Source of the DNA: Methanobacteriota archaeon
GTDB lineage: Archaea; Halobacteriota; Methanosarcinia; Methanosarcinales; Methanogasteraceae
DNA: 42,501 bases
Direction of reading: 5' to 3'
NCBI GenBank assembly: GCA_034659035.1
Contig: JAYEGI010000099.1
Coordinates: 1-42,501 of the forward strand
The notes under the pieces were generated by a model, which made no database searches, was not told the origin of the DNA, and saw nothing but the letters and a program-made list of their open reading frames with translations. Shown here piece by piece: positions 1-42,501 of this stretch. The translations under genes were made by a program, and so were the position numbers. The stretch's first letter is position 1. Each line of letters starts with the position of its first letter.

Positions 1-389
1 GTAGTGTATATACACTACACAAATTAACCTTTCCCTTTGTGGGACATCAAGGCGACGGATGGGGATTTTGTATGAAAAATGAGTAGATTAGCTATGATTT
101 TGCAAGCCTAACTTGACGCCATGGCTTAATTGCTATCCTGCGCCAATCATCCGTTACTCTCGAGGGGGTGTATAGTGGTGGGAATCACGAAAAGGGATCT
201 TCGAAAAAGCGGCGGCTGCCATAGTTCTAACCGCAGCGATAGGCAGGTCTGCAATCTGCAATACCGGTTCAGAGGCGTTTGGCTTGACCGAACAAATTGA
301 TCTGATAGAGACTGCTCTTGCTGAAGAAGCAGGACGCGACGTAACAATATTAAACGACGTGAACGGTCCTCCACAGTGCATGATGCACG

Positions 390-1661
390 TCAGCGTAAGA
401 TGGTGCGGTCACTGAGATCAGCGGCGACCGGGCAGGTAAGCCCACCATGCGGCATCGCGAGAATCCGCGGCTGCCCGCCATCCTCATTCTTTCCCTGCTT
501 GGAGACGGCGGCACGAAGCGCGCTTTTCACGTCCGGCATCGGGATGAAATACGCCTTCCTTGCAAGATCGTCAGAGATATCAGAGACAAGGTAGAGATCG
601 ACGCGCCCGGAAAGCCGCGACGTCAGCACGGCTTTGTGTCCGCCGAGCTCGAACTGATGCTCCAATCTCGAAGGGAGCTCATCGCGCGGGATATCGAGCC
701 ACCGCTCGTACACGTCATTGCCAAGCCCCTCCCCACATTCAGCGACAAGGATGATCGCCCCGCCATCCTTAACGGCATTTTTCGCATTTTCGAGTGCTTT
801 TTGGGATTGATACAAATTTATATCCTTCGGCATCCCACCGGGCGACGTTATCACAATATCAGCGGTCTCTGCCCGGATCCGGTACATCCGGTCAGCATAA
901 GAAACCCCTGCACGATGTGCTTTTATGGGATCTCCGGAAACGACTGCAACTATATCCTTTTTACTGTTTAGTACTGCGTTTAATATGAATTCTGATACGT
1001 GAGAAGCCCCTTCTTCAATATCCTGGCGCACCGGACTATCGGTTCTCCCTGACACCGCGTCAGGGTGGATCATGTGCGCATGGTTCTTCCCGATGCTTGC
1101 AATCGATGAGACTCCTGGAAGCAGTGACTTAAGCCCGCCTGAGTATCCCGCGTAGTAATGAAACTCGATGCTGCCTGTGCATATCACGGCATCCGCATCG
1201 AGAACAGGCGCAAATAACTCAACCGGCGTCCCCCTGCTCGTAACCCGGACGCGTCTGCAATTGTCAGGATCATGATCGATGCACGATATGCGGCTGTATA
1301 TCTCATCACCGACAAGCTCCCTCTGTTCAGCTTCGGTATGTCTTCTGTGCGATCCGGTCGCAAATACGATCCCGATATCGGAATCAGGAGTTCCCATGTC
1401 GTTCAGATGGGTGATAAGCGGCGGCAGGAGTTTCTTTGTCGGGGTGATCCTGGTAATGTCATTCACGATGATTACAACCTGATCTCCAGCGTGTACGACC
1501 TCTGAGAGCTGCCGCCCCACCGGATAGGTGAGCGCATCAACGATCGCGGATTCCTCGTCCTCGACCGCTGGGAGTTCCTGCGGCTCGATGATGCCTGCAA
1601 GGTTCCTGTCCGGCACTTCGACAGAGACACTTCCATTCCCATAGGGCAGCGATATTTTCAT
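390..1661 (-). CDS. larA: LarA-family (DUF2088) nickel-dependent lactate racemase-like protein
   Basis: 423-aa ORF. Motifs ATGSHR, IEFHYYAGYSGG, GKNHAHM and YQSQKALE match my recollection of the LarA/DUF2088 family. No larBCE partners in the window. Confidence 0.8.
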   Translation of the reverse strand: MKISLPYGNGSVSVEVPDRNLAGIIEPQELPAVEDEESAIVDALTYPVGRQLSEVVHAGDQVVIIVNDITRITPTKKLLPPLITHLNDMGTPDSDIGIVFATGSHRRHTEAEQRELVGDEIYSRISCIDHDPDNCRRVRVTSRGTPVELFAPVLDADAVICTGSIEFHYYAGYSGGLKSLLPGVSSIASIGKNHAHMIHPDAVSGRTDSPVRQDIEEGASHVSEFILNAVLNSKKDIVAVVSGDPIKAHRAGVSYADRMYRIRAETADIVITSPGGMPKDINLYQSQKALENAKNAVKDGGAIILVAECGEGLGNDVYERWLDIPRDELPSRLEHQFELGGHKAVLTSRLSGRVDLYLVSDISDDLARKAYFIPMPDVKSALRAAVSKQGKNEDGGQPRILAMPHGGLTCPVAADLSDRTILR

Positions 1662-1779
1662 CGAGATTGTTGGCGGTCTCCGGGGAGTTAAAGGTTGGCT
1701 TGATCGGACGCAGGTATCATAGAAAGATTACCATTCTCTCTTTTATTAGGAAATTCCATTTTTCCATCTCTAATTTTCT

Positions 1780-2340
1780 TTACGTATCCGTATTGGTCTC
1801 TTTCTCATATAGCACCCACCCAGAAGAATCTATTTTTCCATTTGGTAGTACAACCATTGTCCCATCACTTATCTTCAAGCGCGTTTTTCTGAGTGTGACA
1901 TCAATAATCTCTCCTCTGTATTTCATCGTCTCAATTTCCTCACCGATGTTGAAGTGTCGGTCTAATAAGAGGAATATCCCTGCCACCGCATCACTTAACG
2001 CCTCCTTAACTGCCAGGGCAACAGCAAGCCCAACCAAAACTGATGCACCCAAAAGCGGCATGAAAACCTCCTCTAATTTCAGTTCATGCACTGAATACAT
2101 CAGAACCGCGAACCACAGACCATAAACCGTGATTCTTCGCAAGAGGTTCTGCACATCCGGGGGCAGATCGGTGGCGCTTAAGAATTTCCTAATAAGTTTT
2201 TTAGTCAGGCTAATTACGAAGAAAGCGATTACCAATACCAGTATCACTCCCAAATACGGCACAACCGTCTGGTAAAAACCCGATATATCAATTATATCCA
2301 TCCGTGTTACCTCTTCCATCTCATTATTTTTCTGACGCAT
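1780..2340 (-). CDS. small MscS-family mechanosensitive channel-like membrane protein
   Basis: 186-aa ORF. Hydrophobic helices (VVPYLGVILVLVIAFFVISL, VYGLWFAVLMYSV, LLGASVLVGLAVALAV) are followed by a beta-domain-like YRGEIIDVTLRKTRLKISDGTMVVLPNGKI. Shorter than canonical MscS. Confidence 0.65.
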   Translation of the reverse strand: MRQKNNEMEEVTRMDIIDISGFYQTVVPYLGVILVLVIAFFVISLTKKLIRKFLSATDLPPDVQNLLRRITVYGLWFAVLMYSVHELKLEEVFMPLLGASVLVGLAVALAVKEALSDAVAGIFLLLDRHFNIGEEIETMKYRGEIIDVTLRKTRLKISDGTMVVLPNGKIDSSGWVLYEKETNTDT

Positions 2341-2613
2341 CCAGTCGCCAAACTCCGTACCTGGGCACAGAGCCCACGTAGAGCAATTTCATGCTGTTTA
2401 TCGCCCTATGTCATAGTAAACACTGCCATAATACTTAAGCATGGCGGTATCGGGAACGGTCGCGGATATTTCAAGATTTTTTGCATGACGCCAGACAACC
2501 CATATCTTCCACAAACTTTTTCTACAGACGATGACAGATGATCACATTCCAACGGCGCATGAACTGACATAACGGTTCGAACATGAATTTTATGTGAGTC
2601 TTGGAGGAAGCGA

Positions 2614-2982
2614 ATGAGCAAAACACAATATAAAAAGACAGATCCGCGGATTGTATCCCTGGTAGAAGATCTGAAATCCATATCACGCGAGAACGACGCT
2701 CCGATATGGCGAGAGATCGCAAAGCGCATGCAAGGTCCGAAGAGAGGTTATGCGACAGTAAATGTGAGCCGCATCAACAGGCACACTACGGACGGCGAGA
2801 CTATCGTCGTGCACGGCAAGGTGCTTGGCGCAGGTGAGTTGAATCATCCGGTGGCCGTGGGTGCTTTTGATTTCAGCGATGGCGCACGGTCGAAGATCAC
2901 AGATGCTGGCGGGGAATGCCTCACGATTGAGGAACTGGTGGTAAGAGCGCCCAAGGGATCAAATGTGCGGATAATCAGGTGA
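2614..2982 (+). CDS. rpl18e: 50S ribosomal protein L18e
   Basis: 122-aa ORF with GGAGGA just upstream. [35 protein letters not shown] and [12 protein letters not shown] are typical of archaeal L18e. L13 starts 4 nt downstream. Confidence 0.9.
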
Positions 2983-2986
2983 TTTC

Positions 2987-3415
2987 ATGAATACAGTAAT
3001 TATCGATGCAGATGGATTGATTCTTGGCAGGCTTGCAAGCGTCGTCGCCTCAAGATTGTTAAGCGGCGAGACCATTGCGATTACCAATGCCGAACGCGCT
3101 GTGGTGTCCGGGAGCAAGATCACCACGTACAGAGAGTATAAGGAGCAGGTGGACAGGGGATCAACAGAAAGCGGTCCGTATTTCCCGACGAGACCTGATC
3201 AGATCATGAAACGGACAATCCGCGGCATGCTCCCGCACAAACGGATGCGTGGACGCGACGCACTGTCGAGACTGCGCGTGTACGTAGGCACTCCTGCAGA
3301 ACTGACAGGATCGGACGCGGGTACGATACCTGAAGCGAGTATAACGAGGCTAGGGACGATCAAATACATCAAACTTGGCGAAGTCAGTACGAAACTGGGT
3401 GTTAATGTACGTTAA
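2987..3415 (+). CDS. rpl13: 50S ribosomal protein L13 (uL13)
   Basis: 142-aa [40 protein letters not shown] are typical of uL13. Conserved position after L18e. Confidence 0.9.
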
Positions 3416-3932
3416 AATCCCACAGGATAGGATTGGCGCAGTGATCGGACCAAAAGGCATCACCAAAAAAGCGCTCGAGGAACTCTCAACCGCTACGCTG
3501 GATATCGACAGCGAATCCGGCAATGTGCAGCTCATCTCACCAGAGGACCCATTGCAGGGTATGCGGGCGGTTGAGGTCATCTCGGCAATCGGGCGGGGTT
3601 TCAGCCCTGAGCGGGCTGTCAAACTGTTCGGTGACGAGCTTCTCATCTACGATTTGATTAATATGCCCGCAAGCTCGCCAAAGATGCTGACACGCGTCAG
3701 GGGCAGGATCATCGGCAGCGGCGGGAAGACAAGGGCGATAATCGAGAGTATAACCCATGTTGACCTCTCAGTCTACGGAAAGACCGTGGCGATCATCGGG
3801 TATCCCGAGCAGGTGCATGTTGCAAAGACCGCAATCGATATGCTGATCGATGGTGCGCCGCACTCTGTTGTGTATGGTTTCATGGAGAAGAAGCGGAGGG
3901 AACTTACTGCGAAGGGACTTGAGTATTACTGA
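3405..3932 (+). CDS. double-KH-domain RNA-binding protein (aDim2/Pno1-like)
   Basis: The track ORF starts at a TTG at 3375. The ATG at 3405 ([18 protein letters not shown]) is the more likely start and overlaps the rpl13 stop by 11 nt. Two KH GXXG loops are present (IGPKGITKK and IGSGGKTRA). Confidence 0.75.
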
Positions 3933-4252
3933 ATTGGGTGCAGGCGCGGTAGCAGAAGTGGATCAGGTTTGTGTGCGCAGGGTTCGGTCAGGTTTAAGTA
4001 TTATGGCGGCATTGACCACAACGCATGAGGCGATGTGGTCTATCTTGCATGCATACTGTATCGTTGTCGACTCACCACTGTAAACTCTTGCTGAAGCACA
4101 CGATAAAATAGATAACATGAAATCGCGATGTACAGGCTCTGTACTTAAGTGCAGGGTTTGGTAGCTACGAAAGAAGGACATATATTAGATAATATAAAGA
4201 AGACGAAAATAAATGAAATTCGATGCTGGTATCATCGATAAATCACTAATAC

Positions 4253-5821
4253 ATGAAGATTCGGGAGGAACAAATGAAAGATCATCTATTTTTTTTTGTT
4301 TTGTTGGGGATTTTACTCAGTGGCTGTATACAACAGGAGTTTTTAATAGAAAAGCAACATACTGAAGAACTATCTGATATGATTGTGTCAGAAAAAATTA
4401 TTGCAATAATTGATTCAACCTTAATACAAGAATCAATAAAAATAAGTCCAGATAACAGTCACGTGGCTTATGTAGCTAAAAAAGGTAATAAACGCTGTAT
4501 TGTCTTAGATGAGATAGAACAAAAACAATATAAAAATATAATATATGATAGCCTTGTGTTCAGTCCAGATAGCTCACGGTTAGCTTATGAAATTGAAAAA
4601 GATGATGGGCTTTTTGTAGTCATAGATGGAATAGAAGGGAATAAATACCAGGATATAGGAGTAGGTAGTCTCATTTTCAGCCCTGATGGTACACGAATCG
4701 CTTATGCGGCCCAACATGAAGGTAAATGGTTCGTTGTCGCTGATGAACAAGAAGGTAAGCAGTATGATGAAATTGGAGCTCCGATTCATTTCAGCCCCGA
4801 TAGCACTCGAATTGCTTATGCAACTCAACAGGGGAATAAATTGTTTGTAGTAGTTGATGGAAAAGAAGACGAAAAATATGATAGTTTAGGAACTTCTTTT
4901 ATTTTCAGTCCCGATGGCATGCATGTAGCGTATACGGCGAGGATCGGTACTAGCTGGTTTGTTGTTGTAGACGGAAAAGAAGAGATGCAATATGATAATA
5001 TCAGAAGAGACAGTCTCACATTTAGTCCGGATAGCACTCGAATTGCTTATGTGGCCATTAAAGGAAACAAACAATTTATAGTCGTGGATAAAAAAGAGGA
5101 GACCCGGTTTGACCTTGTTGGATTTGAAAACCTCTTCACCCCCGACAGCAAAAATGTGACACATTCAGCTGTTGATGGTGATAGACAGTTTGTTATCGTC
5201 AACGGAAAAGAAGAAAAACGATATGATGGCATCATGGATGGCACTCCAATCTTCAGTTTGGATAGTGCACATATAGCTTATGCAGCTATAATAGGCAATT
5301 TGAGATTTGTTGTAGTGGATGGAAAAGAGGAAAAATATTATGATGGCATAGGTGATGGAACTATCATTTTCAGTCCTGATAGCAAACATCTTGCTTACAT
5401 AGCTCAAGAGGGTGATGCGCAGTTCATAGTGATAGATGGAGAAGAAGGAAAGAAATATGATGGTATAATGAAGGAACTATTACCTGAGTTCAGTCCCGAT
5501 AGCCAAAGATTGGTTTATGCCGCTGGATCTGGATTAGGGTATGAAAAACAATTCGTGATCATAGATGAAAAAGAAGAAAAGCAATATAATGCCATAGGAA
5601 AAGGAACTATCATTTTCAGTTCAAATAGTAATCATTTAGCATATGCAGCTTCAGTTGGGAATGATCACTATGTGGTAGTGGTGGATGGAAAAGAAGGGAA
5701 AAAATATGATCTTATTTTTGAAAATGATGGAAAAATTATTTTCTTTGACTCTCCCGATAATTTTCATTTTCTTGCGTTGAAAGGTAAATACATATATTTA
5801 GTAGAGGTAGAGCTAATATAA
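4253..5821 (+). CDS. lipoprotein with about 12 tandem PD40/TolB-like beta-propeller repeats
   Basis: 522-aa ORF. N-terminal hydrophobic segment ends in LLSGC (lipobox-like). About 12 repeats of roughly 39 aa follow with consensus FSPD(S/G)xxIAYxAxxGNKxFVVVDGKEEKxYDxIG. Very AT-rich: 14 G+C in the 60 nt at 4501-4560. Confidence 0.75.
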   Translation: MKIREEQMKDHLFFFVLLGILLSGCIQQEFLIEKQHTEELSDMIVSEKIIAIIDSTLIQESIKISPDNSHVAYVAKKGNKRCIVLDEIEQKQYKNIIYDSLVFSPDSSRLAYEIEKDDGLFVVIDGIEGNKYQDIGVGSLIFSPDGTRIAYAAQHEGKWFVVADEQEGKQYDEIGAPIHFSPDSTRIAYATQQGNKLFVVVDGKEDEKYDSLGTSFIFSPDGMHVAYTARIGTSWFVVVDGKEEMQYDNIRRDSLTFSPDSTRIAYVAIKGNKQFIVVDKKEETRFDLVGFENLFTPDSKNVTHSAVDGDRQFVIVNGKEEKRYDGIMDGTPIFSLDSAHIAYAAIIGNLRFVVVDGKEEKYYDGIGDGTIIFSPDSKHLAYIAQEGDAQFIVIDGEEGKKYDGIMKELLPEFSPDSQRLVYAAGSGLGYEKQFVIIDEKEEKQYNAIGKGTIIFSSNSNHLAYAASVGNDHYVVVVDGKEGKKYDLIFENDGKIIFFDSPDNFHFLALKGKYIYLVEVELI

Positions 5822-5951
5822 ATCTATTTACGTTTATACTGCACAAATTGCTATGTCATATTAAATACCAATCCAATGGCAAGAAAACCAAGTATAAGTA
5901 TTGATACTTCCTGTTTCTATCAAGAGGTCAGCGACTGGTGAGATCTAATAA

Positions 5952-7055
5952 ATGTCAGGAAACACATTCGGAACAGTATTCCGCGTAACAACGTGGGGTG
6001 AGAGCCACGGACCCGCAATCGGCGTCGTCGTCGATGGCTGCCCATCAAAGATGCCTTTGAGCAAAGCAGACATCCAGAAGGAACTCGACCGCCGCCGCCC
6101 CGGGCAGAGCGATATCTCAACTCCTCGCAAGGAAGAGGACGCTGTAGAGATTCTTTCAGGCATATTCGAGGGAATGACAACCGGAACGCCGATATCGATG
6201 ATCGTCTGGAACAGGAACGTCGATTCATCGCCTTACGAGCGGCTCAAAGACATGCCGCGTCCAGGGCACGCGGATTATCCGTACGAGGTCAAGTACGGGA
6301 TCAGGGACTACCGCGGCGGCGGGCGTGCATCAGCGCGGGAGACTGTGGGAAGAGTTGCCGCAGGAGCCGTCGCAAAGAAGATGCTTGCAGAGGCAGGAAT
6401 CGAAGTGGTTGCGCACGTCACCGAACTCGGCGGCATCAGAGCCTGCGAATGTGAGATGACGCCGCCAGAGATCAGGAAACGGATCGAAGAGACATCGGTA
6501 CGGTGCGCTGACCCGGATGCTGCGGCACGGATGGTCGAGCTGATTGGAAAGGCGCGTGAACAGAAAGACAGTATCGGCGGCATCGTCGAGATCATAGCAA
6601 CAGGTGTGCCTGCTGGCATCGGGGAGCCGGTCTTTGACAAGCTGGATGGCGACCTTGCGAAGGCATTGATGAGCATCGGCGCAGTGAAAGGCGTCGAAAT
6701 AGGTGCAGGTTTCAGGTGCGCCACCATGCGGGGAAGCGAGATGAACGATGCGTTTCTGGTATCGGATGGGACCATAGTTCCGGAGACAAACGACGCTGGC
6801 GGCATTCTCGGCGGGCTCTCCACAGGCGCGCCGATCGTGTGCCGGATCGCGGTGAAACCGACGCCATCCATCGCAAGTCTCCAGAAGACCGCGGATATAA
6901 GGACGATGCGCGAGACCACGATCACGATACAGGGGCGGCACGATCCAACGATCCCGCCCAGAATGGTTCCTGTCGCCGAGGCGATGGTTGCTATCGTGCT
7001 CGCGGATCACCTGCTTCGAGACCGCGGATCAAAATCCCGAAAGAGTTCCTGCTGA
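5952..7055 (+). CDS. aroC: chorismate synthase
   Basis: 367-aa ORF. N-terminus [31 protein letters not shown] and later [23 protein letters not shown] and GRHDP motifs are characteristic of AroC. Confidence 0.95.
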
Positions 7056-7080
7056 ACAGAGCATATCACGGAGATTAAAG

Positions 7081-7152
7081 CAGGGAATGTAACCGCGGAG
7101 GTAACTACTCAGGTATGTTGATTGGTCACCCGATTGCGATTCTACACTTTCT
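7081..7152. repeat. fragments of the MITE-like element (an internal piece abutting one terminal arm)
   Basis: 7101-7152 (GTAACTACTCAGGTATGTTGATTGGTCACCCGATTGCGATTCTACACTTTCT) is near-identical to the left arm of the full copy at 9025-9077. 7081-7100 (CAGGGAATGTAACCGCGGAG) matches the internal CAGGTAATGTAACCGCAGAG of the copy at 29708-29726. Confidence 0.65.
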
Positions 7153-7437
7153 CAGGACTTTCAAAGAAACGCAAATTGGCCTCTGATTTTTCTTAAAAAC
7201 CGTTAGCAATCGGACTTGTTGCTGTCTCTCAAGCTGTATGACATAACTTTTGATATCAGGTAACTACTCACGTTTTAGAAACCAGTGGGAACCAACCTCA
7301 TTTGTAAATTGCACCCCCGAATTCGAACCGCCATTTTCCTTCAGATTTACAGCCCCCGAATCACCACAAGCTTTACATGCCCGAAGACCTGATTGGGGTT
7401 ATCTTGTAGCACAACAAACCACATAGTGGAAACCAAC

Positions 7438-8922
7438 ATGGACCGGAGAACGGAAACGAAAATAATCGGGATAAGTGCACTGCTGATGGCAGTACTGCTC
7501 TCAGGAGTGGTGTTTGCATCAGCAGTCAGTGAAGATGGTTCGAAGGATAAAAGTCAGACAATATCAGACGGAGCCACAAACGACATAGAACTTGCATGGA
7601 GAGACGATCTGCAGGACATACATCAAAGCTACAACGTGAGTGAAAATGACGTATTGTTCGTAAAGAACGATCGACCTTATTATCTGGATAGGACAATTCT
7701 GGATAACGATATCGTAGTTATTGCGACCGAGACCGGTGAACCATCAGAGGGGGTGAAAGAAGGCGAGGATTGCGAAATAACAATATGCACAGAGGAGTTG
7801 TGCATGATCTGGGCGCAGGGAAAGAATCTTTCCACTGAGAACCTTATGCAGAACAGAGGGGTGCTTACAGATGCGTTTTTCAACCGCTTTGGAGGAAAAA
7901 TATCTAATCGATATGTAAGTATGTCTGATGATCCAAAAGTGTATAAAGACACCAAGCTGGTAGCTTACGGGTTCAGAATACGTCCTGACGGAGTGACAGA
8001 AGAGTATGGGGGGTATTGCAGTCAGGATTTAAGTGGATATAATGAAACACTGAAGAAAACAGAGATATGGTTCAGCACCCGGGACGAAGAGACTTGTGGC
8101 AAAAGAGCTTTTGCAGACAGTTATCAGGACTGGGCACTCATACAGACCCATGCGAACACGTATTCATGTTCACCTCATGGAAGTTATAGCACGACATGCG
8201 AATGTTTCTGGGACAGTACAGAAACGGATGACTCCAAAGACTATTTCATGATGAGAACCAAATTCAATATAGTACCTGGCATATATGAAAATATAGATCA
8301 TTTTCCAGACTGGCGTAATTACCGCGGCTATGTACGTCACACATGGAAGTACTATAACTATCCGGGAACCCGTGAGATGTATGATGCCCAACCAACCGAC
8401 GAAAGAGGTGAGACTTCTGTCGGCATAACTCTGTCAGCTATTAATGCGGCTTTGACATGGATAACGTCAATTCCAACATATTTACTGGATGACCAAAGTG
8501 ATTTGGGTACGGATGTGGCATTGTGGAAAGAAGAATTTAGTCCTTATTCCTCAACTTGTGGAGAGAGCCCGTTTTCAGTCACCCCGGGTTCTAGCATGAT
8601 GTGTTCGCAGAATGAAGCAAGAAGTGGTGACTGGATAGGACTTGCTTTCTTCGATACGAAACCTGTCTGGATTATATATGGACCGGGATTTTCTGAAGAA
8701 TACACTCCAGGATACCAGGGTTATTCAACTTCGGTCAGGTGGACCGGCTCAGGTTATGAGACACTGACACCCTGTGAGCGCTACGATACCAACGGCAATG
8801 GATACATAGACAAGGACAAGCTGAAGACTGCGATATACGACTATCTAACACCACCTATCGGGACAGTAATCAGCAGAGACGATCTGAAGATTTTGATCTA
8901 TGATTATCTGGACCACCTGTGA
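7438..8922 (+). CDS. hypothetical secreted or membrane-anchored protein with a C-terminal dockerin/EF-hand-like Ca-binding loop
   Basis: The track ORF starts at a TTG at 7393. The ATG at 7438 gives MDRRTETKIIGISALLMAVLLSGVVFASAVS, a signal or anchor sequence. The body is Cys/Trp/Tyr-rich with no family I recognise. The C-terminus has DTNGNGYIDKDKLKTAIYDYL, a dockerin-like loop plus helix. Confidence 0.6.
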   Translation: MDRRTETKIIGISALLMAVLLSGVVFASAVSEDGSKDKSQTISDGATNDIELAWRDDLQDIHQSYNVSENDVLFVKNDRPYYLDRTILDNDIVVIATETGEPSEGVKEGEDCEITICTEELCMIWAQGKNLSTENLMQNRGVLTDAFFNRFGGKISNRYVSMSDDPKVYKDTKLVAYGFRIRPDGVTEEYGGYCSQDLSGYNETLKKTEIWFSTRDEETCGKRAFADSYQDWALIQTHANTYSCSPHGSYSTTCECFWDSTETDDSKDYFMMRTKFNIVPGIYENIDHFPDWRNYRGYVRHTWKYYNYPGTREMYDAQPTDERGETSVGITLSAINAALTWITSIPTYLLDDQSDLGTDVALWKEEFSPYSSTCGESPFSVTPGSSMMCSQNEARSGDWIGLAFFDTKPVWIIYGPGFSEEYTPGYQGYSTSVRWTGSGYETLTPCERYDTNGNGYIDKDKLKTAIYDYLTPPIGTVISRDDLKILIYDYLDHL

Positions 8923-9024
8923 AGGCACTGTCTAAAAATCCAGTGATATCGGTATTTCCGCCCACCACGCCCACCATAGTGTCAAGTCAACTCTATAATG
9001 TCGTAAAGTATATACTGTATGTTC

Positions 9025-9252
9025 GTAACTACTCGAGGTATGTTGATTGGTCATCCGATTGCGATTCTACACTTTCTGGCAAGAAAAAATAACCGCGGAG
9101 GGCACGGAGGAACGTTAGGAGTGGCTAACCGCTTATTTCCCCTCCGCGCACTCTGCGGTTAAACTCCCCGTTTGACTCATGTGGCGTTCCATGCCAAGCA
9201 GTGCCGATATAGCGAAGTCGCATGATCGTGTTTTAGGTACCTGAGTAGTTAC
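9025..9252. mobile_element. full-length MITE-like element, copy B (about 228 bp)
   Basis: Terminal inverted repeats are GTAACTACTCGAGGTA at 9025 and TACCTGAGTAGTTAC ending at 9252. It aligns along its length, in reverse orientation, to the copy at 29623-29848. No coding capacity and no clear target-site duplication. Confidence 0.75.
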
Positions 9253-9508
9253 GACTACCGTTGATTTTGGGGACGAGACTATCGACAAGATCACCACCCT
9301 CACAAAGGAGCAGAAGGAGATTATTGAGAAGCTGGGTTTTGAGGGGGATTGTTGGGTGTAGCCTATAAAACTCGGAAAGTCAGGAATGTTTCGCGAACAT
9401 ATCTGCTACCTGTAAAGCGTGCGTTAATGCCCTGAACGCTAAAAGATGGGTTATACCGACGAACAATGTGGCGAAGGTATTGATTATAGAAGGTGATAAA
9501 AAACTTCG

Positions 9509-9586
9509 CATGCTCTGCGGTTATTTTTCTTGCCGGAAACCATAGAATCGTAATCAGGAGATTAACCGATACCCTCGAGTAATTAC
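9509..9586. repeat. solo diverged arm of the MITE-like element
   Basis: CTCTGCGGTTATTTTTCTTGCCGGAAACCATAGAATCGTAATCAGGAGATTAACCGATACCCTCGAGTAATTAC aligns at roughly three-quarters identity by eye to the right arm of the copy at 29775-29848. Confidence 0.6.
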
Positions 9587-9653
9587 GAATATTCGACCTG
9601 ATCCGGCAGCAGAGTCATTGCAATTATCCGCGAACGATGGATCTGAAGCGTTC

Positions 9654-10127
9654 TCATTTCCCGGATTCCTCATCGCTGTCGCAGCCATCACACCCAACAT
9701 CGCAGAGCGCACAACCGGACCCGGACCCGCGCTCGGTTCCAGTCTCGGTGTCCAGCACCCGCGTGGCATAAGCGAGCACGGTCGCGTTTGAGAGCGTGCC
9801 AGCAATCAGGATCGCATCGAAGATCTCTTCCTTTGACAACCCGAGTTTCTCTGCGATGCGGATATGCATTCTCAGGCAGTGGTCGCACCTGATCGCAGCA
9901 GATACGCCTATTGAGATTAGTTCAACCGTCTTCGGGTCGAGACGTTTGAACTCCCGGATGATCGCACTGTCATAGAGAATCTTTGGGACCAGCAGTTCCG
10001 GGGTCTCCTTCATAAACTGCAGGATGTATGGTATCTCGCCGTAGTACTTCTCAACGCTATTAAGCAGTTCCTCGGTCGCCTCATCAGGATCCATCCTCAT
10101 GATCCTCTGGATTTTCTCAATGTCCAT
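9654..10127 (-). CDS. carboxymuconolactone decarboxylase/AhpD-like family protein with a Cys-rich acidic tail
   Basis: 157-aa ORF. ELISIGVSAAIRCDHCLRMH has the CxxC motif of the CMD/AhpD fold. Unusual C-terminal tail GSGSGCALCDVGCDGCDSDEESGK. Confidence 0.75.
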   Translation of the reverse strand: MDIEKIQRIMRMDPDEATEELLNSVEKYYGEIPYILQFMKETPELLVPKILYDSAIIREFKRLDPKTVELISIGVSAAIRCDHCLRMHIRIAEKLGLSKEEIFDAILIAGTLSNATVLAYATRVLDTETGTERGSGSGCALCDVGCDGCDSDEESGK

Positions 10128-10154
10128 TCGCGCCTCCGACTTCTACCCGGTCAT

Positions 10155-11078
10155 CTAAATAACGAAACCGGTCACCGATTTCGGTAGTATTCTTATTAAC
10201 ATATAATCTCGCACCTCTGACGGCAGCACCTTTGCAATCTCGCTGAGGGTAACGCCTTCCTCGAATGTTATATTCTCGATCGCTTCCTTGCATTGTGAAT
10301 ATGGCAGTTTTACGCGGGCACCCATGAGTTGCAGCGTGATTGGGGATGGAGAGAGGGATTTATTGATTTTTGGAATCTGTTCCTTGATCTCCTTCATGAT
10401 GCGTGCCGGATGGGTGGTCAATGGATCCTTTGATATCTCGAGCCGCTGCTCATCGAGCGTTTTGCCCACAGTCTCGACCAGTCGGTCAAGAGCGTCAAGT
10501 TCGCCTTCGAGTTTCAGCCGGTGCGCGATTCTTCCGAGATGCCCGACATAGTCTTTCGCATACATGGGCGGCTCCGGAAGTTCTGGCGTACCTGTGATGA
10601 TGCAGGGCACGTCGAGATCCTTGTAGAGGACGTACTTCTCGTTCATCAGGCAGTCTTCGAAGTTTCCGAGAGCAAATATCGCAAGATCGTGCTCATTAAC
10701 CAGTTCACGCTCTTTTGCAGATATCTGCGCAATCCGCCTCCCGACACCTCTTGCAAGCCCGATTAACGTTGTATTTGCTCCAAACCTACGCATATACTCT
10801 GCTAAATCGCATGAATGGTGTGGAAGGTGGTGATACGCCAATGTTGGCGAGATCACGATGATATCGGTGCCAGTAAGCGGCGCTCTCGTGATCTTGGCAC
10901 GGAGTTCCTTTGCCATATCTTCGAGCATGGATATGTCTTCATGCGGGCAGAGCATCTGGATCATGACCTCTGTCTGCATGTAATTGGTCTGGAGGACATA
11001 TCCACCAAGATCCTCTATGAGTTCGATGACAAGATTGTGTTTGAAGACGCCGCCCTCATACATGATAGGTTCAAGCAT
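10155..11078 (-). CDS. mmp7: methanogenesis marker protein 7-like
   Basis: 307-aa ORF. N-terminus YEGGVFKHNLVIELIEDLGGYVLQ and its size and position after marker 17 match my recollection of the marker 7 family. The specific marker number is from memory. Confidence 0.65.
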   Translation of the reverse strand: MLEPIMYEGGVFKHNLVIELIEDLGGYVLQTNYMQTEVMIQMLCPHEDISMLEDMAKELRAKITRAPLTGTDIIVISPTLAYHHLPHHSCDLAEYMRRFGANTTLIGLARGVGRRIAQISAKERELVNEHDLAIFALGNFEDCLMNEKYVLYKDLDVPCIITGTPELPEPPMYAKDYVGHLGRIAHRLKLEGELDALDRLVETVGKTLDEQRLEISKDPLTTHPARIMKEIKEQIPKINKSLSPSPITLQLMGARVKLPYSQCKEAIENITFEEGVTLSEIAKVLPSEVRDYMLIRILPKSVTGFVI

Positions 11079-11674
11079 TATAAATCCCCCTTCAGTTGAT
11101 CCATTATATCTTCAGCTTTCTTGATCCACTCAGGCTTTATAGAATCCTCTGATGCCACAAATAACATCTCCGAACCTGTTGAAACATGATGACGCACCCG
11201 GAAACCCTCTGGTGTGATCCGGAGCAGAGCATCGGCAAGTCTCGTCTCGATCTCCCTGCGCGGATCTGCGATGACCACGTCTGCAAGATTTTCTGCAACC
11301 TCGTCCTTGTTATCGGTGTCTATCGTTATCACCAGCCGTTCTGGCTGCGAGACGTTCTCGCGTCCGTACTCTATCCAGAGGATGCTTAGCAGTGTCGAGA
11401 CATGCTCTTCGTTTGTGAGTTTCAGCTCCACCTGTTTAGCGCTCGGCGTACCTGTCGAGATATCTGCCATATCCTTGACACAGATCGATGGAAGACCGGT
11501 TCTTATCAGCGTACAGAAGATGAAAAACGGCTCAGTTGGATCGATGTATACCCATAGACGCCCCAATACCGTGGTGAGTTCCAGGTCAGCGAGGACATCG
11601 CGGATCACTGATTCGTAAGCTTCGGCGCCGGTTTTATCCGGAGACTCGACCCTTAACACTTCGAGCGGCAACAT
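11078..11674 (-). CDS. mmp17: methanogenesis marker protein 17-like
   Basis: 198-aa ORF translationally coupled to neighbours (1-nt overlap with the downstream gene). Size and position between marker 15 and marker 7 fit the conserved cluster. Confidence 0.6.
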   Translation of the reverse strand: MLPLEVLRVESPDKTGAEAYESVIRDVLADLELTTVLGRLWVYIDPTEPFFIFCTLIRTGLPSICVKDMADISTGTPSAKQVELKLTNEEHVSTLLSILWIEYGRENVSQPERLVITIDTDNKDEVAENLADVVIADPRREIETRLADALLRITPEGFRVRHHVSTGSEMLFVASEDSIKPEWIKKAEDIMDQLKGDL

Positions 11675-11681
11675 GTCTCAA

Positions 11682-12914
11682 TCACTCCTCGATAAAACCT
11701 GATGCTAAGAGAGCGGAACCGACAGCGCCGATCAACTGTGCATGAGGCGGCACAATTACCTCTGCCTGTAGCAGTTCGCGCATCGCTTGCGGTAGCCCCT
11801 CGATGAGTGCCGTGCCTCCAACCATGATCACAGGCTCCCGCACCTCGACCTCCTGGAGTTGCTGCTCAAAGACCTGTTCTGCCACGCTGTAACAGGCTGC
11901 TGCTGCGACATCCTCGTGACGTGCCCCCTTCGATAGCGAGTTCACGAGACTCTGGATGCCAAATACGATGCAGTAGCTGTTCATCGAGATCTTGGATGCC
12001 TTGCCAGCAAGCGCAAGTTTTCCAAGTTCGGTGATGTCAACGCCAAGACGCTTTGCAGTCATCTCAAGGAAACGCCCTGATGCACCGGCACAGATTCCGC
12101 CCATCGTAAAGATTCCAGGGATTCCATCCTGTACCGATATCGCTTTGTTGTCCATCCCGCCGACATCGATCACGGTCGCTGCACCCTTCTGCCGGTCAGC
12201 AAGGTAGACCGCACCCTTGGAGTTCACTGTAATCTCTTCCTGGACAAGATCGGCATTGAATTCCTTTCCCAATATGAATCTGCCGTATCCGGTCACCCCG
12301 ATCGCCTGGATCGCATCCCTTTCGATTCCGGATTCCTTAAGGGCGGTTGAGTAAGCCTCCTCCGCGCTCTTCAAGACATCTGTGGAGCTGACCCATCCGA
12401 ATCCAAGAATCTCATTGTCTTTCATGATCACCGCCTTCGTGGTGGTCGATCCTGAGTCGATTCCAGCTGTAATCCCGGCCTGTTTCTCGCGTGCAAGCAG
12501 ACTGCGCCTCTTTGCGATGGTCGTCAGTGCCTCCATCCTTGTGAGGAGCGTGTCTGCGGTGGTGCGTTCTGTATACGAGTAACTGATAACAGGAAGCCCT
12601 GATTTATCATGGATGTACCTGCGGATCTCGTTTCTGACGAGCGCGCCCTCTGCGCACCTGAAACACGTCCCGATGAAAACAGCATCAGCAGTAGTATGTC
12701 CCTCAACGACCGAGATTGCGCGGGCAAGCATCAGTTTAAGGTCTGGACTCGTCACCTTGAGCCCGAACTTTGCCTCTGCCGCCTCCACTTCCTCGAGATC
12801 GATGTCCGGGAAGATAATCTTCGCTCCAACCTGCTCTGCTGCCGATTCGATCTCTCCTTGAATTCCTGTGTATTCGGAACCACAGGAGATCTGCGCGACC
12901 TCGATTTCACTCAT
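11682..12914 (-). CDS. mmp15: methanogenesis marker protein 15-like (BadF/BcrA/HgdC-type ATPase fold)
   Basis: 410-aa ORF. Acetate/sugar-kinase-type phosphate loops ([34 protein letters not shown]) are as in BcrAD/BadFG-like ATPases. Size and context fit marker 15. Confidence 0.7.
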
Positions 12915-13368
12915 TCTTTACCTCCTTACCAGCTCCAAGTTCATCTAAAAACTCGGATATCCTGTACACAAAATTCTCTGCCGCATCATCCGATATCGGA
13001 TAGGCAAGTTCGAGAATCGGGATACGTTTCGCACGTATCAGGAACCCCACAAGTTCGCTTGTCCGCTGGCAGCCCATGCACCCGAACCCGATCGGCGCGT
13101 CCTCGACAAGGATCGCCGCCTCTGCCGCCTCAATGAGCGGATCCAGAAGCGCCATGCGCCCGCGCACGCCAGCAGGCACCTCGACGGCAGCGTACTTAAG
13201 CCCGATCTTCGGATCCTCAGGCGTGATATTAAGTGGTGGTGAGTCGATTCCTGCCGTTGTGACTCTCTTCTTGATCTCCTGCATGACCGCAAGCGGCTTG
13301 TGGCCGAAACGCTCGACCAGATCGTACAGGATCAGACTGTTGCTTGGATAAATGAAGATATTCGCCAT
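12907..13368 (-). CDS. mmp5: methanogenesis marker protein 5-like
   Basis: 153-aa ORF overlapping the start of the marker 15 gene by 8 nt. Size and first position in the cluster fit marker 5. Confidence 0.6.
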
Positions 13369-13691
13369 GTTTCGCCTCGTTGATATGATATGATCAATTC
13401 TGGTGTATGTGTATGTCTGGAATCATAGGAACTAAAATAGTTTGCGGTTCCAGGGCTCAATTCGGCTGGTGTTCTGGTTCTGATTTGTATGTTTTTGGGT
13501 ATTTGGAACATGGAACAAGTGTGAAGTTTGGCGCCTTTTCACAAATTGTCCGGAGAATCGGAGAACAATAGTTTCTGAACATAGTTTCTTACTCCTTTAT
13601 TAGGGGCTCATGATATATGGCAGTCCAATCGTGCAGCGAAAATTCGGTGAGGTGTACTGTGTTTGCTGTACTATGAAAAGAGGTGATCAAA

Positions 13692-15671
13692 ATGCCAGAT
13701 AGAACAGAAAGACGAACCTGTGATGTGCGGGGTCACATCAGATTTGAGGAAGATGTAGATAGGGAAAAGCTTAGCCTGAAGGTGTATGCACGCATAGGGC
13801 GCCGCACGGTTGCCAGTGCTCCAGTGGATGCAGAAGGCAAGTTTAATCTAAAATTTAAACGAGCAGGAGCTGCGCCACCACCATCGATGACATTGATTGT
13901 GGGTCCACCTGTTTCCGAAGCCATGCTTACGGGTGCCAATACCGAACATATCCGGATATCTACCAGCGAATGGAAGAAATCAAGAGAATCGTTGGTGTTA
14001 GAGAAGGATGTTACGCTTGCGAAGGATGTTATAATCTGCATGCTTCCGCGAGAAATTAAAATCTGCGGTCTTGTATGCAAGGATATACCAATCGCTGACA
14101 CCGAACTGACACGATGTTGTCCGGTACCGTTTGCCAGGGTTGAGGTCTTTGATGTGGATTCACTGCTGAGCATAACACCTGTCAAAGCAAAGCCTGTTGA
14201 ATCGTATATACCGCAGGGGAAGCTCGGGAAGATACCTGAAGAGATGTCTCAAGTTGCAGAGAAAAGTGACGTTCTGGAGCGGACTGTTGGAGAGATCAGT
14301 ATAGTCGATACTTACACTCGTATACCTTTTTATTCGAAGGATAAATTGGGAGAGGTGTATACGGATGAGTGCGGGGAGTTCTGTTTCACTTTCACGTGGT
14401 TCCCAGGGTGCGCTCCTTCCATAGATGTAAGTCCTGACCTGATATTCAAGGTGTCGCAGACCTATTATGACCCTACGCATCCTGATGCAGATGCCAACGG
14501 ACTCGTGACTTTTGCAATATACTCCGAAGGGTACTCCGATACGCGATGGGACGTGCCTGACTATCACTGGGTGAAGCTGGATGCTGCTGATGGCGTGCTT
14601 GTATCCTGCAACCCTGACTGTCATCCCCTGCTGGACAGACGAGCACTCTTCGTGGGTGTAGGATATCAGGGGGTATATGCAGACATTGCGCAGGAAGATA
14701 ATGCGCCCAAAGCGTGCGGGTTTGTCTACAATGGCAACTTTGTGAAGAGCCCTTTTGGCGAGACACTTGACATCAGAGGAGTGTTTGGTAGTAAAGTCGA
14801 GGAAACAGGAGAGCGATTGTACCGGATATCATACGCAAAGATACCTGATTGCAACAGCAAACCAGCAGACGACGATCCAGGCGCATGGACACCCATAACA
14901 GATGAACTGGTCGAAAGGTACTATTACTGGGATTCTACAGTGGGAGCGCTGCACTATGATAATATGGCATTGGGACCGCACTCACTGCCGGGACATGCCA
15001 GTCCGGAGTTTTATAAAATAAGAAACACACAAGATGACGACGGACATGACATCCACTGGTTTGACCATAACCGCATTGCTGAATGGGACACTGATGGAGA
15101 AATACCAAACGGATTATACGTGCTAAAGATAGAGGTGTTTGACTCGGATGGTAACCCGGACCCTGCTGTGTATATGGGGGATGATCTTGGAAAGTATGCC
15201 TACATGTTCCTGCATATCAACAATAACAAGCCACACGTTGAGATCAAAGGAATCTTCAATGGAGGCGCACTAATAAATATGCAGTGTGGAGCGTTCGATC
15301 ATCTGATAGGTGAAGAAGTGAAGTTCCTGGTGGATGCATACCATGAAGATGACCATCTACTCTACTGGAGTGTGATATACCAGATCGGGTATGGATCTGC
15401 CAATGGCACGGTTTCTGAGGACATAAGCGGTTACACCGTAGAAGATTTCCGCGGCAAAGATAACGAGTTTATCGAGTGGGAGAACTTTGACGAAGACTTC
15501 GGATTGACAACCAATCACCCGAGCACATGTTCCACTTTCGGTGTGGCGATACAGTTAGCAGTATGCTCCAAAATAACCAATGGGTATGATTTCCTTAAAT
15601 CCAAACATGAACACTACAAGGAAGTACATGCAGGTTTGGCAGTTCACAACGCAGAAGAAGTAGAGTCATAG
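13692..15671 (+). CDS. large hypothetical protein (about 659 aa), no recognised domain
   Basis: The track ORF starts at a GTG at 13683. The ATG at 13692 lies 5-6 nt after AGGTGA. No signal peptide or TM helix seen. The N-terminus resembles a beta-sandwich (VRGHIRFEEDVD...KFNLKF). It looks like real coding sequence over 2 kb. Confidence 0.6.
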   Translation: MPDRTERRTCDVRGHIRFEEDVDREKLSLKVYARIGRRTVASAPVDAEGKFNLKFKRAGAAPPPSMTLIVGPPVSEAMLTGANTEHIRISTSEWKKSRESLVLEKDVTLAKDVIICMLPREIKICGLVCKDIPIADTELTRCCPVPFARVEVFDVDSLLSITPVKAKPVESYIPQGKLGKIPEEMSQVAEKSDVLERTVGEISIVDTYTRIPFYSKDKLGEVYTDECGEFCFTFTWFPGCAPSIDVSPDLIFKVSQTYYDPTHPDADANGLVTFAIYSEGYSDTRWDVPDYHWVKLDAADGVLVSCNPDCHPLLDRRALFVGVGYQGVYADIAQEDNAPKACGFVYNGNFVKSPFGETLDIRGVFGSKVEETGERLYRISYAKIPDCNSKPADDDPGAWTPITDELVERYYYWDSTVGALHYDNMALGPHSLPGHASPEFYKIRNTQDDDGHDIHWFDHNRIAEWDTDGEIPNGLYVLKIEVFDSDGNPDPAVYMGDDLGKYAYMFLHINNNKPHVEIKGIFNGGALINMQCGAFDHLIGEEVKFLVDAYHEDDHLLYWSVIYQIGYGSANGTVSEDISGYTVEDFRGKDNEFIEWENFDEDFGLTTNHPSTCSTFGVAIQLAVCSKITNGYDFLKSKHEHYKEVHAGLAVHNAEEVES

Positions 15672-15922
15672 ATGAGGAGGGCACGATTGTCCCCCCCCTC
15701 CTCGTCTATGAACGGTAATGGAATCTCCAAAGGCGATTCATCGATGCCGCTGTACGTATCATAGCATGTATGCGCGCCGTCTGTCGTAGTCAAGGGGGCA
15801 GCGGGTTTGAGTGTAGCGAGCGATTGGGTGGTTGGTTTGGTAATAAGGCCACAGAGCCACGGGGCAGGGAGGTTTTTATTGAATGGGCACATATAGTCTA
15901 TATTCCTAATTGAGGGGATTTT

Positions 15923-16756
15923 ATGCAGGCAAAACAAGCGATAATCCGGTCGGCAGTCGATATTGCAGAACGCATCCACGCATCCGCCATATTACTTCCG
16001 GATTCGTACACTTCCGAGCGTATCGGGATAGAGACCGAGATTCCGGTCATGATTATTCCAAAGCAGGCATCTGATCTGCTGTACCGGATCATCCCGAACC
16101 GTGTCGAAAAAGAGGAGGCCATACTCCATGCGCGTATCCAGGGGATCGCTGTCGCGGGGTATCTGAAAGGCGCACTAAGTGGTGTGGTCGTCGGGGTGAT
16201 CGCTGGTCCAAGTTTTGATTCGATTATTGTATACGATCCAAGAGGGAGTTATGCGGTAAAATCGCTGCAAGAACGCGAGGGATTGGTAAATTCGGACGCG
16301 TTCCGCGCAGTTATGGAACTCGCACTCGCACTCGCACTCGAAGGAAGAGAAGGAAGACATATCGGAACCGCCTTTATTATAGGGGATTCGGAGAATGTCC
16401 TGCGCGCATCACATCAACTCCTGTTAAACCCATTCAAAGGGCACGACCCGCATGACCTGATAATCACAGACCATGGCAACTGGGAGACGTTTAAGGAATT
16501 TGCACAACTGGACGGCGTTTTTGTGGTATCTGGTGATGGGGTCGCCTGCGCATCAGGCAGGTATCTCGATGTGGATGCCAGATCTGTGCGCATCCAGCAG
16601 GGTCTTGGCGGCAGACATGCATCATCAGCAGCGATCACCGCTGAAACTGATGCGGTTGCGGTCGTCGTCTCCGAGTCAGGTGTGATCAGAGTCTACCAGG
16701 GCGGAGAACAGATCATCGAGATCGAGTCGGGTGGGGTGGGCTGGATGCTACCGTAA
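15923..16756 (+). CDS. dacZ: diadenylate cyclase (archaeal DacZ-like, DisA_N/DAC domain)
   Basis: 277-aa ORF. The C-terminal half has GTAFIIGDSENV, DGVFVVSGDG and GLGGRHASSAAIT...VVVSESGVIRVY, matching the DGA and RHR-type motifs of DAC domains. Confidence 0.75.
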   Translation: MQAKQAIIRSAVDIAERIHASAILLPDSYTSERIGIETEIPVMIIPKQASDLLYRIIPNRVEKEEAILHARIQGIAVAGYLKGALSGVVVGVIAGPSFDSIIVYDPRGSYAVKSLQEREGLVNSDAFRAVMELALALALEGREGRHIGTAFIIGDSENVLRASHQLLLNPFKGHDPHDLIITDHGNWETFKEFAQLDGVFVVSGDGVACASGRYLDVDARSVRIQQGLGGRHASSAAITAETDAVAVVVSESGVIRVYQGGEQIIEIESGGVGWMLP

Positions 16757-16801
16757 CACATATAAGACAAACGCGTCATCAGCATCAATCGAGGCATACT
16801 C

Positions 16802-17458
16802 ATGAGACTACTGGTAATATCAGACCCACATGGCGATTATGCACACATACCGCTCCTTGTGCGTGAGGCAGATCGGGGCGGGCGTACCGATGCTGTGTTA
16901 ATTGCTGGCGACATCACCAATTTCGGACCCGATGAACTGACTTATAAACTGCTCGACCTGCTCGAACCACTCGGATGCCCTGTGCTTGCGATCCCGGGAA
17001 ACTGCGATCAGAGAAGCATCCTTACAACCCTCGACGCATCAAAAGCCGTCAATCTGGATGGTGCTGTGCACACTATCGAAAACGTCACATTCGCAGGTAT
17101 CGGCGGATCAAATCCAACACCATTTGACACGCCATTCGAGCGATCAGAAGATGAGATCGGAGTGATGCTCGAGGATCTCCTGACCCGGGCAGATAAGGGC
17201 GGCGGAACGATCGTTCTACTATCACATGCACCCCCGAAGAACACACTCGACAGGATACCAGATGGAAACGCGGGAAGCGATGCGCTTGCGTATGCAATCG
17301 GCAAGGTCGATCTGATCGTCTGCGGGCACATCCATGAGGATCAGGGTGAGATGACTCAACAGGGAACTGAAATCGTGAATGTCGGACAGGCGTCGCAGGG
17401 GCAGAGTGCAGTAATCACGATCAATGAGGGAATCGAGGTGCAGTTCAACAACATCTGA
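16802..17458 (+). CDS. metallophosphoesterase (MJ0936/YfcE-like phosphodiesterase family)
   Basis: 218-aa ORF with the calcineurin-like motif series SDPHGD, AGDITNFG, GNCD, SHAPP and CGHIHE. Confidence 0.8.
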   Translation: MRLLVISDPHGDYAHIPLLVREADRGGRTDAVLIAGDITNFGPDELTYKLLDLLEPLGCPVLAIPGNCDQRSILTTLDASKAVNLDGAVHTIENVTFAGIGGSNPTPFDTPFERSEDEIGVMLEDLLTRADKGGGTIVLLSHAPPKNTLDRIPDGNAGSDALAYAIGKVDLIVCGHIHEDQGEMTQQGTEIVNVGQASQGQSAVITINEGIEVQFNNI

Positions 17459-17872
17459 GTCACGGGTTCGAACTTTCACATCTTGTTCTGCTTAGGGCTT
17501 GCCAAAAAATAACCTGCTATGATGTCGAGTAGGACCCATAGCGCACCTATTGTTTGAGGTAATAGCCCCGAGGTTGTTATGAGCCACCCCACATGACCGG
17601 ACTTGAAGATTGACCACGGTGGCGTAGAGTTGCTGTTTTCTCTGCGTCCTCGTACTCTCCGTGGTTTTCCGATCCCATTCCAGAAGATAATGAAAAGTCC
17701 CGGACGATCGAGGGGCAACCTTTAAGATGGAGTTTAACATCACTGATGACTGGTTGTTTGCTACAAAGGACGAGTGAAGAGTAGCACATGTATTCAGGAG
17801 GGTGCGGGTCATGCCGCATCGCCACGCACAGAAAGAGTATATGAAGTTTGTTCCGGAGGTGCAAGAAGTAAG

Positions 17873-20377
17873 ATGGACGAAACCATATCACTACGGGAAC
17901 TTGTTGACGCGGGTGTAGTTCAAGCCATCCAGGATAGCTTTGCAAGGGCCGTCGGGGTCTCTTCTGTAATTTTTTTGCCAGATGGCGATGCTTTAACGCT
18001 TTTTAGCAATTCAATCAAATTTTGTACTCTGATCCAATCAACAAAAGAAGGGAGACGACGATGTTTCCAATCATTTGCAGAGATGAGTAAAAAGGCAACC
18101 AAGTTGAGCGAGCCTGAAATTATGTACTGCTTCGCGTACGGTGCTCATTTCGTCGCGCCGATCATTATCGATGGTGAGCGCAAAGCAACCATGTATGCAG
18201 GTCAATTCAGACCTGAGAAGTTCTCGCCCGAACAATTAAAAGAACTCGAAAAAATCGCTGTGGAGATCGGCCTGGACCCGGAACTACTCGTCAAAGAGGC
18301 AAAGAATATGCGTACGGTCGGAGACGCGGTGGCCATGGATTGTTTGCACTCGTTTTTCCGAACAGTGAAGGTTATTGCGGAACTTGGCGCGCAGGCGGTT
18401 GAACTTCGCCAGACGAAGGATGCGTTGCAGGATGCGTATGATGGGCTGGAGGTTCGTGTAGCGGAGCGCACCGCCGAACTCGCGGGAGCGAACGAGGAAC
18501 TGAGGCAAGAGGTTGCTGAGCGCAAAGCCGCTGAGGATGCGCTTCGTGAGAGCGAGGCTAAGTACCGCCTGTTCACAGAGACCTCAAAGGATATAATTAT
18601 ATCGTTTGACATGGATGGGCGTGTCACATACCTCAACCGAGCTGCGATAGAACTGGGTGGGTATAGTGAGGAAGATGCATTACAGATGAATATCACAGAT
18701 ATCCTGCCCGAAGACCAGCTCCCCGGATTCTATGAACGTCATTCTGTACGTACCTCTGGTGGAGCCGGGATCTTCCTTTTCGAAGTGGATTTCATCACCA
18801 AGGCAGGAGTGCGGCTATCGGTGGAAGTGAACTCCTCGCTGATTATAGAGGATGGTAGGCCATCGGGAATGTTTCTTGCCTGCCGCGACATCACCGAGCG
18901 AAAAGCTGCTAAGAAAGCGCTTCATGAGAGCGAAGAGAAATACCGCACCTTGATCGAGAATGTTCAAGATGGCGTATTCCTCGTCCAGGATGGGGAGCTT
19001 AAGTTTGTGAACGAGGCGTTTGCCAGAATATCCGGCTACACTGTGGAGGAGGTCCTCGGGATGGGTTTCGGGGAACTTGTTGCGCCCGAGGATCGGGCTA
19101 TGGTTGCTGATCGCTACGCCCGGATAATGACGGGGGAAGATGTGCCTATGGAATATGAGTTCCATGGCATCCGGAAGAACGAGGATACGCGAACTGCGGT
19201 CCACATAACTGTTGGGCTCATCGATTATCATGGCAAGCCGACAGCGATTGGAACGGTGAAGGATATAACCGGGAAAAAGCAGGCAGAGGATGCACTTCGG
19301 GAGAGCGAAGAAAAACTCCGCAGCATCGTCGAGCAGTCGGGGGATGGCATTGTGCTGGTAGACGAAGAGGGTACCATCAGCGAGTGGAACCCTGGGCAGG
19401 AGCGGATCACCGGGCTTTCGCGGGCAGAGGTGCTGGGAAGATCCCTGTGGGATGTCCAGTTCCAGATGGCTGCTAACGATCCGGATAATCCGGTAGTGTG
19501 TGAGCTGGTCAAAGCCGATGTGCTCAAAATCCTCGAGACCGGGCAATCAGAGTGGTTGGACCGGTTGGAGGAGAAAGTGGTTCGGCATCCGGATGGGGCA
19601 CGCCGTGTTATACAGGCAGCGGTATTCCCTATCAAGACTGATAAAGGATTCATGGCAGGTGCGATCTCCCGCGACATTACAGAGCGCAAAGCCGCAGAAG
19701 AGCGGATCAAACGATCCCTGCGAGAGAAAGACGTACTTATGCACGAGATACATCACCGCGTAAAGAACACCCTTCAGGTTGCATCAAGCTTACTTTCTAT
19801 GCAGGCGCGAACCACCTCGAATAAAGAAGCGATCGATGTGCTCTCCAAATCCCAGAGCAGAATAAATACTATGGCTCTTATGCACACTAAATTATATGAA
19901 AGTGATGACTTATCAGAACTGAATATGAATGAGTTTATAGGTACGTTGTCGGGGCAGTCGTTCCAGGGCTATCCGGTCTCGGACACAAAGATCACTCCTA
20001 TCATTAACGTGACTGATCGCAAGTTTCCGATCTCTGTCGGGCTGCATATCGGGCTGATCATCAACGAGCTGCTCTCAAACGCAATAGAACATGCTTTTGA
20101 TGGGAGGGGGGACGGGAAGATCGAGATCGGACTCACTGCATCAGACCGTGGCAGGGTCAATCTGAGGGTAAGCGATGACGGCGTTGGACTGCCACATGGA
20201 TTCGATATCAATACTACTAAAACACTTGGTCTCCACCTGGTAAAGATACTCGTTGAAGACCAGTTACAGGGAAAACTGGAGGTTATCAGCGATGCGGGAG
20301 TAACCTTTAATATGGAATTCGACATAGAGGGTAATGGGGGCAGTTCATACGGAGAAAAGAAGACTTCTGATCGTTGA
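17873..20377 (+). CDS. sensor histidine kinase with PocR-like sensor, coiled coil, three PAS domains, HisKA_2 and HATPase
   Basis: The track ORF starts at 17774. The ATG at 17873 follows GGAGGTG. The N-terminal PocR-like region contains FCTLIQSTKEGRRRC. Three PAS units each begin ESE(A/E)K(Y/L)R. HEIHHRVKNTLQ is a HisKA_2 H-box, and the C-terminus is an ATPase domain. Confidence 0.85.
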   Translation: MDETISLRELVDAGVVQAIQDSFARAVGVSSVIFLPDGDALTLFSNSIKFCTLIQSTKEGRRRCFQSFAEMSKKATKLSEPEIMYCFAYGAHFVAPIIIDGERKATMYAGQFRPEKFSPEQLKELEKIAVEIGLDPELLVKEAKNMRTVGDAVAMDCLHSFFRTVKVIAELGAQAVELRQTKDALQDAYDGLEVRVAERTAELAGANEELRQEVAERKAAEDALRESEAKYRLFTETSKDIIISFDMDGRVTYLNRAAIELGGYSEEDALQMNITDILPEDQLPGFYERHSVRTSGGAGIFLFEVDFITKAGVRLSVEVNSSLIIEDGRPSGMFLACRDITERKAAKKALHESEEKYRTLIENVQDGVFLVQDGELKFVNEAFARISGYTVEEVLGMGFGELVAPEDRAMVADRYARIMTGEDVPMEYEFHGIRKNEDTRTAVHITVGLIDYHGKPTAIGTVKDITGKKQAEDALRESEEKLRSIVEQSGDGIVLVDEEGTISEWNPGQERITGLSRAEVLGRSLWDVQFQMAANDPDNPVVCELVKADVLKILETGQSEWLDRLEEKVVRHPDGARRVIQAAVFPIKTDKGFMAGAISRDITERKAAEERIKRSLREKDVLMHEIHHRVKNTLQVASSLLSMQARTTSNKEAIDVLSKSQSRINTMALMHTKLYESDDLSELNMNEFIGTLSGQSFQGYPVSDTKITPIINVTDRKFPISVGLHIGLIINELLSNAIEHAFDGRGDGKIEIGLTASDRGRVNLRVSDDGVGLPHGFDINTTKTLGLHLVKILVEDQLQGKLEVISDAGVTFNMEFDIEGNGGSSYGEKKTSDR

Positions 20378-21842
20378 GGACGAAGCCATCGTAGCCGAAG
20401 ATCTGGAACTGGCTGTTACCAATATCGGCTACGACGTGGTAGGACGTGCGGTCAGTGCGGATGCTGCCGTAGATAAGGCGGTCAAACTGAATCCGGATCT
20501 GGTATTGATGGATATCGTCCTTCGAGGGGAGAAAAACGGCATAGATGCTTCTCAGGAGATAAAAGAGAAGATAGATATTCCTGTTATATTCCTAACAGCG
20601 TATTCGGATGTCGGGCTGATCGATAGAGCCAAGAGCACCGAGCCATACGCATACCTTGTCAAGCCATTTCAGGAGCGGCAACTCCTCGCATCCATCGAAA
20701 CGGCCCTTCACAAGAGCGGGATCGAGAAGCGGTTAGAGGAGAGTGAAGAATGGCTTACAACAACCCTTATGAGCATCGGTGATGCTGTGATCGCCACCGA
20801 TGGGGCTGGTTGTGTAAAGTCCATGAATCATGTTGCTGAGGGACTGACCGGATGGAAACAGGAGGATGCTGCCGGAAAGCCCCTTACGGATATCTTTAAG
20901 ATCATAAACAGGGAGACCGGCGAAGAGGCCGAGAATCCGGTAACAACGATACTTGAGGAAGGTGTCGCTGTCGATCTGGCCGACCAAACGATATTGATGG
21001 CAAAGGACGGAGCGAAGACACCGATCGATGATAGCTTTGCACCGATCAAAAATGATAAAGGTGGTATCATCGGCACTGTTCTGGCTTTCCGGGACATAAC
21101 CGATCGGAAACATGCAGAGGAGGAACGGGAGCGCCTCGTAAAAGAACTTGAAGCAAAGAACTCGGAGCTGGAGAGATTCACTTACACAGTCTCCCACGAC
21201 TTGAGATCGCCGCTCACCACTATTCAGGGCTTCGCAAACGTGCTCCGCATGGATCTGGAGAAGGGCGAGACCGAGAGGGTGGGAAAAAATCTGAAATACA
21301 TAGAAAATGGGATAATAAAGATGGCGCAGCTCTTAAACGACACGCTGGAACTTTCACGCATCGGTCGCGTTGCGAACCCATCCGAGGCCGTACCGTTCGG
21401 CAAACTCGTGTCAGAAGCACTGGAACAGACATCAGAGCAGATAAAATCAGGCGGGGTCGAAATATCGGTATCTGATGACTTGCCTGTGGTCTATGTGGAC
21501 CGGATGAAGATTGTTGAGGTGCTGGTAAACTTAATCGAGAACAGCATAAATTACATGGGCGAGGAGGCGCATCCGAGGGTAGATATCGGCTATCGCACTG
21601 ATGATGGTACTGATGGTGAAACCGTCTTCTTCGTGCGTGATAACGGTATGGGGATCGACCCGGACATGCACGAGAAGGTGTTCGAGCTATTTTACAAACT
21701 GGACCGGGGCACCAAAGGGACCGGCGCTGGTCTTGCCATCGTGAAACGAATAATCGAGGTGCACAGGGGGCGTATCTGGATAGAGTCTGAGAAGGGGGAT
21801 GGTTGCACAGTCTGCACAACACTACCTATTGCATCAGAATAG
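20334..21842 (+). CDS. hybrid response regulator-PAS-histidine kinase
   Basis: 502-aa ORF. Receiver domain (LLIVEDEAIVAEDLE, DLVLMDIVL, KPF), one PAS domain, H-box FTYTVSHDLRSPL, and ATPase G-boxes (VRDNGMGID, GTGAGLAIV). Overlaps the upstream kinase gene by 44 nt. Confidence 0.85.
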   Translation: MGAVHTEKRRLLIVEDEAIVAEDLELAVTNIGYDVVGRAVSADAAVDKAVKLNPDLVLMDIVLRGEKNGIDASQEIKEKIDIPVIFLTAYSDVGLIDRAKSTEPYAYLVKPFQERQLLASIETALHKSGIEKRLEESEEWLTTTLMSIGDAVIATDGAGCVKSMNHVAEGLTGWKQEDAAGKPLTDIFKIINRETGEEAENPVTTILEEGVAVDLADQTILMAKDGAKTPIDDSFAPIKNDKGGIIGTVLAFRDITDRKHAEEERERLVKELEAKNSELERFTYTVSHDLRSPLTTIQGFANVLRMDLEKGETERVGKNLKYIENGIIKMAQLLNDTLELSRIGRVANPSEAVPFGKLVSEALEQTSEQIKSGGVEISVSDDLPVVYVDRMKIVEVLVNLIENSINYMGEEAHPRVDIGYRTDDGTDGETVFFVRDNGMGIDPDMHEKVFELFYKLDRGTKGTGAGLAIVKRIIEVHRGRIWIESEKGDGCTVCTTLPIASE

Positions 21843-22370
21843 GCGATAAATGACAGGAAATACTATTTAACCCAAACTCATTCTGATTTGTGTAATATGA
21901 TGTTCTGCCTCTCCTAAAAATATGTGGGGCAGGTCTGAAGATAACTTTGACAACGTGTGTACGTGTCTTAAACACAGATGGGATATGACCCAAATTACAC
22001 CAATATGGCAGCGATTTCCCCTGCATTCGCGAGCATGGACAATGGACCAAGGCGGATCACAGTGATTCCCCATCTGAGTTTCTCTCCACTCTCCGCGGTT
22101 AAATTCCCTTTAGTTCCAGTAGGTCCCGGGCAAGGTGGTACCTGTATAGCGAAGAGCCAGTTGTCAGGATCAATCCATACGATTCGCAAACGTGTGCATT
22201 CGTATTTGGTACAGCACCCTGTAGCTTGGCGGCCCGTTGACGCGCAAAGTATATAACGATCTGCTACGTTCTGTGCATAGAACCCAGGCTAAAATCGATG
22301 CAAATTCTGATTGACATGACATTTACACTTTTAGAAACACGCGGTCCTGCCGTCCATCGATGTACCGAAC

Positions 22371-22487
22371 ATGCGAATGGTCGATCAGATTTACGACGAA
22401 TGCGCGGACGTAAATGGGGACGACGCGGTGAACTCACTGGACGCACTGATGATCCTGCAGGCAGCGGCAAGTTCAATCACGGTATGA
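22371..22487 (+). pseudogene. 38-codon remnant encoding a single dockerin-type repeat
   Basis: Translation is MRMVDQIYDECADVNGDDAVNSLDALMILQAAASSITV. DVNGDDAVNSLDALMIL is a classical dockerin Ca-binding repeat. The frame is closed a few codons upstream of the ATG, so it is probably the 3' relic of a larger gene. Confidence 0.35.
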
Positions 22488-22521
22488 CCTGAAAAAGATC
22501 ATTTGGACTTGTAAAACAGCA

Positions 22522-22557
22522 GTGCCCGCAAACCCGGGCACCTCTCTTATTTTTTTA
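22522..22557 (+). terminator. hairpin plus oligo-T tract
   Basis: GTGCCCG CAAACC CGGGCAC (22522-22541) is followed by CTCTCTTATTTTTTTATT. Oligo-T is the usual archaeal termination signal. Confidence 0.35.
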
Positions 22558-22566
22558 TTGCGATTA

Positions 22567-22651
22567 CGCCGAGAGTGAGATTCGAACTCACGCGGCGCAG
22601 AGCACCACTGGTTTTCAAGACCAGCGCCGTAGTCCGCTTGGCTATCTCGGC
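22567..22651 (-). tRNA. tRNA-Ser (anticodon UGA)
   Basis: Hand-folded on the minus strand. Acceptor GCCGAGA/TCTCGGC with discriminator G. Anticodon stem CTGGT/ACCAG with loop CTTGAAA. Long variable arm GGTGC-TCT-GCGCC. T arm GTGAG-TTCGAAT-CTCAC. No encoded CCA. Confidence 0.95.
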
Positions 22652-22681
22652 AACAGGTGGACATTGCCCTGCTCGGTTATA

Positions 22682-24106
22682 TCACTTTCTCCAGAAATCG
22701 GGGATCAGCAGCACAAGCACAGTGAATACCTCGAGTCTGCCGATCCACATGCAGAGAGCCAGTACCAGTTTTCCGATCGGATGAATGCCATCGAAATTCG
22801 CAGCAGGACCGATGATGTTAAATCCAGGTCCCACGTTTCCGATCGTGGTTGCAGCAGCACTCGTTGCGCTGACAATATCCATGCCAAGGATGCTCAGGAT
22901 CAGTGAAGCGACTGCAAATATGAAGATATAGAGGATGAAGAATGATAATATTGCCCCCATCACACCCTGCGGCACCATCTGCCTTCCGAGCCGGATTGGC
23001 AGGATCGCTTTTGGGTGCAGCAATCTGAACAACTCGCGGTACCCGTATTTGATCAGTAGCAGCACCCGTACAACTTTCGGCCCGCCGCCGGTCGATCCGG
23101 CACATCCGCCGATGAACATGAGCAGGAACAGTACCATCTTGCAGGCATTGGGCCATGCATCAAAGTCTGCTGTTGCAAAACCGGTGGTCGTGATGACTGA
23201 TACCACCTGGAACAATCCGAGCCGGATCGAATCGAATCCATGGGTAGTCCACAGCACAAGCGCAATCAGCAGCGTTGCGCAGAATACGATGCAAGTATAC
23301 AGTCGAAACTCCGAATCTCGAAAGAGATGTCCGGCCCCAACACGCAGCACCCAGTAGTGCAGCGCAAAGTTAGCGCCTGCAACGAACATGAAAAATATCA
23401 CGATGTATTCGATCAGGGGGCTGTGGAAGAACGCTATACTCTCGGAATGCGGCGAAAATCCGCCTGTCGACATCGTGCTGAATGTGGTGCAGAGCGCGTC
23501 ATAAAACGTCATTCCGCTTAGCCAGAGTAGAAACACCTCAACAGCAGAAAACCCGACATAAACCGACCAGAGGATCTTTGCGGTCTGGCTGAGTCTCGGG
23601 CTCAGTTTATCGCCGATAGGATCCGGCACCTCCGCGCGGAACATATCGCGTCCTGCAACCGCAAGTTTCGGAAGGATTGCAAGGAAGAGCACGATGATCC
23701 CCATGCCGCCGAGCCACTGGGTGAAACTGCGCCAGAATAGCAGACTCTTCGAATACTCCTCGATGGCAGGCAGTATCGTCGAACCAGTGGTGGTGAACCC
23801 TGCCATCGACTCAAATAGTGCATCCATCGGGGAGATACCGCTTAATACGTATGGCAGCGATCCGAACAGCGCTACCGAGAACCAGCCGAGGGCAACGATA
23901 GCGAAACTCTCTCTTATTTGAATATCGTCGATTTCATGCGTTTTCAGTCCGGAAACGATTCCAACTACAAATGTTATGACCGCGGAGATCAGGAAGGGGT
24001 TGTAATTATCACCATGACAGAACGCGACTACGAGCGGAACCAGCATCGTCATTCCGAGAAATCGCAGTACCGCGCCTATGAGATTGACGATGGCATTATA
24101 ATTCAT
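22682..24106 (-). CDS. trkH: TrkH-family potassium uptake membrane protein
   Basis: 474-aa polytopic membrane ORF with repeated pore-loop-like motifs (GFTTTGST, TMSTGGFS, TTTGFAT, IGNVGPG) characteristic of the TrkH/KtrB family. Confidence 0.9.
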   Translation of the reverse strand: MNYNAIVNLIGAVLRFLGMTMLVPLVVAFCHGDNYNPFLISAVITFVVGIVSGLKTHEIDDIQIRESFAIVALGWFSVALFGSLPYVLSGISPMDALFESMAGFTTTGSTILPAIEEYSKSLLFWRSFTQWLGGMGIIVLFLAILPKLAVAGRDMFRAEVPDPIGDKLSPRLSQTAKILWSVYVGFSAVEVFLLWLSGMTFYDALCTTFSTMSTGGFSPHSESIAFFHSPLIEYIVIFFMFVAGANFALHYWVLRVGAGHLFRDSEFRLYTCIVFCATLLIALVLWTTHGFDSIRLGLFQVVSVITTTGFATADFDAWPNACKMVLFLLMFIGGCAGSTGGGPKVVRVLLLIKYGYRELFRLLHPKAILPIRLGRQMVPQGVMGAILSFFILYIFIFAVASLILSILGMDIVSATSAAATTIGNVGPGFNIIGPAANFDGIHPIGKLVLALCMWIGRLEVFTVLVLLIPDFWRK

Positions 24107-24121
24107 GTTTGATCGGTTTCA

Positions 24122-24511
24122 CTAGTCTATACCGACGATCCGTACCGTAAGCTTACGATTCCTTGGACCATCCAGTTCCACGAAAAAGACGCTCTGCCAG
24201 GTGCCAAGAGCTAGTTTCCCATTCTCGATTGGCATACACGCGTTATTCCCAAGAACAACCGCCTGCAGATGCGAACGTGCATTATTGTCGATCCGGTCAT
24301 GCGCGTACTCCCCCTGCGGAACCGTGAGATTCAGTAATTTTGATATATCTTCTTTGAGTCCGGGCTCATTCTCATTTATGATGATCGCTGTTGTGGTGTG
24401 TGGGCTGTATGCCATTGCCATGCCAGTCCTGATTCCTGCATCGGCGACCTCCTTATTTAACGATGCCGTGATATCGATGAGTTGTATACGACTGGTTGTC
24501 TGGATATCCAT
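24122..24511 (-). CDS. yjbQ: YjbQ/UPF0047 family protein (secondary thiamine-phosphate synthase-like)
   Basis: 129-aa ORF. SPHTTTAIIINENEPGL, HDRIDNNARSHL and LALGTWQSVFFVELDGPR match the YjbQ family. Confidence 0.85.
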   Translation of the reverse strand: MDIQTTSRIQLIDITASLNKEVADAGIRTGMAMAYSPHTTTAIIINENEPGLKEDISKLLNLTVPQGEYAHDRIDNNARSHLQAVVLGNNACMPIENGKLALGTWQSVFFVELDGPRNRKLTVRIVGID

Positions 24512-25389
24512 ATCTTAATCTGCTTTTGCTCGCTGGATTGTAAAGTTTTTGGCGGTAGATGGTCTCACAGCTTATGCTGTTACCGGATCTCCAGAGACTT
24601 CCAGGACTTCACAAGCAGTGTATGGGGTAAGTGTGGGGATGTCCGAAGGAGGTCGGGACCTGCAGAAGGTTTAAATATGATCGAGTATTCCGATTGTATG
24701 ACATATTAGCATTATGCCATAGTATATCAGGAATTACTGTTGATTATCCGCACAATACCGCCATACTAATGCATAAACAGCATGATCAGGATAGACACCA
24801 CATACCCCTATCCACACAACCCACGCTAATACCCGCTACCTCTTGAAGAAGTCATAGCCGGCATCAAGTTAATTTATATTCATTTATTTTTGTAATCATA
24901 TTCTCATTATATGATATAGTAAGTACAACCCTCTACGTAAACGCCATTGGTTATGAATACAAAACGAACAAGCTCCTTAGGTGGACCGTCCACAATTTTG
25001 GTGTGATAGGTATTGCCGGTGTGAAGATAGGTGTGACACTGGTTGCTCTGGCTGCGGTTTACCAGATCACAGCGAATGGCATCCATCTCAGACAAAATGG
25101 AGTGAAAAAAAAGTTTTATGACGTTTATCCTGGAGTAATATTAAATACTGCTTATGCGAGTACCTCAAACATTTCCACAATACTCTGAAATGGTTCTTTT
25201 TATCTTTTAGATTTAAATGACGCGCAAATAGTACTGTTACTGGCATTTCTACCGTTGTCTGTGGCGTTATTTTTTGACAAATCATAAAGGCACACGCTCT
25301 GTAAAGCTTACACCGCCTGACAGAGCGCAAGGTATTTCAACATAGCGCAACAATGCCACTCTATGAAAACATACGGAGTTCGCATCTGA

Positions 25390-25668
25390 ATGAATTTGAA
25401 AATCCTTAACAAAACAGATACTGAACTGGAAATGGAGATCGCCGGTGAGACGCATACCCTGTTAAACCTCTTAAAAACGATTCTTCTGGAAGATGATACC
25501 GTCGAGATCGCTACGTATGACCTCAAGTATCTCGGCATCAGCGAACCGATCATGTATGTGCGCACAAACGGAAAGGACCCGGTACAGGCGATGCGGAGTG
25601 CACTCCATACAATGGTCGCGATATGTGATGAATTCAAAAGTGTGTTTGCAGGTTCGGTCGATATATGA
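25390..25668 (+). CDS. rpoL: DNA-directed RNA polymerase subunit L (Rpo11)
   Basis: 92-aa ORF. LKILNKTDTELEMEIAGETHTLLNLLKTILLEDD and YDLKYLGISEPIMYVRT are typical of archaeal RpoL. Confidence 0.85.
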   Translation: MNLKILNKTDTELEMEIAGETHTLLNLLKTILLEDDTVEIATYDLKYLGISEPIMYVRTNGKDPVQAMRSALHTMVAICDEFKSVFAGSVDI

Positions 25669-25710
25669 TGCGAAGGTTTTATCAATACGCGCATACCAGT
25701 GAGAGAATCA

Positions 25711-26055
25711 ATGAGTGAAAGCGAAATCCTTGGGCAGATCAAACAGGCAGAAGCAGATGCCAATGCGATTGTTAAGCAGGCTCATATAGACCGGAAAAAG
25801 GCAGTTGTGGCTGCAAAGGATGAGGCGCGTAAGATACTAAGTGCTGCAGAGGAGCGCGCCAATGGCCATGCAACCCATCTGCTGGAGACTGCAAAAGAGC
25901 AGATATCAGAAGAGCGCCAGAAGATCGTTCTTCAGGGAAGGAGTGACGCGGATAAGCTTTTGGAGACTGCGTCGGGAAAGATCAGTGACGCGGTCGATTT
26001 TCTACTTGTTGAATTTGAGAAGGTAGTTCATGCTAAAACCGAAGCAGATGAGTAA
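25711..26055 (+). CDS. atpH: A-type ATP synthase subunit H
   Basis: The ATG at 25711 (MSESEILGQIKQAEADANAIV) lies within the track ORF 25699..26055. It is a small, charged coiled-coil protein directly upstream of subunit I, overlapping it by 26 nt. Confidence 0.75.
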   Translation: MSESEILGQIKQAEADANAIVKQAHIDRKKAVVAAKDEARKILSAAEERANGHATHLLETAKEQISEERQKIVLQGRSDADKLLETASGKISDAVDFLLVEFEKVVHAKTEADE

Positions 26056-27958
26056 GGTGCTCCTGACCGGGCATAAGGATGTTCTTGAGCCAACCATCGA
26101 GACACTGCATGACCTACATGCACTGCATATCGAGGAATATGTAGGAGAGGATTATTTTCATATCGGAACGCCACTATCCGGTGCTGATGAAGGTTCGAAG
26201 AAACTCTTGAAACTGCGTTCGATCGCGAGTTTTCTCGGGATCAAAAAACCATATCATAAGCCGATCAATGCAAGCCAGCTATCAGCTGAACTCGAAGGGA
26301 AGCTCGAAACACTTGGCGACATGGTATCAGGGAAACTGGGACGAAAATCGCAGATCGAGGCGGACTTAAAGGACGTGCAGACGGAGATACACGAGATCGA
26401 GGAGTTTTCCGGGATTACTGTGAATTTAGACCTCTGCAGAGGGTATAACACGCTTCATGTCTTTGCCGGAACTGTCGGGAAAGGAGCGGATATTCGGGCA
26501 GGGCTTACAGGTATCACGGATGAGTATCAGTTCATCACAGGTAACACAGGCGTTTTCATATTAACAGTCCCGGTCAAGTACAGGGAGCAGGTAACAGAAC
26601 TGTTAGTCGAATACGAGTTTGGTGAGGTCAAGATACCTGCAATCTCGGGCATACCTGACGACCTGATAAACGAACTTACGAGCAGGCAGGATTCACTTAC
26701 AAAGGATCTCGAGTTGCTATCTTCAGAGATCAACTCTGTGAAAATGGAGTACGAGGATTTCATCCTTGCGAGCGAGGAGTTGTTATCCATCGAGACGCAG
26801 AAGAAGGAGACGCCGCTGGTCATTGCAACATCAGAGCATACATTCGTGATCGATGGATGGATTCCGAAGGATGAGTTCGAGACCATGAGATCTAAGGTAG
26901 GCGAAGCGACCGACAACCGGGTTTATGCAACGATTGTGGAAGAGCCGGTCGACGAAGCGAGCGTCCCGATCGAATACGACAACCCAAAGATCGTGAAGCC
27001 GATGGAAGCGGTCATGAATCTCTATGCCCGCCCGAAATACCACGAGATCGATCCAACTACTTTTGTGTTCATCGCATTCCCGCTATTTTACGGGATGATT
27101 CTTGGAGATCTCGGGTATGGATTGATACTACTCGGGATATCTCTTTATGGCAGGTCAAAACTGCACGGAGAAGGATGGAACTCGCTTTTCACAGTCCTGA
27201 TCTATTGCAACATAGTTACGTTAATCTTCGGGATATTATACGCAGAATTCCTTGGATTCGCGCTTGCAGGGCATGTTATCGAAGGGCATCATGTTGCAGG
27301 ATTGATTCCGGGGTGGGAAACCATTCCACTCTTTGCGGGTCTGGGTGATGAGATGATCACCTATCCGATCCACAGGACGCACCTCGTAACCACCCTTCTT
27401 GTCCTGACCATCCTAATCGGTGTGATACATATCAACATAGGGCTTATCGCTGGGTTTCGAAATGTACTTACGAAACACGGCATGAAAGCGGCGGTACTCG
27501 AAAAGGCCGCATGGATCGTGCTGCAAGTCGGCATATTCCTTCTACTCTTCGGAATGATGGGAGTTGTCTCGAGTATGCTGCCGGGCGCAGTCATATTCGT
27601 CCTTGCAGTCATCATGCTGGTCGCAGGAGAGGGTGGTACCGCTATCATCGAGATACCATCCGTCCTGAGTAACACCCTTTCATACTCAAGGTTGCTTGCG
27701 GTCGGTCTATCGTCGATCGGCATCGCAACAGCGGTCAATACCATGTCTGAAATTATGTTTGAAAGCGGCGGGGTCTTCATAGTCGTTGCCGTGATCATAT
27801 TCATACTCGGACACGGGCTTAATACCGCACTTAGCATAATCGCCCCTGGACTGCATGCACTCAGGTTGCAGTACGTGGAATTCTTTACCAAGTTCTACGA
27901 AGGCGGGGGCAGAATATATAATCCATTCGGATACAAAAGAATATACACAGAGGAATAA
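26030..27958 (+). CDS. atpI: A-type ATP synthase subunit I (a-subunit homologue)
   Basis: 642-aa ORF. Soluble N-terminal half, then a multi-TM C-terminal half with SYSRLLAVGLSS and LHALRLQYVEFF motifs typical of V/A-type subunit I. Confidence 0.9.
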   Translation: MLKPKQMSKVLLTGHKDVLEPTIETLHDLHALHIEEYVGEDYFHIGTPLSGADEGSKKLLKLRSIASFLGIKKPYHKPINASQLSAELEGKLETLGDMVSGKLGRKSQIEADLKDVQTEIHEIEEFSGITVNLDLCRGYNTLHVFAGTVGKGADIRAGLTGITDEYQFITGNTGVFILTVPVKYREQVTELLVEYEFGEVKIPAISGIPDDLINELTSRQDSLTKDLELLSSEINSVKMEYEDFILASEELLSIETQKKETPLVIATSEHTFVIDGWIPKDEFETMRSKVGEATDNRVYATIVEEPVDEASVPIEYDNPKIVKPMEAVMNLYARPKYHEIDPTTFVFIAFPLFYGMILGDLGYGLILLGISLYGRSKLHGEGWNSLFTVLIYCNIVTLIFGILYAEFLGFALAGHVIEGHHVAGLIPGWETIPLFAGLGDEMITYPIHRTHLVTTLLVLTILIGVIHINIGLIAGFRNVLTKHGMKAAVLEKAAWIVLQVGIFLLLFGMMGVVSSMLPGAVIFVLAVIMLVAGEGGTAIIEIPSVLSNTLSYSRLLAVGLSSIGIATAVNTMSEIMFESGGVFIVVAVIIFILGHGLNTALSIIAPGLHALRLQYVEFFTKFYEGGGRIYNPFGYKRIYTEE

Positions 27959-27960
27959 AA

Positions 27961-28215
27961 ATGACAATAGATATAGCAGCAGCATCAATTGAACAGCTGG
28001 CAGCAAACCAGACCGGCTTAATCGCAATCGGCGCAGGACTCGCAGTCGGACTCGCGGGGCTCGGCTCGGGTCTTGCAGAGAAGGATATCGGCTCTGCAGC
28101 GGTCGGGGCATTTACCGAGAAAGAGGAACTCTTTGGTAAGGGTCTTATCATGACTGTTATTCCGGAGACGATTGTTATCTTCGGTTTCGTTATTGCGATC
28201 ATGATGCTATTGTGA
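27961..28215 (+). CDS. atpK: A-type ATP synthase subunit K (proteolipid c)
   Basis: 84-aa ORF. Gly-rich helix GAGLAVGLAGLGSGLA and a second helix with the carboxylate in VIPETIVIFG. Confidence 0.9.
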   Translation: MTIDIAAASIEQLAANQTGLIAIGAGLAVGLAGLGSGLAEKDIGSAAVGAFTEKEELFGKGLIMTVIPETIVIFGFVIAIMMLL

Positions 28216-28217
28216 TC

Positions 28218-28787
28218 ATGGGTCTGGAAAACGTAGTTTCCGATATCCTGAAGGGCGCAGAAGCCGAGGTATCTGCTATCGTTGCAGATCGGGATAGCGA
28301 GGTATCTTTGATCGTTGAGGAGGCGAAACGCACAGGCGAGCGGATCACTGGCGAGAAGGTGGCATCTGCTGAAGAAGAGGTGACACGCATCAGAAAGCAA
28401 GAGATCTCCGGCGCGAATCTCGAGGTAAGAAGGATGATGCTTAATACGCGCAAAAGTGTGCTGGACGAGACCCAGAAGCAGACAGCAGAGCGTCTCCATG
28501 AACTGGACATCGAATCGCTCTTAAGGTCGCTTGTCCGGGCGCATAGCGGTGAAGCCACGCGAGTATACTCAAGTAGGCAGGATCAACCGGTCGTTGAGGG
28601 ATTGTGCGATGAACTGCTCGAAGCTAAACTGACAAAACTCGAATACGTAGGTAATATCGACTGCATAGGCGGAATCGTCCTTGAAACTGAGGATGAGACC
28701 GTCAGGTTGGATTACACATTCGACACCATCTTAAGCGAGGTTGGCGAGCGGTCGATGAAGCAGATCTCGGGCATCCTCTTTGGCTGA
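28218..28787 (+). CDS. atpE: A-type ATP synthase subunit E
   Basis: The ATG at 28218 is 2 nt after the atpK stop (the track lists a GTG at 28212). Charged coiled-coil N-terminus and a globular C-terminus ending DYTFDTIL, as in subunit E. Confidence 0.85.
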   Translation: MGLENVVSDILKGAEAEVSAIVADRDSEVSLIVEEAKRTGERITGEKVASAEEEVTRIRKQEISGANLEVRRMMLNTRKSVLDETQKQTAERLHELDIESLLRSLVRAHSGEATRVYSSRQDQPVVEGLCDELLEAKLTKLEYVGNIDCIGGIVLETEDETVRLDYTFDTILSEVGERSMKQISGILFG

Positions 28788-28788
28788 T

Positions 28789-29454
28789 ATGATTCTTGTC
28801 CTGTCGATCGGAGGTTCGGTGATCGACCATGATCGGGATAGGCTCACAGAGTATGCAAGGATACTTCGAGATCTGAGATCGGACCACACAGTCTTTGTTG
28901 TGATCGGGGGCGGTGCTGCTGCCCGCGATTACATCGGAATGGCACGCACATTCGATGCGGATGAGGCATTCTGCGACTTGATCGGGATTGCAGTCACCAG
29001 ATTGAATGCCCGCCTCCTGATTGCCGCTCTCGGAAGTACCGCGTACCCGGTTCCGCCGGAGACGCAGGAAGACGCAAGCATTGCCGCGCTTTCCGGCAGG
29101 ATCGTTGTTATGGGTGGAACAATCCCAGGACACACGACCGACGCGGTTGCAGCAATCCTTGCGGAATACGTTCACGCGGACATCCTGATCGATGCAACAT
29201 CCATAGACGGCATATACACAAAAGACCCGAAGAAGCATCCGGACGCTGTGAAACTGGATGAACTATCTCCTGCACGCCTGGTCGAGATCATCGCTGCGGA
29301 GAGGATGGGGGCTGGCGTGAATCTTCCGCTTGATATGCTCGCAGCAAAGATCATCGAACGGTCAGGGATTCTAACAGTCGTTCTCGATGGGCGAGAACCG
29401 AGACAGGTGGTAGATGCTGTGAACGGGAAGCAGGTCGGGACATGCGTGCGATGA
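28789..29454 (+). CDS. pyrH: archaeal-type UMP kinase
   Basis: The ATG at 28789 (MILVLSIGGSVID) is 1 nt after the atpE stop. VIGGGAAARDYI, VMGGTIPGHTTDAVAA and DGIYTKDP are amino-acid-kinase-fold motifs of PyrH. Confidence 0.9.
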   Translation: MILVLSIGGSVIDHDRDRLTEYARILRDLRSDHTVFVVIGGGAAARDYIGMARTFDADEAFCDLIGIAVTRLNARLLIAALGSTAYPVPPETQEDASIAALSGRIVVMGGTIPGHTTDAVAAILAEYVHADILIDATSIDGIYTKDPKKHPDAVKLDELSPARLVEIIAAERMGAGVNLPLDMLAAKIIERSGILTVVLDGREPRQVVDAVNGKQVGTCVR

Positions 29455-29622
29455 CGCCGGGATGAAAGCTTAAAGATGGTGGTGTGTGGGTAGCCACAAT
29501 CGAAAACTCCAGTGAAAACGCTCTGATTTTTAGACAGTGCCGTGTAGGTAGGTATACACGTGGAGAGATTGCGGTTGCAATAATGGTAATTCATTCTCGG
29601 ATGGGAAAAAGGGGGAATTTAG

Positions 29623-29848
29623 GTAACTACTCAGGTACCCAAAACCACTATTCAGGGGACTTCACTATGCAGGAACTCTCCAAGACATGGAGCATACTGC
29701 AACCAACAGGTAATGTAACCGCAGAGTACGCAGAGGGAATATAAACGGTTAAGTGCTCCGCGTTCCTCTGCACCCTCCGCGGTTATTTTTCTTGCCAGAA
29801 GATACAGGATCGCAATCGGGAGACCAATCAACATACTTGAGTAGTTAC
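29623..29848. mobile_element. full-length MITE-like element, copy D (226 bp), with 8-bp target-site duplication
   Basis: TIRs are GTAACTACTCAGGTA (29623-29637) and TACTTGAGTAGTTAC (29834-29848). An exact direct duplication GAATTTAG lies at 29615-29622 and 29849-29856. It is homologous over its full length, inverted, to 9025-9252. No ORF. Confidence 0.85.
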
Positions 29849-29877
29849 GAATTTAGGAAAGCATACTTCGGGTGAGT

Positions 29878-30182
29878 GAGGAGAGTAAGCCCCCTTCTGT
29901 TCATAGCAGCATTCGACTACGCGCCATACCCGGGTACGGCTGGACTCCGCTCTCGCTTTCGCGCTTTTTACCCTGTGTTGGCTTGCACCCACGGGGATTC
30001 ACCGTTTCATCCGAACGACATGCGACCTCAGCCTTCCGGCATCATTGCATTGGCACAATCGTGGTTACGTTTCTGTGTCAGAGCCAGAACTCTCGCCCTA
30101 AGCCATTTCGGCATCCGTGTGTCCAGCGGTGGAGGGACTTTCCTCACGACTTGCTGTCGCGGCGGCTGCTCTTCCTCTCTCG
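29878..30182 (-). ncRNA. rnpB: RNase P RNA (archaeal type A-like)
   Basis: The minus strand carries GAGGAAAGTCCC (complement of 30131-30147, P4 5' strand/CR-I) and ACAGAAGGGGGCTTAC (complement of about 29885-29900, CR-V/P4 3' strand). Terminal segments GAGAGAGGAAGAG and CTTACTCTCCTC can pair as P1. About 305 nt; ends are approximate. Confidence 0.85.
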
Positions 30183-30205
30183 ATTATTGTATGGTCTCTC
30201 GGTGG

Positions 30206-30214
30206 TATTATATG
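30206..30214 (-). promoter_or_regulatory. TATA-box-like element upstream of the RNase P RNA
   Basis: The minus strand reads CATATAATA about 25 nt upstream of the inferred 5' end of the RNase P RNA. Confidence 0.4.
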
Positions 30215-30346
30215 TTGTCGCAGGGGGCGGCAGAGAAAGGGTCTTCTGCTGCATATCTATAATATCCGGAAATACAAAGTCAGAACCAGATCACCAGATG
30301 AATTACCTTTCCCCGGATAATGGAATGAAGGAATAGTGAAATAACC

Positions 30347-30850
30347 ATGTGGGATGCTATATTAAACAAATTCAATAAATATCCGGCGCAGGAACGGGTC
30401 GTGCACCTGCTGCTGGAGCGCGGCTTTCAGGTAACACCGGACGGAAAGGTGGTCTCAGGCGGCATACGGCTGGCGCACACCCAGATAGCAAGGGAAGCCT
30501 CAGTCGATCGCAGGGCAGTTGATGGTGCGGCATCAATGATTATAGAAGATCCACTGCTAAAAACCGTTTTTACGAACATCCGCCCGATCTCATCGCTGCG
30601 TGAGGTTGCACCTGATCTTAAACTCGGCGTGATCGTCATAACGCCGGTGGATGCCGCCCGCACAGGCATTCTTGCATCGGTGGCGGTGGCGGTGGCAGAA
30701 CGCGGGATCAGCATCATGCAGGCGATCGCTGATGACCCGCGGCTTGCAAAGCGCCCGACGCTGACCATCATAACCGATCGGCAGATACCTGATGACCTGG
30801 TCGGGGAACTGCTGAAGTGTGAGGGGGTAAGAGGGGTTAGCGTCTGTTGA
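30347..30850 (+). CDS. ACT-domain regulator-like protein (COG2150-type)
   Basis: 167-aa ORF. The N-terminal wHTH-like region (AQERVVHLLLERGFQV) and C-terminal ACT-like region (LGVIVITPVDAARTGILASVAVAVAERGISIMQAI) match archaeal proteins annotated as a regulator of amino acid metabolism with an ACT domain. Confidence 0.75.
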   Translation: MWDAILNKFNKYPAQERVVHLLLERGFQVTPDGKVVSGGIRLAHTQIAREASVDRRAVDGAASMIIEDPLLKTVFTNIRPISSLREVAPDLKLGVIVITPVDAARTGILASVAVAVAERGISIMQAIADDPRLAKRPTLTIITDRQIPDDLVGELLKCEGVRGVSVC

Positions 30851-30934
30851 TCGCGGATCGGATCGCTACTACGTGCACGGTTATAGGGTGTGGATGTTTG
30901 CAGCACATTGGATCAAAATGATCCAAAACGGATG

Positions 30935-31310
30935 TCGCGCCAGAAGAAGATCTACTGTATCGATAGCAGCATAAGGGATGGAATATGGTTCACATTCTCA
31001 AAGGATATAGGGAGAACTGCTGAGAACGTAGTCTTCATGAGCCTCATACGATCCTGCGACGAAGGTTTTTTACTGGAAGAATGAAAAAAGGTGGGAAGTG
31101 GATTTTGTGGTAAAATCGGGGCTGGACGTTGGGGGACTTGTTCAGGTCTGCTGGTATTTGAGTGGTAAGGCCGAGGAGTGAGAGGTAGGAGATTGGCTGC
31201 GGCTATGGAGCATTTTAATCTGAAAAAATCCACAATAATAACTGAAGACACCTTGAAAGAAGAGTTGGTTAGGAATATGATCGTTGAGTTTGTACCTCTG
31301 TGGTTGTAGT
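30935..31310 (+). pseudogene. 5'-truncated, frameshifted C-terminal remnant of a COG1373-type AAA ATPase (DUF4143)
   Basis: Three frames together read KKIYCIDSSIRDG...DIGRTAENVVFMSL, then EVDFVVKSGLDVGGLVQVCWYL, then REVRGLAAAMEHFNLKKSTIITEDTLKEE...VEFVPLWL. This is the typical C-terminal third of these ATPases. The ATPase domain is absent. Confidence 0.6.
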
Positions 31311-31356
31311 TGTTAAAATGAGGATCGGTAACTCCGGGCGGAGGGATTGAAACTTT

Positions 31357-32745
31357 TCATCTCATCTCAAAATCATCCAAGTCATAAACAAAAAACCCCC
31401 TCTCTCTAAGTTCACACTTTCCTTCAATTTTCTTTGCTACAACCCCGAAATACTCCTTGCGCACATCGTTGTTCCACTGCACAAACCTTGATTTCCCTTT
31501 TAACTCTTCCAGAATGTTACTTGCTTTTCTTTCGCTCAAATGTTTCCATTTACATTCCACAAAGAGAATTTCGTTTGCGTTTCCATTCAAACAAACCGCA
31601 TCGATCTCAAGTTCCATCCTCTTTCCAGCATCCCTATAAAACCCCCACCATCTGCCGGTTTTCGTGGCTGAAAATGGGCACAGATATCTCAGCATCCCCT
31701 CTCTCACAAGTTTTTCAAATTTTATACCCACATACATGTTGAAATCCCTTTCCAATAGGTCTTCAACGATTCTTGTTTCTCCTATCTCGATATCGGACCT
31801 GTTGGGTTCAAAGAACAAAAAATAGAACTCAAAAAAATTGTCATCTATGGTGTAAAGACTTTTTTTACTTTTTATCTCGGTTACAGGGATTTCTTTTTTT
31901 ATTACTCCAATCCGCATCAGTGATTTCAGATACCGATCCATGTCAGATGTTTTGATCCCTGATTTATCTGATATCTCTGCAACCCTTGTGCGCCCCGAAG
32001 CAATGGCAGATAAGATGTTTTTGTAAATATCCGGTTCTCTGAACTCTTCTTTTAAGAGGAAATCCACTTCCTCGTAGAGCGTTCCTCTCTTCGACAGAAT
32101 CTGTTCCTTTGCATTTTCAAGCGCAGATTTTTCTGTGTCGAACTTCTCGAGATAAAACGGGACACCTCCTAAAATAGAATATATTTGTATAAGCTCTTCT
32201 TTTGAACTTTTTGGAAAAAATTCCTTGAGATACTCGAACTTAAGATGATTAACCTTTATATGTCCCGTTTTTCTACCGTATAGTGGATTTCTGTACCCGA
32301 GCAGTTCTTCCATCATGCTTATGGACGATCCGCAGATCACAAGCATCATATTCTCGTTCTTCAAAACGCAATCAATGACCTGCTGAAACAATGATGGAAC
32401 CGCTCCATCCTTTTCAACAAGGTAGGGAAACTCATCGAAAATGATTACAAGTTTTTCTTTCGCTTTTGACACTATATAAGAAAATATTTCCTCAAGATCT
32501 TCCGAAGCAATCTCCGGTTCTCCAAAAAATCTCGCAATTTGCTTTTTAAATCTTTGGACGTTTGTGGCAGTCCCTGCTTTGTTGCACAAGAAGTAAACGT
32601 GTGGAGTCTCTTTCACAAAATTCTTCAGGAGCTCTGTCTTTCCAATCCGTCTTCTGCCGTAGATTACGATAAAATCAAAGCTTTCTTTACCGTACCGCTC
32701 CTTTAAGAAGTCCAGTTCTTCTTCACGGTCAATGAATAGGAACAT
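31357..32745 (-). CDS. Arch_ATPase-family AAA ATPase with C-terminal DUF234 (PD-(D/E)xK-like) domain
   Basis: 462-aa ORF. FIDREEELDFL then Walker A GRRRIGKTEL and Walker B VIIFDEFPYL. The C-terminus has ELEIDAVCLNGNANEILFVECKWK, a D...ExK arrangement. AT-rich relative to neighbours. Confidence 0.85.
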   Translation of the reverse strand: MFLFIDREEELDFLKERYGKESFDFIVIYGRRRIGKTELLKNFVKETPHVYFLCNKAGTATNVQRFKKQIARFFGEPEIASEDLEEIFSYIVSKAKEKLVIIFDEFPYLVEKDGAVPSLFQQVIDCVLKNENMMLVICGSSISMMEELLGYRNPLYGRKTGHIKVNHLKFEYLKEFFPKSSKEELIQIYSILGGVPFYLEKFDTEKSALENAKEQILSKRGTLYEEVDFLLKEEFREPDIYKNILSAIASGRTRVAEISDKSGIKTSDMDRYLKSLMRIGVIKKEIPVTEIKSKKSLYTIDDNFFEFYFLFFEPNRSDIEIGETRIVEDLLERDFNMYVGIKFEKLVREGMLRYLCPFSATKTGRWWGFYRDAGKRMELEIDAVCLNGNANEILFVECKWKHLSERKASNILEELKGKSRFVQWNNDVRKEYFGVVAKKIEGKCELRERGFFVYDLDDFEMR

Positions 32746-32854
32746 AATCCTTATGTTTATGTTCCTAACATATAAACCTTCCAGAGTACTTGCAATGTGG
32801 TGGTGAAGAGTGGGTGATGGGTGTGCGAGTGACAGGGCGCGTTAGATGGGATGC

Positions 32855-33177
32855 GGATCGGATAGAAGGGTAGTTGATGGCGCGGCATCGATAATCACAC
32901 AGGATCCACTGCCCAGAATCATTTTCACGAACATCCGCTGGATCTCAAACTCGGCGCGATCATTATGGCACCAGTGGATTCCGCTCGCACAGACATTCTC
33001 ACATCGGTGGCGGCGTGTGTGGCAGAACGCGGGATCGACATCATGAAGGCGATCGCTGATGACCCGCGGCGTGCAAATCGCCCGACGCTGACTATCATAA
33101 CCGGTCGGCAGATGCCTGATGACCTGGTTGGGGAACTGCTGAAGTGCGATGGCATGCAAGGGGTCCGTGTCTGTTGA
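32855..33177 (+). pseudogene. duplicated, degraded copy of the 3' two-thirds of the ACT-domain gene
   Basis: Nucleotide-level similarity to 30513-30850. The last 70 codons are 53/70 identical (APVDSARTDILTSVAACVAERGIDIMKAIADDP... against TPVDAARTGILASVAVAVAERGISIMQAIADDP...). An internal deletion of about 27 nt and a frame change occur near 32935. There is no 5' part. Confidence 0.8.
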
Positions 33178-33340
33178 CTGTGTGCCGATATCGATACCAT
33201 GCATGTTTTTGGTGGGGGCGATGGTTACTTTCACCATGCTATTTGGGTGTGTTTATATGGTATGGGCGGGGATGTATGTATGTGGATGTGTAACGGTACG
33301 AAGTGTAGGGAACAAAATGAAGATATGAGGCAATTGAACC

Positions 33341-35242
33341 ATGTACAACTTTATCGTAGATTTGTTTACTGGAGATGATTATAGCTCTCTATTGAGTGAA
33401 AGTGAGGGGGATTTTAAAAATAAAAATGCCAAAGTTCTGATCGTGCCACCAAACAGGGATGATTCACCGTTTATTATTGAAAACTTGGATGATGAGGATG
33501 AAATTGACGAAAATCCACTATTAGATAAGTATGGGGGAAAGCTACGTAAATATTTCAATTTTAATAAGTTTATAAATCCAACTCATAACAACGCTAACAA
33601 TATCGGCAACAATTCGGCATTGATGAGTCATTCGCCCACACACTACAAACTTACAACAGCATTCATCGACAAAGATAAACAACATCCCGATGGAAACACC
33701 GTAATAAAATTTCCTCTGGAGAAAATCGAAACTTTTGAGAAATCAATCAAGAAGACCGCGTACTATAACCAGTTCCCGGAGCTTTGTGACCACGTGGCGA
33801 GTTTCTTTAGAGATTTTGACAAAATTAACCCTGAAAATAGTTTTGGTTTGGAGGAGAATAATTTCATCGTTTTTCTTGTAAATGAATCAGATATTGAGGA
33901 GTATTTAGATGTTGTTGACGATTACACCAGTGAAAAAATTCTGAAATATGAGACATTCATAGGAGAGTGTGACAGTTGTAGAAAGCAAGATGAACAACTG
34001 TATATATTGACCCGGGGAAATATGTTCGATCTAGGAAAGGATCGGAAATTTCTTCTCAGGCACCCTACACGATACAAAACCAACCCAACCTCAAAAAGTC
34101 CTGAAAATTTTAACGTTTGCAAAGAATGCGCCATGCGGATTTATGATTTCTTCGAGTACATCAAAAAATACAAGTTTTACCGATATGTATTTCCCACCAC
34201 CATAACGGTTGGCACAAACGATTACAGAGAGTATTCTTCCGATCCAATTGGCATTCTAAAAATGTTAAAAACGCTATACACTAGGAATCGCTCTCAGGAG
34301 TTCGATTATGTGATGATGATCACCGATCCGAAAGTCGAGAATATAGAGTTCAGGTACGTTAATAATTTTAATTATATTCTTCCAAATAAGAACCCTCCGA
34401 TCAACGTACAGGATATTCCGATACATTCGACATTGAAAGACCTTGAATCCAGGGGAAAGGAAGAGGGAATTACGTCCATCCAGAACGGGCGGGATAAATC
34501 AGTATTCTTGAGAGAACTGAACCTTATTTTCAACAACACTCTTGCGCGTTCTTTGTTTGAAACAGACCCAACGAATTTGATGAAATCACTTCATCCGTTC
34601 CTTAAGCTGAAAATCATTGAATATAATTTCATCATCAGAAACTTTATATATTTTCAGGATGTATCTTTCTTCGAGGACCGGGTTTATTCAAAGCTATTCA
34701 AAGAGATGCTCTCAGAACTGGTTACAAATCCAGGTCTTCGAGATAATATGAAGATAAGACCTAACAAAATCAGATTCTTCTTGACAATCTACTTTAAGTA
34801 TCTAAACATAGAGTCTAATGGGGGAGATACCATTACAGAATATACGGCACTGAAGGAGAAAATGAAAGATGTGAAATCTTTCGATCTGGAGAATGATTTC
34901 GAAGCGAGCTACTGCATGGGGCAGATATTTTACTATCTGTTGCAGGTCAGCAAAACACCGAACAGGCTGAACCTCTTCACCAAATATACTATGAACGTGC
35001 ATAACATGGATATATTAAAAACGAAGTTGGTTACAGTGCTCGAGAAGTATTCTCACAACGAATACCTTGATAATAATCGAAGATTTCACAATTTGATCGC
35101 CAATGTTCTGGCGTTTGAGTTTGAGAAGTCTTATGAAGACAATAAGATACCCCTGTACACGGGTTATTTTGATAGTAACTACTTGTATACTTCCACAAAG
35201 GAAAAAGAGGAACTGGGATCCCCACAAGAGGAGGAGAATTAG
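33341..35242 (+). CDS. cas8b: type I-B large subunit Cas8b (TM1802/Csh1-like)
   Basis: 633-aa ORF at the first position of a cas7-cas5-cas3 operon. It has the paired CxxC motifs (CDSCRKQ ... CKECAMRIY) that I associate with the Cas8b/TM1802 family. Very AT-rich. Confidence 0.7.
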   Translation: MYNFIVDLFTGDDYSSLLSESEGDFKNKNAKVLIVPPNRDDSPFIIENLDDEDEIDENPLLDKYGGKLRKYFNFNKFINPTHNNANNIGNNSALMSHSPTHYKLTTAFIDKDKQHPDGNTVIKFPLEKIETFEKSIKKTAYYNQFPELCDHVASFFRDFDKINPENSFGLEENNFIVFLVNESDIEEYLDVVDDYTSEKILKYETFIGECDSCRKQDEQLYILTRGNMFDLGKDRKFLLRHPTRYKTNPTSKSPENFNVCKECAMRIYDFFEYIKKYKFYRYVFPTTITVGTNDYREYSSDPIGILKMLKTLYTRNRSQEFDYVMMITDPKVENIEFRYVNNFNYILPNKNPPINVQDIPIHSTLKDLESRGKEEGITSIQNGRDKSVFLRELNLIFNNTLARSLFETDPTNLMKSLHPFLKLKIIEYNFIIRNFIYFQDVSFFEDRVYSKLFKEMLSELVTNPGLRDNMKIRPNKIRFFLTIYFKYLNIESNGGDTITEYTALKEKMKDVKSFDLENDFEASYCMGQIFYYLLQVSKTPNRLNLFTKYTMNVHNMDILKTKLVTVLEKYSHNEYLDNNRRFHNLIANVLAFEFEKSYEDNKIPLYTGYFDSNYLYTSTKEKEELGSPQEEEN

Positions 35243-36112
35243 ATGAACTATAATGGCATAGTGGTGGTAAATGCAAAGAATGCAAATTTCAATGCTGGTT
35301 TCGATGGTCTTCCAAGGAGATTGCCTACCGGGCGGATATTTGCTACCGATAAGGCATTAAAGTATTGCATAAGAGAGTATCTCTCAAAGAATGAGCCTGT
35401 GTTTGTCCAGAGGACCAAAGAGTTTCGCGATGTCAAGGATGGTGCACGGGTGGAACGATACCTGACATTAAAGGAAAATTACCTCAAGAAATGTAATAAA
35501 GAAGAGATGCCCAAGGATGAGGGAGTCATAATCAACGATCTCAAAGGGTTTATAGACATCCGGTTATTTGGAGTAGTATTCGCAGTTGATAGTAACATAT
35601 CTATGACCGGCCCCTGTCAGATAAATTACGGGATCAACAGGTTTGAGGGATCCAATATCTTCTCTTCTGAGATACTGTCCCCATATAGAAACCCAAACGA
35701 GAAAAGTAAAGATGCTCAGCAAACCACAATAGGCGAAGAATCCAGAGCAGACAACGTATACTACGTATATGACATCTGCCTGAACATGAACTCCGCTGAG
35801 CGGCAGGGAATCGAAGTAACGGATGACGACATAGCAAAGCTGAAGAACACATTGAAGTACGCTGTGGGCAACGTAACATCTACCACGATGTTTGGCTGTG
35901 AGACTGTGAGTATGCTCTGGTTCAAGAACAATGATGACCGGATATTTAACAATCTGAATTCGCTGGTGGAGATATATGAATCGGATGATGGAGTTGTCGT
36001 GGATTACTCAAAGGTCATGAAACTGGTGCTGGCAGACATCGATATCGATTCCCTTGAAGAATATAACAGCAAGGTTCAGAACATTATCCCAAAGCAGATC
36101 AATCCAGAGTGA
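35243..36112 (+). CDS. cas7: Cas7 (Csh2/Csd2-type backbone subunit)
   Basis: 289-aa ORF starting immediately after the cas8b stop. NAKNANFNAGFDGLPRRLPTGRIFATDKALKYCIREYL and DIRLFGVVFA/GPCQINYG match the Cas7 I-B/I-C family signature. Confidence 0.85.
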   Translation: MNYNGIVVVNAKNANFNAGFDGLPRRLPTGRIFATDKALKYCIREYLSKNEPVFVQRTKEFRDVKDGARVERYLTLKENYLKKCNKEEMPKDEGVIINDLKGFIDIRLFGVVFAVDSNISMTGPCQINYGINRFEGSNIFSSEILSPYRNPNEKSKDAQQTTIGEESRADNVYYVYDICLNMNSAERQGIEVTDDDIAKLKNTLKYAVGNVTSTTMFGCETVSMLWFKNNDDRIFNNLNSLVEIYESDDGVVVDYSKVMKLVLADIDIDSLEEYNSKVQNIIPKQINPE

Positions 36113-36133
36113 AATAAACCCACAGGTGACTAC

Positions 36134-36901
36134 ATGGAGACAACTCTGGATTATTTCTCTTCGTCTGGAGAAAATGAAGCTTGCAACCAGTCTATGAAGC
36201 TCCTGACCTTCAGGTTGCACGGGAGTTTTGCACATTTCAATCAGCCTATCAGCAACCGTTTCAGGAATACATATTCCACTATTCCAAAGCCCCAATTACT
36301 GGGACTTATCGGGTCGATCGCGGGTCTTGGGGGGTATGCGAATAATAAAACCTTCCCTGAATTCTATAGTCGGATTGGAGATCTCAAAGTTTATATCAGG
36401 TCTAATAACAATTCTGATAAGAAGTTTATAGTGAACTACAACAGTTTGAACAGTTTTTTGAACAACCGAAAGGACACCGGTTCTCCGAACGTAATAATTA
36501 ATGAACAGGTGCTGTTGGACCCGGACTATGAGATTGGTCTATTGCTGGATGAAAATAATGATCTGCACAACATTATCATTGAAAATATCCGGCATAACCG
36601 CAGTGTATTTCCTATATATTTGGGAAAGAACGAGTTTTTTGCAAACATCCAGTATCAATCCCTGAAAGACTATGAGATGAATTCCGCGAAAGAACCGAGG
36701 TGCCGCAGCATATTGCCCTTCGGTGAACTGGAAAGAGAAGGCACTAATAACATGAAACTGGAAATGCTTCCAGTGGGCTTTGATGAGACGTTCAAGTACA
36801 TCTATCGCTTAATGGCGATACCGCAGGAGGGGTGTGTTGTGCCGCTGAAAAACCCAGACAAATGCATCGCCTCGGGTGGCAATGTTTACTATGTCTTCTG
36901 A
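36134..36901 (+). CDS. cas5: Cas5 (type I-B)
   Basis: 255-aa ORF with AGGTGA 6 nt upstream. LLTFRLHGSFAHFNQP...YSTIPKPQLLGLIGSIAGLGG is the canonical Cas5 N-terminal RAMP motif. An alternative start is at 36194. Confidence 0.85.
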   Translation: METTLDYFSSSGENEACNQSMKLLTFRLHGSFAHFNQPISNRFRNTYSTIPKPQLLGLIGSIAGLGGYANNKTFPEFYSRIGDLKVYIRSNNNSDKKFIVNYNSLNSFLNNRKDTGSPNVIINEQVLLDPDYEIGLLLDENNDLHNIIIENIRHNRSVFPIYLGKNEFFANIQYQSLKDYEMNSAKEPRCRSILPFGELEREGTNNMKLEMLPVGFDETFKYIYRLMAIPQEGCVVPLKNPDKCIASGGNVYYVF

Positions 36902-39536
36902 TGCCTTCAGAGGGGTATTCAAAGATCTGGACCGAAGTTTAATCTCATCCAACCGGTTCTATTCTGCTCACAGGCGAGGGAACGATCTGGAATTGCTGGA
37001 AGATCATTCGGAGCTATGTAGTGGATATTTCTTGCACATAATCGAGGAATTGGGACTTGAACCGATACTTGATGGATTGATATCCGATCTCTTTGGAGAA
37101 CAACAACAAACTGAAATCAAGCAGATTATATCATTTGCGATTTATTACCATGACATCGGAAAACTGAATCCAAACTTTCAAAAAGTGAAAGTAAAAGGAA
37201 TTAGAGCATCCGGGAACACTCGCCACAGCTTTTTTTCAGAAAGGGTGTTAACTTCGTTTCTCCTGAGAAAGTTTCCGGAATTAAGAGGAGCCATATACCT
37301 GGCTGTCAACGTCGTTCGGAGCCATCATGGAAGATTAAATGATTTTACTACAGACGATTATCTCGAAAGTTCTGAAGAAAGAGAGATAATCCAACAAATT
37401 CTTCAAATAACGAATATTGAGGAGATGACAATATCAGAAGATGATAAAAGAGAGTTTTTCAGGAATGGTTTGGACTGGCACAAAACCTTTCTGTTAGTCA
37501 AACTTCTGTACTCACTACTTGTCCTGAGCGACTCATATTCAACGATGCACTATGCATATTCCTTCAATAGAAAGTATCCTTTGAATACACTGGACCAAAA
37601 AATCCGAGAAAGGATGACAGAATCGTATTCGAGGATTCCTTATAACTCAAATATAGATAAAACGGAGTTTGATGGCAGTTCTCATTGTAGTACCATAAAC
37701 GAACTACGAAGAGCGATTTTGATCGAGAGCAGTAACCGCATGAAGAAACTTCTGAAGGATGATAATAGAATCTTCATGCTTTCTGTTCCAACCGGTGGCG
37801 GGAAGACAAACATCTCCATGAAACTGGCGCTAGATATTCTTGAGTACGATGGGACGATAAAACGGTTGTTTTACGTGTTTCCTTACATTAACATAATTGA
37901 ACAGAACTACAAAGCGATAGATGACGCGTTATTCGACAAAGCACTATTCCCTGATAAAATCGGTCTTGTTTCAGACATATATTCTCGTGCGTACATGGAT
38001 AAGTTCCCAGATGAAACAGATGAAGATTCGGTAGCAACCCTGAAAAGGATGATGATCATACGGGATGATAATTTCCTGAACAACTGTGTAAATGTGATAA
38101 CCAATGTAAATTTTTTTAATGGGATTATTAAAAATGGGGGGAATAACCGCTACAAAATCGCTAACCTGTGCAATAGCATAGTTATCATCGACGAGATACA
38201 AACATTGAGCGATAAAAATATCAGGACGTTTTATGATTTTATTAAGGAAACAAGTAGAGATTTGAATATTTATTATATCATTATGAGTGCCACGCTTCCG
38301 AGTTTCAATGATTTTCTCGATGATGTTGAAGTTCCGCAGATCATCGACGATCCCCCTAAATATTACACTCATCCAGTATTTAAGAGGAACGAAATCGTTT
38401 TCAAAAAAGATATCAAAGACATAAACGGAATAAAAGAATTGTTAATCGCAGAAATCAATAAAAATTATCGAACAGGAAACGTAAAGATTCTTGTTACCTT
38501 AAATGTGGTAGATACTTCGAGAAAAGTGTACGAAGAGTTAAAATCTGATAATAGATTCAAGGAGTTCTCTTTTTATTTGTTAAACAGTACTACACCGAGC
38601 TTGCGAAGGAAGAAGATGATTGAGGAGATTAAAGATAAAACAAAAGAAGAGAGCATGATGATTGTTTCGACACAATCCATAGAAGCCGGTGTTGATATTG
38701 ATTGTGACTTTGGGATCAGAGATTATTCCATATTGGATAGCATAGAACAGATATCCGGACGAATTAATAGAGAATGTAATGCACAAAAAGCATGCGTTTC
38801 AAAGCTGTTCGTCATAAAGTACAAAGATGGCAAGTTAGCAGATTCTAAGAAGGTCTATGCTGGCCATGAGCGGTATAAAATTTTAATCAATGACAAAATC
38901 GACCAAGAGTGTGTTGAACACATATTGGACTGCAAGCGATTCGACAAATATTATGAAGTTTTATCTGGAGAATTGAAAAAAGTCGCAAAAGATTCCTTTC
39001 CTATAACCAATCGTGAAATAGATGATTTGCACTATCAAACGATAAACAATACCTTAGATGTAATTGATGACAAATTAGACAAAGTAGATATTTTTGTGTG
39101 CGAGGATATCCCGATAGAGAGTTTGTCTGAGTATGATCGAATTAAAATTGAGTCTTTGATAAACGATTCGACGATACGAAAGTTAGAGAAGAGTCACAAA
39201 ATACTATCAGATGGAAAAATAATCACTGAGAATGTTTATTGGGTCTGGAAAGAAATCCTGATGTCGACAGATAAATTTGGAGACGTGTACATCAGAAGAA
39301 AAATTACCAGTCTACTTAACCAGTTCATCATTTCGATAACCAATGTAAAAAACAAAACATATGATCAAGACCTTTCGGGATATCTCCTAACAGGGGGGTT
39401 TGTTGAGAAAGATGAACAATTCGATATTATTTTATCAACACCAGCATTCTCTGAATATTATTCATTCGCTGATGGTTTAAGATCGGATAAATTAAAGGAA
39501 GCACTAAAAACCCCCTCGCTTGGTGTTATCATCTAA
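36891..39536 (+). CDS. cas3: Cas3 fused HD nuclease and SF2 helicase
   Basis: The track ORF starts at a GTG at 36876; ATGs at 36882 and 36891 overlap the cas5 end. HD motifs are YYHDIGKLNPNFQ and VRSHHGRL. Helicase motifs are VPTGGGKTN (I), IIDEIQ (II) and MSATLP (III). Confidence 0.9.
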   Translation: MSSDAFRGVFKDLDRSLISSNRFYSAHRRGNDLELLEDHSELCSGYFLHIIEELGLEPILDGLISDLFGEQQQTEIKQIISFAIYYHDIGKLNPNFQKVKVKGIRASGNTRHSFFSERVLTSFLLRKFPELRGAIYLAVNVVRSHHGRLNDFTTDDYLESSEEREIIQQILQITNIEEMTISEDDKREFFRNGLDWHKTFLLVKLLYSLLVLSDSYSTMHYAYSFNRKYPLNTLDQKIRERMTESYSRIPYNSNIDKTEFDGSSHCSTINELRRAILIESSNRMKKLLKDDNRIFMLSVPTGGGKTNISMKLALDILEYDGTIKRLFYVFPYINIIEQNYKAIDDALFDKALFPDKIGLVSDIYSRAYMDKFPDETDEDSVATLKRMMIIRDDNFLNNCVNVITNVNFFNGIIKNGGNNRYKIANLCNSIVIIDEIQTLSDKNIRTFYDFIKETSRDLNIYYIIMSATLPSFNDFLDDVEVPQIIDDPPKYYTHPVFKRNEIVFKKDIKDINGIKELLIAEINKNYRTGNVKILVTLNVVDTSRKVYEELKSDNRFKEFSFYLLNSTTPSLRRKKMIEEIKDKTKEESMMIVSTQSIEAGVDIDCDFGIRDYSILDSIEQISGRINRECNAQKACVSKLFVIKYKDGKLADSKKVYAGHERYKILINDKIDQECVEHILDCKRFDKYYEVLSGELKKVAKDSFPITNREIDDLHYQTINNTLDVIDDKLDKVDIFVCEDIPIESLSEYDRIKIESLINDSTIRKLEKSHKILSDGKIITENVYWVWKEILMSTDKFGDVYIRRKITSLLNQFIISITNVKNKTYDQDLSGYLLTGGFVEKDEQFDIILSTPAFSEYYSFADGLRSDKLKEALKTPSLGVII

Positions 39537-39620
39537 CTGATTTCACGTCCCGATGATGTTGGATTGTCGGGTATTGGGAACATCGACAACGTTTTAACCC
39601 GCTACAGATACTGGCATACT

Positions 39621-39974
39621 ATGACAGACATACAGATACCCCCGATGATGGAAAAAAAGATTCATGCGTTGATTGAGGCTAAATACTACCCCTCGATCTC
39701 AGAAGCAATTAAAGATGCCTTCAAAACGCTATTCGCAACAAAACCCACTCTTAAAATAATTTCAGCAATACATTTATACGCAAATAACGAAGTTTCGGTC
39801 TCAAAAGCAGTAGAGATTGCCGGAGTCAGTATCGACGAATTCAAGGAAATTTTGGCGAGTCGTGGTGTGAAACGGGAAATATATCCTGATGAAAGAATTA
39901 ATGAGAACGTAAGAATTATCCTAAAACACAATAACGAATTAGACCGCCTCAAGAACGCGTTCCACACTTCATAA
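39621..39974 (+). CDS. small RHH plus UPF0175-like (antitoxin-type HTH) DNA-binding protein
   Basis: The ATG at 39621 lies within track ORF 39564..39974. N-terminal IQIPPMMEKKIHALIEAKYYPSISEAIKDAFKTLF looks like a ribbon-helix-helix strand and helices. AIHLYANNEVSVSKAVEIAGVSIDEFKEILASRGV resembles UPF0175 family proteins. Confidence 0.55.
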   Translation: MTDIQIPPMMEKKIHALIEAKYYPSISEAIKDAFKTLFATKPTLKIISAIHLYANNEVSVSKAVEIAGVSIDEFKEILASRGVKREIYPDERINENVRIILKHNNELDRLKNAFHTS

Positions 39975-39991
39975 CCATCCAGCTCACACTC

Positions 39992-40735
39992 ATGCGCTCC
40001 AAAATCACCATCCGCAAAACCACACCCACCCCGATCCACTACGACTACCAGTACGGTATAGCAGCGATGCTCTACAAAAAACTCGCACACGCGAATATCC
40101 GCTTAGCAAACGAGATCCATTCACACACCGGATTTAAGTTCTACACATTTTCAAACCTGCTCTTCGATGACCGAATCCCCTCCCGCAACGGCCTCAATTT
40201 CGAGCAGGCTCACTTCTACCTCTCATCCCCCGACCCCGAGTTCATCCGAAGTTTCACAGAAGGACTCCTGCAAGCTCCCGAATTTTACCTCCGACGCACT
40301 GAAACAGGCAAAGAGCGTGCCAGTATCCTGATAGAAAGAATCGAGATCCTCCCAAAAGAGACGATCAGCGAGGTCTGCAAGTGGAAGGCGATCTCCCCGA
40401 TCTACGTGAAGACGCAGCGGCTGCAGGACGGGCGCCTCCGCGATTTCGATCTATATCCAAAGGATGGTAAATTCTATGAGAACCTGCACACGAACCTTGT
40501 AGCGCGTTATAAGGAATACCACGGGCATGATGTCCACCACGACCATTTCGAGGTCACTGACACCAGAAAAGTGAAAGCAAAGCGGATAAAGATCGCAAAT
40601 ACCTATCGTAGATGTTCGCTCATGGAGTTTGAGGTGCAGGGAAGTCCCGAGTTGCTTGAGTTTGCGTATGAGGCGGGAATCGGTGAGAAGAACGCGATGG
40701 GGTTTGGGTGTTTGCAGCGCACGGGATCTGAATAA
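39992..40735 (+). CDS. cas6: Cas6 CRISPR RNA endoribonuclease
   Basis: 247-aa ORF. Double-RAMP architecture with N-terminal YQYGIAAMLYKKL, FKFYTFSNL and the C-terminal glycine-rich loop GIGEKNAMGFGCL. GC-rich, unlike the upstream cas genes. Confidence 0.85.
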   Translation: MRSKITIRKTTPTPIHYDYQYGIAAMLYKKLAHANIRLANEIHSHTGFKFYTFSNLLFDDRIPSRNGLNFEQAHFYLSSPDPEFIRSFTEGLLQAPEFYLRRTETGKERASILIERIEILPKETISEVCKWKAISPIYVKTQRLQDGRLRDFDLYPKDGKFYENLHTNLVARYKEYHGHDVHHDHFEVTDTRKVKAKRIKIANTYRRCSLMEFEVQGSPELLEFAYEAGIGEKNAMGFGCLQRTGSE

Positions 40736-40940
40736 CCCAAACTCGCGACTCGTGCACTGCACTACACAAAGATCCAAGAATCCGTGCAGTGTAATACACG
40801 CCTATTTGAGCAAACATGCCAGTAAGATTCGTATCAGTAAGATTCGTGGTAATGATTACACTTCACAAAAAGAGAGACTTCGGACGGGAGATTGAGGTTT
40901 TTCACTGGCGCACTAAAATTAACAGCTTATTGATCCATTT

Positions 40941-41013
40941 CAGTTCTTCCCCTTGTCGATAGGTAGGAACAGAATCCTTATGTTCGTGTTCCTAAACTAT
41001 GAACCTTCCAGGG
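40941..41013 (-). pseudogene. relic of the promoter and first codons of an Arch_ATPase paralogue
   Basis: 40964-41013 matches 32737-32786 (the start region of the intact ATPase gene) at 43/50 positions, and 40941-49 equals 32713-21 exactly. The start codon ATG is changed to CTG, and the frame decays after about 10 codons. Confidence 0.6.
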
Positions 41014-41146
41014 CGCCTGCGACATCCATGCTGCCTGATTCAGAAACAGGTGCGAGTCCAAAGGACTGCTGCGATGGAGCGTACTCTGGTGACGGGTATG
41101 TTGATGTACAGAGAAGAACAGAACAGAAGACAGGATTGATAGTTAC

Positions 41147-41243
41147 GTGGTGACCGCGTATGACTGAAACAGAGACTCGTAGGAAACTCGACATTGATAT
41201 CGGGGGCTGTAAAGTGGTGACCGTGCATGACTGAAACAGAGAC
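41147..41243 (+). repeat. solitary repeat(30)-spacer(37)-repeat(30) unit with CRISPR-like geometry
   Basis: GTGGTGACCGCGTATGACTGAAACAGAGAC (41147-41176) and GTGGTGACCGTGCATGACTGAAACAGAGAC (41214-41243) are 28/30 identical. They are separated by the unique 37 nt TCGTAGGAAACTCGACATTGATATCGGGGGCTGTAAA, and their outer flanks are unrelated. The repeat itself is certain; a CRISPR relationship is unproven. Confidence 0.6.
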
Positions 41244-41871
41244 CCAACCAGGCGAGACAGAGATCAAACCGGAATTCGAATCCAAATTCGAATCTGAAAC
41301 AGTACCTGAACCCGAACTCGAAACCGGACCTGAGAACATATACGCGGGAATACAGTCCGGAGCCGTTCGCATAACAGGTGTTAAGATCGACTACTATCAC
41401 ATCTGCCACACCAAGCTCTGGCTCTTCTCGCACAACATCACGCTTGAGGCAGGTCACGAGAACGTAGAGATCGGCAAACAACTGCACAAGGATCGTTATA
41501 AGCGGGATGGCAAGGATGTAACGATCGATAACACGATAAGCATAGATTTTGTGCGGCGTGGCTCAAGCATCGAACTTCATGAGGTGAAGAAGACGAATAG
41601 GATGGCGGATGCGGACCGGGCGCAGTTGCTATTCTATATTTACTACTTAAAGCAGAGGGGCGTTTCTGCTGAAGGCGTGATCAACTATCCGTTGATCCGG
41701 GAGACTGTGCGGGTCACGCTGACTCCGGACGACGAGGCGGTTCTGCAACGCGACATCGAAGAGATCGAGAGAATCGTACAGGGGGGTATGCCGCATCCAA
41801 AGCGAAAGCGGATTTGTGCGAAGTGCGCATACATCGAATTCTGCTTCTGCGATGAGGCGGTGGACGAATGA
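41227..41871 (+). CDS. cas4: Cas4 (RecB-like nuclease with Fe-S cysteines) with an acidic N-terminal extension
   Basis: 214-aa ORF. The core starts near ITGVKIDYYHICHTKLW. It has ELHEVKK (the ExK part of the nuclease motif), QLLFYIYYL and the C-terminal CAKCAYIEFC cysteine cluster. The first 45 or so residues are low-complexity and acidic. Confidence 0.85.
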   Translation: MTETETQPGETEIKPEFESKFESETVPEPELETGPENIYAGIQSGAVRITGVKIDYYHICHTKLWLFSHNITLEAGHENVEIGKQLHKDRYKRDGKDVTIDNTISIDFVRRGSSIELHEVKKTNRMADADRAQLLFYIYYLKQRGVSAEGVINYPLIRETVRVTLTPDDEAVLQRDIEEIERIVQGGMPHPKRKRICAKCAYIEFCFCDEAVDE

Positions 41872-41917
41872 GGTGTACGCGAGTTGATATAATCGAGACA
41901 AGGAGGGAAACACCAGA

Positions 41918-42501
41918 TTGAGATCAGACTACTACATTCTACAGGACGGGATTCTGAAACGGAAGGAGAACACCGTATATTTCCATAACAAGGAAGGAAA
42001 ACGGGTTCTTCCGATCAACAAGATCTACTCGATATACGCTTACGGAAAACTGTCCTTCTCGTCAGGCGTTGTCTCATATCTTGCGAAGAATGGCATCCCG
42101 ATTCACTTCTTCAACTACTACGGATTCTACGAGGGCAGCATGTACCCGAGAGAGACGTTAATAAGCGGAGATCTCGTGATACATCAGGCAGCACACTATC
42201 TTGACAGCGAGAAGAGGGGATATCTTGCCGCGCAGTTCATCGAAGGCAGCTCTCGGAATATCCTCAAGAATCTTGGATACTACTCACGGAGCAAAGAGGG
42301 CGTGCAAGATGCGATTGACCGGTACATCGAGAAGATTGAGCGCGAGATCGCACGTCTTCCGAGCGCGAACACGATTCCTGAGATGATGAACGTCGAAGGA
42401 AGGATGCGCGACATCTACTACAGTGCGCTCGACGTGATATTCCCTGAAGAGTACAAGATCACAAAGCGCACCCGCCGCCCTCCGGAAAACCGGATGAACA
42501 C
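41918..42501 (+). CDS. cas1: Cas1 integrase (5' part; continues beyond the window)
   Basis: Not in the ORF track because there is no stop in the window. A TTG at 41918 lies 10 nt after AGGAGGG and the frame stays open to the window end. Translation is RSDYYILQDGILKRKENTVYF...NGIPIHFFNYYGFYEGSMYP...NVEGRMRDIYY, typical of type I-B Cas1. Confidence 0.9.
   Translation, partial: MRSDYYILQDGILKRKENTVYFHNKEGKRVLPINKIYSIYAYGKLSFSSGVVSYLAKNGIPIHFFNYYGFYEGSMYPRETLISGDLVIHQAAHYLDSEKRGYLAAQFIEGSSRNILKNLGYYSRSKEGVQDAIDRYIEKIEREIARLPSANTIPEMMNVEGRMRDIYYSALDVIFPEEYKITKRTRRPPENRMN

Follow-up and report, generated by a model that had tools for sequence, protein, structure and literature searches.

Introduction

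The CreTA modules of haloarchaea (PMC8501985, PMC9458426) contain creA, a unit of two "repeats" around a spacer-sized middle that occupies an intergenic position in a type I-B locus, beside a tiny ORF that has a strong Shine–Dalgarno sequence (SD). In real creA, the two repeats, ΨR1 and ΨR2, share 11–16 of 30 positions with one another, and each keeps the handle portion of the cognate CRISPR repeat, the 5'-handle being the last 8 nt of ΨR1 and the 3'-handle the first 22 nt of ΨR2 (PMC8501985). The Ψ-spacer (ΨS) partly matches, through a PAM-proximal seed, the promoter of the adjacent creT, an ORF of 4–6 codons in the described cases that carries consecutive rare codons (PMC8501985). These codons are identical and tie up a rare tRNA, and Cas6 is needed to process the creA transcript to a crRNA-like RNA. 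CreR, a degenerated mini-CRISPR, likewise stands alone as a mini-array among cas genes; its Ψ-spacer partly matches the promoter of the effector cas genes beside a PAM, and its ΨR1 resembles the cognate repeat (bioRxiv 10.1101/2023.03.10.532045).

A structure of the same outline can also be produced by the CRISPR integrase. In vitro, Cas1–Cas2 of Pyrococcus furiosus, whose system has a 30-bp repeat and 37-bp spacers, integrates at non-CRISPR sites through paired attacks on opposite strands, 30–31 bp apart (PMC6698737). These off-target sites show a strong preference for G at the point of attack, are enriched for G1, T2 and A29, and are loosely repeat-like (PMC6698737). Off-target integration in vivo in E. 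coli is credited to Nivala et al. 2018 in PMC7054753 and PMC6698737. Footprints of this type have been proposed as raw material for new CRISPR arrays and for regulators derived from CRISPR; documented natural examples are few. Nivala et al. reportedly include some from nature, in Yersinia pestis and Sulfolobus islandicus. Transposons and casposons leave a direct duplication around an insert and an empty site in relatives as well; their duplications are short (roughly 2–15 bp), and their inserts run to hundreds to thousands of base pairs with terminal inverted repeats.

Here, a solitary repeat–insert–repeat unit is described from a 42.5-kb stretch of DNA (the window; the whole of a 42,501-nt MAG contig) whose closest relatives are ANME-2/Methanosarcinales MAGs, Ca. 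Methanogaster among them. An archaeal RNase P RNA is also encoded in the window. With creA/CreTA, the unit shares its two-"repeat" form, its spacer-sized middle, its intergenic type I-B setting and a tiny neighbouring ORF that has a strong SD; it differs in having no divergent, handle-keeping ΨRs, no promoter-matching ΨS and no consecutive rare codons. With CreR, it shares an isolated position as a mini-array among cas genes, whereas no match to cas upstream regions and no likeness to the repeat are observed. The features shared with off-target or neo-CRISPR integration are a target duplication of repeat length, an insert of spacer length, G attack points, GT/AC borders, no more than a loose likeness of the site to the repeat and adaptation genes in the same genome. 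The present case differs from those described in that the event is natural and inherited, occurred in uncultured ANME-2 archaea and lies inside a cas locus, and in that the spacer source was not found and no second spacer is seen. If the integration reading developed below is right, the unit is a new natural case of a known type of event: an inherited trace of an error made by the CRISPR integrase of uncultured methane-oxidising archaea, which here struck the cas4 start of its own locus. A solitary repeat–spacer–repeat in a cas operon is then, by itself, no evidence for CreTA or CreR. The questions that discriminate are whether the "repeats" are closer to the real repeat than to each other and whether relatives carry an empty site.

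The cas locus and the unit at the start of cas4

The right end of the window is a type I-B locus with the gene order cas8b, cas7, cas5, cas3, a UPF0175 gene, cas6, cas4 and cas1. The effector module (cas8b–cas7–cas5–cas3–UPF0175–cas6, 33,341–40,735) was recognized by profile matches (Pfam and others), apart from cas8b (33,341–35,242), which has no family match and is assigned by position. Its last gene is cas6 (39,992–40,735, forward strand; TIGR01877, E = 2e-45). Directly downstream of the unit lie cas4 (41,227–41,871, forward strand; PF01930, E = 9e-53; TIGR00372) and a type I-B cas1 (41,918–42,501, forward strand; TIGR03641, E = 6e-68; PF01867) that is cut by the contig end; the contig stops before cas2 and the array. 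Cas4 has an acidic, low-complexity N-terminal extension of ~48 residues. At the start of the protein, MTE(T/A) is present in 23 of 23 close Cas4 homologues inspected, most of which open with MTETE.

The 490-bp gap between cas6 and cas4 reads as a junction between modules. Just past cas6, a trailer-like sequence (40,751–40,822, forward strand) is homologous to the array trailer that follows the degenerate terminal repeat in loci L016, L018, L003 and L004. Further downstream, a conserved block of ~75 nt (41,073–41,146, forward strand) lies directly 5' of the cas4 SD, and it is kept 5' of cas4 in all relatives of the upstream context termed class A below, whichever gene precedes it. No reading frame is kept throughout this block when the relatives are compared. 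A small protein gene in the gap was considered and rejected, given a stop in frame 1 in L002, 1-nt indels in several relatives and no shared frame or end; a Pfam search of the gap ORF gave no match. The idea that the block is a degenerate leader–repeat junction was also dropped, as the similarity is not significant.

The unit occupies the cas4 side of this gap. The first-pass annotation of this DNA had described two 30-nt copies, identical at 28 of 30 positions, around a unique 37-nt segment, and this description is confirmed to the base. The copies, here called R, lie at 41,147–41,176 (copy 1) and 41,214–41,243 (copy 2) on the forward strand, 67 nt apart from start to start, and the segment between them, TCGTAGGAAACTCGACATTGATATCGGGGGCTGTAAA, fills exactly the 37 nt from 41,177 to 41,213. 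The boundaries of R are sharp because the flanking base is not the same for the two copies at either end (5', C/A; 3', T/C); a repeat search stretches the pair to 35 nt only by way of a chance match at 3 of 5 upstream bases. Within the 42.5-kb window, the pair is the sole direct repeat of at least 21 nt at a spacing of at most 100 nt, and a pattern search returns two matches, the two R copies themselves, where shuffles expect none.

Each copy reads GT-GGTGA-CCGYGY-ATG-ACT-GAA-ACA-GAG-AC, that is, an SD (GGTGA), 6 nt, an ATG and codons for T-E-T-E, and it takes in cas4 codons 2–6 (the first five full codons). In copy 1, the SD is at 41,149–41,153 and the ATG at 41,160–41,162. In copy 2, the SD is at 41,216–41,220 and the ATG, at 41,227, is that of cas4, with codons 2–6 of the gene behind it. 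The unit had been annotated as solitary in a non-coding gap. It is indeed the only such pair in the window; copy 2, however, is the SD and start of cas4, and the gap is a place where modules meet. An upstream ORF (uORF) of 24 codons, MTETETRRKLDIDIGGCKVVTVHD* (41,160–41,234, forward strand), begins in copy 1 and ends at a TGA (41,232–41,234), its stop overlapping the cas4 ATG within ATGACTGA.

Related loci carry a single copy

Loci related to the window were gathered from genome and metagenome collections and via Cas4 homologues. A single R with the same flanks on both sides is found in ~18 distinct ANME-2/Methanosarcinales loci (L001/L015, L003–L008, L014, L016–L020 and L030–L035), and among the ~20 related loci the extra 67 bp is present only in the window and in L002 (Ca. 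Methanogaster). With A and B for the flanks and I for the insert, the arrangement is A-R-I-R-B in the window and L002 and A-R-B in the relatives. The sequence 5' of copy 1 matches that in the single-copy relatives, and copy 2 is identical to the single R of L014, L030, L031 and L032. This distribution indicates that A-R-B is the ancestral state and that the form in the window is a gain of 67 bp, to which new sequence contributes 37 bp and duplication of the target 30 bp. The unit is not an assembly artefact, since the same structure is present in two independent assemblies.

Two upstream contexts are observed among the single-copy loci. In class A, the conserved ~75-nt block precedes R; in class B, a gene for an AAA_14/DUF4143 ATPase terminates just 5' of R. 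In L005, cas6 adjoins R directly. Comparison of the insert with the native cas4-upstream sequence of both classes gave no significant similarity by shuffling (best p = 0.015 of 14 tests). On the same tests, we rejected a reading of the insert as class B cas4-upstream sequence (GAAAC...GATAT...GTGGTGAC) in an allelic junction recombinant. Because the insert is unrelated both to its flanks and to native cas4-upstream sequence, the unit is neither an allelic recombinant nor a plain tandem duplication, the latter having been set aside in the first-pass annotation as well.

The inserts of the window and L002 are identical at 36 of 37 positions, and the single difference is non-synonymous in the uORF (Leu/His). 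Over the whole of R-I-R, 2 of 97 nt differ between the two, where ~7 would be expected (p ~0.02). The window, L002, L014 and L001 are ~91–96% identical pairwise, in a star-like pattern. On these sequences, the window and L002 are not clearly sisters, and their common possession of the unit would require one of three things: poor resolution of the relationships, spread of the unit by recombination, or its precise loss by R–R recombination.

R has the size of the CRISPR repeat and little of its sequence

The true arrays of this family were taken from five relatives (L001, L014, L018, L008 and L004), where they lie downstream of cas2 or upstream of cas4. The true repeat, GTTCAAATCAGACCGTGGCGGGATTGAAAC, is 30 nt long; it is found in this form in L001, L014 and L015 and carries 1–2 substitutions in L004, L008 and L018. 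Arrays of close relatives hold from 17 to 52 copies of the same repeat, which, with cas4 and cas1 beside the unit, points to adaptation genes that are present and active in the lineage. The true arrays have a conserved leader end, ...GGCGGCGGGCTTG. The 100 unique spacers collected are 35 (11), 36 (70), 37 (11), 38 (7) or 40 (1) bp long, and the array periods are 65–68 (70 once), to be compared with 67 for R-I-R. The claim that 30 + 37 + 30 nt is the geometry of a type I-B repeat–spacer unit is thereby borne out: the lengths of R and of the insert agree with the canonical sizes (repeat 30, spacer 35–40). The insert also falls inside the range of the 100 real spacers in both GC content and length (46% and 37 nt, compared with a mean GC of 45% and 35–40 nt).

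The sequence of R is another matter. A comparison with the genuine repeats of relatives had been proposed as a check on the unit, and it returned similarity at the level of chance: 10–11 of 30 positions in register, on either strand, when at least 10 of 30 is reached by 20% of all 30-mers in the window. This is the outcome that the first-pass annotation had named as one that would refute its reading. In a semi-global scan of the window, R scores 8 and is tied with or below ~ten other sites, mostly coding, and a 30-mer in the coding sequence of dacZ reaches 21 of 30. A likeness to the true repeat that can be traced by eye, GACCG.G...GA.TGAAAC (17–19 of 30 with one gap), was discarded, because in the window-wide semi-global scan it too is at chance level; its register would, moreover, leave 6 extra bases common to both copies. 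Unshifted, the handle portions of R agree with the true repeat at 5 of 8 (last 8 nt) and 5–6 of 22 positions (first 22 nt), and the motifs of the true repeat find chance-level similarity in the interior of R. The termini, GT...AC, are those of the true repeat; such ends are found in 0.29% of window 30-mers, and G...C ends in 5.7%. No leader likeness is seen beside R, in that four leader-plus-repeat sequences aligned to 41,040–41,180 score 14–17, with a mean of 15 and a maximum of 28 for tiles of the window. Elsewhere in the window, GGGATTGAAAC at 31,343–31,353 was considered as an ectopic repeat and proved to be part of a DUF4143 ATPase pseudogene remnant.

Probable off-target spacer integration at the cas4 start

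We consider that the unit is probably the scar of a full-site, off-target spacer integration by the locus's own Cas1–Cas2 at the start of cas4. The 30-bp duplication, the 37-bp insert and the GT...AC ends match the sizes of this system and so fit off-target integration; both lengths hit the system's own repeat and spacer values. It is from this geometry, and nothing besides, that we infer the integrase to be the maker of the insertion. In the proposed sequence of events, Cas1–Cas2 (with Cas4) would attack the cas4 translation-initiation region at two points 30 bp from each other, one on each strand and in each case at a G, as the GT...AC ends of R imply. A 37-bp prespacer would be joined in at both points of attack, and gap repair would double the 30-bp target to give R-I-R. 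The downstream copy would go on driving cas4, because the duplicated target holds the SD, the ATG and five full cas4 codons. The upstream copy, with its duplicated ribosome-binding site and start codon, would thereby create the uORF that ends in ATGACTGA. As the duplicated target includes the whole cas4 initiation region, the insertion would be tolerated, and it would then be inherited by two lineages, those of the window and L002.

Against the integrase, R, its termini aside, has only chance-like similarity to the true repeat, no leader-like sequence neighbours it, and the two carriers of the unit, the window and L002, are not clearly sisters. A protospacer for the insert was sought in the window, in 41 loci, among the 100 real spacers and in viral contigs, the last with three overlapping 19–20-mers of the insert, and none was found. 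This result carries little weight, because two genuine control spacers searched against the viral contigs likewise found no match. By comparison with transposons and casposons, a 30-bp duplication around 37 bp would fit only the CRISPR integrase, and we know of no other mechanism that yields it. The CRISPR-like geometry to which the first-pass annotation drew attention is real, and what it records is probably an error of the integrase rather than a gene for a regulatory RNA; the unit itself appears to be neutral or nearly so.

The alternative that survives best dispenses with the integrase. A duplication made by template switching, microhomology-mediated repair or illegitimate recombination could have trapped a 37-bp filler, with the match in size a coincidence. 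The chance-level similarity between R and the true repeat, together with the missing leader-like flank and protospacer, counts in favour of such an origin. Module shuffling has also made a mosaic of the locus (the two upstream contexts, an HEPN/MNT insertion that varies, the ATPase remnant), which implies that recombination is frequent there. On the other hand, this origin needs a length of exactly 30, a second length of 37 within 35–40 and GT...AC ends (0.29% of 30-mers) to come about by chance; the insert is not significantly like either class of native cas4-upstream sequence; and the window has no second structure of the kind. We therefore regard this origin as unlikely, while keeping it in view as a serious alternative.

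The upstream open reading frame

A different proposal concerns present function and not origin, namely that the uORF is now selected as a translational control, a leader peptide or a termination–reinitiation coupling that tunes expression of Cas4 and the adaptation module. The layout is suggestive: SD and ATG of the uORF are both complete, and in ATGACTGA its stop codon runs into the start codon of cas4, the classic arrangement for coupling; translation of Cas4 could presumably begin at the gene's own SD or follow by reinitiation. Copy 1 is set apart from copy 2 by two substitutions, both of which strengthen a hairpin over the first SD (-8 kcal/mol, z = -2.2), and divergence between the window and L002 is lower in R-I-R than around it. 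However, the uORF is absent from the ~18 single-copy loci, whose cas4 keeps the same SD and ATG without it, and the sole insert difference between the window and L002 alters an amino acid of the uORF, which has no family match. One of the "hairpin" substitutions (GTGTATG) is also polymorphic in the single-copy loci L001 and L016, so no selection is read into the hairpin. A selected regulatory role for the uORF is consequently thought improbable.

The uORF had also been singled out for its adjacent Arg codons, CGT AGG. The ORF is present as annotated and copy 2 does provide the cas4 ATG, but the two codons are not rare, as CGT and AGG make up 9.5% and 16.5% of the Arg codons in 18 genes. With 24 codons, the uORF is also far from the 4–6 codons of described CreT.

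Comparison with regulatory mini-arrays

The unit could in principle be a Cas-guided regulatory mini-array from which a crRNA-like product would direct Cascade to a promoter; it would then be a CreA antitoxin, accompanied by a CreT-like toxin ORF, or an autorepressor of the CreR type. Both possibilities had been raised in the first-pass annotation, and for both the attraction lies in a repeat–spacer–repeat geometry within a type I-B cas locus and, nearby, a uORF with a strong SD. Some sequence details can be added. In a register shifted by 6 nt, the copies end in ACTGAAAC, which agrees at 7 of 8 positions with the repeat's 8-nt handle, ATTGAAAC, and GACCG(T)G is common to the copies and the true repeat. 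In antisense, the first 14 nt of the insert, from offset 0, exactly match a TATA-like intergenic sequence at 7,346–7,359. The low divergence of R-I-R from its counterpart in L002 (2 of 97 nt) also counts for this reading.

These details are outweighed by what the repeats are. The two copies are 28/30 alike and 10–11/30 like the true repeat, a relation inverted with respect to real creA, and it is the conserved SD and start of cas4 that stands as the "repeat". The shifted register leaves 6 "spacer" bases (AGAGAC) shared by both copies, and its score is matched or beaten by ~ten sites in the window. R is without the small hairpin of the true repeat, and neither R nor the complete unit beats its shuffles in folding (z = 0.0 sense, +1.2 antisense for the unit). 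Nor is a target apparent on the sense strand: a search for complementarity of the 37-nt segment to nearby promoters had been proposed as a check, and the window, sequence 5' of cas8b and cas4 included, has no sense-strand seed match of at least 9 nt in either register. In particular, 32,746–33,340 (5' of cas8b) and 40,736–41,226 contain no match to the insert, a result that speaks against an autoregulatory mini-array. The antisense alternative fares no better, as its handle would be GTCACCAC, which agrees with the real one at 3 of 8 positions, and its target, inside a strain-specific island, is at a distance of 34 kb. The two Arg codons, CGT and AGG, differ from each other, besides not being rare. 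Finally, a CreTA or CreR unit would be expected to stay with the cas locus from one related genome to the next, and this one does not: it is confined to the window and L002, 2 of ~20 loci, with ~18 loci lacking it. A CreTA-like module is thus opposed by copies that are alike yet unlike the true repeat, the want of a seed target and of rare codons, and this narrow distribution, and we judge a regulatory mini-array of either type to be decidedly improbable.

The match at 7,346–7,359

The 14-nt sequence TTTACAGCCCCCGA (7,346–7,359, forward strand) is identical to part of the insert's reverse complement, the match beginning at the first antisense base. The probability of such a match by chance is ~6e-4 at that offset and ~0.01 anywhere in the insert. 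When the 100 real spacers were searched in the same way, one 15-nt and one 19-nt partial match were obtained, so chance alone does give matches of this sort. The TATA-like site precedes a gene for a dockerin-like surface protein, and its motif is not recurrent. The island that holds it is strain-specific, being absent from four relatives and not conserved in two others. Searches for homologous regions by way of the dockerin-like gene and chorismate synthase were negative or, because the site lies in this strain-specific island, uninformative.

The match could be due to chance, could be a trace of the spacer source (island-related DNA) or, least likely of the three, could be a CreR-like antisense seed. 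In the last case, the unit would have been co-opted as an antisense guide, with a crRNA-like RNA pairing TTTACAGCCCCCGA with 7,346–7,359 as a Cascade repressor in the style of CreR or CreA. We think this very improbable indeed. If true, the guide would have been born of off-target integration and not of array decay, and the genesis of neo-CRISPRs would be seen to feed regulatory innovation.

Array remnants in the locus and its relatives

The third possibility of the first-pass annotation, a CRISPR array between cas6 and cas4 that decayed and left the unit as its relic, is scarcely credible: the trailer-like sequence after cas6 (40,751–40,822) and the array upstream of cas4 in relatives invite the idea, but ~330 bp separate the trailer homologue from the unit downstream of it, R is the region where cas4 translation starts and is single-copy in all outgroups, so that with the single-copy state ancestral the reading fails, and the degenerate terminal repeats of the family still read GTTCAAATCAGACCGTTGCGGGAT..., unlike R. 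Such a terminal repeat also accounts for a candidate in L004, where what looked like a solitary repeat with an apparent cas8b remnant proved to be a mini-array of one spacer that ends in a degenerate repeat.

Sequence elements around the effector module

The segment directly 3′ of cas6 (40751-40822) is homologous to the trailer of CRISPR arrays in the related ANME-2/Methanosarcinales loci used for comparison (L016, 166-241; L018, 3510-3585; also L003 and L004). In these relatives, the trailer comes after a degenerate terminal repeat (...GGGATYGTTTY), of which the 3′ end of the cas6 coding sequence (~40715-40735, CACGGGATCTGAATAA) may preserve a vestige. Locus L004 contains a minimal CRISPR array (758-914) that consists of a leader, one repeat, one 37-nt spacer, a degenerate terminal repeat, and a trailer. 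This array stands where the window has the entire cas8b-cas6 effector module, and its flanks are homologous to window positions 33004-33177 and 40751-40812. Within the module, a gene for an antitoxin-like UPF0175 protein (39564-39974) lies between cas3 and cas6; L030 also has one. Further into the cas6-cas4 gap, a 13-nt perfect direct repeat, CAGTAAGATTCGT, occurs at 40820-40832 and 40835-40847, and this pair is flanked by a 12-nt inverted repeat (40784-40795 and 40855-40866). Together, these repeats (40784-40866) could constitute a regulator binding site.

The adaptation genes

A block of ~75 nt (41073-41146) that adjoins the cas4 Shine-Dalgarno sequence is kept in all class A relatives, irrespective of whether the upstream gene encodes Cas6, an ATPase_2/DUF234 protein, or a DUF4143 protein. 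Because no single reading frame is preserved in this block across the relatives, it may be a promoter or 5′-UTR element of the adaptation module. The first 48 residues of Cas4 (41230-41370) form an acidic N-terminal extension that is rich in Glu, Pro, and Thr, part of which is encoded by repeats of the hexamer GAATYC (41272-41293). The length of the extension differs between relatives, in which the proteins comprise 205-222 residues. At the cas4-cas1 junction, several relatives carry a HEPN/nucleotidyltransferase (MNT) toxin-antitoxin pair of ~1.2 kb on the opposite strand (L034/L035, 3688-4658; also L002, L014, L006, L018, and L004). The pair is missing from L001, L003, L016, L017, and the window, where the cas4-cas1 spacer spans 41872-41917.

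Repeat-like and spacer-like sequences outside the gap

In class B relatives, an AAA_14/DUF4143 ATPase gene is located directly 5′ of cas4. A stop-riddled remnant of this gene, with 80-88% identity, is found in the window at 30931-31374; its end contains GGGATTGAAAC, which is identical to the final 11 nt of the CRISPR repeat. The relatives' intact copies of the gene likewise end in GATTGAAAC. A 30-mer within the diadenylate cyclase (DacZ) gene (16006-16035) matches the CRISPR repeat at 21 of 30 positions (~0.03 such matches expected in the window). It is without a partner copy, and the likeness is probably due to chance. A genuine spacer from the L018 array has an internal 15-nt exact match (E=0.005) in L002, the other locus with the repeat-insert-repeat unit, at 2103-2117 in the region that precedes cas8b. 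This region is homologous to window ~33312-33326, just 5′ of cas8b; the match is away from the seed end of the spacer and is not found in the window.

Read on the minus strand, the 37-nt insert is identical over 14 nt (TTTACAGCCCCCGA, 41200-41213) to window 7346-7359, and the start of the match coincides with the insert boundary. The motif is not recurrent. This TATA-like, intergenic site is 5′ of a gene for a 494-residue dockerin-like protein (7438-8922), within a strain-specific island (~7100-9650) downstream of chorismate synthase. The island is missing in four close relatives (L038-L041), which have other small genes or nothing in its place. Two copies of GGTAACTACTCA(G/C)GT are present at the island, at 7099 and 7259.
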